Assembly (NCBI GenBank): GCA_977030845.1
Contig: OZ365115.1
Location: 31,744,001 to 31,808,000 of the forward strand
From: Fimbriosthenelais zetlandica
Taxonomy: Eukaryota
DNA length: 64,000 nt
Direction of reading: 5' to 3'
The number at the start of each line of letters is the position of its first letter. Within the stretch, counting starts at the first letter, position 1. The notes beneath the pieces were generated by a model that did no database searches, was not told the DNA's origin, and was given only the letters and a program-made list of their open reading frames with translations. The position numbers and the translations under genes were made by a program. Shown here in pieces: positions 1 to 64,000 of this stretch.

Positions 1-3000
1 TCCTTTCCAGGTCATCCAGAAACAAGCAGTATCCAGGTCATGTGATCTGTATGTGGCCATCACTATCAATTACAAGGCACTACGTCTGGCATCGACCTAT
101 ATTCATAGCCAAGGTCAACTGATGACCTTCACATGTGATATCTCCAGCGACCCTGCTGTACTAAGGGTCACTTTTGCTTTGGATAGAGGAAGCTGAATCT
201 TGTATATCAATTACTATTGGTATTGATTTGGGAAGCATGGAAAAACAGATGCCCAGCCATATCTGGGGTATCAATGATGAGGGAAGACTGGTGAAGGGAT
301 CGATATTAATGAAAAGCTAATGAGAATATAATAATATGTATAGCTGTGAAATCCTAGCAGTTACTTTTCAGTGATATCCATCACTGTATTCGACATCTGG
401 AAGATGTTTTGGGTATTCTACGGGACTAAAAGGATATTGATCATAAGCCTTTTTATTCCACTTTGAACCCCAGGTGTTTCGTTGTGGTCCTACAACTTTT
501 ATCAGTTTTGTTTGAGGTATTCCAGAGCTAGATTCGAGATCCCTCCCCTCCCATCCACATGCATTTCTGCAAACCCCTATTATTATACTGTAAACAGAAA
601 TTATGCCCGTAATATATTTAAAGGCTGATAGTGCATGGTTGGAGAGAGGGGTATAGCAGAGCATATAACATCGCACTGGCTTCCTTTCCCCTGGAGAGAA
701 CGTGGTCATTCGCCCTCAGACAACAAACACTTGCTACTTGTATATAATGGTCCCAAAAGTATCATCATACAACCCTTGAGGATGATCATAGACAATCATT
801 GAGCTACATTCCATACCCTTCTCACAGTTGTCTGTATTTGTTTTCTTCAGCTCGTTGTACTTCTGCATTGTAAACGATTTGTATATCATTTTGTAGTATC
901 TCGATGCATCTAACCCCATAAGAAATAACCATTTTGATGTACTTCTTCCTATATGCTATATTCCTTATAAGAAGGGTATAATTCTACTATCATTGTATGG
1001 CAGAGTTTATTTAAGGTACTCAGATATGCCCACACCATTGGACATCCTTAGATTTAGACCCTGACCTTTCACATTTTCATGTTCCTAGAAAATGCATGGG
1101 GATGATGTATGAAAAAACGACCAAAGTTTTACCCTGGTCACACATGTATCTTCTATAATTATACACTGCTGGGGTTTACGACTGCTCCTATATTGGCCCT
1201 GCCCTGGACCCCACTTCTCCCTCCTCTACCCTATTGTCCATGCAATTTGAAGCCAATGACCAGAGGAAAGTAAGGGATTGGTGTCCGTAATGCCCCCCTA
1301 GGACTGACCAACAGCTTGAGAGCGATTCGTTAGCGCTAAATGAGAGAAGAGGCTGATGTGGAGAAGGAAGAGTAGGAGAATTGGTCAGCTGAGGCATCCT
1401 TGCTTCTCAAATAGCTCTGAATATTTATGGAACTGACAGTAATTGTGACATAAATATTTGATATTTCCTTTGCTTTTGATTGGGTCACCCAGGGAAACGT
1501 TTTCGGTGCGTCCCGGAAAATGAGTTAGTTTGGTTTGTTTTACTTTGTTTTGTGTAGCTAATTTACAAAGCCAGTCTCCCCAAAGACTAACCGACCCAGA
1601 TTTGAATTTGATTTGGAAATATTGACGCCATTAACAGTTTCAGGTCCTATCTGAAGAGACCCCAGAATACATTCTATGTATCCGTTATGTTCCTGACTCA
1701 AGTTTTCCCGTGATCTCCCATGGGAATCTGTCATGTGATTGGGATATGGGCTACAATAGTGACTCAATACTGTTTTACTATTTAATTAACACAGTCTGCA
1801 TTTATCTATTGTTTGAGCGAGATGAATCAGCTGTATCAGCTGTAATTTTCTCAGCCCAGATATTTATGTGAGGTTTCAAACTAGGTTTGACTTTCATCCC
1901 ATACAATTTAGTCACATGTGCTTCAGTTAGAACAAATCAGAAAACATTGTTCCATTAGACGACCACAAAGATGTAACTATTAACTATTCTGCATGTGTCA
2001 AATAATAGGTCAGTTATTGGCCAAGTTTCTAGTGCAGTGTCAACACATCACCAGAATAGGCTGTCACCTGTGACAGCTGGGGGCAATAAGAGAACAGTTT
2101 GATTAGTTAGTTTAAAGCTGATCGACTAGGTGTGAAAGTAACGCTTCCAGATACAGCGGAGACGTGATAAAGTCTCAGTCAGTCAATTTGATAACAAAAA
2201 ACAATAGAATGTGAAGTTTTATATTGTACTTAAACATGTTATCGCAGTCAATAGTTGCAATTACTGGTTTTTGAAAAATAAAATGTATGGCTCTGTTCGC
2301 GTCGCTGTTTCCGGCCGTGTTCTTTTCACGCCTCCTTTATTGGAGATTCCACAGGACCACGGTAATGTGTGCATGCCCTATAGATTTAAATGTCGAATAA
2401 GCCTCCAATGTTAGGAATTGATATCATGTTAAAGCGAGCTTTGTATGAGAATGGGTAAAAAGGAAATGGCTAAAATATTCAGCATGAGACCTAGAATCAG
2501 ACTCCGTGGCTTAGTGGATTACGGGCTTCCATCAAATGGCTCAGATGTTTTTGCCCTTTGGGAATAGATTAATTTGTTTCCATGGGTTTCAAACAATCAA
2601 TGGTCTCTAGTCTGAGGAGGATCTGGAATTGGTTTGACACTAAAACAAATGATAAGGAGTATTTTCTTGGCAAGTATTTGAACACTTGCAATTGATAATG
2701 CTCGAAGTGCTTCACAAACGTCATGGGTTTGATCAAACTCTGCTTTCAAAACGATTTTCCTGTCCTAGGCAAATAAAAGAAAATATCTATTTAATTCCAT
2801 TTGGTTCCCATCGCAAATTATGCCTCCCAATGGATCCAAACTTCTCTGTCTCCTCATAAGCAAAATCAGGCAGCGTTAATTGGTCCCCTTTCAATTATTT
2901 GTCAATGCATCAATGTACCATTGTGTAACCATGGTGATCAGGGGAATGTTTCATAAAAACGTTTAATGATTTGTCATCTCATGACACATTGGCCAGGCAG

Positions 3001-4256
3001 AGGATGGGGAGTGGCGTTCCAACTCATTTGGGCTGCTAATCAAGCATGAAGGCTTACACATGGAATTCACACTCGCTTGTAGAGGTCTGTGATGGATGAT
3101 GCTGTATGGTGACGTTTAAAACAAATCTAAATCATCCTGTAAAACCAAATACTGAATTTATACCTCATTTATGAAGGAACGGAGAGTGTGGTGCAAAGTA
3201 AATTATCGTTATGTCTCTGGTAAGAAAGCAGATGTCCCAAATATAATTCCAAATGATTACAAATAAATGTTGTGCATCACATTTTTGCTAAATTTACATT
3301 GTTAAATATTTGGATGTAGCACTTGGCTATATAAGCATTTCAGTTCCTTCAGGCCCTATAACTATAGGCCTACATTCCACTCATTATTCCGTTCCTCAAG
3401 GTGGCAACATTTGCCTTTGAAAATCACAGTATTTGATGGGGATTAGCATTATACAATGGATCGATTACAGTCTTTTAGAGGCCAAGTTAAGGCGATTAAT
3501 TCCTCTTATAGAGACAGTGTTAGTCACTGTGTATAGAGTCCAAGCTTATGGATGAGAATATTGAAATGTGACCGAGTATTACTCAGAAATTCAGCTTTCA
3601 AAAGTTTTTTGAGTTCCTGAAGGTTTTTTCAACTCCCCTAATCATAACATAAGTTCAAACAGCATTCTTGATTTCAAGTTTCATTGATAAAACGGGACAA
3701 AAGTCAGAGGCAGGCAGATCATATTGATTGTATGACCTTTAAGGGTGAAGTTCAAGCAATGTCCCGACCTCGCGGTCCCATGTGGCATGAAATTGAAATG
3801 TAAAGAACCATTAATACAGCAGAACACTAGAATTTTAACCTTTGATAAGCCATTTGTCTTAGCAAAGCGACAAGACGGGGGCGATCTTTAAGCCCAGGAC
3901 TGTCTGCGAAACGTACTCGACCTTTTGCTCCAGTGAGGAGTGGCTTGTGTTAAATGCTTTTTGACTCTTGACAAAAGCTGCTTTAGTAAATAACTAAGTA
4001 AAGTACATCGAAGTAAATAACAATTATTGATCCCAATGTCCCATTCTCTCTTCACCTCCCGCCCACCGCATTGTCTTTTTTAAATGATGGAGGGGTCACA
4101 TTATGCAAACTTAATAACAGAGTTATCTTTTCAATTCACAACATCACAATAAGGACAAATTTCACATTTTCATAAGTCGAAAAGTGTGTTTGACTTCACA
4201 ATCTCGCAATCAACAAAGATATCATAATAGATCACAGATAATTCTTTCTTACTTAC

Positions 4257-4360
4257 TAAAGCCCATAGTCTTATCCCACCCTTCAACTATAACTGATATT
4301 TCAGGTATTAAAGCCCATAGTCTTATCCCACCCTTCAACTATAACTGATATTTCAGGTAT
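4257..4360 (+). repeat. Perfect 52-bp tandem duplication
   Basis: taaagcccatagtcttatcccacccttcaactataactgatatttcaggtat at 4257-4308 and 4309-4360. Confidence 0.95.
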
Positions 4361-4373
4361 TGTTTTGACTCAC

Positions 4374-4449
4374 CTGTAACAGGTTGCCCTGAGTACAAGA
4401 GTAGAACTCCGGCCACGATAATTCGTCCATAGCACCAGTCACACTCCAT
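4374..4449 (-). CDS. First coding exon (signal peptide) of a secreted or membrane protein gene continuing beyond the left edge
   Basis: MECDWCYGRIIVAGVLLLYSGQPVT(G) has n/h/c signal-peptide organisation; strong donor CAG|GTGAGT, phase 1; candidate acceptor TAG at 4538-4536. No phase-compatible downstream exon found in 1-4370. Confidence 0.6.
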
Positions 4450-7400
4450 AGATGAGAATGAGGAGATGGACGACGATAAGCTGCCGGATATTCTTCAATC
4501 ATAATCCAAGCTTACACAAGCCATCTTCTACCCAACTAATGACAGGGGAAAAGTTTCTTTTTGAATCTAAGATATTAACTTTCTATGGAAAATAGGCAGT
4601 GTTTGTGGAAAAAGCACAGATCTGAGAAAGCACGTGTGTATGGGGGATACGGGGAAAGGTGGGCGGAGGCTGGGCTGTAGAGTAGGGGCTGGAGGGAGGA
4701 GAGAAAAGGAGAGGAGCGCCTAAGGGATGTGGGGGTATATGTGTGTTGGAGCCAGCTTCTTCAGCTAGCTCTGCTATGGGCTTTGCGAGTTGTCTTGGTA
4801 TAATGGCCTGGGAAAGATGAACATTTCCATGTGCTACTAGTTGATGCCGGGTGGCCTGGAGTGGCTTCGCTTCGCTAACGTCCATCATTATTCCTCCACT
4901 CATTGGCTTCTGGCGCTAGTTCGTGATTGGCGCGGTGGGGGCGCCACTGTCTTCCTGGCATGATCAGGGATGGGTGAAGTTGTATAGATTGGCTGTGGAG
5001 ATTGGCAGGCAGATCTGGTGGGAATGATGGGGTAGGGGAGAGATGTAATATGCGTTTCAGAGGAAGGGAAACAGGGAAATGCCGAAAATGTGTAAATGGA
5101 GGTTGATGAAGGAAAGGAATGAAAATTGTAAGGAGGGGCAACTGAAAAAACTGGGTACGTGTAGTGGGAAAAGCCGAAGAAACAATATGGAAGGAACTAT
5201 TATATATAGTGGAAAATTTGGAGGGTAGAATGAATAGAGAGCTGATACGTCGACCCTTGAATGGATTGAATATATTATCTGTTATGTATACGATTATGTC
5301 TTGAGCATTATGTATTTTGAACCATTATACCAATTAATTCTGAGAAGAAAATGGTTTACCCAAGGGGAATAGATATTTATAATTAGATAAATTTATATGT
5401 TCTAAATGTGAATTTTCAACTTTCGAAGGCAATGAAGTTTACGGGAAAATGGGTTATCCCAAGAGAGGCTACATTATGCTAATTTATTTCAAACAAATTA
5501 AGGCGGAGGTCGCTGATCTTCCTACTAGAGGGTGAAGGGTAAGAGCAGTATTAGTGGGCACCCGATGGGGTTTAGAGGACACGTGCTTGGAATTTAAAAT
5601 AACCTAATGCAACAGATTGGGATATATATGCCGAAATAGGCACATAATAGCGAGGGTGGGGGAAAACAGGGACAGGAACAGCAGTATAGGAAGGGCAAGA
5701 AAGCTGGAATGGGAAGCGGATATTCTGAAATTATAGCTCTCTGCATTTCCTGATTTTAAATTGGTGTCATGATGTTCATGAGATGAAAGGTAAATAGCAT
5801 AATGCCCTTTAATTGGTATTTATTTTAGATCCATTTTATAATAATTACCAATTGAATTATTCAATAAAAAGGTTCGACAATATGTTTAAAGACAGCTGAT
5901 GTGAAATATTACAGGTTCAGCTAAGATGATAGTTACGGAATTCCCCTACAGGGGGCACCTGGTTGCCACAGCAACACTTTCCTCATTCTTTTCACGGTGT
6001 TTGCAAAACATACCACCAGGACGCAGCACTTGCTGCAGTCCTGCATCACGGAGCAGTCTATGGGTGTTGTAGTGCGTTGTCTGCATTTTAAGTGTTTTCA
6101 GACAAATGCTTTGAAAATGTCTAGAAATTCTTCTCTCAGAGTTACAAAGTATGTGGTCAGCAACAATATGTATCCTTGACAACAAGAGGTCTTAAGATAG
6201 AAGAAAGGAAGGCCATCTAGTGAAGGACGATTGGGGAATGCCCTCAGGGATAATTGTAAGGGTTATTTGATGGCTCATTTAGGGGCTTTAAGTCGGTATG
6301 ATCAAGCAATGGGTCGGGGAAAGGCTGAAAATGGATTTCCTTTGATCTACCTCAAGTTGGTCGTATTGTTATTACATTATGGTTGGAATGCTTGAGGGAA
6401 GGGGAGTGAGTGGAGACCGCGAGGGAGCAAGAGACCTATTTAGATCGAAGGATGGTCCAATAAACGGGAATTTAGTCAAATACCTCGAAAATCGAGAGTT
6501 TATTAGCGTATAATAATGTTTAATGAACGCTTAAGGGTTTGTAGATAGTTAACAAGTTTATGGCATCAGAACTGAATTTGTTAAGTTCAGTGATGATATC
6601 CAAGGAGTTTGCAGAGAGCATTTAGGTTTAGGCGAAGAAATGGATTTCCTCCTTTAAGTTTCTTATGCAATGAATAAAGTATCAATCAAAACGTCTAAAA
6701 GAGCATGCATACACAATCCCATTGTATCCCTGCCTTTAATTTCACACCCTCAATTAACGGCTATTCAACCCTAGTCCTGAGCTCTGACGTCTGAAGTGCA
6801 TATTGTGACGTAACGAGAAGACAGTAGAAGTGAACGTCATTAAAGGATATGGATGAGGAGAGATCTTCTGGGAATTAGGGATCGCCAGCTGACTGGCAGT
6901 TGGCCCTGATGGCTCTATTGAACTTCAAAAGCTTTTATAATACCGGGGGTATCAATACAACACCTATTCACACACCTGATATAGGTATGCGGTTGGGTGT
7001 GTGGTCTTTAAGCTATAGGTAAAGGTATGTGAAACAGTTGTAGTACTTTTTAATGTAATCCACAGAAAAGGTGACCAAATCCTTATTATAGCTGGATAGG
7101 TCCCTCACAAGAATGAGGTTTAGGGGGAGGGGCAAGGGTGGGTTGGTGGATATTGGGAAGGAAATGTAAGATTGTGGATAAAGTAAGCGTTTAACATAGG
7201 AATTTCTATGAGTAAACATCCTGAAAGTCATGTGGAATTTAAAAAATATTTTACACGTTCTTTTCAGGGGTCAGAGTGGACAAAATTACATGCCCTTAAG
7301 ACTATTGGTCAACCACCTGGCCTGAACAAAAGCCTAAGGTTAAACTGAATCCATATATCAAGAATCTGCCCAATCATTGCTTTTAGCCATGTGCTAATGA

Positions 7401-8698
7401 TCGGTAATTACTCGGAGATTTGTTGATAAAAGCCACCCATGGAGTACAAAGAAATGTTGCTGAGACACATACAATCTGCCTTAGAACATTATGTCGAGAT
7501 TGAGAGGACGTGGTCATAATTCAGTGAGGGCCCGAGGTGGGTGGGAGGATGTGTGGGTGGGTGAGATGGTCTGTAGTAGGAAGGGGATATGATGAAATAT
7601 AATATCGCCATTGGTACAAATAGACAAATGTATTTGGTATACACATTAATTCATTTTGTAGTGAATTTCACAATTCGTTGCACTCTAATTACCCATTCAT
7701 AACGTTAATGATAAGACTATATTTATCGTACAGTCAACAGCACCTACCTGCTACCGGTAGAAGTGGACAGCCAGGGTGGGCTCCACTGACCATCTGCTGT
7801 GGTCATCCCCAGGCCATTGACCATTCACCAGGTGTATGTAATGTATGTATTAAAGTTGGACACTTCCCATGCTGAAAGGTGGCTGATGACCACCGGGATG
7901 GTTTTGCGGAATGAGAGTAACCAATGAGGCAGAAAATGAGCCAATATTGTCATAGCTACGGCAATTCACAGTTGACAGATTGAATGGAAAATCCAAGATG
8001 TCCGTAATGTCCACATGCACTCGATCCGAGACCTATACATAAATGCATGGGTAATGGGTCTACTATAGGGAATGCATTGGGATATCAGACGAGTCTACTA
8101 TAGACTATTAGTATAGGGATTGTATCCTGTTAATACCCGACACTGTTTACCAATCAAAAATGATAAGAAAAGTACTATTTTTGTCTCGGTGCAGAGTCCA
8201 CTATAATTACCCTTTCCTCAATACCTAGCTAAGATATGCATTGGTGTTACGCCTATACTCGACCATATACATTTCACTCTGTTTTTCACTCCAAAGCTGG
8301 ATCCTTTGGTGGCCGTAGTAACACCCACCCACCCACTTTAGGGATTGTATTGGGGTATCAGACGCGTTATTATTATTTATGTTAATTAGTTTTCCTAAAC
8401 AATCTGAAGAATTAGCATAGATGCATTGTATCAGACCTAGAATCTTATCGATCGGGAATTTGTCAGCCGCTGATGGAATGTGGGATATGGGGGCGTCCGT
8501 ATATGTGATAATTTATGGGTAGACAGCTCTGCCGAAACGTGTTTTGCACGCGACCATAAAATGCACACAGTCTCACATTAGCATAGCTAATTTGAACGCC
8601 GATTTCTAAATTAAACCTGTTGGCTTTGGACCCATTGTCCTCACAGAGAATGCTTTACGTGTTTTATGAACCGCAGAATCCGGTGTGACAGGGGACCA

Positions 8699-8712
8699 CC
8701 AGAAGATGGCGC
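8699..8712 (+). promoter_or_regulatory. CTCF-consensus motif containing a YY1 core
   Basis: CCAGAAGATGGCGC, 13/14; contains AAGATGGCG. Confidence 0.4.
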
Positions 8713-11247
8713 CTCGTCCCACTGGCCAACTGTGCTGGCCCCCTGTTTTCTTCCGGCGCCAGGTCCCCCGGCTATTGATGACCAAATTATCAGTTAGAAG
8801 ACAGCCTGGACGTTAGCGAGAAAGGGGCAGGGGATGGAGATAACCGGGGAGAGAGGTTCATGCCCTCCACTTCTGAAGAAAGCTCTAATGTACCTCTCAT
8901 CTGCCCCCAAATACAAAGCTACAAATATGTCGGCATAGCTGGTTATATATTGCACTGAATAAAAATAAGGCCACCGGCGTTGAAGAACCATAAAAGTCCC
9001 CATGATCAAATCGAGGTTACTCAAGGATGAAATCTGTGGAAGACCAGCTTTAATGCATTCAGGTTTTCGCTGTGATATTCCATTGACTTCATTGCACCGT
9101 TTCCCCTTTTGGCCATAATTCACACAGCAGGAAGTTCAGGTGGAAAGCGGAGGAACTACTTCCGGGGGTGTATGAATTGATCATTATATAGGCCCTCTCC
9201 CTACTTTCATCTTACTAAATGTACTCATATATCACATAAATATACTATTGATTGTCAACACCAGGCAATTATGTGTATTTATCAACACATATACACAGTT
9301 TACTGTGGCCTTCATACAGGATCTTGGGGTATCAGAACACATGCTACAACTTATATCATTAGTGAAAAATTAGTATAGGTAGTTTAGAGTAGATACATTG
9401 TTGTTGCTAGATTCTGGTAGACTAGTCAGTGAAAACATCTTTTTGGTCTTTTCTGTGGACACCACCAACATCCCACTGGTAGACAGGTAAGTGGTGTTCA
9501 GGAGTAACATGAGCCGTCCTTTCATCTCTCCCCAATACACCTCATCCCACATGCCAGACGTGCGTCCCGCCGTATTAGCACCCCCAACATAGTGATAGGC
9601 TGCTACAATCAATTATGTACAGAATGAGGGGGTATTAGACTTGCTTAAAGCCACAGAAGTATAGGAAAATGTATGCCAAATGTAGCTCAACTCAAGAGAA
9701 AATTTGTATACATGCATCGTTCACAGTTAAGATCCTATAAGAAGATTTGAATCTTGTATATATAAGGAAAATATGTCTGATCAGATAGAATGACATCATT
9801 ATCAAGCCTTTGGCTTGTCTTATATTTCACTGGCCGCATAGAGTACCAGGCTTATCCATTGTGCACAAATTAAGGGGGGCATATACCTATGATGACACAT
9901 GTCACTCAGGTTCAGGGGTCAATACAGTACCTTTTAATTTAATCAGAAAGATACACGCTACTTTTGCATGATGGACGCCACACTTAGAACGTCGTTAGGA
10001 CGAGTGACGGTAATTGACTCACAATCAATGTCGCAAAATAAGCATGAAACCGACATTTCAATGTCGTGAATCATTCAGCGGTATTGGATGATGGGATGCA
10101 AGTGCATGGGAATCTCTAAAAAGCATTGTCCTTTGTTATCATTTTCCGGTCATCATTATGTTAAAGCCCTTGTCCTTGATCCATTGGCGAATTTTCTCCC
10201 TGTAACCGTGTGCGTTGTATAATTTATTTTATATGTATTTTATTTTTCGTTCCTTGGTAACGCCCTTGGGCCACACATAGAGAATTCTATGTGAATGGGG
10301 AAGACCTAAACCATCCCTGGAATGCCCCCTGATTAAACATAGGCAATCCTCTCAACAATGCCTTAGAAATCCACTACAATTAAGCAGAGCACCTTCACCC
10401 TACGCCTTTACCTAATGTGCACATAATATGACCCAAAACACCTAAATAAACCCTTACCCCTTGATGGTCACCTTTAAATCTTGATAAAACAGCCAAGTGT
10501 GACTACAATAGCCCACCCGACCCCCTGTCGGTGATGAAAGGCCCCCAATACTGTTACACCTGACCCCAGACAATTATGACGTCATCGCCCAGACGGTCTC
10601 CCATAGGTTGATTGGTTTTATTTCATTGAGATGGAGTGAGATAGAACCGATCAGTCACCTGATCCATCACCTGACCTCATCACAAAGGTGCTAAACAGGG
10701 AAGATAAAGTTGATCGCTAGTCAGGTAATTTGTTGGTACTTGAGTGTTATATACGAATGGTTTTTGTAATCTTATATAACTTTATAGCCGCCGAAACCAT
10801 CAATATTATTTGCGGTATATGTCCAAATTGAAATTGAGGGTAAACATTATGCGCAGCCTAACTTTCGATTCCAGCTTCAGCAGACCAATGAAGGATACGT
10901 ATCAAAATTAATCTGTTTTAAATCGTTTCCAAACTAGAATTCATTCAACATCTGCTCGTGTCACAAGGTAAATTTAACTCATACTCTTTCCAAAGTGGCA
11001 AATTAAGAGAATCTTTATTTGTGACCTGCGACCCATCACTCTCTTTAATTTCTTCCATACTTAGCCGAACTGTCTTCCCCGACAATGACCAATGACCAGC
11101 TGGTCAGGTGGGCTATGTAATTACTGCACATAAACCTCAAAATACACTGAACAAGGGCAAAGGTTTAATGTATTAGAAAATTAGCCTTGTCATGTCCAAG
11201 CCAAAGATGCTATCTCTCCCCAGTAATGTCAATAAATGATAGGGATT

Positions 11248-11301
11248 CCGCTAGGTGGCAACTTCCTCTACTTACTTCCGGTACGGTGTATCTACTTCCG
11301 G
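11248..11301 (+). promoter_or_regulatory. CTCF-consensus motif followed by two ETS sites
   Basis: CCGCTAGGTGGCAA 11248-11261 (13/14); ACTTCCGG at 11274 and 11294, exactly 20 bp apart. Confidence 0.45.
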
Positions 11302-14300
11302 CTGGTAATATTTTTTTTGTGTAGAAAGTTTATGTTTGTTGCAGATTAGGGTCTAGTGTTGGCAAACATATTAATGTTGGACACTTCTATAATTATTTAA
11401 GACCACTGGCATTTTCAAAGCATATTTATACAGTAAAATATCATGTAGACTATATAATAGCTATATTGCTAAATTGTATTTCAAAATTGACTGAATATTA
11501 ATGACGGATCGCTGCTTTATATCCTTCTTTTATGAGATCAACATATGATCAAAATAACTATGGTATGTAATTCTCGGCTCAATATACAAGAGAAATTTGT
11601 TTCGAATGCATTTTTATATCGGTCATAACATGCCCTTTCCTGTATCATGTGATTGGAGCAGAAATCATGATTTAACATGTAATGCTCGCTTTATGAACGC
11701 CACATGTTCTCTCGCCTCAAATCTCGCGATGATTATCCCCCACTCCTCTCAATTCCACCGCCATGAACACATTGTTCTCACTATAAAAAATATTTCAGTT
11801 ATAAATTGATCAAGCTCAACACTTTACCACCGAATTCAATCACCTCAAACATATTGCGTTTTCGCCCAGTACATGGACTTTTTTATCATTCCAGTCCTTT
11901 CTACACATCACTTGTTTCCCATTTTCCATGCTTTCACTTTTTAATACCCTGCCTTTGAAATGGCGTGAGTTGACTTGCTGGAGTAGATTTCCCACAGGGC
12001 AGCAAGCAGCAGTGAATATTTAACCTTTTTAACAATCGTAGTTATTACCAACGGTCCAATACTTGAACCTTTTAACCACGAAATCATACGGCAAAAAAAA
12101 TGAATTTAAACCAGTTTTATAATAATGTGCATCTGTTCCCATCTACTAAGGGAGAAGGGCCCACTGCAATAAGAATTGTTAATCCCTCAAAAGCTTGCTT
12201 CAAGTTCAACCAAAGGTAGAGTCTTATCTGACCGTGGAAATAATCTCTATTTGCAACTTGTCGGTGAAAGGCGACGGTCCCTGGCAATACATCAAAACTA
12301 TTACTGACCAATTACTTCATCCACAAGTCCACAAAAGTAGGGTCATGAACTGCAAAGTCAAACAAGCAAGAGATGGGCAAGTGCCCAGTCTATCCCACTT
12401 GACCCCAGGTGTGTTTTTTCCTTGCTTTTTAGTCCTTCCCCAGGGTTTTGTTAGGCATTTTCGGAGATTATGCTTGAGGCCCTTTCACAATAGAGTTTAG
12501 TTAGTCTTTCTTCGTGGAATGTGGAATATGGAGTATATCACATTAGCAATAGCTAGTGTCAATTATAATCATTAGGAATCTTGTAAATCAGAGAAAGAGT
12601 GCCTGAGGATGAATTATGATACCCAAATAAGGTTTGATCAACTGAACACCTCAATGCATTATTTCCATGCAGTGACATTTTAGTTGAAATTTAAAGTATT
12701 TTTAAAAACCAGTATCACAGCTGTCCGTTGGGTATCGGTTTACAATAAATCATAAATAATTACAAATATCTAACCGCAGTTCACATGGCACAGAGAGCAG
12801 AATCCACCCACTCCCCCCGGGTGGCCATGTGCGTGGCATTCCCTTTTCATGCCCTTGTTAACATTTACCAAAAACCCCGCTTAGAACCCGTATGTAACTT
12901 GGCATTCCTGGGACAGAGGGGTGCCGAGGCAGCCCACACATATAGTATGGGTCCACAGTACTCTGTAATTTACATTGTGTGAGAGCGAGAAGGGAAAAAC
13001 CCCTTCCCATATACTCATCTGGGCATGAAGGTTTGACACGTGATCGCAATTGTCCAGAGGTCATAATTGCTGAATCTCCTCCTATCTCCAGCTGGTGGGC
13101 TGTAGTCAAATTCTCAACAATATCAATTATAAAATAAGACATTGTATTAAGGTAAAGAGTGCTAACTCTGAGGTTGAAGATGGGCATGCCAATGGTATAT
13201 GTGTATCGTGATCAGCTTTTGAAGTGGTATAGTTGTTAAAACATAAGGGTGAAATGGAGTGAAATGAAGTGAGGAACTTGTGAATGACATATGGTTGTCC
13301 ATGGTGTGACCACATCAGGAATGTTGCAGGAGGCGGTGGCTTTTTGCTGGTAAAAATAATAGGACATTTTTGACAGAGATTTTTTTATCAAAGAGATTAT
13401 GATGATTTGACAGGCCATTTTGATTCAAGTTAAAGACCTCATAACCTTCAAGGTATTAGCACGAAAGCATGTTGAAATGATAAAAAGGTGACAGCATGTT
13501 ATTTTATGCAGACATAATGATATAACAATGTTGGTCTCATAAAAACTGTTCGGGTACCAACTATACAAGGCCTTGTTGTATCATTTTAACGACTTTGTTT
13601 AGCTCAGGAAAGTCTTGAAGTTGATGTACTTTATTTTATTTTGTAAATTATTTCAAATATCATAAGGGTGTAATAGTTAAGAATGAAGGAACCTGAGAAA
13701 GGATAAATTTCCAGGTGTATCAGGTTCAGAATACACGGCAGAAGTGGTTACATTTAACCTGGCATGACTACTAGAACTAACAATACATCAACAGATCAAA
13801 TGTACCTGTCCAGTTTAGCTTTTCCTACGTCAAATTATCCCATGAAATGTCATGTCAAAAATACGTTTTCTACCAGTCTAAAGTTACAGGAGATTTCCTC
13901 CTTTGTTTCCATGCTTTTTCCATGGCCCGAGCCGAGCCCTCTGACCCTGAAGCCCTGCCAAGGGCAATGTTACCCCTCAGGTCCTCAAGCCCTCCATGAG
14001 TGACCTCTTTGTGAATGGTATCCACCCCTCCTGCCCCTGGACCTTTGTCCAACTGACCCTAAAGTTATTTGCAGGGTATTTGGGAGGAGGCCTTTCCTAT
14101 ACCTATGGTCTGAGGCATGTTTGCTTCCCTTTTTCTACTAAGTTTCAATTCCAGCGTCGCCAGGAAGAGGTCACGACAATTTATCATAAATCAGAGGCAA
14201 TTTTGAAAAAGAGAATATTAAATCATGAAAGCTCTGACAATTCCCTGGCAAAGTATTTGGGAAACTTTGTCCTTGTGTAAGTTAATATAACGTATATTAA

Positions 14301-14763
14301 AAGTTCATAACTTGAATAAAAGATGAAAATATTGGGGAAAGATGGGAACAATTGGCATTATAGAAGGGATATATCACACCTTGGGCGAGTAGCAGGTGTT
14401 AGATTAAAGCTTGGTATGAGGTATAATGACAACCAATCTAGCACTTCCACCCTATCATCAGATGAGGGACGCCCCTCTACACACGTTGATTAGATCCTCT
14501 GCTTTGGCCCTATCTACAAACAACACCTTGAGACAGGACACCACCCATCTGCTACTTGGACCCCACCCACTCTCGACAACACACCCCTTGTCAAAGAAAC
14601 AAATTTTCAACTATTTATTCTTTTCAAATACTGTGTAACTTTTTATAGCTTGCTCTCCGAAAGTTGGATAGAACAACTAATATCTGAAACGAAGACCAGA
14701 GGCACCTTCTGGAATTAGAACATTTTTGAGATTTCAAAAAAAAGGTTCCAAGAATTAATCAGT

Positions 14764-15440
14764 GATTTCACAAAGGTTGGGGATCAGGTTTAAGATTCCA
14801 CCAGTTCCAAATAAACATATGGGGAAGTAACATTACAATTAGCTCGGTGGGAGGTGTGTTTGACCACTAGCTCAGTGGGTTACCTGTCAGACCTCGAGGC
14901 AGGGTCCCAGATAAGAGATGCAAGAGTACAATAAGAACATATAGTATGGGTGGGCATAGTTCAAAGGTGGCGCAGTGGGTGAATCTGATTCTATAGGCTA
15001 CTACTGCTTAGAAATATTGCACCTGGCTCTACGCCAGAGAGAAAAATTAAAATCTAAAATTAAGAACGTGTCTGAAAACAGTAAGAAAGGGGGAAAATAG
15101 CCCTTACAAATGCATTCTTTAATGGGTGTCTAAAACCAATTGGAAATGCCAAGAAGGCAAGGTGAATATAGCAATAAGATATTTCCAGTTATAATGTTAG
15201 AACACAATGTTTGTATAGCGAAGGTACAGTAGGACACAAGGCTCCTGGGTCCGCCCAATTTGCCCTTTATGACATAAGCATAGACCATGTCAATGATCAA
15301 GAAAACTGAGTCAAGTTCTATACTTGGGATTCCTCTCTCAGATTCTGAACACACAAAAATGGGAGCTGCACACATTAGAGGAAATTTAAGCTCGAAGCAA
15401 TAAACAAATACTAAGGGACATGTATTTTGTACATTGGGTT
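14764..15440 (+). mobile_element. Highly decayed non-LTR (CR1/L2-like) reverse transcriptase remnant
   Basis: Across frameshifts and in the expected order: DFTKVGDQV (cf. DFSKAFD.V, 14764), RRQ (15152), QGS..LGP and FALYDI (about 15237-15275), VKFYTWDSSL (cf. KLYADD), TCILYIG (cf. KC.VLHIG). Motifs are degenerate. Confidence 0.4.
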
Positions 15441-17828
15441 TGCTGGTTTGAATTAGAAATTTCGAAGGAGAGCACAAATGTCCCCAGGAATTAAATGTGA
15501 TTCAATATGAAGATGGCAATGGCGGCAATTATATGAAGTGTCTCTAAACCTAATGATAGGCTCATGAGCTTTGGTTTAGAGTACGTACTGACAAAACCGT
15601 TTGCTCATGGAATATTACCCATTACCTAACTCATTTTTTACAGTCATTGTGACCTTCCAAAGACACCTCGAGTCTTCCCCGACTCTTTCTCCTCCTCCTT
15701 GCTCGGTATAGAGGCATGCCCATGTCAATACCTCCTCTCAGGTTCTGTTTGCCAGGCTCACCTTTCTCAGCCACTCAGGGCATTGCTGGCATTCTTCCTG
15801 CTACACCTTTCCTCACAGAGCCACTGACTTCAACTCCTCAACTAAAGGATATAGGATGGACTTGGTTGTTGGTTATCATGCTCCCTCCACACAAATACTA
15901 AAGGAATATGTATCAAACATACATTGACAGTGTATCCTGACAACTTACTATGAATTTGACAACTAGATATATATATTCTATGGAAATATTATGTATACAT
16001 AGGAACATGTAGGTTTATACGGTCCCATGAGCTGGATTTTGCCAGCAAATTCTAATCGGACAGTTTAGACTGCAAAAAGACAATCACTTGATAATGGAGT
16101 ATTCTTTACAAAATAATTTATTTCTTTGTCTGTTACTATATACAAAATTCATAGAAAAATACAATCATTTACTGTAGGTACAGTATTTGAGTCAGATATG
16201 GTGGCATTGCTTTTTGTTCAAAGATTATTTTACGTCAAAAGGCACAATTTAATGCCTACCAAATTATTGTGCGTTCTTGCAACCTTCAGTAGGCTGAAAA
16301 CAAATTGCAGTAATTCTAAAATCATGAAATAATTTCTAATTTATGCGACAAATAATTTGTATAGTATCTAAAGGAAGATAAACTTCTATATCTTTCAGTG
16401 ACAGACAAACATGTCTTATAAGACACGTTGGTCATCTGAAGCACCAATTTAGTTTCCAGCCATGAACAAAATGTACCGTATAATGCCTTTATCGTGATTT
16501 TACTCTAATAAGGCCTCGAGCAAGCAAATCATATTCTATTAGCAATGTGTTATCACTCATTTTGTTTGGCATGACTATAATATTAAAATAATTAGTGTTG
16601 TTCATATAGGTTCAAAGCATAAAGCTATAGGCCTATACAAAACAGAGTGTTGACATTAATTGTGTTATACCCATAAGGGGTCCAACAGACACTGTCCACC
16701 TACATATTATCTTTTAGGCTCCCTACCCGAGAGATGCCAGTGGAATGGAAAATGAGCATTCTCATGTTCATGCAACAATACACATTGTGTTCACTGACCA
16801 AGGTGTAAACCTAGGAAATTCCTCATGTATATTTGTGTCCCATGCCTGAAAGAGCAATAACTGGCCAATGGAATGTTGGGACAAATCAACACTTCCAACT
16901 GGTTGGTTAATTGTTCACGTGGAATTAATAATCTTGGAAGATTAGAATTATAGCATAAATCCTGTAGCATTTGTAAAATTTCGAGCATTCAAGTTGGCTA
17001 TTTACATGAAATGTATTCTGAATGAGAAACACGAAGTGTAATTCACATGTCTGTGGGAAATTTGCCTTTGGTTGATTTCCACCCTTTTACAGTGACTATT
17101 ATGCATCTCACAATTTATGCATCTGTACTTTATAATAACTTCTCATACATAGATCCCTATACACAAAAATTGTGCAAGGCATAAACGTGATTTTTACAAA
17201 TGAATAATTTACAAAAATAGTCAATACTAAAGTATGTTTCTCTTCCACTGGAAGCAGAAAGAAGATTGTGAACACAATTTCAAATTGCATTTCCACTAAG
17301 TGCTTATGGTCCTATTTACATTATAGCATATGTATACTGGGGTACAGCCTGCCTGCTAGATCTATTTCAATAATTACCATTTCTTTGATTATAAATTAAT
17401 GTATAATTGTTTTATAATTACATTTTCATTTCATTTACAATAATAAACATGAATCAATGACTAAACAAGCTTATTTTAAACAATGTAAGGTACACCTTAA
17501 CTTATAGGCCACATTGAAGCCTTATGAATTAAGTTCATGATTAATTTCAGAAACTATGAGAGAGGAGTGTGACCATTCTATGACACACGGGGTGTTGTGG
17601 GACTATGTTGCAGCATAATCTACAACAATTCATAAGTGTTAATGATTTAGAATTAAATGTGAAAATTCCACATTTCTACTTACTTTCTGAAAGTCTTTTT
17701 AGATCCGGGACACCTTAGATTTGAGTTATTATGCCGAAATAAGTTGGATAAGTAACATATTTTCACATTTAAACACCACAAAAGCCTCTGTCTTAAGCAC
17801 TCATACTTCACCATTCATTTTGTCACCC

Positions 17829-17834
17829 TTTATT
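17829..17834 (-). terminator. Candidate polyadenylation signal of the DUF19-like gene
   Basis: First minus-strand AATAAA downstream of the stop codon (about 390 nt). Confidence 0.35.
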
Positions 17835-18219
17835 ACACGTCTACATACTTTATATCACAGTTCGGAATGGTGAACACAATATGGTACATTGTTACATCAT
17901 TATATACATTTGACTCTGTACAATTTCGATATCTCACATTATAAATGCTCAAATAACATATAACCTAGATTGTTCACATTACTTATGTTGAGAATGATAT
18001 GCAATCGTTTAAAGCAGTATCAGATATACTTCAATTTCCCCATTCTTCTTCAAAATATAAATTATTATGGAATTACCACATCATCGACAAAGATATGAAA
18101 ATAATGCTTTAGCTTCAAAAAATGAAGTCTTAAATTCCCACTTGATCCACATATTGGTGCAGCACCATTGAATAAATAATAAGCAAACCTAACATCTAAT
18201 ATCCATCCTCAGATCCCTA

Positions 18220-18562
18220 TCATCTCGTCATCGCGAGAACCAAGATGGCGGCCGCTACAGAAAGCAGCCATGAAAGTTTTTGGTGCAGTGAACTGCTTTG
18301 ACTGATGGGCCTCGTTCCCACTGAGGCATCAGCTTGTCTAATAGAGTTTCCCTCCACAGGAGGTAGTGTATAAGGCCTAATCATTCGCCTTTCGGTCGGA
18401 TAACTGGCTCTGTGAAGTTTACAGTCGGGTTTATATTTGAATTTCAAGTAAAAGGGGTCTTGGAAGGCTCTTCTCATGAGACCGGTGATGACGTCACCAC
18501 CCTGTGTGCCACAACCGTCTATGAAAGTCGTCTCGTAGCATTTCCGGAGGTTGTCAAGCATA
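18220..18562 (-). CDS. DUF19-like gene last coding exon (domain end, spacer, GPI-type signal)
   Basis: CTCTTTCAG acceptor; MLDNLRKCYETTFIDGCGTQGGDVITGLMRRAF...SWLLSVAAAILVLAMTR*; equals ORF-track 18220-18561. Confidence 0.9.
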
Positions 18563-21500
18563 CTGAAAGAGAAAGAAAATGCAATTTATGAGTCAAGTCA
18601 ATTGGAGCTGGTCAATTGAGTATTCGAACTACAGAGAATCATATAATTGGACGAACAGATTCAGAGATCTACTATATTCTCTAAAGGACGTTAGTTATAC
18701 TTACATTCGTAGTCTCTTGGTATCATTAGAGTTTGTTTGACAGTAAAACTCCTGGGCTGTAATGCTGTTAAGTTTAGGTTGTAGCTCCTCCCATGTCTTA
18801 TCACATCTAGACAGGGAGTCATTGGCCAGTACTTGTCTATAACACGTCATGTATCTCAGGTAATCTGAAGAGAAACAACACAAAGTATGAGCTGTCTGTT
18901 TATAAATGAACATATTAAACTCAATGTAGGAAAACGTCCCCAGGGTCCTGTATAACTGGTAAATTGGGCCTGTAACACCTGGCTCCCAGCACCTGAGATA
19001 AGGCAGGATGGTGGACAACTTAGATAGCATCAGAGAAATACTCATGGACGAGACAGAGCATGATAGAGGTACCACAAGGTCGGCTGTAGGTCAAGCTTTC
19101 ACGGACTTGTCTCAGTTACCGGCCACTGTAAGAATGTCCAGGGGGGCAAGACCATCCTCCCAAGGCAAGGATATAGTTCCTGGTGCCTTCCCCTAAAAGT
19201 TTTTAGGGGAAGGCACCAGGTATGGGAAGATGGGACAGTACTAGTCAGAGACTATACTAATATTTGATAATATCCATGAAAAGCAGCCTACAACAATCAA
19301 TCGGTTTTGTTTCAGGCAGAAACTGAAAAAAAATCCGAACAATAAAAAATATCTTTCAGGAATTCCCTCAGGGGTTCTAACTTATGGTCATGATGCCCTT
19401 CCAGCCAGAATTAAGGAATGCCCTCAGAGGTGATGCCTCCAGCAAGATCATCTATTGGTGACTTCATCTGCCAGTGCTAAAATGCCTGTCTTGTCACACA
19501 TGAGGCTAATCACTGTTAGACTGATGTCGACGTCAACAAGCCTCGACCATTTCACCCCCAGGCTATGGATAAAACACTCCGCGATAAGAGTGAACTACTT
19601 CCGGCAGCCTTTACAAAAAAAGTCCCCCCTCAGGAAAGCTCAGGTGAGCGAACTGAACTGATTTATTTGACGGTAAATGTCTGAAGGTAAAACTAATGAA
19701 AAGGGTATCTAAAAAAGAATAAAATACTGCCAAGAATCAAGATGCCTTCTCACTGGAATAAATATTTTTGGTACCAAGTGAGTTCAAATTATTTGGACTA
19801 TATTTAGTAAACCCTAATGAAATGTCACCGTATTGTATCGACTCTGGCCATCTTATCCTTGCCTATATCTCACCCGAGAACCCCACTGACCAATTAACTA
19901 CTCTTGATACCTACTCAAACCCTTCCTTATCACCTTAACCTTCTGATCAAGTCCTATTACTAGCAGCCTTCATCACAAGCCTCTCCCTGTCTCAGACCAC
20001 GCCTCTCTGCTGTGACTGACAAGTCAGTCAATTTCGGGTTCTGATTGAGACCTGACTTCCTGCTGAGCTACCATGACAGATGACAAACATTTTTAACATC
20101 CGGGACACCTTCCAACAAGATCAAAGCGGACATGCCACTTCCAAACTGTTCACTACAATTTATATGTTATAGGCTCAAACATAAGTCATATATCTAAACT
20201 AGCTTAATTCCAAATGACAAGGAGGAGAAGGGAGTTTGTACAGTAGTTAGTCAAGTACCAGGACCAGCACCTTATGGTGCCTGCCATCCCAGTTCATCTT
20301 GGTTCTAAAGTCAAAAATGAACAGCTTGTACACATGCAGTTCATGTGGGGTGTTGTGGTTGTGGTTCAACCCTCAGGCCATATGCCATATTAGGACTTCT
20401 TGACAAGTAAATAATGGGGAATATATGAGTGTATGGGTGTAAATAGACCTCATGATTGTCCAATATACATGCTCCTTTAATTATTTAAACAAAAAATATA
20501 AAAGACATACAAGAAAATCTTAGCTGGAAGTCACAGGTGAAGGAAATAGATTAGAATGGAAGTTAGGGCCTCCGGGATAATTGGTGACAATAACATACTG
20601 TGATCTAACATATTTATTTGGCGTATAGGACAGAGTATTATAAACTGGGTTCTTTACCTTTTTTGACGCCCCTTTCACAAATGTAATCCATCTTAAGGAG
20701 GTATGTACGTAGACCACCGTCGTAATCATATAATATCTTTGCTCCTTTTCGACAACTATCCTTGATTGGCCGGGTGCATCTTTTATACGCTTTGAACGCT
20801 CTGCAATTACAATTAGAATGCAATTAACGACAACTGTTTAACCATCCCGAAGGGTATATAGCTGTTTAAATTATTATTTAAAACAACTGTTCTAGAAAAA
20901 CAATCACAGTTATTTACAGGATATCGTTAAATATCAGACACTAGCGACAAATCATTCACTGATAATATCAACATTCTAGATAGATCAAACAAACTATAAT
21001 TGGAATATATATGACAGCGAAAATTAATGCTTTAAACCACTCCAGATTTACACCAGAGGAGGAAAGTCGTAAACTGTCAACAGCTTTAAAAAGATGTTTT
21101 CGCCAAAAGAGACATGTTTCTATGTAAACCTAGATAATGAGCACTTCTCTGACAGACTAAATTCTGGACATGATCTTAATTGAAGATAAATATAATTGAT
21201 TGTCATTACACGACATGGTAATTTATGGTCATTACTTCCATGACAAGCATGCATTGGCCCTGGAATACCTCGATCGTCTTGCACTATATCATATCATTTC
21301 ATTTTCTTTTTTAAATACAATGCAGCACAAGAAATTCCAGAAATTTACAACAGTAATTATCCAAGTGACCTTATATCTGAATAATTTGGTCATAGATATC
21401 AAGATCTTGAGATACCACAGTGGAAATACTAAGACAAGTGGACCGTATCAAGCCAAAATAGCTGAGATATCTGTACCAGGAAAAAGATGTGATCATTGTG

Positions 21501-24500
21501 GTTTGTGGTGAACCATTGCACAATATTAGTAGTAAAGAGCTTATCCTGAATGAAACAACAGTGACTGTGTAACCTCATGAACAACCTACAAGTGCGAACC
21601 GCTGTCATAGTGAAGAACTAGCAGGTGGTTAATAGAGATTGATTAATTACACGTAGAAATCACTGTAATGGATCCTAGATTGGTCTGTATTCATGCAAGC
21701 ACACAATGGAATGCATCTCTAATTATGAACTGTATAAAATGTCATAAATAATTTGAGATCTATCTACGGATGAATTACAGTATAGACAGTATCATGTTCT
21801 CTGAGCTACAATACGGTATTGCAATGTCACCCTTCCCCCATGTCCGGCACATCAAGTTCCTCTTCGCCCAAGCATGATTTCACCCGCAAACGCTCCCCAT
21901 CTGCCCAGATTATGATGCACTTAAAGACCCGAACATCAAGAGACAAGCCCTTTAATGGTGTAGGTCTATGTCGACAGGCCTAATCCTGTGCCTCACCACT
22001 TCCGGTATGTCCTTATTTCCCCCTTTCTTTTTTCATGAAACCTAACCGTTCGACTTCCCTCGACAAACATATATATCCAAAAGCAAGCAGATCTTGATGA
22101 TACCAGATTTTTTTCTGTGTATAAAGTATATTAATATAATGCATGTCCATAAATCTTTGCGTATGTTTTTTTAGAACCATCACCTGTATGCATATGAACA
22201 TCCATGAACGCAAAGAAAGCATGTCACTGAATAAATAAATTTGAAATACATACTTGCAAGCTCGTTTTATATCTTTTCTCTTCCCCATAGCAACCAGCTC
22301 ATTGTCGTCATGGAAGTTGACTTCCGGATTGAGGAACGAATTCCGGCATTCCTCCATTCGGACGGGAAACCGGTCATCTGGGCACTGGGAATCATAGCGG
22401 AAACCTGGAGAGATAAAGGTGAATAATGAATTAAAGTTATGGATAAATTCCGCTATTGTTAGTAATGAAATAAGGACTTTAATGAAGTCGTATTAATGTG
22501 GTTCTATATACCTGTATATTCCTGTGGAGGATGATGAGGAATGACACATCGCCGTTTGCGCACACGTTTTCGAGAGGAAAGTTTAAATAGATGGAAGGCG
22601 AGTTCCCCAGCAGTAGCCCCACACGCCGACGTAACGAGCGATTCTTTACATCGGACATTTTCGGTAATGAAACTGAAAAATACAAAATAAAGAAAGATAT
22701 AAGTAAAATATGATTTACCGCTTGTCTGCATCCATTCAATATAAGCCCAACGCAAAGGAAATGTTGGGAATAAGACTGGCCTTAAAAAATAAAAAGAATA
22801 TCAAAAGAAAAATCTATGAATAAACCATCAGGTACTTGATGAATTTCACTATGGTCCCTGCGATGAAAGATGGACTATATTAATGAAATCAGAGGTTGGA
22901 AATCATTTCCGATGTTAAAAGATTAACATAATTGACATTTTACCAGAGTGACAAGCAATGTCCTCAATCAAGGTACGAAGCTGTTTTTTTTTCAATTTCT
23001 GAATGCAAAACTGGAGGTGATTTTATGAGGCATTCGAGCCTGCACATATGAATAATATCCGCTGAGAAAAAGAATTTTGAGTCTCATTCAATATACACAA
23101 TATTAAAAAGAAGAGCCATAACAGATTTTAAAAGGGCACTGGTTGAAAGCCGTGACTGATCTATATAATTATGCCTCATATTTCTTCCCAAAAGGACATC
23201 ATATACTTTAAGGCTGACTCAACACATGTGAAGTATTATGTATTAGACTGATACATGGCCCTAGCCCAACCAGTTTACACTCCATTATAACACTTTATGC
23301 AACAAAAAGAGCCGATGCCAAATAATATGCCATTCAAGAATATGAAAAATTCAAATGGGATACATTCTGGGCTATTAGAGCAGCTGCTCCATACCAGATG
23401 CCTAGAAATGCACTGGACTAGACAGATGCCCATATTCTTATACAGCTTGATATTTTCATGGCATATTTGGTGGTTTTTACCACAGAAATCTGAGTGACAC
23501 AGGGACTTGAGAGTGTGTCCATATGGTATCGACGTTTTTGATAATTGTCGGGCTCCAAATCTGTGAAATGAGTCGTGGAGATTTTACATTTTTTGAAGGG
23601 GCTTGTTCAGAGCCCTGTGTATACATGTCTTTGTGACCGTTGTCGTAGTTGGGTGCATACAACAGGCTTGCAACGCATACGTCATGTATATGCCATGTTC
23701 ATAATAACTCCTACCACAAATAAAATCTTGTTTTAAATAACCATAATAACAAAATATAATAGCCCTTGTCCTAGATTCCCCCTGTGTCCGTTGGAGGATA
23801 CTTTGATGTCTTCAAGCCTTAAAGGATTAGGACATAAGCCTATCATTTATTTAAATTCAATGAAAGATCATAGGATATTTCAAATTGTTCAGCGTTCTCT
23901 ATGAAGATCAACTCATTGTGGCCTGGGGCCTACATTATTTCAGGGTTTCCTTGCATGATAGTCATAGACCATGAACTCTGGCAGTTAGATGTAGGGTCAG
24001 ATGCCAGACGTGCACTCAGTTTTTCACCCCAATCCCTTGGGTGATTACAGTAGAAAATGCCTTCAGATTTACCATTTGGTTCCATGCTTTAGCACCTGGT
24101 CACTGGGGTCTGCCATTGACCCAGCCCCAACGTAAGACAGGCCTACATATATGGAAAATATACAATCATGGATGCTGATGCATTTATAAATCTGTGCATC
24201 TGTTATACCACAGGTAAGAAGTAATAACCTTTATCAGACCAAGCACCAGACGGGATTAGAATTTTAAAAATGTAAATAAATCATCCAGTAATGTAATGGG
24301 AAAGCAATGGTATTCACACAACCGAATCCAATCCACTGGACTAAACATATTGCACATAATATTATTGCTTTTCTTTGACAATCATCCTGGGGCCATGCCT
24401 TTCTTTACTATAGGAATGGTAATGACTATACCAATGATGTTTTTTCTCTGCTAATTTCACTTCAAAGGCTCCCAGCTAAAATCTCTAACATTCCTTCGAT

Positions 24501-27500
24501 TCACAAATACAAACTGGCATTGCCACTCAATGTAATAGGCCCGCACTCCCATCAAGCAGCACGCCGCCTCCATCCGCCCTGCCATTGTCCCAGCGTTGCA
24601 TCCCCTTCTATTTTTTATCTGATGCTTTATTTTCTACTTTTTTAGACAGCTCCTGTTTCATGGTTATTTTCCGACAGAACATTACGTCCAACATGAAACG
24701 CTGCAGCCTGAAGACCAAATATCTGCAGGGCAAATCTCTCCATTGGACCGACCTCGCTTTCAGACGAAAGCTTTTCCGACTTAGCCTCAAGCAAAGCCTC
24801 AAAGTTCAAAATGTTCAAGGTTTTTTATGACTAACATCTTTGCTATCCTAAGTTGAAGAAGACACAAGTCATAGCTTTAGGGGATGGGCTGAGAGAGGGG
24901 AGAAAGTTATATAAATACATGCATGTCTGCCAAGTCTGCTTTTCACAATGCCTCATCCAGGAATATTTTGACAAAGAAGTTTATTTCTTTCCTGTTAAAA
25001 CATTCTTCAGATATTTCAAGAGTGCTAGAGTTTTTCACTATTATTATCCTTCGGGATAATTGAGGGCATCCTTAATTACTGGGATTTAACTAGGGCTATA
25101 CGTAGTTTGTAGAGGGTGTTGATGGAGATCATTGTCAACAGATGGCAGAGTATGAAATGTGTAATTAGCATGTCTGTGTTTCAGATACAGACACATTAAT
25201 TTTTCTCTCGAAAAAAAGGTCAACGCCTGATGAAGTCTACAGGTTTTCCCAAGCAAAAGTCATCCTCTTTTTACTCGTGACATCTCTGATCACAACATCT
25301 TTCTTATTTCGAGTGTTTTCAGGCTTCATTCTACTTCTTCCCCACTCGTAATTTCGATCCCTATATTTTACAAAAAAACTCTTTTCAGCATGCTCTCTCC
25401 GATTATATCAATTCCTGTGTTAATCTTTGAACCATCTCAACATGTTGGTTCAGGGTAATGTAAGACCGAAGCTTCCTCTACTTCAGACTCTCTCTCTATG
25501 TCACATTCTTTCGACCTTCTAACTATCCCTTCATCCCTTCTTTGTACATATTCATCACCTATTCATATATTTTCATCCTCACTTCATCTCACCCTACAAT
25601 ATGTGGGTGGATCTTTGCTTCAGGGGGCAGAATTCTCATTAGTTTTCCGCCATACCTTGCTCCTGGATCTTCTGTTTCAACACACCCCGTGATTTCCATA
25701 GTAGCTGATAAATCCTTGCCTAATGCTACTTTTGAGATATGAGTATACACACCACATTCTTTTGCAACAAAAAATGATAAATTGACAGGACCTTCCAAAG
25801 CACCCTAACATTGAGCTATAGATCGGTTGCCTTCTGTGCGGATAAACATATAGGACCAAGTGATTTCAGAGGAGCGAATTATTAATGGTGAACACTTACT
25901 GGCATTTGTCTCTTGTTCCCTGCCTCACGTTAAAACGGTAGAAGGCATCACATCTTCTTGACAAAACCCCTTCATACTGCTGCTCGAAACATTGAAGTTC
26001 CTTTTGACAATCTGAAAAAGAGAAGGAAAAGCTATCAGCAAGTGTTACCACAGAAATATCACAATTATTTCGTTTACCAAATATGGTACTGATTGGATTC
26101 ATTTTTGTACATAAGACTGTTTTTGTAAAGGGAGTTATCTTGATCAACAAGTGAGGCGACCACCTAAATCTACCCTGAAGTCAATAATTAGCTGAATTTG
26201 TCTACTACATAGGAGGGCCTTATGGATTTTGAATAAGATCTCAGGCCGCCCTTAGGTCAAAGGTCGGGGATCTATGGGCCCTGAAGAATGCCTAAAATAT
26301 ATAGATGTAGCATTAAGCTATAGGGGATGAAGACATGCAGTGTCTCTTTGGTATTTAGCCACTGCCTACAAAAGTCGGATTAGTAAAAACAGACTCCTTG
26401 AGTTTAACTTTGAACCTTTACTGATTTAAATATTTCTTTCAAAACGATTTTACCCCTCTTTATGGTATATACAAGGGGGTTGAATGTGATGTGCTATAAT
26501 GCAATATTGTAAAGGAGGGATTGGGGAAGCAAGAAATCATTGAATTCTTTTCAGACCTGGTCCCCGTTTTAAATCTCAATAGATGCCACGCTACTTTCAG
26601 CTTGAAAAGCTCATGTTAGTCATGGAAGGTATTCCTCTGATGGATATATTATCAAAGGTCGTCCTTCAGACCAAAAGTCGTCAACTGTCAACTAAGAGTT
26701 AAACGTTTAAACATTGTTGAAGTAGAGTACCAACCCATGAAAGGATGGGTCCCTTAAACTCTATCCAGGAGATTTAAACCCCTTCAAGAATGCCAAGTTG
26801 CCTTCCACCCTCCCTCTCCTGACAGCCTGCTTTTGTAGACAGACACATATGCCCTTTTTTCAGACCTTTAAGGGGAAGACCCTTAAACCTCCTTCATCCT
26901 TAAGCCGATGATAAATACGGACCAATAGTGGATCTTCAACTCTGAGGCCAATAGGGGTTATGGCATAAGTAACTTCGGACACAGTACTTCCTTTTTTACA
27001 GATTTTCAAATCTTCTATACTTATTTACATTGGGTTCTTCACTTGCCCTGGTGTGTGCATATTTGGATTTGGCAGAAATGAAATGGATGGCAGAGGACCA
27101 TGGGTTAATACATCGTTATTCAAACTAGATTTAGCTATATGTGGACTATGTGTGTTTGGAATGTGATATTTCTTTTTTGCGTCTCGTATATTAAACATGA
27201 TTATATGTTTGTTTATCCAAATGGTGTTTGAGGGAATTAGAAATAAGTGTTTAGTTCGGCAGCAGAGCTTTGAACTTTTTTTTCTGAATTACTTCTCAGG
27301 GCGCAAGTGAAATGACAAGGATTGAGCAACCGGAAATGGAAAAACCTCTCATTGTAATCTGCTTGAAAAGTCTCCTTGCATATAAACATTAATAACAGTG
27401 AGTAAATGACTGTTTTCAAGCAGAGTTCCCTATCTTTGATTGAATTCCTTTCCTAAGAAGTTGAGGTTCCTTTGCAAAGGGTTCTAATGAAAATCCAATG

Positions 27501-30500
27501 ATTGTTCTGTCACAGCACGTGTTATTTCTATCAGGATCTCTTCCTGTGAAATCGCCATTCAAATCTATAGTTGTAATTTGCTAAATCCTGGGCCAGGTTA
27601 ATTGTGTAAAAACCACACAAGATTTCCTCAAAGGCTCAGATACCTTTACTGTCTTGAATCGTGTAATTGATTGGCCAATATTCAAATCAAAACCTAGTTG
27701 GTGCAAGTTTCAACCGAGTGCGTGCGCCTATGAATAGCATTGAATTTCCCGCCTTTTATGTCAATTGTCGTCTCCTTTGAAAAGCTTTTGATAGTGACAC
27801 CTGGATGATTTAAGGCGAATGAATCATGTGGTGATATAGAAGGCTGAGAATGAATGGATTTGGCCTCGAGCGTGGAAATCTGAAATTGGTAGTAATGCGA
27901 TGGGGTGGGGGAGGGGACGTGGGTTTACATTTCAAGGGCCTGATTTGTACAGAGCAACGACCAAATAACCGATCAACCAATGCTTTGCAATCAATCAACC
28001 CAAATCACGTGGCTAGCAACAGCACGAGACTTGGACGTTGACAGGAAGGCCAGACATCTTTATCCTTTCCCCTCCTCGCATATTGTACGCTGAATTAGCC
28101 ATCTTGACTCAGCCATTGGGAGATGAACCCCCAGGGGGTTTTCATTGCTGCTTTTGCCCCTCTAACCTTTCACCCTCTACAAACTGCACCCAAGTCTGCA
28201 GTCCCAATGCACTAATAACCCTGGGCGATATTAGGGCACTTATAGCTCTTATAGTAGCGGTGCCCAACTCTTTGAGTCCGCCAACAATAATTTGAGTCTA
28301 AATGAACAAGAAGGGTCCATGCCTGAAGGTAAACAACAGAACAGGGTGGTCTGAAGGGATAAATTGGCCAGTTAACCTTCTGTTAAGGGGTATGAAGTAG
28401 GGGGTGGGGGAACCAGGTGCAGAACGGAGATAAGTTGAGGAAAGTAGCGAGAGAATGGCAGTCTGAGAGGGAGGAGTAAGACAAGTGACTTAATTAGGGC
28501 AGTCAGCAACAGACGTCATTAGTGAAAAGCACATACATATTAATGGCTACTTATGTGCATACAGGGCTATACGTATACCCTTTTCAAGCTGGAAAAGTGT
28601 ATAGGCCCGTCAATAATCCAAAGATTTTATTAAAGGGAATGACATCCTCAGCAAGCTGACAGTATCGGTTAATATTTGTTCGCTCTATTTCTTTGTATTC
28701 TTGAAAAAAAACATATTGTGACTTTGATCTTCTCAGTTGAGGCTGAAGTTTCTCGACATCTTCAATGCTCAATACACAAAAGAGTTTTACCTCATCATTT
28801 AAGCATAATTCCGCTTCATTCATTTCTAAACTTTCTATGTTTTGAGTCAGTATTTCCTTTGTAGTCTTTTACGTAACTATTTAAATGGTAATAACCTCTT
28901 TTGTATTCAGTGGTGACATAATTCGATACAGGTCATTCCTGACTTGGTCCACTCCCAAATTCAGTAGATAGATAGATCCACCAGAAGAACTTTTAACATT
29001 CCAGACTTTATATAAAATATTGAGCACTTCAAAATACCCAGATCCAAAGGTAGATTAGGCTTTAATTAATGTGTATAGTTAAACATTATTCATGTAAAAT
29101 AATCTAGCTTAAATAATTGATAGATATATTCCTATTGCAATTGACCCACGGTGATTTGTAATAAGACTAATTTAACTGAAATATTATGTTATTTATAGCC
29201 TGTTTGGCATCAATGATGGATGTATTAAGACCCGGAGCCAATTTTTAAAGACGCCTGGCATCTATTTGGATGCGTGGGAAATTTTCTCATGGAGCAATTA
29301 ATGGAACTGATGTAAATTCCTTTTCATCAATGAAACCACCACTTCAGACATGCATGAGTTCATATTGAATTCCCTACTTACTTGTTGTTCCATTGCAGAC
29401 ACATTTCATTGCATCATAAATGACCTTCCAATGGTGATGAGCTTTCTGTATACTTGAGCATTTTTCCATCATTGGCGCAATGCAGTCACCGAACTCAAGA
29501 AATTCCCTGCAAGAAAAAATAGGTTTTGTAAAGAAATGCTAAAATTCAGCCAACACAGACACCTATAAGTGTAAACTCAATAGTTCTGATATCCCTGGTC
29601 GTTGTATCGTGGTCCGCCCTCGGGTGTCATAAATTCGAACAAACCACAAATTAGAGATAATTTGGACCATGTTTGCTTTGTGAAATAGTGTCACTCCAGG
29701 ATTGAACACACGAAGACAAACGTTGACAAATTATAGCCACAGCTAATGGCAATATAGTCCCCGCATGGCAGGGCTCCAGCCACATGCAATCAATACATTA
29801 GAAGCCTGTAAATCACAAGTGAACTAACGTTAAGGTACATGAGTGTGTGGAAAATTGCCTAAAGACAACATCCTTTTTTTGTATTTATAGAATTATACTG
29901 AGTAAAGGTGTGTAATGAGGATACAATTTGCCTGATTGTCATTGGACAATTTTATCTCAGTGCTAAGGATTTGTGACCTCGCCAAATGGTAAATTCGGTA
30001 TATGCAAGAAATATAGCAGAGTAATTTAGTCAGATCTATTTAATGGCCAAATTCACGCAGCATCAAGCGGATTATATAGGGCAGTTACAACACATTATCT
30101 GAAGACCAGACAGGCTGAATTGTCTGGGTCTGAATCCTATGGTGCAAAATATAACAGCCAGAGCAAGTGAATGTGTCACACCAGATAAAGTGGGCTGCTT
30201 TCAATAGGGCAGTCTACAACCGTATAATAATACCAATTACAGCCAAACGATTGCCTGTAGGTAGGCCATGGCTGGCGAGAAATGGTAATTGTCCCTTAAA
30301 ATAAACCTACATGGACCTAAAGATGTGTACGTAGTATTGGAAGAAAACCTTTGGTTATCTTGGATTAATACATTTTTCGCCTAATGTTGGATGGATCATA
30401 ATTATTTTAGGTAATGCACTTGGGTTTCATTTGAGCGACCCAAGTCAGACATCCTCACACGAGAAGCTACCGTTTATCACATAGCGCCCCATGCAGTTCT

Positions 30501-33500
30501 TTATAATAGGTGACAGTGAACCATGAATGAGGCATAAACTTGGCACCAATCCTATTGGACTGCGGACTGGGTTTAGAATAATCGCCGGAAGGAAGACCTC
30601 TGATGCCCTCTTGCGGACTGAACCAAATATGACTAACATGTGATAGGGCGACACAAATCTGAACACCGCCATATTTACAAAGTCATTTCTCCACCGACAT
30701 TAGTAACAATCTCCACTATAATGGCAAAGTCATTCAAGTTTCTAAATCCAAAAGAAAAGGCTGGGGTTGGTCCAAAAATGTATAATTTAAATGAAATTTC
30801 AAAAGGTATTTGGCGGCCTATTGATGATGTTGGATCAGCCACCAGTGTTAATGGCACCCTTCCAGTATTTTGATGTGAGAAAATGGTCACCTACATCATA
30901 CAGGCTACACTGAAATAATATCATTGGTAACATTGCAAGCATATGCAGACATTTATATATCTATTGTATTTTGGAAATATCTTTCAGAAAATTGATTTCA
31001 GAAACAAGATTATCTACCATAGGCCTGCATATTATAGACTTTCTAAAAAGCATCTATGTATCAATAGATATTACACATAGTCACATGGGATTATACCCCG
31101 GGATGGAAAACTTTTTTGTTTCACAATTGTTTTGTCCTTTTATGAAGTCTTGATCCATATGTGTATATTTTTTATGTTGCATCTCGATATGTTGTGCACT
31201 AAAGTGGCCAACCTTGGCAGGTAGAAATTCACTATTTATAATGTCAGGCACGCTGGAAGATTTCCAGCGACATGGGCGTGATTAGCCTTTGTGAAATTAT
31301 GAATGGTGTTATTAGCAAAGACGGCATCATGAAACTGGAGGTCTGCATGGTCTACTCAACTACTCCGACACCCCAGCATCTCGATACATCAGTATACAGT
31401 CCCCATAATATAGGCCTGTATACATTATAGTTACCCTTGGATCCCTCGCTTGAATCCCGAGGGACGATCATCTGCGTGACCAGGGTCATAATAGTTAATA
31501 TATTAATATATAATATTATTCTTTGGGTTTCTATAAACACAGCTCCAACCCAGGAAAAGTGAGTTGAATATAACAAGTCGAAACGAATGAAATAAAAAGT
31601 ATTCAACCCTTTTCATATCTTGAAGTACGAAGCATTACCGCCCCTGTATAAATGTCCCAGTCCCAGCTGTGTGGCCGGGGAGGGGAGCGGCCGTGTCAGA
31701 GCCTCGGGGTATGAAGGGAGGTAGAACGGCAGCCAGAAGAGACCTGGAGCCGTTCCGACCTTCCTCTCACTCCCCACATATGATATATTATATTATAAAT
31801 GGGCTCCAAACGATCCACATTTGGATCTGGGCGAGCTATTGAATCATTAAGGTCATTGACAGGGTCATTTAGAGGTACATTTGCCAGGTCTCAGGACAAG
31901 AGTCTTGGAATACGGTTTACACGACGTGATCTCATGGTCCAAATGAAAAGACATGGCAATGTGCGATAGAAAATCGGATTTTTTGGACACATTTCCGTTT
32001 AATGGAAAAACCTAAATTATTCATCTTGGAGGAAGTTGAAATCTATAAAGAAATTAATAATATGGAGGGTTTCAACAAAATGTCCCTTTATGTGTACGGG
32101 TATGGTTCAGCCGCAAACCATCTTCATTATTACTGGGGAACTAACTTTTAACAAATAATACTTCAAGTGACTGAAAACCTCGGGTCTTCATACATATTAT
32201 GGTCTTGGCCTTCATAAGAACCTATAATAGACGTCTCAGGTCGGCTGCCCCCACATGACTACTCAGATATGTGTATGTGTCCTCTAGTATACCAGTTTAT
32301 CCTCCAGGGTTGTGACTATGGAAACATGAGTTCTTGGTGCCTCCAGCATCTACTAATACTGTGCTCTGCCTACCATTAAGCCAAATTAACATATGTTTAC
32401 ATCAGCTAGCGTTCAATTCTCACCCACTATTTTCCTTTTTACATTGTTTGACCTTCAGGTCTTTTGGCACCTCCAGCAGAGGAAAGTTCTTACATGGACT
32501 GCGGACATAAGGCCTTGGGGAATGAAGGACGAATCTTTTTATGTTATACAAAGTTCATACCACCTTTTATTATTCTGGGACTTTCATGTCCAAATAATAT
32601 AGAGTCTGGGAAGTAATGAAAATTATATAAATTCCTCTCAATCCCCCCAATTATAAATGAAGTGTATGGAACTAGGAATACATTTTCCCATGGTATGATT
32701 ACTTTATTGGCTCACTATTGATTTAATTGTATTCATTATTGTTTGGAAGGAAGGGTAACTATCTATTGATTTTGCCTCTTATAATACTCTGACTGTAGGT
32801 TTAAAGGAGTACCCATGAAAACTCAATAAGGGAACCCTTGTATATAAATTACCCACAGCTCAGGACCCATTACGAAAAAAATAAATCATATTCCAACTTT
32901 CTAAAGCCAGCACAAGTAATGGTTAGTTTTTCTGACTACTACAAATAGCCTGTCTTCAAATGATCTTACTCTGTCATATGACAAATGAACCCATACATTT
33001 TGATGCACATTTCAACCCCTCCCCTTCCCCTGAGCTCCACCTTAAGTGGGACTATGATGATTTAGAACATGAAATTCAACAGGACACCAATAACCCCAAC
33101 ATAGCCCCAAGCAGGTATAGAGTCTGCCTAGTGAGAGGGTAACTGAAACCTATACATGGTCAGACGAGAGTTTTAACACCTGTATGGTTCCCATGTCAAC
33201 TTTGTCATAATAGGTTTGGATGGCCTTTGCAAAATATTTACTTCCTTCCCTCACAAACTTAGTCACTGTATGATTGATAGTAAATGTTCAGTTAAGATCT
33301 TAGGCTAATGTCAACCATAGCTTTTCCGCATTGATAAAGGCCAAACAGCTATCTTAAGGAGAAACTTTAGTTTGTCCTTTCTTAGCAGATAATCTAAATG
33401 GTAATATATGAGAGTCACCTTGTATGCCATAATGGTTTCCAAGTGATCTCATCTTCTGCTACTTGCTAACTTCAAGATGCAATTAAGTCATCTAGGTTTT

Positions 33501-36500
33501 TAAATATCAGATTTTGAATTAAACTCACAACTTCAAATGAAAGATAATGATGTGCTCAGCACTGGAGGCCCCATCTAGTCTAGGATAGAGGTCCTTCACT
33601 GGATGGTTTTCAGTAAATTCAGAGCACACACAAAATAGGCTTTTGTTAGTGCATTCAAGAATGACTGACAATTTTCATTTAGCAACATCAACGTCTTTCC
33701 TGCCAGCATTTTAGCTTTAATGTAATAGAGACCCAGCATATATTGAGATTACATCAGATACATTTCTGAGGTAAAAAGGCAGAAGATTTCAAACTAAAAT
33801 CACTCCATCCATAGCCTTTGTATGCATGTAACATCCAACCAACATCATTTGTTAAAAGGATTTTGCTCTTTTTATGGGATCAATCTGCTTGAGCAATGGA
33901 TGAATGACTAGTTGCTTAGACAGACACGTTTTTCAGAACCAAACAAGTTAAAAAGAGTATGTCCAAACCTATTTTCCACATAGATTACATTCCCTTTCAG
34001 TTCATTTTTTTCAAGTTTCAGATTACAAAGAAACCCATTCAAACATACAACAATAACAAATCAATGTGAGCAGTGACTCATCGGTAATATATTGTTTGGT
34101 TATAATTGATGCAAGTCAATACCTTTGATCAGTAAGGATTCAACCAATCATTCATCTCAGTCAAGTTACAGTTACGTGACAAAACACACGATAATACTAT
34201 TGCTAAGGCAGTGCACAGACAATTCCCCAACAGCATTTTCTGACAGATTCCCCACACCCATTTTCATTCCTAACATAAAATCTGTTCACATTGGCTCAAT
34301 TCAGAATGGAAAGGTCATCGAGATACTTACGTGCATGTATCAAAGTACTGCCATTGCTTGTTGGTGCGGACATGCCGGAGGTATTTTTCAACAAAGCGAT
34401 CCCCCTTCCTGAGACAGCGCTCAATGAGGGGGTTGGTACCATCATCGTCCAAGACACACTCTGGGGTGATAAAGGTCATTGCTGCTGATGCTGGAAAAGA
34501 AAAGAAACATGCTCGTTAACCTTTTATAATTAGAAGGGCTTTGGATCACTTGATCCTGAATGGGCTTGTTCATAAATGAGCTGGATTTAGATATTTTCGC
34601 AGATATCAAGACAATATCGATAACGGTAAATTCTTGCTAGTTGTGTTTCACCTGACCAAAATGCCATTTGAAATATTCAGAGTTTACAGTAAAATCCACT
34701 TTAGATGTTTATATTTGAAGTTATGTCTGGTATTTTGTGAGTGGTTGATCTGCCGGGCTTACCTAGACCAATATCCGGCCAGTCCTCCCTCCTCATCTAA
34801 TCTTCCTATTTCCAATTTCCCATTCTTCACCTTTTCTTCATGTCTCCTTCCCATGTCATCATATTTCTCATACAGACCAGGCTCTTCCTGCCACTCCTCT
34901 CTCCCCCATTCCCAATTCCATTTTTTTCATTTCATACCCAACGTGGGTGTCTTTTCCCCCATCTCCAAACCTTATTTTTCTATTTATTTATTCTTAATTT
35001 TTATTCAGGAGGAGATATAATGATACAGCTGATATCGGGCTTCTTGGCAACATACAACCATGTGCCACGCAGTCCAGATCTTCTTCGATCATCTATTCAT
35101 TGTTTTCCTTCGTATTGTACAGTTCTAGCAGCTTCTCTACATGCTCATAGACCTACTTTCCTAATCCCGCCCCCTTTTCATTACCGTTCCAATATACTTC
35201 TATATGCTAGTGCACAAAGCTGGATCCATCCCCAAACTACCCTTACTTTAAATCAAATAATTAAAATGAGAAAGGTAGAGATGTATGACACCTCCACGTG
35301 CGACATGTCACGGTCAGACTGACGCCTCACAACAAGCCTATAGAGAGCTACATAAGATCAGATGAAGATGACAGGAGCAATAATAACCTTCTCACTCCTT
35401 CCTCCGGCCTCGCTTTTCAATTTCCACTTGGGTGAGAAACATCATGTCTGATGTTGTTATAACACTCTATACTTGGTTATCAAGTATCCAAGGTGACCTT
35501 GTACCTGGCTATATGATATTTACCATTGAAAGTTCACATGAACCCAAATAAACAGCTTTATGTCAATATGTGAAAGCTCAGGTTGGAGTATAGGGGTTCC
35601 ATCTGCCCGCTCCTGTCATGTTCATTTGTGTGTTCTGTCAGAGGAAATATGGATGGATGTAGAGAAGGGGCACATAGGGTGCTGAGACATGTCACAGAGG
35701 TGATATATATGATTACGTTACACCTTTTATATTGAGGCTATGGCTTATCCTCCGAAAAACTGCAGCCTCAGATCCTTATACAATAACTGAATGAAAGTAA
35801 AGACACATGTCTTCCCCATACTATTTAATGACTGGTGGAGATTAGGACTGTCTTAGGACTATCTTTTTTATGAGTTATTAATAACACACCAAATGATCCA
35901 TGCATATAATTACGATAAATCTTGCATGAAAATACTCAAGGCTCTCTCCTATGTTAAGTATCGTCCCTTTCTCTGTACAGGCCACATTTTCAGACTGTTT
36001 TTACCAGGTTTTCTGACTTTTTTTTCAACTCTCCTCGGGTGAGGAAGGCAAATTACAGGCCACTTCCTCTTACCTGCCCTCTTTTGTCTGGGCAGGAAAC
36101 GAACTACCCTTGTTGACATTATCCCAGGCAAGCTTGCACAAGCCAGGAGAAAACCTACATAGTGGAGAGGGCTAGACGGAGCTAAGGTGAGGGACAATGA
36201 TATATCCTCTATACAGTCTATATTTACACATTCATATACGTGTGTGCATACATATTCATAAAGCTAGAATGTACACGTTCAATCATTCAGTATGCCTTTT
36301 TCAGAATCCTTCTTAACTGCATAGATACTTTGAGGGACTCGGTTGGAATGTTTTATGTAAATTCAATTAACATATAATAATAGAGAGAAAAAACCCTCAA
36401 GATGACTTGAAGAATGTATACATAACTTTTGCCAGCAATATGATTGATGTTTTCCAGACTCCCAGCAGACAATGTGGACTTCTGCTACATGGTTTGTGTC

Positions 36501-39500
36501 AAAGGTCGGATGCTAGAATCAACCCTTTGAGGAAACTCAGTGACACTTCAATCATACTACCGTAGGCCAGCTCTGATCCCGCATCAAGGGGATATTGGAA
36601 ATATGACTACGATACGACAAAAGATATTCAGAAGTAGCGAATCAATTATGTTTACTCAGGGGATGTAATAAAGCAATTCAATATCAACGAGTATGTCATC
36701 ATGATTCTCTCACAGATCGGTGGACATCGCCCTCCTTGTTACAAACGGGCAAATGTGAAATGAAAATGAATCATAGAAGAAAGGTTTCTAAAGAAGTATA
36801 TATATCGCTTAAAGTTCCAGCAAGGTTAGAGTTGACAAATGCCAATTTTCGTAAAGTCCCACTCAAGTCACTCTAAACACATCCATCATTGAGATTTGCG
36901 TTTTTATCATGACTGCCAAGTGCTCATTTGTCTCAAGCCATGTCTGCTTTTCTTGCATATGAAGCACTCTTCTCATGTTATTGATGTATTTTTAAACTCT
37001 GCTTCGGTTTCGTTTTTCTTTGTTGTCTATGATGTAACAAACAAGATCCTAGGGCGTGTATTCAATGGCGGGGGTTAGGCCACTCTGTCTATTTGAACAT
37101 CATTCAGTGACTTGAATGGGAATGGTTGAGCATGATTGATAGCAATTTGACCTTGTTTCAGGAAAACAGTCATCTAACACCCATGTCTGTAATGATGGAC
37201 ACACTCAAAAGGTTCCAGTAATTGTGATCACTTTCAAGTAAATTATCTATAGGCCTATATCTCTATAGGCAAAAAATGTCTAAACGCAAAACATGCACTT
37301 GTGACAATGTACCTTTGTAGAGATCTTTAACAGTTTCACTACTGACAATGACATGAAAGCAACAGACTTGAAAAAGTTATAGTTGGTTGACTAAATCCAT
37401 CTACATGTTGAGCTTCATACATTTCTCCAAGTGAGTAAGCACTCTCAGCAGGGAAAGAGAGTTCTGTTTCTGTCCTATTTACACACCACTCAAACACACA
37501 GCAAGCCTGATGTGCCCCTATTCATAACACTCTCCACAGAACTCAGGGTTTACTCAGGCAATTAAGACTGGAAACTCAGTCCCACTTATATCCTGCATTA
37601 TCATAAAAAAATATTTACAGCTTTTGAAAACGTATTAAATGTATCATTTCAAAAGCTGAGGCATTGGAGGGAAGTCCACGGCTGAGTGTTTAGACAAACA
37701 CTGCATCCGGTCTGGTGGTGGACAGCCTGGTGCTGGAATCTGGGTAGCAAGACCAACTGAAGACACCCAAGTATCTGAAACCAAATATGTAGAGGTCATC
37801 TCTACAATGAAGGAGGTGCAAACAGTAGGTTCAGGGGAAGTGGTGAACAAAAGTGCCATCTTGTTGGAGAGAAGAGGACATCGCCGAGTCCAAGAGTGGC
37901 TGGCTCTTTGGTTCAACAAGAGAGAGGTTGGAGTTTGAATGATGGAAAAGGTTTTAAGATAGGCTCAACGTGAAGTATTGGAACAAGGAGTTGTGAAGGG
38001 GATATTCACGGTGTAGGCAGAACTCAGGTTTACACCAGAAGGGCCTCATGCGTGGAATTTTAAAGGGATTTTTGCCTGAGTGGCTTGGTCCTTGTCACAA
38101 TCCTCAACATCATTTGTGATTTCCACAAGACCTCCTTTTATCATCATGCCATGCTAACTGATGCTTGAGAACCATGTGGGTTGTCAGCCCTGCCTTCTAT
38201 CCACCCACCCAGACACACACGCAGGGCGACTGCCTGCAAATCGTAAATGTATCCGTAAAATATGCCTTTTATGTGCACCGCTCTCAGCCATTTCAGGCGC
38301 TTTAATACCCCGAGGGTCAGTCAACCTTAGCACCATTCACTGACCCATGTCGCTCCCTAGGCAGGCTCGTGCAAGTCCTGTGGGGTTCAGGGTGGAAGCC
38401 ATCCCCCTCCTCGGGAATAAAGGGGGAAGGCATCTCTCTTTTCTGGAATAGGTAGAGGATCCATGCCCGACTTCTAGGTAGACTAGGAGAGAGGCTATCT
38501 GTGTGATTACCACTTGAGCTTGTCCACTCTTATTTCGCTATTTACCCATGACAAAATCTAATAAGGTATCTTACATTACAATCGAAATATCTTGACATTT
38601 CAGAGAAATATTTGAATCCCTATAGTCAGTCGCAGGAACGACCAAAGATGGATGCTCCTCAACCTGTTTGCTCAAATGTGATGATTCATATTGAAAGGAA
38701 GAAGAACAATCTCCCCAGAAGATATGAATCTGAGAAGCATGAACTTTCGAAATAGATCATGGCAGTCTTAACCATCAATGGACAATGGTGCATGTAAATA
38801 AGAGGCTTTAAAGCAGACCACCATATGGTGAATCGCAAGCTTCCGGTAACCAGTTATATAGAGTAACATGTCCCTTCCCATGCTTTTATGAAGGGGTTTA
38901 CAGGATTTGCTGCGTACAAATATTATCCCTTTTACAAGACCCTTCTCATTTCTATATAGGGATGTGTATATATCTGTATAGCTCTTCAGTACTGTGGTCT
39001 TGTAATAGATGCTATATTAGATGCCAGTGCTATGTTCAACCACCCTAGGTTTGTTCAGTTGATCCCCAGCTTTATCAAATGGAATCCATGTTTACCGCCA
39101 TCCATGTATGGCAAGGGGCCATTGAGGTATTGCTCAAGGGCATAACGTGTATCCTTGATTAAAAGGGTACTTTAGTGGTCCCAGTAGTGACACAAAAGTG
39201 CATGATATGTCACAATTAGGACTTCAAAGGAAAGGTACAAAATGCATGATGTATGGTCATGGCCAGGGAAGATAACAAGAAGTGGTGCATGGAGATGGAA
39301 AGGGAAGGCTGGCCATTTTAAAAGGCATTACTTTGTATACAGACTTGGCATTGTTTGAAGTGTGAACAGTCCCCAGGTCGTCTGTGCATCCCTGAGGGGG
39401 AGAGACCACCCCAGCAAGAGCCCAGTAGAAGCACATTTATGTATACCTTTAACCAACGCATTTGCATTGCACCCCTTTCCCAAGGTATTTACCTTAAGTA

Positions 39501-42500
39501 AACACATTTGAGAATATTTGTGGCTCTCTGTACCTCAACCCTTCACCCTGGTGTGTCATCTAGGGGGATCAGTATAGACTTGAGGGCTGCGGACCCTTGT
39601 GGACACACACCTGACACTTTTAAACACCAAGACGTGCCCAACATTTAATGCAGAAACCCCCATACCAACACATTTCCAAGCAAAAGGACACCTCCCCTCA
39701 TCAAGATGGAAATATATGCAGAAAGAACTGTACTGATGTGTTAGTACAAGGAAGTATACGGGACTTAATAATATACTCTCGCTCTTTCTCTATACGTTTG
39801 ATTAAAATATTACGGCCTCATGTTTTGTATGTAAACTGGACTGGTGTCAGTTCCACCAACATCCTTTTGGGCCTTCATCTGATGGTGTTTCACGCCACAT
39901 TGATGAGGAAGATTTCAAGAAGGAGCTTTTCTAGAACCACTCTCAATGATTTTGATTTATCTTAAATTTTAATATGGGAAATTTACTTCAGTTTCCAGTT
40001 GAGTGAACACTTTGAAGTGTGGAATTATTCAATGTTACACCTGTGGGGCGTATATCATTGGACATCTTGGCAGAGGATGACCTTTTCAAAATCAGATCAG
40101 AGGCTGCAGGATATGCTAATTGAAAGGCTCCAACGGAAAATTAGACGAAATTATAGACCAATGACATTGAGTTCAAAGGGGGTTTCGATAAATATGCATT
40201 CAAATATAATAACTTCAATTGGTCGTATAATTTTTGACAAATTCGTAATATACAATATTACGGTAGTTTTTTGTAAATCCAGAGAGTTGATCAAGTTCGG
40301 AATGTTATTGTTATAGACCTTAGAGGCAAACGGAACAAAAACTCAAAAGTGGTTCATTCGGTATAGTAAGGAATTATTTAAAGTATGCCTATGAATCTAA
40401 GGCCAATCACAATACATCACGAGAGACAGTGATCCTTATGAATTGAATTCCTCAGGAGGGAGTTATTTGTATCTGAATTATTATTACCACCGCTTGAGAA
40501 AAGAGTATAGAGCTGTGTATGTATAGTAGTAGGAGATCATTGGGGTGGTGGTGGTTGGTGGCTGGGGTGGTTAGAGTGATTTAAGACTTTGACTCATGTT
40601 GCTCAGCAGTTAGTGAGGGAGACTCGATTCTCCTCGCCAGCTTTGCCCTGTAATTAAGCTCCCAGTCCTCACAATAGAGAGTCTAGCATCAGGTCGCCAG
40701 CTAGAGGTAGGATGTCAGTTTCTGGGATGATTTTCAGTCGGCCTCATATACTCACTCTCCCATGGCTATTGTCGCATAATGTAGCTTATTGATTTGACTC
40801 AAAACAAAACTTGGGACTAAAAAAATCAAGCATGAACGTGGAGAGTGTTTCTTCTTCAGCGGTAAAAATTCATGGTACCAATAGGATAGGAGTTGTATCA
40901 AAAGTGTATTTGTATCTGGTGAAAACCTGATAAACTTATCTGATTTGTACACAATGTGAATTAGCTTTGTGAAAAAGTAGTCTAACTATAGCAATTGAAC
41001 ACAAGCTGTAAACATATCTTCCAGTATTGTCCCAGCAGCACCCTCTCATTTTCCCTCATCAGCTCTTCATTTGGAGATTCATATCTAACTTATTTTTTCT
41101 CGGCTAGACCTCTGGGGGCATTGAGTTCTGTCACATGAACTTCAGTCCAACATATGTAACAACAAACAGAACTAAATTGGAAAAACTACAGCCAGAAGCA
41201 CACATCCCTATATACCAGGGGAAGCTCAATTTTGTCTTGACTTTGAAATTGTTTTTGCTTGAAGGTCCGGATATATAGGAGAAACATTAGTTGGGAAAGG
41301 CGGTCCCCTTTGTTCTCGCATGATTTATCGCAAGAAAACAGAAAATCATTGGTGCGAAACCAGTCCCTCCAGTCTATATATAATAGAGTCATTCCAACAA
41401 ACTCATAAAAGAAATGATTCATATTGTCAGGTTTGGTGTAAAGATGACACAGAGCTATGGGTGTATATATGTCACAATCAGCTGGGAATGTGCCATGATT
41501 TGCGTGTAATCCGCCAATATAATGGCACTGCCCGACTGATTTTATACCTGAAAATCATTTTCCTTTATCATAAAAAGAGAGATCATCACTCATGAGTGTA
41601 ATAATTATATCCAAGAAATAAAAATGCAGATGCATATTATCATGAAGTGTGCCCGGGGCACTATAATTCTGAGGGCGGCATAAAGCCCTAAAGGAGGACA
41701 ATGTTTTTGTCGAGGGCCATCAAAATATCCTGTTTATTATAATGTGATTCATATTAACTCATATGATCAATCTCCATCCAAAGTCCCTTTCCCACATTGC
41801 CATGTGAGAACCTCCTTTGAAGTGCAATAGTAACAAAGGATTGTATATATTAAAATTACCCTCCCCCACCTATACCCGAGTCTAGAAGTATACATCGCCA
41901 TTGGGACCAAAGAATGGACCAAAAAATATTTAAGTTTATTACCATAGAAGGCTGAATGAATGGCGGAAAATACAACATCCATACACAAAGATGTAAAAGT
42001 CAATTGGTTCAGTCAGCCACATATATCATCGAAAGAAGGTCAGGAGTATTCTATTACATTTCTATGCAATGTCCAACGCTTGCTCCCTTAAAGGAACAAT
42101 TATCCCACCTGTAGATAAATCAGACCTATATGAAGATGCTTGGGCCCCCTAGTCTTTCCATTAGATAAAAAAGACAGATAAGGAGCTCCTTCATCTCGTA
42201 GTGTCACCTGCCGCAGCGCATTGGATCCTGTAGAGTGGGACCAGTCCAATTAACCGACCCCACAATGTCAGAGGTGGTCAACTTTGACCTGCCGAAGCAA
42301 AGAGGTTGACAAGGGAATCACAAAGTGATGATTTTCAGGCTATGGAATCATTAAGGCCCCAGCTGGCCCCCATGGGGGCATCCAACAAAGCTTTTACCTT
42401 TACCAAATCACAGACCTTGGATCCAGCAATCCCACCCCTTCTGAAATCTGATCCGCCAGAAAATGGGCACCTTTGAGAGCAGATTTATTTAGCTGGCTAT

Positions 42501-44063
42501 GGTACAGACTACAAAGGCTCTAATCGAATGGAATAAACTACTGTGAAAGCCTAGCTTTGCTCCGATCCTATGGCAGGGTTTTAAGGTGTAATATGTAACC
42601 CTTGTGTCTGAAGTTTCATTCATAACATTTATAGTAGGTATATATGCATGGAGGGGTGGGCTCCTCTGCCAAGGTGGGACATAGGCAATCTGGAGCGCGT
42701 CCGAGGATTTCCGATTTAAACCTCTTTTCCACCCAACTCTGTATCCCCTTTTCAATACATGTCTTGAGGGTGAATAGAGAGACAGGGTAGGTGACATCTA
42801 TTCTTTAGTATCTGTATAATGTTGAGTAGGAGAACTTCAGAACTTCCCTCTTATGCTTTCATACCATTGAAGTCCCATTCACGCCAGACTTGCTAAAGGC
42901 AATAGAAGCATCCGATGTGATATGTCTCGATCTCATCCCAGAATGTTGTCTTTAATATCGCTTGAGTAGAACCTGAGAAAAGCTATTTTTCTCAGAATGA
43001 AACTGTATACTACTCTAGCTGCCTCTCCAGTCAGTTCACATGCGTGGACATCTTATGTATGCATCGGATGCTCTTCGATGCTCATAGGAGCATATCCCCC
43101 ACGCAGTCCTAACATTTTTTTTCTCAGAGACAATCCATCCAACCATCGCGCATTTAAAATGCATTTTATTATTTACACGGGCATTTTCACCAGCTGATTA
43201 TACTGTTGAATATAAGTACCAAAAAAAAAGAAACCTCTATTTTCCTTAACGTCTTTCATTAGATTTATGAATATTCCGGAGCATGCAATTTCCTTCGGTC
43301 ACATATGATTTTAATATCTTTGCCAACCACAAAATACCAACAAATTTATCTTCATCGAACTTCAAAGCTGTCCCTCAAGATCCCTATGGTTGTCACTACA
43401 ATTTGCTCAACACAATAACCATAAATAATGGATCTTCAATTTTTTCCCAGGCTGTCTTCTGGGGATGGAGTTGTTGAGAATGAATATATATTCACAGGGC
43501 GTCTCCCCAAATGTAAAAAGTTTATCTTTATAGATAAAACACGTAGATGTGATTGATATCGTTCTTTATCCGGTCCGCCTGACTATTCTATAATAATTGT
43601 GTTTTGTAACAATAGAAGCTGCTTTTGGAGCCTGTGAAACGATCCAAAGATCAAGGTTGACATATCTTCAACAATTATCCCGTAGATAAAAAGCAATTCA
43701 TACTAAATGTGTGTATATTTGGTAATATCTGAGACACATCTCCACTTTAGCAATAGATAAAAACACGGAAAATATGACATGGCCATTGTTGCGTTGGTTG
43801 CCATTGTTGCTAATGTCAGCTATTATCATTTAGGCCCCTACTACCACCAGTTAATGGATAAATATTACACATCATAACGCACATATTGCCTCTTAAAATC
43901 TCACAGGGATGCAACTATGAATGGTATATATGGGCATTTTTTTATCTTAAAAAAAGGTATATCCTTAAATAAAAATTAAATTATTACCTGCATGACTGGC
44001 AAAGACAAGGACGTTGAGTAGGGCCAGCAGTGTCCACACCTGGCGATCCATGAAGGCTTTCAT
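18220..44063 (-). CDS. Secreted, probably GPI-anchored cysteine-rich protein with two tandem 12-Cys DUF19-like helical domains; 9 coding exons, 476 aa
   Basis: Coding exons 44063-43988, 34490-34331, 29506-29382, 26011-25900, 22672-22512, 22404-22254, 20800-20658, 18864-18705, 18562-18220. All introns are GT-AG with compatible phases (1,2,1,2,1,2,1,2), total 1431 nt, no internal stop. N-terminus MKAFMDRQVWTLLALLNVLVFASHA is a signal peptide. C-terminus ...SQSSSLHQKLSWLLSVAAAILVLAMTR* is a hydrophobic tail with no cytoplasmic segment. The DUF19 (PF01579)-like label is inferred from Cys number and spacing, not from a search. Confidence 0.85.
18705..18864 (-). CDS. DUF19-like gene coding exon 8
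   Basis: TCTCTTCAG acceptor, GTAAGT donor; YLRYMTCYRQVLANDSLSRCDKTWEELQPKLNSITAQEFYCQTNSNDTKRLR(I); phase 1 to 2. Confidence 0.85.
19179..19220. repeat. Perfect inverted repeat (20-bp arms, 2-nt spacer)
   Basis: cctggtgccttcccctaaaa-gt-ttttaggggaaggcaccagg. Confidence 0.95.
20658..20800 (-). CDS. DUF19-like gene coding exon 7
   Basis: TTGCAG acceptor, AAG|GTAAAG donor; AFKAYKRCTRPIKDSCRKGAKILYDYDGGLRTYLLKMDYICERGVKK(D); phase 2 to 1. Confidence 0.85.
22254..22404 (-). CDS. DUF19-like gene coding exon 6
   Basis: CTCTCCAG acceptor, GTATGT donor; FRYDSQCPDDRFPVRMEECRNSFLNPEVNFHDDNELVAMGKRKDIKRAC(K); phase 1 to 2. Confidence 0.85.
22512..22672 (-). CDS. DUF19-like gene coding exon 5
   Basis: TTTTTCAG acceptor, CAG|GTATAT donor; FITENVRCKESLVTSACGATAGELAFHLFKLSSRKRVRKRRCVIPHHPPQEYT(G); phase 2 to 1. 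Confidence 0.8.
25900..26011 (-). CDS. DUF19-like gene coding exon 4
   Basis: CTTTTTCAG acceptor, GTAAGT donor; (N)CQKELQCFEQQYEGVLSRRCDAFYRFNVRQGTRDKC(H); phase 1 to 2. Confidence 0.85.
27902..27923 (+). other. G-quadruplex-forming motif
   Basis: GGGG T GGGGG A GGGG ACGT GGG. Confidence 0.6.
29382..29506 (-). CDS. DUF19-like gene coding exon 3
   Basis: TTCTTGCAG acceptor, GTAAGT donor; EFLEFGDCIAPMMEKCSSIQKAHHHWKVIYDAMKCVCNGTT; phase 2 to 1. Confidence 0.85.
34331..34490 (-). CDS. DUF19-like gene coding exon 2
   Basis: TTTTCCAG acceptor, GTAAGT donor; (A)SAAMTFITPECVLDDDGTNPLIERCLRKGDRFVEKYLRHVRTNKQWQYFDTC(T); phase 1 to 2. Confidence 0.85.
42660..43040 (-). mobile_element. Possible decayed Ty3/Gypsy gag remnant (SCAN-related capsid)
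   Basis: Minus-strand peptides ELTGEAARVVYSF..SSDIKDNIL and GIQSWVEKR..P..LAEE resemble Gypsy gag LTG.A..Y..L / DY..LK.AIL and SCAN-like LQ.WV.E..P..LAE motifs; frameshifts needed. Confidence 0.3.
43988..44063 (-). CDS. DUF19-like gene coding exon 1 (signal peptide)
   Basis: ATG at 44063; MKAFMDRQVWTLLALLNVLVFASHA plus 1 nt; donor CAG|GTAATA; upstream acceptor TTTCAG at 44212, so the exon is 44211-43988 including 5'UTR. Confidence 0.8.
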
Positions 44064-44079
44064 GATAATCCTGTAAATC

Positions 44080-44186
44080 TTAATCCGGTAATCCTGTAAT
44101 CTCCACTAATAGCCTACTGCTCATGAGCTGCTCTCACCAGCTCCAAGTAGAACATCTGTCTCCAGCGAGCTGACACTGCTCCTCAT
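44080..44186 (-). promoter_or_regulatory. Three overlapping upstream ORFs in the 5'UTR
   Basis: uORFs 44186-44121 (21 aa), 44155-44114 (13 aa), 44124-44080 (14 aa), one per frame, inside the exon carrying the main ATG (44063). Confidence 0.6.
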
Positions 44187-47100
44187 GGCTTTAAATACAC
44201 CTCACAGACACCTGAAATGAGAGAAAGAATAATTCATAAGAATTTTGTTTTTTTTCCTGGCATTTTTATTGATAAATGCAAAATCTGTGGTCGTGTTCCC
44301 CTTCTTGGAACAATTAACAATCAACTCATGACCATTTGTTTCATGTTCCTGATATTTTAGGGGAGATGTTTTTCAAAAAAAGTTTTGTGACATCAGAAAT
44401 AGCATTGGGATGGGTTTGTAACGGCAGTGCTCGTTCCCTTTGACCCTGAGGTAGACGGACTTTGTCTTTCAAGAAATATTTCATTAATAGGGGGAGTTGA
44501 GAGGACGACATGATTGTAAATGATCGGTATTCTACACAAACAAGATTTTAAAGAGATAATCTTGCTTGTTAATTGGAGTGAAATCAATCAGATTTGAAAG
44601 CCATACTATTATAAAAGCTGCAAGGCTTCCTCTCAGTCCACTGGGAGGTGGCAATACTATTAGTGTAGGCAGAGGGCGATTGTTCTCAGCCTTGGGATCG
44701 TGATGAAGCCAAAACGTGCCATGATGAATGTTATCAAACAAAATCTTTTTCCAAAAAATACTTTTTCCTTGGAAGCGTAATGGGAATAGCACTGAGGACA
44801 CGAATATCACCACTCATGGCAGCTTTTTGTTACCGGATGACAGAGATTTGTCTCCTTCTTCTGGATCCATTTTTGGATCACTTGGTTGTAGATACAAGTG
44901 CATCCAGGCGGGGCCTATCTGGGGTATATTCAGGTTAGGGGATCAAAGATTTCAAATTCAATCCTTTACAAAAACACTGGCATGCTTAGAGTAATTCAGG
45001 GCCAAGGGTTTAGGCTTGGTCTTATCCCCTAACCACACGAAAAGATGAATGCTTGGTAAATAGGGTGGGTAGAGTTTGAAAGCCATCCACAAGAGTTCTA
45101 TTCTCAGATTCACATCTCTTATAGTTAAATACATACTGATTGGGAGGCTAATTTCCCTATGTTTAACTTGAACTTGGAAGCTAGCGTCAATTACAAAAAG
45201 TTCTATAATTATCTAGTTAACTTAGAATTCCATTTCCAAAGGCCAGACGAGTACATGCCAATAACACTTTGAGGTAATGTACCTATTCTGCTAGCAGATT
45301 TATTTCATAATTATACCCAATTTCACCAAAAGAATGTTCTACATGTTTACCGTCTCATTACCTGACCTTGAAATTTTATAAAATTCATCCCGACATAAAA
45401 AGGATCATAAATTGAAAACTGGTGTTTGTGATTCTTTCTCGGGATACTGACTTTTATATTTCCTAACTTCGAAGGTTCCAATGACTCCTATTACATATAT
45501 CAATCCTCTCACATTTCTCCAGGACTTATCAAATGATGTCATATCTTAAGGTATAACAGAAATGGAAAACTCCCCCACAGTAGGCACGTGGTAAATTTTC
45601 CAAATGATCACAACAAAATGACATGTTTGTGCATGACGTTTTTCTACTTTTCAAAAGAAATAGTTTTTTCCCTGAGATTTCGATGTCGCGTCAAATTTAA
45701 TCCTATTATGAATATATGATGGCATTTGTTTTTCTTCGGGAAGGGCTTGTCCAAACATGGGGATTTAAGTCTAAGTGTTTTTGTTTGTATCAGGTATATC
45801 GAAAAGTTGAGTGATGGAATGTTCTGTGAGGTCACGGGATAGAGTTAGTAGTCGAGCCATGATTTGGGTTTTTTTAAACTTAATCATATAGTTCTTGATG
45901 CCTGGTTTCTAATGCTAATATAGTTGGGACCTTTTATTTAACGGAAATAAGTCTTAACGTATCCCTCGGCAATCGTTTGGCTCATTTCCTTGAACTCAGT
46001 ATGACTGTTAAGTAAGAGCAATAATGTCACCATTCACGGATATATCGGTGATGGGTAGAGGTGAAATGAATGCATTTTGTTACAAGTTTCAATACCTATT
46101 TTTTTGAACTTGGAATACCTGCATGGACCCCAAGGTTTAATCGATAAAAGCCAACATTATTTCCTCATAAATATCTCATTTAGGTTTCAGATGTTAAACT
46201 TTTGTATTGAAATAATAGAAAATATTTGGAGTTTCGTGACTTGGAATAAGCCTACTACCATAGGCTTGCTCTAACACTTCAAGTAAAGAGCAATAATGTC
46301 AATTGAAAAGGCACACAGTTATGCAAAGGAAAACTGAAGAGAAGATCTCGTTCAGAGGCGTTCTTTGCTTGAAATGTCATTGAACAAGGTGCTTACATAG
46401 GATTTGCATTTGAAGATGCTACGAATGTTAAAAAATTTCATATTCTTCAATTCTATTCAGGGTAGCAAAGTATTTTGAATAGACAATAGACTCCACTTCT
46501 ATAGCATTGTCTATTGGAAATCAATTCCTTAGGGAGTGATTTCTTGAGGGTGTTAGCTTCCTATTCTGCATCCTTTTTCCCACCCAACACCCCCTCATTT
46601 CCAATCCTCTTTCTTGGATTGAACAACATTCCCTCGGCGTCCCTTTTCTTCAGCCAAATTTTTACTCACACAACTGGTACTTTGAGAACACATATACCCC
46701 AACATGGACAACAACCTCCCCCCACTAGATTTGCATCACATTCAAAGGGGTAAAACGTTGGTCTGGAAAAAAGCTGGATTTGAGTGAAAGTCACGACGGC
46801 GGCCATTTTGTTACACCATGGCTGGGAGCAGCGATAGATGTCTCTGTGTAAACAGTGCATTATGCTGCAGCATACACCTCCCTTGTCAACTGACATTCCC
46901 CCTTAAATACATGCCCTTGGATCTTCTAACAAAAGTGCTGGGGAAAATCAAGACAGAACTGTCACTCATATCGAAAACAAAAGCAAACAGAAAGCATGGT
47001 TAATTATGCAGACGATTAGACGAAGCTGCAAAACGTACAGTTATTGGTTGATCTTAAACGACATGTTTGGTGTTGGCGAGGAGGACGTAAACCCTGAAAC

Positions 47101-50100
47101 GTCCAGGGAGAATATCAGTCTAAGAACATAAAAGAGGAACTATTTAGAAGTCTCCTCAGCGCTGCAGCCCGTCTTTTTTTGTGGTTTTCCATCATTCTCT
47201 CTGTATGAATAGGAATTCTGGCCTCCAGTCCAAACACACCCGAGTATTGGGAGTTAGAAGGGGAGGTGGCGTTCTCCGCTCGTGAAAAATTCCTAAGGTT
47301 GACTGATTGTCTAATAAACTTGTTCTTGAATCCTTTGTTTATCCAAATATAATAATGAGTAGATGATATTTATATGCATACATTTATAATAATGGAAGAT
47401 AGACAACTTTTGGACTGATTCCTGTTTAGTATGACTAAAGGTCCTCTAGGACGATGCCATCAAATAGATATACTTGGTGAGGGATGAGTGATTCAACCTG
47501 CAGAAAAACAGTTTTGTTAAAGAGGGGCAGGTTAAACTCATGCCTGGGTTAGAAATGTCCATATTTACCTTTAAATACGTGATTTACCATGAAAGAAACA
47601 GGGAAAGGTATTAGCATGATGGCATTTAAGTCAGAAGAGAGGGGGAGGTTCTACGGTGAATATCGTCAGGGCCTCTAGCTTTGCTGATAAAAAAGGATCC
47701 ACAAATCAGTCAAAGAAAGCAGGGAAATGGGATATATCCTTCTCATACTATATGAACACTAAGTTCTAAAAAGACAAGACAGGTCTGGACATTCATTGGA
47801 CAAATAAAATATTCCACATTTTATAAGTTGCACAGTGGGACACGTGTGCTAACTTAGTACACCCAACATTTATAAGCCTCCAATCCCTTTTGTGCCTTTC
47901 TAATACAAACGAGCGGTAAATTCTTTATTCAAATCCACCTTTGTAAAATTAAAGCCTTCAAAAAATACCCTCTCACTTTGTGTCATCAAAAAATCATCTT
48001 TGATGAGGGAAGGACTTTGAAGAGCTCTCAATAGCCCTCATATCCTGGCTGTGAATCAATTAGCTACGGTCGTTAACCTCAGAACTCATTTGAATAATTC
48101 AGAGATGACCTTTGTTGGGGCTTTTGTGTTGGGATTGATGAGCAACTTTCTAACCTGTCATCATTGTATAGGGGAGTGTCATACATGGATATATGCTAAT
48201 CCTATCAGCTGGAGGTGATTTGTTAATGCTTATACACCTGTATCTACTGCCCATCGGACCCAGGCCAGGCAGAAGTATAGTTGTACATCAATCCAATGTG
48301 AAATTATCAAGAATGCAGGACGATTCGGATTGGAACACCAACACCCTTTCTTGATTTCCAGGGTAGGTTAGAATGCCCCTGAATCCCGTTTTCTTTCACT
48401 AACTTTGTGAGGAAATTACTTTCAATTGGTCAGAGATTTCCCCAGTTTCTTGGCCTAGCCTTCATGCCTCAGTAGTATAGGTATAAATGGCCACTATGCC
48501 CTCTTTTTCCTTCTGAATGACCTTTCGGTGGTCTTTCCCAAAGACGGAGATGCCAACAAATGAATGGAGGAAGGCACAATGCTATCAGCTACTTTATCTT
48601 GTGTAGGGGGAGGTTTTGACTGACCGAGCCTTCCTCTCTATGCCTAAGTAGCCTTATGTTCTGCTAATTTTCCGGCAGCGGCTCTGAATCTTATTTATAC
48701 CCCCTCTAAGGCTAGTAGGGTCATGGCCTCTTCGAGAGCCCAAATGGATATAGGGAATTCAGACTGCCCCTGTCCCTCCTTTTGCCCTTTATATTTGTTG
48801 AGGAGGCTGAGAGGCTGGTGAGTTTCAATAGAGGGACGGAAGTATCATGGACTTAAGGCAACGCTATATTAAATGATGTTAAAGACTTTTGAAACCTATA
48901 GATTTGAGCGTCTTTCCTTTGAAGACGAATGATTTACGTACAGTTCTTGAAGGGGATGTGCTGCATTTGCCATGGTTATTTATTATGTAAATTATATAGT
49001 ACGATTTCATTTTATATTGGAATCATTTGGGGTTTTCCGTCAACATTAGGATATTGTGGAGCATATATCAATAAGGTACACGCACTAAGTACACGCATTA
49101 AGGAGCATATATATGATATATGACGATGTATGGACTCTAGCCCTTCTATGGGAAGAATAAATGTCCATCTATTGTAAAATAATAAATCTTGTTGAGTTGT
49201 ACTTGGTACAGCTTATGACACTCTGGCTCGTCTCTCCAACCTTACTTGAATTTATTATTCAAATGTTACAAGGTCGCGGAAAATGAGCCAATTTTGTCCC
49301 TGATTATGTCAAAGTGGTCGAAAAATAGATAATAGGGGTGTTTAAAGGGGGTAGTGGGGGTCGACTACGTCACCAAGTTGAGCAGGTTCCACAACTTCAA
49401 AGCTCTCCAGGAGCTCGTTAAAGGGCCTCCCACGCTTGGGACATTTTTTTGTAACTTTTTTGTCTGCCTATCTATATTTGAATCTCGATGGGAATCTGAT
49501 TGAAGGAAGAGATAGGTGCGGGAGAACTCAGGTTAAATTAAATGAATTGGCATGACAATATCATCTGAAGTTCCCCAGTTCACGTCCTTTGGAAATCAAA
49601 ATATCTCATCACATCTAAATTAAATATCTTTGATGGAGAGCTTTGGGCAGATAGAGCACCTGACAGACAAGCAATTGACACCATCTATCACTCTGGCTGA
49701 TTATATCGTCCATACGTACACAATAGTGACATATTGTATAGTATACATGTAGATCAATGAGGGATATGGTAATACAATGCAGAGTGGCAAAAGGCATTGA
49801 TAGACTCTTAATATATCATTTTATATAATATTATCGACATAGATTCACCTTGAATTCCCCATTTTGTCTGATGAGTAAATTATCCGAAACATCTTAAGAT
49901 GTTGAGCTCATATCAAGAACATGAAAACAGCTTCTTTCCCAAGGAAAATACCATTATTAGGGAAATATTTCATATTTCGCCCTTGTGATTATGAATTATA
50001 ATTACCAGACATGCCAAGTACCGTAAGATTGATGAAAGATGATAAAGCTCCGTTAAACTAATAATTCATAATTATTGTGCCTCAATCAACACTCAACATG

Positions 50101-53100
50101 TTGTTAAATTCTTCATTTATTTGAATTAACGCAAAGACCATAACGATGCAGCTCCATGTTTATGTCAATTTTGGCAGCTACCCAGCACCTCTCCTTAACA
50201 TGCGACACTTTTTGTGTCGTTTATATTCAAACACAAACCAGACAATTTTTACCCTTACTAAAAACAATTATCCATGCAAGTTTTTTCTTAAGGAAACAGA
50301 CCATGGCACCAGCCGTGATGGAGAGCGAGGAGTCGGATTTTCCTAGCATTTAATATCATTATGATACCTTGGGGCAACATTTGGGGAAATTATTTTTGCC
50401 TTGCTTCAGGCTATTTTATAAGTTATATCAATTGTGTCATACTCAGAAAAGTGTGCACAATTATGGTATTTAATCTTGACAGGGGGTGCGAGAATAAAGG
50501 GGGTCATGGTAGCATGGTAGGGGGTTACCATAGGGATAAGGTACATACCCCCAGGTAACAATAATTCACCTTGTTCGCCGCCTTACTTAACTTTATTTAT
50601 GGGACAATCACTTGGCCTTTGTTCCCTCTCGTTGTTCCCCCTGCCTAAGTAACAATTATCTTGTTTCGGATGTCTGTATGTTATACCTTTAACAGGGATA
50701 GGGAATATTGAAAGCTGAGGACCCCTCATGACATTCCAAGTCTCGGTCAGTATCTCTTGTACAACTGCCCATTCTTATCTGCAATCGCATAATATAAACT
50801 TGGTATTCTATTAGAAAGGGTAACGGCAAAAAGTGTCTGTCATCTCAAACCAAATCCAACGGGAAATAGCTGTAATCCGATAAATTGGGTATAAAAAATC
50901 ATTGGGTATTTTTCCTTGAAACAGAAATATATGATACCTGTTTATTCTAGGATTTGAGAAGAAATAAACTGATATTGAATTTCATTTCCATGTCTCTTTC
51001 ATGTAGAAGCATGTTCCCCACACCCGTTTTTAGCAGTGATTTCATCTTTAGAATATGAACACGTTTCCCACATTCCAGCACAATGAAATCGAAGCTCAGC
51101 AAAAATACCTGTCACCATTGAGCTTTGAGAATGATGATATGGATGTTCACTACAGGGTTCACAGCTGCTCATACAAGGAGCACTGTGTCGGCAGACCACG
51201 TGGAAATGTGAGATTCGGGTGAGACTGACAGACAAGGGTCATTTTTTACACAGGATTGTCTAAAGTGGTGTAATAGAGAGTCAAACCAAATAGTGATACA
51301 GGTATTGGTTTAGGTAGGTAGGTGTTAAACTGGTGCAAATGGGGGGAAAGGTAGATCTGTTGGCATAAAGGGCGTATGTATGTCTACATTCCATGTCTAC
51401 AAGGACAGGGGTTCCAAACCTTGAAGGGACAGAAGGCAGGAACCTTCTCTAAAGCAACTTCGTCTTAAGCATTTAGGGGCATCTAGGCCTACAAAAAGGA
51501 TGCATACATATATGTAGTTCACATATTTGTATAATGAAATCCGATAAATGTAGAGAACCGGGAATTTATATGAGGTTTTTTTAATAAGAGAATTTTTTTA
51601 ATAACTATAAGAGATGCAGAGGTTGATGACCTACCGGTCTCAAGGACAGAACAGTCATCCCTACAACTAAAAGATAACTTAATTTTATAACAGGATTTGT
51701 CAGGTATGATTCAGGCCAGCATTGTAGGGAGTGGGCGGGACAGACAGCCTGGGTGGTTAATAGAGAGGTAGGCAACAGACAAGACACATAACAGATGCTG
51801 GTAGACACAGACGCTGGATCCTATTTGACATAAGTCCTACTTATAGGTTCCCAATGATACACTTTGTATATCAGTTCAAGCGTGCTCCAAGAACACAGAC
51901 ATTGCCCCATGGTTTTGAATTAGTAAGTAAGATAAACGAAACTTCGCAGGCTTACAAGCCACAGACAGACAGACAAAAAATTGATAATGACCTTTTGGGG
52001 CCTTCGGGGCTTTGGGTATGTTTGTGGTATAGGATATCACTGCAACCAATTAACCCCAGTTTAAATATTCTGCCTTATTCTGGTTAGTACTACCAAAGTT
52101 TCGATATTATATAACCGGCTCCTCACAAGGAAAAAAAAATTCATCCACCCAAATGCCACTTAATTTTTCTCTACGTTATTCCCACTTTCATGTCATTACG
52201 ACTTTAAAAAGATCACTTTCAAGACAATTATGTTTTAAAGGCATTTGGATAATTGCCTTCTATACGTATAATGATATGTATCATTAAATACCATACCAAC
52301 GCTAATTCTATCATTCCATGATATGATTATCATGTCAAATACAGTTCTGGGAGATTTCGGCAAGTCACAATAATGAGATAAATCGTACAATTAAACTTGT
52401 AGACCTTCTCTGTGAAATACAAAAATAATATAATATCTACCGTTGACTTTTACAGTCGAGCGATCATAGATTGTCTCCTTGGCCCTACAGATGTATAACT
52501 AAAGGGAAGGTGCTAAACCAGACAATTCATGCAAACATGATTGATGAGACTATAATGAATTTGTGTAAAGCCAAATCAGTGCACCAAATCCGTCAAAAAC
52601 AAAAACAGCATCTGCGGATTCTGGATAATGATCTGTTCATCTTCTATCAGGGGATGATTATATTATAAGGTATATTTATGCATATCTAGATCAAAATCCT
52701 CCTTTGATCTTGTCCTTTACTGCAGCCCAAAAAGATGCTGCTGATTGCTATACTGCACACATAGCCATAGCCTTCATATATACTGTTGTCCTCTACGTTC
52801 CCAAGCTTCTCCGCGTTTGTTGGGAAAAAAATATCACCTGTAATTTGGTTGAGCAGCCATGAATAGGTGAACCAGATGGACTGGTTACTCTCACGCTAGT
52901 GGTCAGCCAGTGAGGGGTGTCATTAGTCAAGCAGTGGTTGCCCTCGTGCCCCAGGTCACTCCCATGGATACCCACCAAAGACAGGATGAGAAAAGGACAT
53001 GTGTAATTTGGGATTGCTATATGCCCATGTCCTGAAACAAACTATAGGGTAGAAAGGAAGAGGGAGGATTCTGACCTGAAATTAACTTTCAAATGGTCTA

Positions 53101-56100
53101 GATGACCTCCTCTTGGGTGGACAGCACAATAGATAATGCCGACTCATTTTTTGGTTCCACTGGTCATTATGTGATTTTTTTTAGTAGTAATAAAGAAGTA
53201 CGTGTGAATATGCATGTGTTAAAAAATAAAAGTATACGCGGGGTTCTATTTGTAAGACCTATTTCTTTCCTTTTCAACAGATTCTTTTACAAGTCGGCAA
53301 CAAATTGGTGGCCATGTCTTGAAAAAAGCAGCTGGAAGGGGAAAGTGAGATGAAACAAGCCAGATGAGGAGTGGAAATAATGAAACATGCCCTGTCCCTG
53401 AAGGGAAAAACTTTATGATTTGAAAGACCACCAAAGATGTGCCTCCTGACTTGTGACACAATGAATGATGATGACCTATGGTAAGGTGGTACTACTTAGA
53501 GGTGAGGATGTGGCGCTATGCCCCAGGACAGGCAAGGCCTCTATAACTTCTGCTTGTATTCATTTATCTTACCATCCATCCATCTCTGCATTTGATAAAT
53601 TCCGAAGGACAAGACAAAGAAACATGCCTTCTTCTAATTGATTCCACCAAGGCAATTGCTGTTTACAAGGTAGATCAAATCATTGCGAAAATAAGGAAAT
53701 AATTCAGCACCGACTAATTATTGATCTAAATATCCTGGATTCTAATACAGACAGATGATTATATTAATTAAATATCGTTCATGGAAAAATAATTATTCAA
53801 TTAAATCTGTGAGATGTTGTTGATATTGAGATGTGTCGCCTGGGTCTCATCTTATATAGGTGAAACTACGCTCCCTGTAATTGAGTGCGAGTTACTGATA
53901 ATTGTACATGTTCCAAGTCGTTAGTTGACTTCTCATCCATAATATAATTAGTAGGGCACTACTCAATACTCTCAGATCTCTAGATATGCTTCATGGTCCA
54001 TGCTTAATTAACGATAATTCATGCTAATGACAGGTGGCTTTCAATTGTAGGTTTATTGGGGATGAAACCTAACAACATTAAACTCTACTCGGTGCATGTG
54101 CAGTCAGAGTTTTTGGGTTTCGGTTTATCCCTTTTCTCTTTTCTAACAGAGATTCAATGGTTTAGTTGGAGGCAGCTATCTAAGCATCCATATATATTGG
54201 GTTCTGCATCAGTTTTAGAGTCCCACTTGCATTATAAGATTCAAACACTATGTTCCTTGAAGTGGAATTCCTCCTTGTCCACTGGTCAGTCAGGGGTTCA
54301 AGGACCCTGCAGTCAACCAAAAAACTATACTCTGTGCTGCGATTTGTTCAGATTATGTCTACCAAAGCTCAGTATGGCCATTAACGATGGAGGCCTTTGA
54401 TGTGCCACCCTGAACACAAGCTGACAAAGAGTATTTAGGTGTGACACTCAACCAGGTAAATGAGTAAGATGATTGTGACAGTGACCTGACAGCATACGTG
54501 CCACCATCAGCCACCTCCTGCTGAGAGAGACCAAACACAACCTTATCAGCGGCTAACTTTCCCCACGGGCAGAACAAGGCACAGGCTTTATAGGTGCTCG
54601 GCGGGGAAAATGATGCAGAAGGGCTGTATAAATGCCCTGAAGGGGGGCAAACTCAGTTATGGAGGGAAGATTTGTGGACAATATCTTTGGGGCTGCACTT
54701 TAAACTGCAGATATCTGAATCTAGCCATCATCAGAGGGTCTGAACGAACAACGACCAAGTGAATGAGTGAGGCCTTCCTCCTTTAGACAATTCCCTTTTC
54801 AAAACCACACGTGTTCAACAACTTTTCAAACTGCTCTTTGTTTTAGTTGTGAAAGAGACAACATAATGCCAGTATGAATGACAGGATGTCTCAAGTGAAG
54901 TGTGGTTTGTTTTCAGGGATGTACTCTTCTATTTTGTGAAGGTATATAGGCCTATATTTGTTGTGGGATCAAGACAATGGGAGTCGTTTTGAAGGTCAGT
55001 AGGCAGGGATTCCCACAGAACAAAAGCAATAGCGGAAATTCACAGCTATAGGACTGTCTTTAAAAAAGAGGAGTGACGGGTTTAGGATGTTAGGAATGTA
55101 TTTAATTTATATCACACAAGCAATCACTGTGTAAAGGAATGTCAAAAAGCATTTGATTTAGCAGAGCTTTGTGAAAGGCCTGTATTATGCCATATCAGGG
55201 ATATAGGCGATTTCATTTTCAAAAGTTCTTTATCGGAATAAATAAATGACTTGCTCTTGTTATCTGAGATAGAACTGAAATAAAATGAATAGGTGAATGG
55301 TAGTATTTACACAGGCAGACGCTAGAGGCGCCAGTAGTCCTGTTTCAAGCTTTTCAAGTTCAGTACCTGGGGCATTGCAGTGTATTTTCCTTATAAGTAA
55401 TCCATGTATACATTTACTGAGAAATCCACTTAGTAAAAGTCTTAGTAAACAAACACTCTCACCCCTAAATGGACAAAGATATTGATCCAGAAGGTCAGGG
55501 AAGTGGGTAAGCACAGAAAAAGAAATGGAAGTAGTTACAGCTATAGCCTATTCTATTGATGTATTTTGAAATGTTACGTTGCTAGCACATGAATCAGTCG
55601 GACGCAAACAAACTGCTCCAGATTCAAGGGAACATCTAAGATATAATTGTCGGTAAATGGCATAAAGACGCTTTGATCACAAGGCTGATCTATTCGTTAA
55701 TGAATTAGAATTCTGTTATTCTTGAACACTATGAACCGAACATTTAGTATACTACACACCCTGAGGTAAAATATTTAAATGTTCCTTCTGTCAACTTTTT
55801 CATAATTTTGTGTTTTATATTTAAAAGTAGCCTAACATGACTATTTGGTTAGGTGCCAAAATGGCTGATTTCCATGCAAATACATTTCAATAGGTTCATT
55901 CCCGAGTCACTAAAAACAAAAGGTCCATAGATATATTGGTTATCCACAGTATTTACCAGTATTTCCGGCACCAATGTACACATAGAGTAAATGGGTGGCA
56001 AGAATCAATTAATGTTATATGGATGTATTCAACCAAGAATCAATTAGGGAAATATTGAAATTGGAAACGGTGCCACCTGCATATTTATAAAATGGGAAGT

Positions 56101-57332
56101 TTGATTTTGCTATCTTTGGAAATTCCAGACATGGGCCATTGGCCAGAAAAACATTGGGAAATTTCATTTGTGAGCCAAATACACAAATTGGGAAAATAAT
56201 ATTGGAAATAAGAGGCAGCGTGATTTGGTCTTGAACTTCTATAACATGGATATAGTGTGCAGGTGGTTGTAGGCAGTATGAATGGACGTCTGGGTAGGGG
56301 TGGTTGGGGAGTTAACACGCACAATACCTGTGTACGTGTGAGTGGATTCTTACAACTCATGTAATTCATACATGCGTGAATGAATGGAAATGCCCGTGCG
56401 TGCAACAACGCAGACAGAAAGCACAGATTTTGCTCCAGCCTCCTTTGTAAATTGCCCGCTTCCCGTGGCATGCACATGCTAACATAGCACCTTTTTTCCA
56501 TCCTCAATAATATTATGGTGAAAATATATTTAATAGATTTCAAATGAATTCATGATGTGAAGTATTGTTCATATGTCTCTTGAGAGATAAGGCTAACGCC
56601 CATACTTTAATTATAGCGCTGATAACTTATCTCGGGTAATGTATGTCTGGGGTGTTATCAACTTCTGAAACAATGTCTTGAATACTTGTCGGATGCTATA
56701 TCAAAGTCAACTGAAGCCACATCAGAGCTTTAGAAATACAAGATCAAAAAGAGGGACTTACCTTTGATTCATACCCTTGGAGGGTTATGGACTCCATGCA
56801 CATCAGAATTATAATTTTAGCACAATTGTGTCACACCTTTTGCAGGTAGACTGGTAGATTGTATTGGTAGAAGGTGAGTGGTCTTCCAATTCAGGTACTT
56901 TCAGACTACTTTCTGAGGTATGTATACCTGCCTATATGGCTATAGTCAGGGCTTGGCTTGATGGTTTTTGGATTGCCCACTGTGGCTGCGTACACAGATT
57001 ACTAACGTAATCAATGGTAACCTGTCAAAGGCCGGGTTGACAATTGTTTGCGTCGACTTTCACGTGAAGAAAATAAAGGAATATGAGACAATGTCAGCAA
57101 CCTGAGTGGTAATCCCAGCAACTTGATGAAGTGTCTTGTGTGTATATTGTCATTTGCACTGAGTGTTGTTGTCTTGCTGTTCAAACTTATGAAACAATGA
57201 GAATTAGTGATGAAACCAACAACATTCTCAAAATCACTTTTACAAGGCTCAGATCAAGTAACATGTGCTCCTCTGGAGAATAAGTTGTAGTGTATAGTAT
57301 CACAGTAGGCCTAATGATGTCCACCTACTCAC

Positions 57333-57693
57333 ACAGCATCCTTAAGTCCTGGCACAGTGTTCTCTTAATATCATCTGCTTTTTCGCTGACGTCAGATTGT
57401 TGCCAAAACGTCGTCTGGTACTGTTTTCCAGTGTTTTTTTTTATCAGTCCTGGTCAGTTGATCCTAATCACACTATATTCAGTTCCTTAACTGTCCACTA
57501 GAACTAGTAGAATGATATTGAGTGTTTGTTTTACTTCCAATAAGTGAGTGTGGAAATGTGTGTGGGTGAGAAGTGACTGTCTCCGGTGGAGGCTTGTCCC
57601 TGAATGGAGCTCCTGTCTACCTTTACCTCACCTTTACAGGTCTGGTTAGGCCCTCACCAGGTAGAGCGGTGAACACTGAGGTCTGTGGGCAGT
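57333..57693 (-). other. Candidate non-coding first exon of the DUF19-like gene
   Basis: Runs from the predicted TSS to a GTGAGT donor at 57332. The signal-peptide exon has an unexplained upstream acceptor (44212) that needs a donor. An alternative GTGAGT donor exists near 46669. Confidence 0.35.
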
Positions 57694-57722
57694 GAAGCGG
57701 GGTTCCTTCCTCCTCCTATATA
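57693..57722 (-). promoter_or_regulatory. Candidate TATA + Inr core promoter of the DUF19-like gene
   Basis: Minus-strand TATATAGG at 57722-57715 and Inr-type TTCA(+1)CT with A at 57693, so TATA starts at -29. Confidence 0.5.
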
Positions 57723-58301
57723 CGCCCGTTTCACTCCCTGCCCTATGCACAACTAACACAGCTTTCATTGTTTTGGCGACCCAAAGTTAATTTTGAGTAA
57801 AATCCTTTTTTCTCATGTACCGGTAATTTGTCTTTTTCGTCTAAGGGATCTAGAAATATTTAAGGCCAATATTAAATTATCATCTCGAATAGAATGCATC
57901 CAACAAAAGAAATTGACAAAATCTATATTGATACTACATGAATGTAAATTCCTTTTATGATAAATAAAAATACTGATGAGTAAGATAGACATGCCTCATA
58001 TATCTTCAATTATACTAAGATAAGGAATAAAATATGCAAATTCGGGCCTACCTGGGCGTGTTTGGGCATGCTGCTATGTTGAAGGAACAATAATATGAGT
58101 CATGGACAAGCTCCCCACTTCAAGAAATATAGCCAACTTGAAAATAAGCAAAAAAAGTTAAAAACTGTCAATATTCATTCGTAAGTGAAACGTGTCCGAG
58201 GTCTTGGTCTCAGGTATGGTGAGAGACGGTCGCCTAGTGACACATTCTGACTGTAGGGGGCGTGGTAGCCCAAGCTGTAGTGGTCAGTGGATGAGAAAAG
58301 T

Positions 58302-58324
58302 GGGAGGGAAAGTCGGGGGCTGGG
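58302..58324 (+). other. G-quadruplex motif within a purine-rich tract (about 58290-58390)
   Basis: GGG A GGG AAAGTC GGGGG CT GGG. Confidence 0.5.
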
Positions 58325-60114
58325 AAAAGAAGGGATGGATGAAGGGTGGGTCAGAGAAAGGGGAAGAGAATGGAGAGAGGGATGGGGTCGTAAGGACCGA
58401 GGTGGAAAATCTGCCAACGACAATTTCTAAGGGAAGAAAATAAATGGGGAAATAATCAGAATAGTCGGGTTCAGGTTTAATATACCAATTTGAATAAATT
58501 TACACTTTCTTTTAAAATAAACAAATTATTATGAATATACCGTTTTTTGAGATAAAATATCAATGTTATCCCTTGCAATGAATCAATTCACAAAATTGAA
58601 CTTTTCCTATAATAATTCATCAAGAGGCTTGCCTCGGGCAAAGTAATGAAATGGTCCAAAGGAGGGGGGATATAAACATAAATATTTAAAATGTCTCTTG
58701 GGTAGAATTAAAGATACACGTGTCTCGGCCGCGCGGGTCTCTCGTTCTCGTATTGTTATAATGTATAGACATTGGGCGGGGGATTAAAGGAAAGAGCCGG
58801 GGTATGTCGTTCAGCATTATAGGTGACGACATCGGCCGCAGGCAAAGCTTTAGGAATTAAAGGGTAAACCAGGAAATTAAGCTCCATTTCCATATAAAAA
58901 AACCTTTTAATCAGTATAGTTTAAAGATGTAGCCATGAATGTGCATGAAGGCTCTCTTGGAGTTTAAATTCAGCTTTATTTTTCAGATATAATTAACAGA
59001 TAACATTTCGAACTTTTTCGTACCAAATAACCTAAAATCAACTATCTAAAATTAATTAGATCAAAAGACGTTGGTATAATATCTCGGACAAACACTCCCT
59101 GAACGCACAAACATTCCCAGAACGCTATTAACTGCATTCGGATCTTTCTTTTCAAAATGGTTCGGACAGGGGAAGTGTTCAGAGATTTGCCTAATAATAG
59201 CGATCATGAAGATATGTACAAATGTAGTAAAGAATGCCACGGTTGTTTGCGATTAGCAAAACAAAAGAGAATGGGTGTACAGAGGTCCAGAGAAGTAGGA
59301 TGGGAAGAGCAAATACTGTGATTTTTTCTCATGTGAAACATGTGTACGGGATATGAAGAGGAAGTGGTAGTGCTTCCAAATTTTTTTTTGCGCACCTTTG
59401 GATGTCTCCTTCTCACAGACGTTCACGGCGAAAACAGTTGATTGTCAGGGCTTTATATTGATGAATACACCTATATAACCTATTTTTCCCTAACATTTCC
59501 TCCATGATTGTCAAGAGTACACATTATTTTAGGGAAACAATTTTCGAACAAATGCATTATACTTTTGGGATTACAAGGACATAAAAGCCATATGAAACAT
59601 TGGTGGGGGAGGAAATCAACCATTTTTCTACTCTTTTCCCGTGGCCGGGCATTCTCAAATTCCACCCCTATTACTTTACCCCTGGTAAGGACTGCTGCTT
59701 AATGTGCATTTCATTTATATCGATGCGAAAATAATTATCATTACAAATTAATCAAAATTTCAGCGGATACCTGATTCCACGCTTACGTCCCCTAAAGTGT
59801 TTAATGAACTTTAAGACATCACTATGGTTACGGTTTAATATTTTTCCGTATCGTTAAATACAGTCATGTACCCTGTATATTATATGGATAAGTATATAGT
59901 AAGATTTGTTCCGTCTTACAGAAAAATATATCTTCCAGAATATCTTTTCATTTAATAATCTAAAAGCTCCGCAATTCCTACAATGAAAGCCCTTTTTCTA
60001 CATTAAGTTCATCTCAAATTTGGTTTTCTGGACAAAACAAGCGCGAAATTTCCTCAGATACACAAAGAACGGGGTTGAGGGGACAGGCCCCGTAAAGTAT
60101 GTAGTAAGGCCGGC

Positions 60115-60128
60115 CCAGCAGGGGGCCA
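60115..60128 (+). promoter_or_regulatory. CTCF-consensus motif
   Basis: CCAGCAGGGGGCCA, 12/14 with intact core, in a locally GC-rich patch. Confidence 0.45.
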
Positions 60129-60698
60129 AAGTGACATTTCTTGTGAGCTACAGGCGTGACATATGGGCCCCTGGTAGAGCGGGCGGGGAAGTAAGATTCC
60201 CCGGGATTCAGTGCTCGTATCCCCGGCAACCATGGAGAAGCCCTGCCTCTACTATAGGACTTCTTCCCTCGCAGGGCTTCTTTCACAGGGCTCACTATTT
60301 GACATAATTATTGAGGTTATTGGGGGAGGCGGAATAGTAGCCATAATTCCAAATTAAACAACAAAAAATGCATCACATATTTTCTTCACATGTATTACGC
60401 ATTGATGTGATATATGCTAGAATTAGCCAGTATAACCAGCCCTTACTAGGCTAGAATGTGCTGACCAGATAATAAACAATTATATATGCCTAGTCAGTTT
60501 GGGAAAATTGTCTTTGTTCAATAGAGCTTGGTTTGGGAGCTTCAAGACAAGTTGGGTGCTAGCTATGGTTGTCCAAGCCTTCATAGCTCAGTGGTTAGGG
60601 TGTCGCTTTCCCAATTCTCAGGTTCTGAGTTCAAATCGCAGTCCTGCATCTTATTTTCCTACCCGGCTAGGTGGGTTCCCTATGGGACATCGACTGCA

Positions 60699-60729
60699 CT
60701 GCCACCTGGTGTTGCTCGCCAGATGGCGC
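60699..60729. promoter_or_regulatory. Divergent pair of CTCF-consensus motifs (unit 1)
   Basis: Minus ACACCAGGTGGCAG 60712-60699 and plus TCGCCAGATGGCGC 60716-60729; each 13/14 to CCRSYAGRKGGCRS. Confidence 0.6.
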
Positions 60730-60972
60730 CACATCCTAGTGGTCAGAATACAGGCCTGTGCTTGTGTCTCCAGGTGCGCCCAAAGACAATGGTTACCTGG
60801 GATTACATAACTAGCTTATGACAAGTCGGGTGCTAGTCATTAGTGTCCTAGCCTTGATAGCTCAGTATTCAGGGCGTTGGCTTCCCAATTCTAAGGTCCT
60901 GAGTTCGATTCACAGTCATCCCTCTTCTTCTCCTTCCCGTCTAGGTGGGTTCCCTAAGGAACATCGACTGCA

Positions 60973-61022
60973 CTGCCACCTGGTGATTTGCCTAGTTCCG
61001 GTAGTTGCCCGCCAGATGGCGC
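60973..61022. promoter_or_regulatory. Divergent pair of CTCF-consensus motifs (unit 2)
   Basis: Minus TCACCAGGTGGCAG 60986-60973 (13/14) and plus CCGCCAGATGGCGC 61009-61022 (14/14). Confidence 0.62.
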
Positions 61023-61235
61023 CACATCCTAATGGCCAGAATACAGGTCCTGAGTTCGATTCACGGTCATGCCTCTTCTTTTCCTTCCCGGTCAGGTGGG
61101 TTCCCTTTGAGTCTACTTGAGAAGGCTTCATCAGGTGTAAATGGGCTCCACAGCAGTTGCGAAATATTCTTGAGGCGAGAATTGCCATAGACCCAAGATT
61201 AAAGTTATGACCAACGCCATTTTTAAAACATTCAC

Positions 61236-61241
61236 TTTATT
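61236..61241 (-). terminator. Candidate polyadenylation signal of NUP35
   Basis: Minus-strand AATAAA about 500 nt downstream of the stop. Confidence 0.35.
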
Positions 61242-61738
61242 TGTGCTATTAATAACAGTTTATGATCCATTTCAGACACTTTTACAATGTATAAAAATTG
61301 TCCGTGACGTACTGAGAACCCCTACCGTACCACTGACGTCAAATAGCCTACATATAGGCCCACCCATTTCTCAGGCTTTGAAGCCATCTATATCTAGGGA
61401 TAAATTTGCTTTCCATGATTTTTTTTCACAAGAATCTAATGATTCATATTTTTTTTGCTCAAAATAAGACTGATTTTTATAATATTAAAATCTTTTCATG
61501 AGTAATATTAAAGTTTCACAAAAGTCATTTACCATTATCATTCGTTGTTTTTTTTATGTTTTTTTTTTAGGACATGCCTATCTTTTCCTGTAAAACGGAA
61601 GTACATAGTTAAAATAGTTATATTCTTATGCTATTATAATGTACAAGAAAGTATTAGAATTACCTAGTGGTCTGCCCTTATCACATTTACCTCGGTTCGT
61701 GATGACATTACTATTGTATATAATCAGATCTGGTGATA

Positions 61739-61816
61739 TCACCAGCCGAACATATACTCCACTGCCTTAGATAGCACATTGCCGCCTTTTTGTGGTGTAT
61801 TGCTTTTCATCACGAC
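61739..61816 (-). CDS. NUP35: NUP35 last coding exon
   Basis: [25 protein letters not shown]; TTTTAG acceptor. Confidence 0.95.
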   Translation of the reverse strand, partial: VVMKSNTPQKGGNVLSKAVEYMFGW

Positions 61817-64000
61817 CTAAAATTAAAACATTTAACATTAATTTCTTCTTCGACAGACAAGACTAGACACCCATTATTATCAAGCTTTGTCAGTAAAGAT
61901 ACATTCACTGTATCAGACAAGACGTTAAATATTTGTAATATTAATTGTTCAACGAAAAATAAAATAGATAATGCCTGAAACTGTACATAGAGATAAATAA
62001 TATGTTTTAACCTACCTCTTGGTCACTGCTGGCAGCTCTGTAAGCCGCAGTGAGGGGTCGTATTGGGGTATGTTTAGCTGAACCTGGCCCGCCTGGTCCG
62101 ACAGAGCTGACATCTAGTGTGGAACTAAGGGCAGGAGAACCGAGCATAGACGCGCATGCGTTCTCCTTCTCCATCACATTCTAAGATGTAATAAATCAAG
62201 TTAGAATGAGACTAGATCTAATATGTGGGGAAGCGAGGCAATGAATTTGCATTGATTTAGTATTTAATATTATACAGCACTGAACAAAGTTTTTATAAAA
62301 ATAACTGGTTCACCTTGTCGATGCACCGGGTTACGCCCACCATGATGCTACCGCCAAATATTTTGCCGTTTTTACTGAGCGCCTTCTTCGCCTGTAGCTT
62401 ACTCTGGTAATGTATATGTAACCAATTTCCTTCACTTGATATCTGAAATACAATGACAAAAGGATTTAATTCTTCAGCATTTTAAAATTAGATTTGAAAG
62501 AGATATTTTATTTTACAGGTCCTACATTTTATGACTATTTGTATTCTTACATTCTTATACCTTTTTCTTCTTTTTTGAAATACAACTTTTTATTATTCAG
62601 TTTGAATACCGGTATGTTCTATCTTGTATGAATTAAACTTTGTACTGACCACGTGTTTTAGGATATTTCCGTACTGTGAGAATTGTTGGAGGATGAATGA
62701 AGCTGCAGCGGCAGGGAAACTGAGGCATAAAAAACACAAAATCAGATTCAATCTCTCAGCGTATAATCTAAATCAATTAATCATGACCTGGTCCCCTAGC
62801 AGGGCAAACTGCTTTAAAGAGTGCACCTATTAAAGTTCTTAAAATCTAGTCAAAAGCTTAATTTTCTTAAAGAAAGAAACAAAAAGAACTCACCCAAATA
62901 TGGTCACCCATGTTTCGTCCAACTCATCAGAGGGTCTAATGGATTCTCTGAGATAACAAAAGGAATACCGCAAATTGTATGTAATGAAAACCTTTTCCTA
63001 CTGGAAAGATAACATGTACTTGCAAAAAGTTCATAAATAAATAGATAATATTTCCCAATGTATGGTAAGAACCTTTGTGTATGAGAGTAAGAGGTATGTA
63101 ATATATTCCACCTACCCTTGTGTATAGAATGGGTCGATCTGGGCGGGAGAGGGAGATGATTTCTTGCTTGAACCAAATATGGAGCTGTTATTGGCCCCGT
63201 CTATTCAATAGAAAAATATTAACCGTAAATAAAAATAAATTTGAAATTACTTCAGCTGTGAATACCTGTACCGTACACTTAATTTAATCCTGTGTGAGCT
63301 GGTATTCACCCATAACAGGCTCTAGAAAAATTCTAACTAAAAAAAAACAAAAAAAAAACTGACGTTGTACTAAATACTAAATTGAAATGGAGATATTTAT
63401 TTTTTATTATAGTTCTGTTCCTCTCACCTGTGATATTCAATGGGTTGGCAGAGTAGTAGGCAGGTGAAGAAAAACTTTGATGAAACGACTGGTTGGTCCT
63501 TGCTGACTGATTTAATAAATCTAACTGAAAAAAGTTTGAAGATAAACAATAAAATCTTTGGATTTCTTTTTTGTTAAATGTACGGTTCCAGGTACGGAAC
63601 AAGTTATTTCTTCCAGTATAATTTGAGTACTTATATATATGTATGCCAGAAGTAGAGAGATGCTCAGAATGGTAGCCTATCAAAATACCGTAGCTTACTT
63701 TTCTATCAGATCCTTGACCTGGAATCGTAATTTGATCCAATAACCCTTGTACGGGCGGGGCACCTGACTTGTCTTTTCCTCTACTAGGCAGAAGGTCCCT
63801 AGAAGAGAAATAATATGCCAGCCTTAGTTAAATCTAGTGAGAGACAATTAAAACGCTGTCCCTTATAAATTTATTTAAAAAAATAAATAAAGTAAATATT
63901 GGCCTGTAATTATCCTATCGTACCGTACCTGTTTGGTGGGCTAAATACGGATGGAGTGGGTGTAGACCAATTTCCACTTTTATTTGCTGCCGCAGATGAA
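61739..64000 (-). CDS. NUP35: Nucleoporin NUP35/NUP53, 3' portion; 5' end lies beyond the window
   Basis: Exons >64000-63929, 63798-63699, 63524-63428, 63200-63116, 62947-62894, 62719-62650, 62442-62314, 62180-62016, 61816-61739 splice in frame. They contain recognisable NUP35 motifs: [84 protein letters not shown] (RRM-like domain), RPLTAAYRA and the terminal amphipathic helix [11 protein letters not shown]. Confidence 0.96.
62016..62180 (-). CDS. NUP35: NUP35 exon
   Basis: [20 protein letters not shown]...[18 protein letters not shown]; donor GTAGGT. Confidence 0.92.
62314..62442 (-). CDS. NUP35: NUP35 exon (RRM-like domain)
   Basis: [43 protein letters not shown]. Confidence 0.95.
62650..62719 (-). 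CDS. NUP35: NUP35 exon
   Basis: [23 protein letters not shown]; donor GTCAGT. Confidence 0.93.
62894..62947 (-). CDS. NUP35: NUP35 exon
   Basis: [17 protein letters not shown](G); donor GTGAGT. Confidence 0.92.
63116..63200 (-). CDS. NUP35: NUP35 exon
   Basis: [27 protein letters not shown](G); donor GTAGGT. Confidence 0.9.
63428..63524 (-). CDS. NUP35: NUP35 exon
   Basis: [32 protein letters not shown](D); TTTTTCAG acceptor, GTGAGA donor. Confidence 0.8.
63699..63798 (-). CDS. NUP35: NUP35 exon
   Basis: [33 protein letters not shown]; TTCTAG acceptor, GTAAGC donor. Confidence 0.9.
63929..64000 (-). CDS. NUP35: NUP35 exon (partial, cut by window edge)
   Basis: [23 protein letters not shown](R); donor AG|GTACGG, phase 2, matches the next exon. 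Confidence 0.75.

What the first reader, a model, noticed from the sequence alone, without database searches (positions are those of the whole stretch)
60546..61106. Tandem tRNA-derived repeat carrying paired divergent CTCF motifs: candidate composite mobile insulator
Seen: each ~274-bp unit has a tRNA-like head with A and B boxes, then about 60 bp later a reverse and a forward CTCF-consensus motif back to back (3-bp and 22-bp spacers). The motifs are retained in both units while surrounding bases have diverged and taken indels. A third partial unit repeats the B box, and a further CTCF match is at 60115. Established: TFIIIC-bound B boxes/tRNA genes and CTCF sites are each insulator elements, divergent CTCF pairs mark domain borders, and rodent B2 SINEs spread CTCF sites. 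Inference: a SINE family or local array packaging TFIIIC and bidirectional CTCF sites into a portable boundary cassette. I do not recognise it as a described family.
Basis: partly seen in the sequence, partly recalled or inferred. Interest (0 to 1): 0.8.

Follow-up and report, generated by a model that had tools for sequence, protein, structure and literature searches.

The report
Old tRNA-derived repeat with CTCF-type words
This is a decayed 2.2-copy piece of a tRNA-derived repeat family of a spiralian animal; each unit carries two opposed near-perfect CTCF-type words, which makes it a plausible but wholly untested repeat-borne CTCF site, not a shown insulator.

Summary
Positions 60546-61106 are two full units and one partial unit of a ~270-bp repeat. 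Each full unit has a pseudo-tRNA head with A and B boxes, then a reverse and a forward CTCF-type word about 60 bp later. The site at 60115 is weak (3 mismatches).

It is not a local oddity. It is an old member (~72% identity) of a family with at least 156 units genome-wide. Younger relatives sit as 2-3-unit blocks between ~940-bp inverted repeats, or in tandem arrays. The unit is not shown to be a SINE. A T4-T6 run follows the head, the window copy has no tail or target duplication, and only one solo relative has a possible 7-bp duplication.

The CTCF reading is plausible. The genome encodes a CTCF orthologue, and the 15-mer consensus is about 28-fold enriched (1112 against 40). However, the whole 80-bp core is conserved, not just the motifs. 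Motif 2 is degenerate in most sampled units. Motif 1 shares a 17-mer with the 3' end of an A-tailed retroposon, and motif 2 also resembles a YY1 site.

No binding, transcription or insulation could be tested.

The parts
60546..60819 (+). Repeat unit 1. It is full length and has a 19-bp deletion between the two CTCF-type words and a ~23-bp insertion in its tail.
   Evidence: It matches family model positions 2-268 at 166.6 bits.
60820..61044 (+). Repeat unit 2. It covers model positions 1-229 and keeps the family-typical spacer between the two motifs.
   Evidence: 179.9 bits.
61045..61106 (+). Partial unit 3. It runs from the B-box region to GGTGGGTTCCCT (model positions ~77-139) and joins unit 2 across a ~120-nt deletion.
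   Evidence: (repeat family D2, 90% identity to unit 2).
60583..60642 (+). Pseudo-tRNA head of unit 1. The A box is at 60584-60594, the relaxed B box at 60629-60637 and a TTTT run at 60654-60657.
   Evidence: (tRNA model 16.9 bits, gathering score 29), and (the minimum-free-energy structure is not a cloverleaf; z = -0.15).
60855..60918 (+). Pseudo-tRNA head of unit 2. The A box at 60858-60866 is degenerate and the relaxed B box is at 60903-60911.
   Evidence: (24.9 bits, gathering score 29).
61054..61062 (+). Relaxed B box of partial unit 3 (GTTCGATTC). A TTTT run follows at 61079-61082.
60698..60712 (-). CTCF-type word 1 of unit 1 (ACACCAGGTGGCAGT), 1 mismatch to the consensus.
60716..60730 (+). 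CTCF-type word 2 of unit 1 (TCGCCAGATGGCGCC), 2 mismatches. It also resembles a YY1 site (AGATGGCG).
60972..60986 (-). CTCF-type word 1 of unit 2 (TCACCAGGTGGCAGT), 1 mismatch.
61009..61023 (+). CTCF-type word 2 of unit 2 (CCGCCAGATGGCGCC), 1 mismatch. It is followed by ACAT, like the genome-wide preferred form GGCGCC-AC.
60115..60129 (+). Weak CTCF-like match (CCAGCAGGGGGCCAA), 3 mismatches. It lies in single-copy GC-rich DNA and is not part of the repeat.

Best explanation
The stretch is an old, truncated fragment (2.2 units) of a family of ~270-bp head-to-tail units.

Each unit reads as follows: a 37-nt leader, a pseudo-tRNA with A and B boxes, a T-rich run, and then a conserved ~80-bp core. 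The core holds a reverse and a forward CTCF-type word separated by about 22 nt. A short tail ends the unit.

The family has been spread through the genome as multi-unit blocks. Younger blocks lie between ~940-bp inverted repeats or form longer tandem arrays. One old solo copy looks like a retroposed insertion.

The two CTCF-type words were inherited from the ancestral unit. This animal has CTCF, and this class of word is strongly over-represented in its genome. I therefore think the most likely activity, if there is any, is ordinary binding of CTCF to the two opposed sites. That would be a repeat-borne CTCF site pair. The B boxes might also recruit TFIIIC.

Shown: the anatomy, the family membership, the motif matches, the CTCF gene and the genome-wide enrichment.

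Inferred: binding (my estimate about 0.4) and boundary activity at this locus (about 0.1).
For: - Anatomy and repeat structure.
- Family: a BLAST search of the genome gave 52 matches at about 72% identity. A sequence-only profile gave 156 matches, and every one of the 150 scored candidates was significant. The pair pattern has 108 hits against 0 in the control.
- The unit architecture recurs in all relatives as a partial unit, then a full unit, then a head.
- Carrier: young copies sit between ~940-bp inverted repeats that begin CAAGGGCCTTCGGCC, with different left flanks. Tandem arrays were seen.
- The window matches the family only at 60551-61102.
- The core is the best conserved well-covered block. 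Motif 1 scores 0.94, the spacer 0.90 and motif 2 0.90, against 0.86 overall.
- CTCF gene: one exon aligns to human CTCF residues 311-371 at 140 bits in a single stretch.
- The 15-mer consensus occurs 1112 times against 40 for the reversed control.
- CCAGATGGCGCC occurs 152 times against 2, in diverse flanks and with a preference for a following A and then C.
- In the five oldest units the motif-2 CpGs are kept 8 of 8 times, against 13 of 27 for other consensus CpGs (P = 0.009). The window is CpG-depleted, observed/expected 0.48.
Against: - No binding, expression or 3D data exist here. No sequencing run was listed.
- Within the window pair, motif retention is not beyond chance (P = 0.15 and 0.09).
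- The whole core is conserved, spacer included. The constraint may therefore serve the element's own propagation.
- Motif 2 has 3 mismatches in the most abundant young units. Only 2 of 70 sampled units have both motifs at 1 mismatch or fewer.
- Motif 1 shares a 17-mer with the 3' end of an A-tailed retroposon.
- The word AGATGGCGCC is enriched in many non-CTCF contexts, some of them YY1-like.
- The CpG test is small. Units 1 and 2 are not independent, and the consensus CpGs may not all be ancestral.
Confidence: 0.75

Rival explanations
1. The unit is a selected, portable boundary cassette, built as a SINE or array, that combines TFIIIC-bound B boxes with a bidirectional CTCF pair. On this view the present copy insulates neighbouring domains.
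For: - Both kinds of element are present in each unit.
- The family is dispersed.
- The genome has CTCF and is enriched for the motif.
- The motif-2 CpGs are retained in old copies.
- The pair is best preserved in the oldest copies, namely window unit 2, L003 and L042.
Against: - The A and B boxes are no better conserved than average.
- The A box is intact in one unit only.
- The young, most numerous units have lost motif 2, so the pair is not maintained by the family.
- No tRNA gene or tRNA-grade head exists in any copy.
- No chromatin or Hi-C data could be reached.
Confidence: 0.1
2. The likeness to CTCF sites is incidental. The conserved core serves the element itself. Motif 1 would be a retroposon 3'-tail word recognised by a partner reverse transcriptase, or by the carrier's transposase. 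Motif 2 would be a site for a YY1/Pho-like or other factor. The two words might also be the arms of an inverted repeat.
For: - The 17-mer TGCCCTGCCACCTAGTG occurs at about 250 further places as ...AGCCAAAATCGAT[17-mer]TATGAAG(A)n, followed by unique DNA. That is the 3' end of an A-tailed retroposon.
- Conservation extends beyond the 15-mer, into GACTGCAC and across the spacer.
- AGATGGCGCC is enriched (1310 against 78) with many AAGATGGCG-type upstream contexts.
- The two words pair in the minimum-free-energy folds.
Against: - The fold z-scores are not significant (-0.35 to -1.3).
- Units that differ in one arm show no compensating change in the other (alignment).
- Both words are one step from forms that recur in unique DNA genome-wide.
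- An element-centred origin of the words does not exclude CTCF binding; the rodent B2 case combines both.
Confidence: 0.25
3. The motif matches are chance hits in an ordinary local tandem duplication.
For: Within the two window units alone, the identical runs over the motifs are not significant.
Against: - The window has 4 matches at 1 mismatch or fewer against 0.13 expected.
- The same two words, in the same order and orientation, occur in relatives on many contigs.
- The pair pattern has 108 hits against 0 in the control.
Confidence: 0.02

Closest known systems
Rodent B2 SINE and other lineage-specific mammalian SINEs that carry and spread CTCF sites. This rests on my own knowledge of Bourque et al. 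2008 and Schmidt et al. 2012. Related open papers seen are PMC7520972 and PMC7156512.
   Same: A tRNA-derived repeat unit whose own consensus contains a CTCF-type word, copied to many places in the genome.
   Different: - Here there are two opposed words per unit.
- The unit occurs in head-to-tail blocks and between inverted repeats, not as single A-tailed insertions.
- A T-run follows the head.
- The copy number is in the hundreds, not 10^5.
- The host is a spiralian.
- No binding data exist.
tDNA and TFIIIC (ETC) insulators, and tRNA-gene clusters at domain borders. This rests on my own knowledge of work in yeast and mammals.
   Same: A and B box-bearing tRNA-like sequences arranged in tandem.
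   Different: - The heads are pseudo-tRNAs below the Rfam threshold, and ARAGORN calls none.
- The strict B box is absent.
- TFIIIC binding is untested.
SINE-derived or MITE-derived tandem repeats and satellites of invertebrates. The mollusc SINE literature surfaced (PMC4758252, PMC4824008).
   Same: A short tRNA-related unit found both dispersed and in tandem arrays.
   Different: No sequence match to a described family could be tested. There is no Repbase or Dfam tool here, and full-text search for the core words found only unrelated primers.

Membership tests
tRNA-derived SINE | A tRNA-related 5' head with internal Pol III A and B boxes | tested here: met
   The tRNA model gives 16.9 and 24.9 bits, below the gathering score of 29. 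The A box is exact in unit 1, and the relaxed B box is present in all three units.
tRNA-derived SINE | Single dispersed insertions that start at the head and are bounded by target-site duplications | tested here: inconclusive
   The window copy starts in the 37-nt leader and ends inside a unit, with no duplication. One solo relative, L003:1497-1758, starts at the head and is flanked by GACACAT on both sides. Most relatives are multi-unit blocks.
tRNA-derived SINE | A 3' tail that is A-rich, a simple repeat or LINE-derived | tested here: not met
   No tail is present at 61106 or at the unit ends of relatives. The only link is a 17-mer shared with the 3' end of an A-tailed retroposon.
tRNA-derived SINE | A body that Pol III can transcribe, with no internal T-run terminator before the 3' end | tested here: not met
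   TTTT lies 17 nt after the B box in units 1 and 3. T5-T6 runs sit at the same place in relatives. How many Ts stop Pol III in this animal is unknown.
CTCF binding site | A match to the core consensus CCASYAGRKGGCRSY | tested here: met
   The four sites have 1, 2, 1 and 1 mismatches, and the window total is above chance. The consensus itself was recalled from memory, not taken from a database.
CTCF binding site | The organism encodes CTCF | tested here: met
   Exons at G000:C19, about 38.51 Mb. One exon aligns to human CTCF residues 311-371 at 140 bits in a single stretch.
CTCF binding site | Occupancy by CTCF in vivo | not testable with these tools
   No ChIP data are available, and no sequencing run was listed.
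Insulator or domain boundary | Enhancer blocking, or a local minimum of contact insulation | not testable with these tools
   No Hi-C data or functional assay is available.
TFIIIC/tDNA insulator | A B box bound by TFIIIC | not testable with these tools
   Only the relaxed B-box word is present. Its conservation equals the unit average.
Tandem repeat or satellite | Head-to-tail copies of one unit | tested here: met
   There are 2.2 copies here. Tandem Repeats Finder reports nothing at its score threshold. Relatives form arrays with start-to-start spacings of about 0.7-0.9 kb.

The most novel reading that the evidence does not exclude
Repeat families have seeded a sizeable share of the CTCF sites of a spiralian genome. 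The families in question are this tRNA-derived unit, an A-tailed retroposon that ends in a CTCF-type word, and 60-bp satellites of CCACTAGGTGGCAGC. Some old copies with a preserved opposed pair, such as this one, would then have been kept as two-way boundaries. That would be repeat-driven CTCF-site expansion outside vertebrates.
Probability: 0.12. Interest if true: 0.7.

Novelty: new variant of a known kind. Interest (0 to 1): 0.4.

Why it matters
Evidence that CTCF shapes genome folding in spiralians is almost absent. A 2023 review names the enrichment of CTCF sites at squid TAD borders as the only study (PMC10658181).

This genome encodes a CTCF orthologue. It also shows about 28-fold enrichment of the vertebrate-type consensus, and several repeat families carry the word. 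It would therefore be a good place to ask two questions: whether CTCF sites are spread by repeats outside mammals, and whether opposed pairs act as boundaries.

The locus itself is only one decayed copy. Its value is as a pointer to the family and to the genome-wide signal, not as a shown functional element.

Tried and rejected
- **Protein coding:** ORFs of about 100 aa cross the units in several frames, but they have no significant Pfam match, and the units differ by a 19-bp indel.
- **Functional tRNA gene:** ARAGORN finds none in the window or in 42 family loci. Rfam matches stay below threshold.
- **Structured RNA or hairpin in the core:** fold z-scores run from -0.35 to -1.3.
- **Other known RNA family:** Rfam returned only weak, far sub-threshold matches at E > 2.
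- **Expression:** no sequencing run was listed.
- **Relatives outside this genome:** the pair pattern has 0 hits in metagenome contigs. The 78 hits to an 18-mer match at word level only.
- **Literature search for the core words:** only unrelated primers came up.
- **Species identity:** the HSP70 search gives spiralian best named hits at about 77%.
- **More family loci:** As a result, the A-tailed retroposon that shares the 17-mer and the full structure of the inverted-repeat carrier were not resolved.
- **Tandem Repeats Finder:** it missed the array.

Full report
**1. What is there**

Reading 59900-61500 and the repeat search show a direct repeat. Unit 1 is 60546-60819, unit 2 is 60820-61044, and a partial third copy is 61045-61106. 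The start-to-start spacings are 274 and 151 nt.

Units 1 and 2 are 84% identical over 213 aligned positions. They differ by a 19-bp indel between the two CTCF-type words. Tandem Repeats Finder does not report the array.

Each full unit begins with a tRNA-like stretch. The Rfam tRNA model gives 16.9 bits (60583-60642) and 24.9 bits (60855-60918) against a gathering score of 29. ARAGORN calls no tRNA gene in the whole window. The heads do not fold better than shuffled sequence (z = -0.15 and -0.88).

The A box TRGCNNAGTGG is exact only in unit 1 (60584-60594). The strict B box is absent. The relaxed form GWTCRANNC is present three times, at 60629, 60903 and 61054. TTTT follows in units 1 and 3.

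**2. The CTCF-type words**

I scored against CCASYAGRKGGCRSY. This consensus is recalled from memory; no JASPAR matrix was available.

| Position | Strand | Mismatches |
|---|---|---|
| 60698-60712 | - | 1 |
| 60716-60730 | + | 2 |
| 60972-60986 | - | 1 |
| 61009-61023 | + | 1 |

At 1 mismatch or fewer the window has 4 matches against 0.13 expected from shuffles, and 3 of them are in the array. At 2 or fewer it has 12 against 3.4.

It lies in single-copy DNA.

The 60115 site is weak. For the two window units alone, the identical runs over the motifs (29 and 22 nt) are not beyond chance (P = 0.15 and 0.09).

**3. It belongs to a family**

A BLAST search of the window's own genome (447 Mb, 79 contigs) gives 52 matches at about 70-75% identity. 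A sequence-only profile built from 11 diverged units gives 156 matches. Every one of the 150 scored candidates is significant, so 156 is a lower bound. The two window units are among the lower-scoring full-length matches. A pattern joining both words has 108 hits against 0 in the reversed control.

All relatives share one architecture: a partial unit, a full unit of ~268 nt, and one or two further heads.

A young subfamily (93-99% identity among copies) forms a ~730-bp block of units. The block sits between ~940-bp inverted repeats that begin CAAGGGCCTTCGGCC and have different left flanks. It also sits in tandem arrays with start-to-start spacings of about 0.7-0.9 kb. Some of the right flanks are themselves repeated, so the carrier's true ends are not settled.

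The window matches the family only at 60551-61102. The array is an isolated, truncated old copy.

**4. Is it a SINE?**

The head with its A and B boxes fits a SINE. Three features do not:
- A T4-T6 run directly follows the head in most units. It would be expected to stop Pol III before the core.
- Units are joined head to tail through a conserved 37-nt leader.
- The window copy has no tail and no target duplication.

One solo relative, L003:1497-1758, starts at the head and is flanked on both sides by GACACAT. This hints that an older form was retroposed.

I therefore call it a tRNA-derived repeat family whose mode of spread is mixed and only partly resolved.

**5. Are the motifs more conserved than the rest?**

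| Segment | Mean column conservation |
|---|---|
| Whole unit | 0.86 |
| Motif 1 | 0.94 |
| Spacer between the motifs | 0.90 |
| Motif 2 | 0.90 |
| A box | 0.86 |
| B box | 0.86 |

Motif 1 is the best well-covered block. Its conserved stretch runs on 5' into GACTGCAC. The conserved thing is thus an ~80-bp core, of which motif 1 is the peak.

Of the sampled distinct units, 49 of 70 keep motif 1 at 1 mismatch or fewer. Only 3 of 80 keep motif 2 at that level. The abundant young unit reads CCGCCAGGCGCCGCC, which has 3 mismatches. The near-perfect pair survives only in old copies: window unit 2 and L042.

In the five oldest units the two CpGs of motif 2 are kept 8 of 8 times. Other consensus CpGs are kept 13 of 27 times (Fisher P = 0.009). 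The window's CpG observed/expected ratio is 0.48. This fits protection from methylation decay. The sample is small, and units 1 and 2 are not independent.

**6. Is CTCF a sensible reader in this organism?**

The best named hits of an intronless HSP70 gene are spiralians: Lingula, nemerteans, molluscs and Owenia, at about 77%.

Neighbouring exons read like CTCF fingers 3-11. One exon aligns to human CTCF residues 311-371 at 140 bits in a single stretch. Other multi-finger proteins reach only about 35-40 bits per stretch. So CTCF is encoded.

| Word | Hits | Reversed control |
|---|---|---|
| 15-mer consensus | 1112 | 40 |
| CCAGATGGCGCC | 152 | 2 |
| AGATGGCGCC | 1310 | 78 |

For the 15-mer, base composition predicts about 26 hits. 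Part of the excess lies in 60-bp-period arrays of CCACTAGGTGGCAGC. Most listed hits are scattered.

The CCAGATGGCGCC hits have diverse 3' flanks. By my own count of the 100 listed, about 75 are followed by A and about 56 by AC. The window sites read GGCGCC-ACAT.

The class of word is clearly favoured in this genome. A review states that CTCF arose in the bilaterian ancestor, and that squid TAD borders are the only spiralian evidence so far (PMC10658181).

**7. Complications**

The 17-mer around motif 1 (TGCMCTGCCACCTRGTG) has 360 hits against 0 in the control. Most of them are TGCCCTGCCACCTAGTG at scattered single places without a B box upstream.

The context of those places is ...AGCCAAAATCGAT[17-mer]TATGAAG(A)n, followed by unique DNA. 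That is the 3' end of an A-tailed retroposon. Motif 1 may therefore be, in origin, a retroposon tail word.

The AGATGGCGCC hits have mixed upstream contexts. These include AAGATGGCG forms that resemble YY1 sites and several recurrent forms. Motif 2 may therefore have another reader.

The two words can pair as a hairpin in the folds, but not significantly (z = -0.35 to -1.3). No compensating changes are seen in the alignment.

**8. Verdict**

The anatomy is real and non-random. This is a tRNA-derived, dispersed repeat whose ancestral unit carried an opposed pair of CTCF-type words, in an animal that has CTCF and favours such words.

That it is a SINE, that TFIIIC or CTCF bind it, or that it insulates anything, is untested. 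The family does not maintain the pair.

The closest known case is the CTCF-bearing B2 SINE of rodents. The differences are the paired words, the multi-unit inverted-repeat or array form, the low copy number and the spiralian host.

I did not check it, and it is not among the profile hits listed.

Noticed in passing
G000, about 250 scattered places, for example C1:6570478-6570520 and C25:17947968-17948010 (not in the window): An A-tailed retroposon ends ...AGCCAAAATCGATTGCCCTGCCACCTAGTGTATGAAG(A)n. Its last 17 nt before TATGA are a CTCF-type word, shared exactly with 'unit 0' of the young tRNA-like family.
   Followed up: partly
G000:C1:2553421-2554011, 2577049-2577487, 2626428-2626880, 2637677-2637753: Arrays of about 60-bp period in which every unit holds the exact CTCF consensus CCACTAGGTGGCAGC.
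   Followed up: no
G000 genome-wide: The 10-mer AGATGGCGCC occurs 1310 times against 78 for the reversed control. It has recurrent upstream forms TACAATAG, ACTGTTAG and TTGCCAAG. Either several repeat families or a second factor, YY1-like, uses this word.
   Followed up: partly
L069 (G000:C19:38508689-38511805), + strand: CTCF orthologue. Exons encoding fingers about 3-11 are readable at L069:~850-990, 1175-1357, 1501-1617, 1856-2060 and 2470-2640.
   Followed up: partly
L017, L027, L028, L030 (for example L017:347-2985): A repeat of about 2.6-2.9 kb in which ~940-bp inverted repeats beginning CAAGGGCCTTCGGCCACTAAGC flank the ~730-bp block of tRNA-like units. The left flanks differ between copies. 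Some right flanks are themselves repeated, so the true ends and any target duplication are unresolved.
   Followed up: partly
L004, L009, L010, L018 (for example L018:217-1225): A separate tandem repeat of about 400 bp (homologous to L028:2-369) lies next to the tRNA-like units at several loci.
   Followed up: no
window 60070-60300: A single-copy GC-rich island about 250 bp upstream of the array. It holds the weak CTCF-like site at 60115. It has no Rfam or Pfam match, and its fold z-score is -0.94.
   Followed up: partly
window, + strand: The exact A-box word TRGCNNAGTGG occurs 4 times on the + strand and 0 times on the - strand of the window. Only one occurrence is in this array, so other tRNA-derived elements may be present.
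   Followed up: no
window 8699-8713: This is the only other CTCF-type word at 1 mismatch or fewer in the window (CCAGAAGATGGCGCC, + strand).
   Followed up: no
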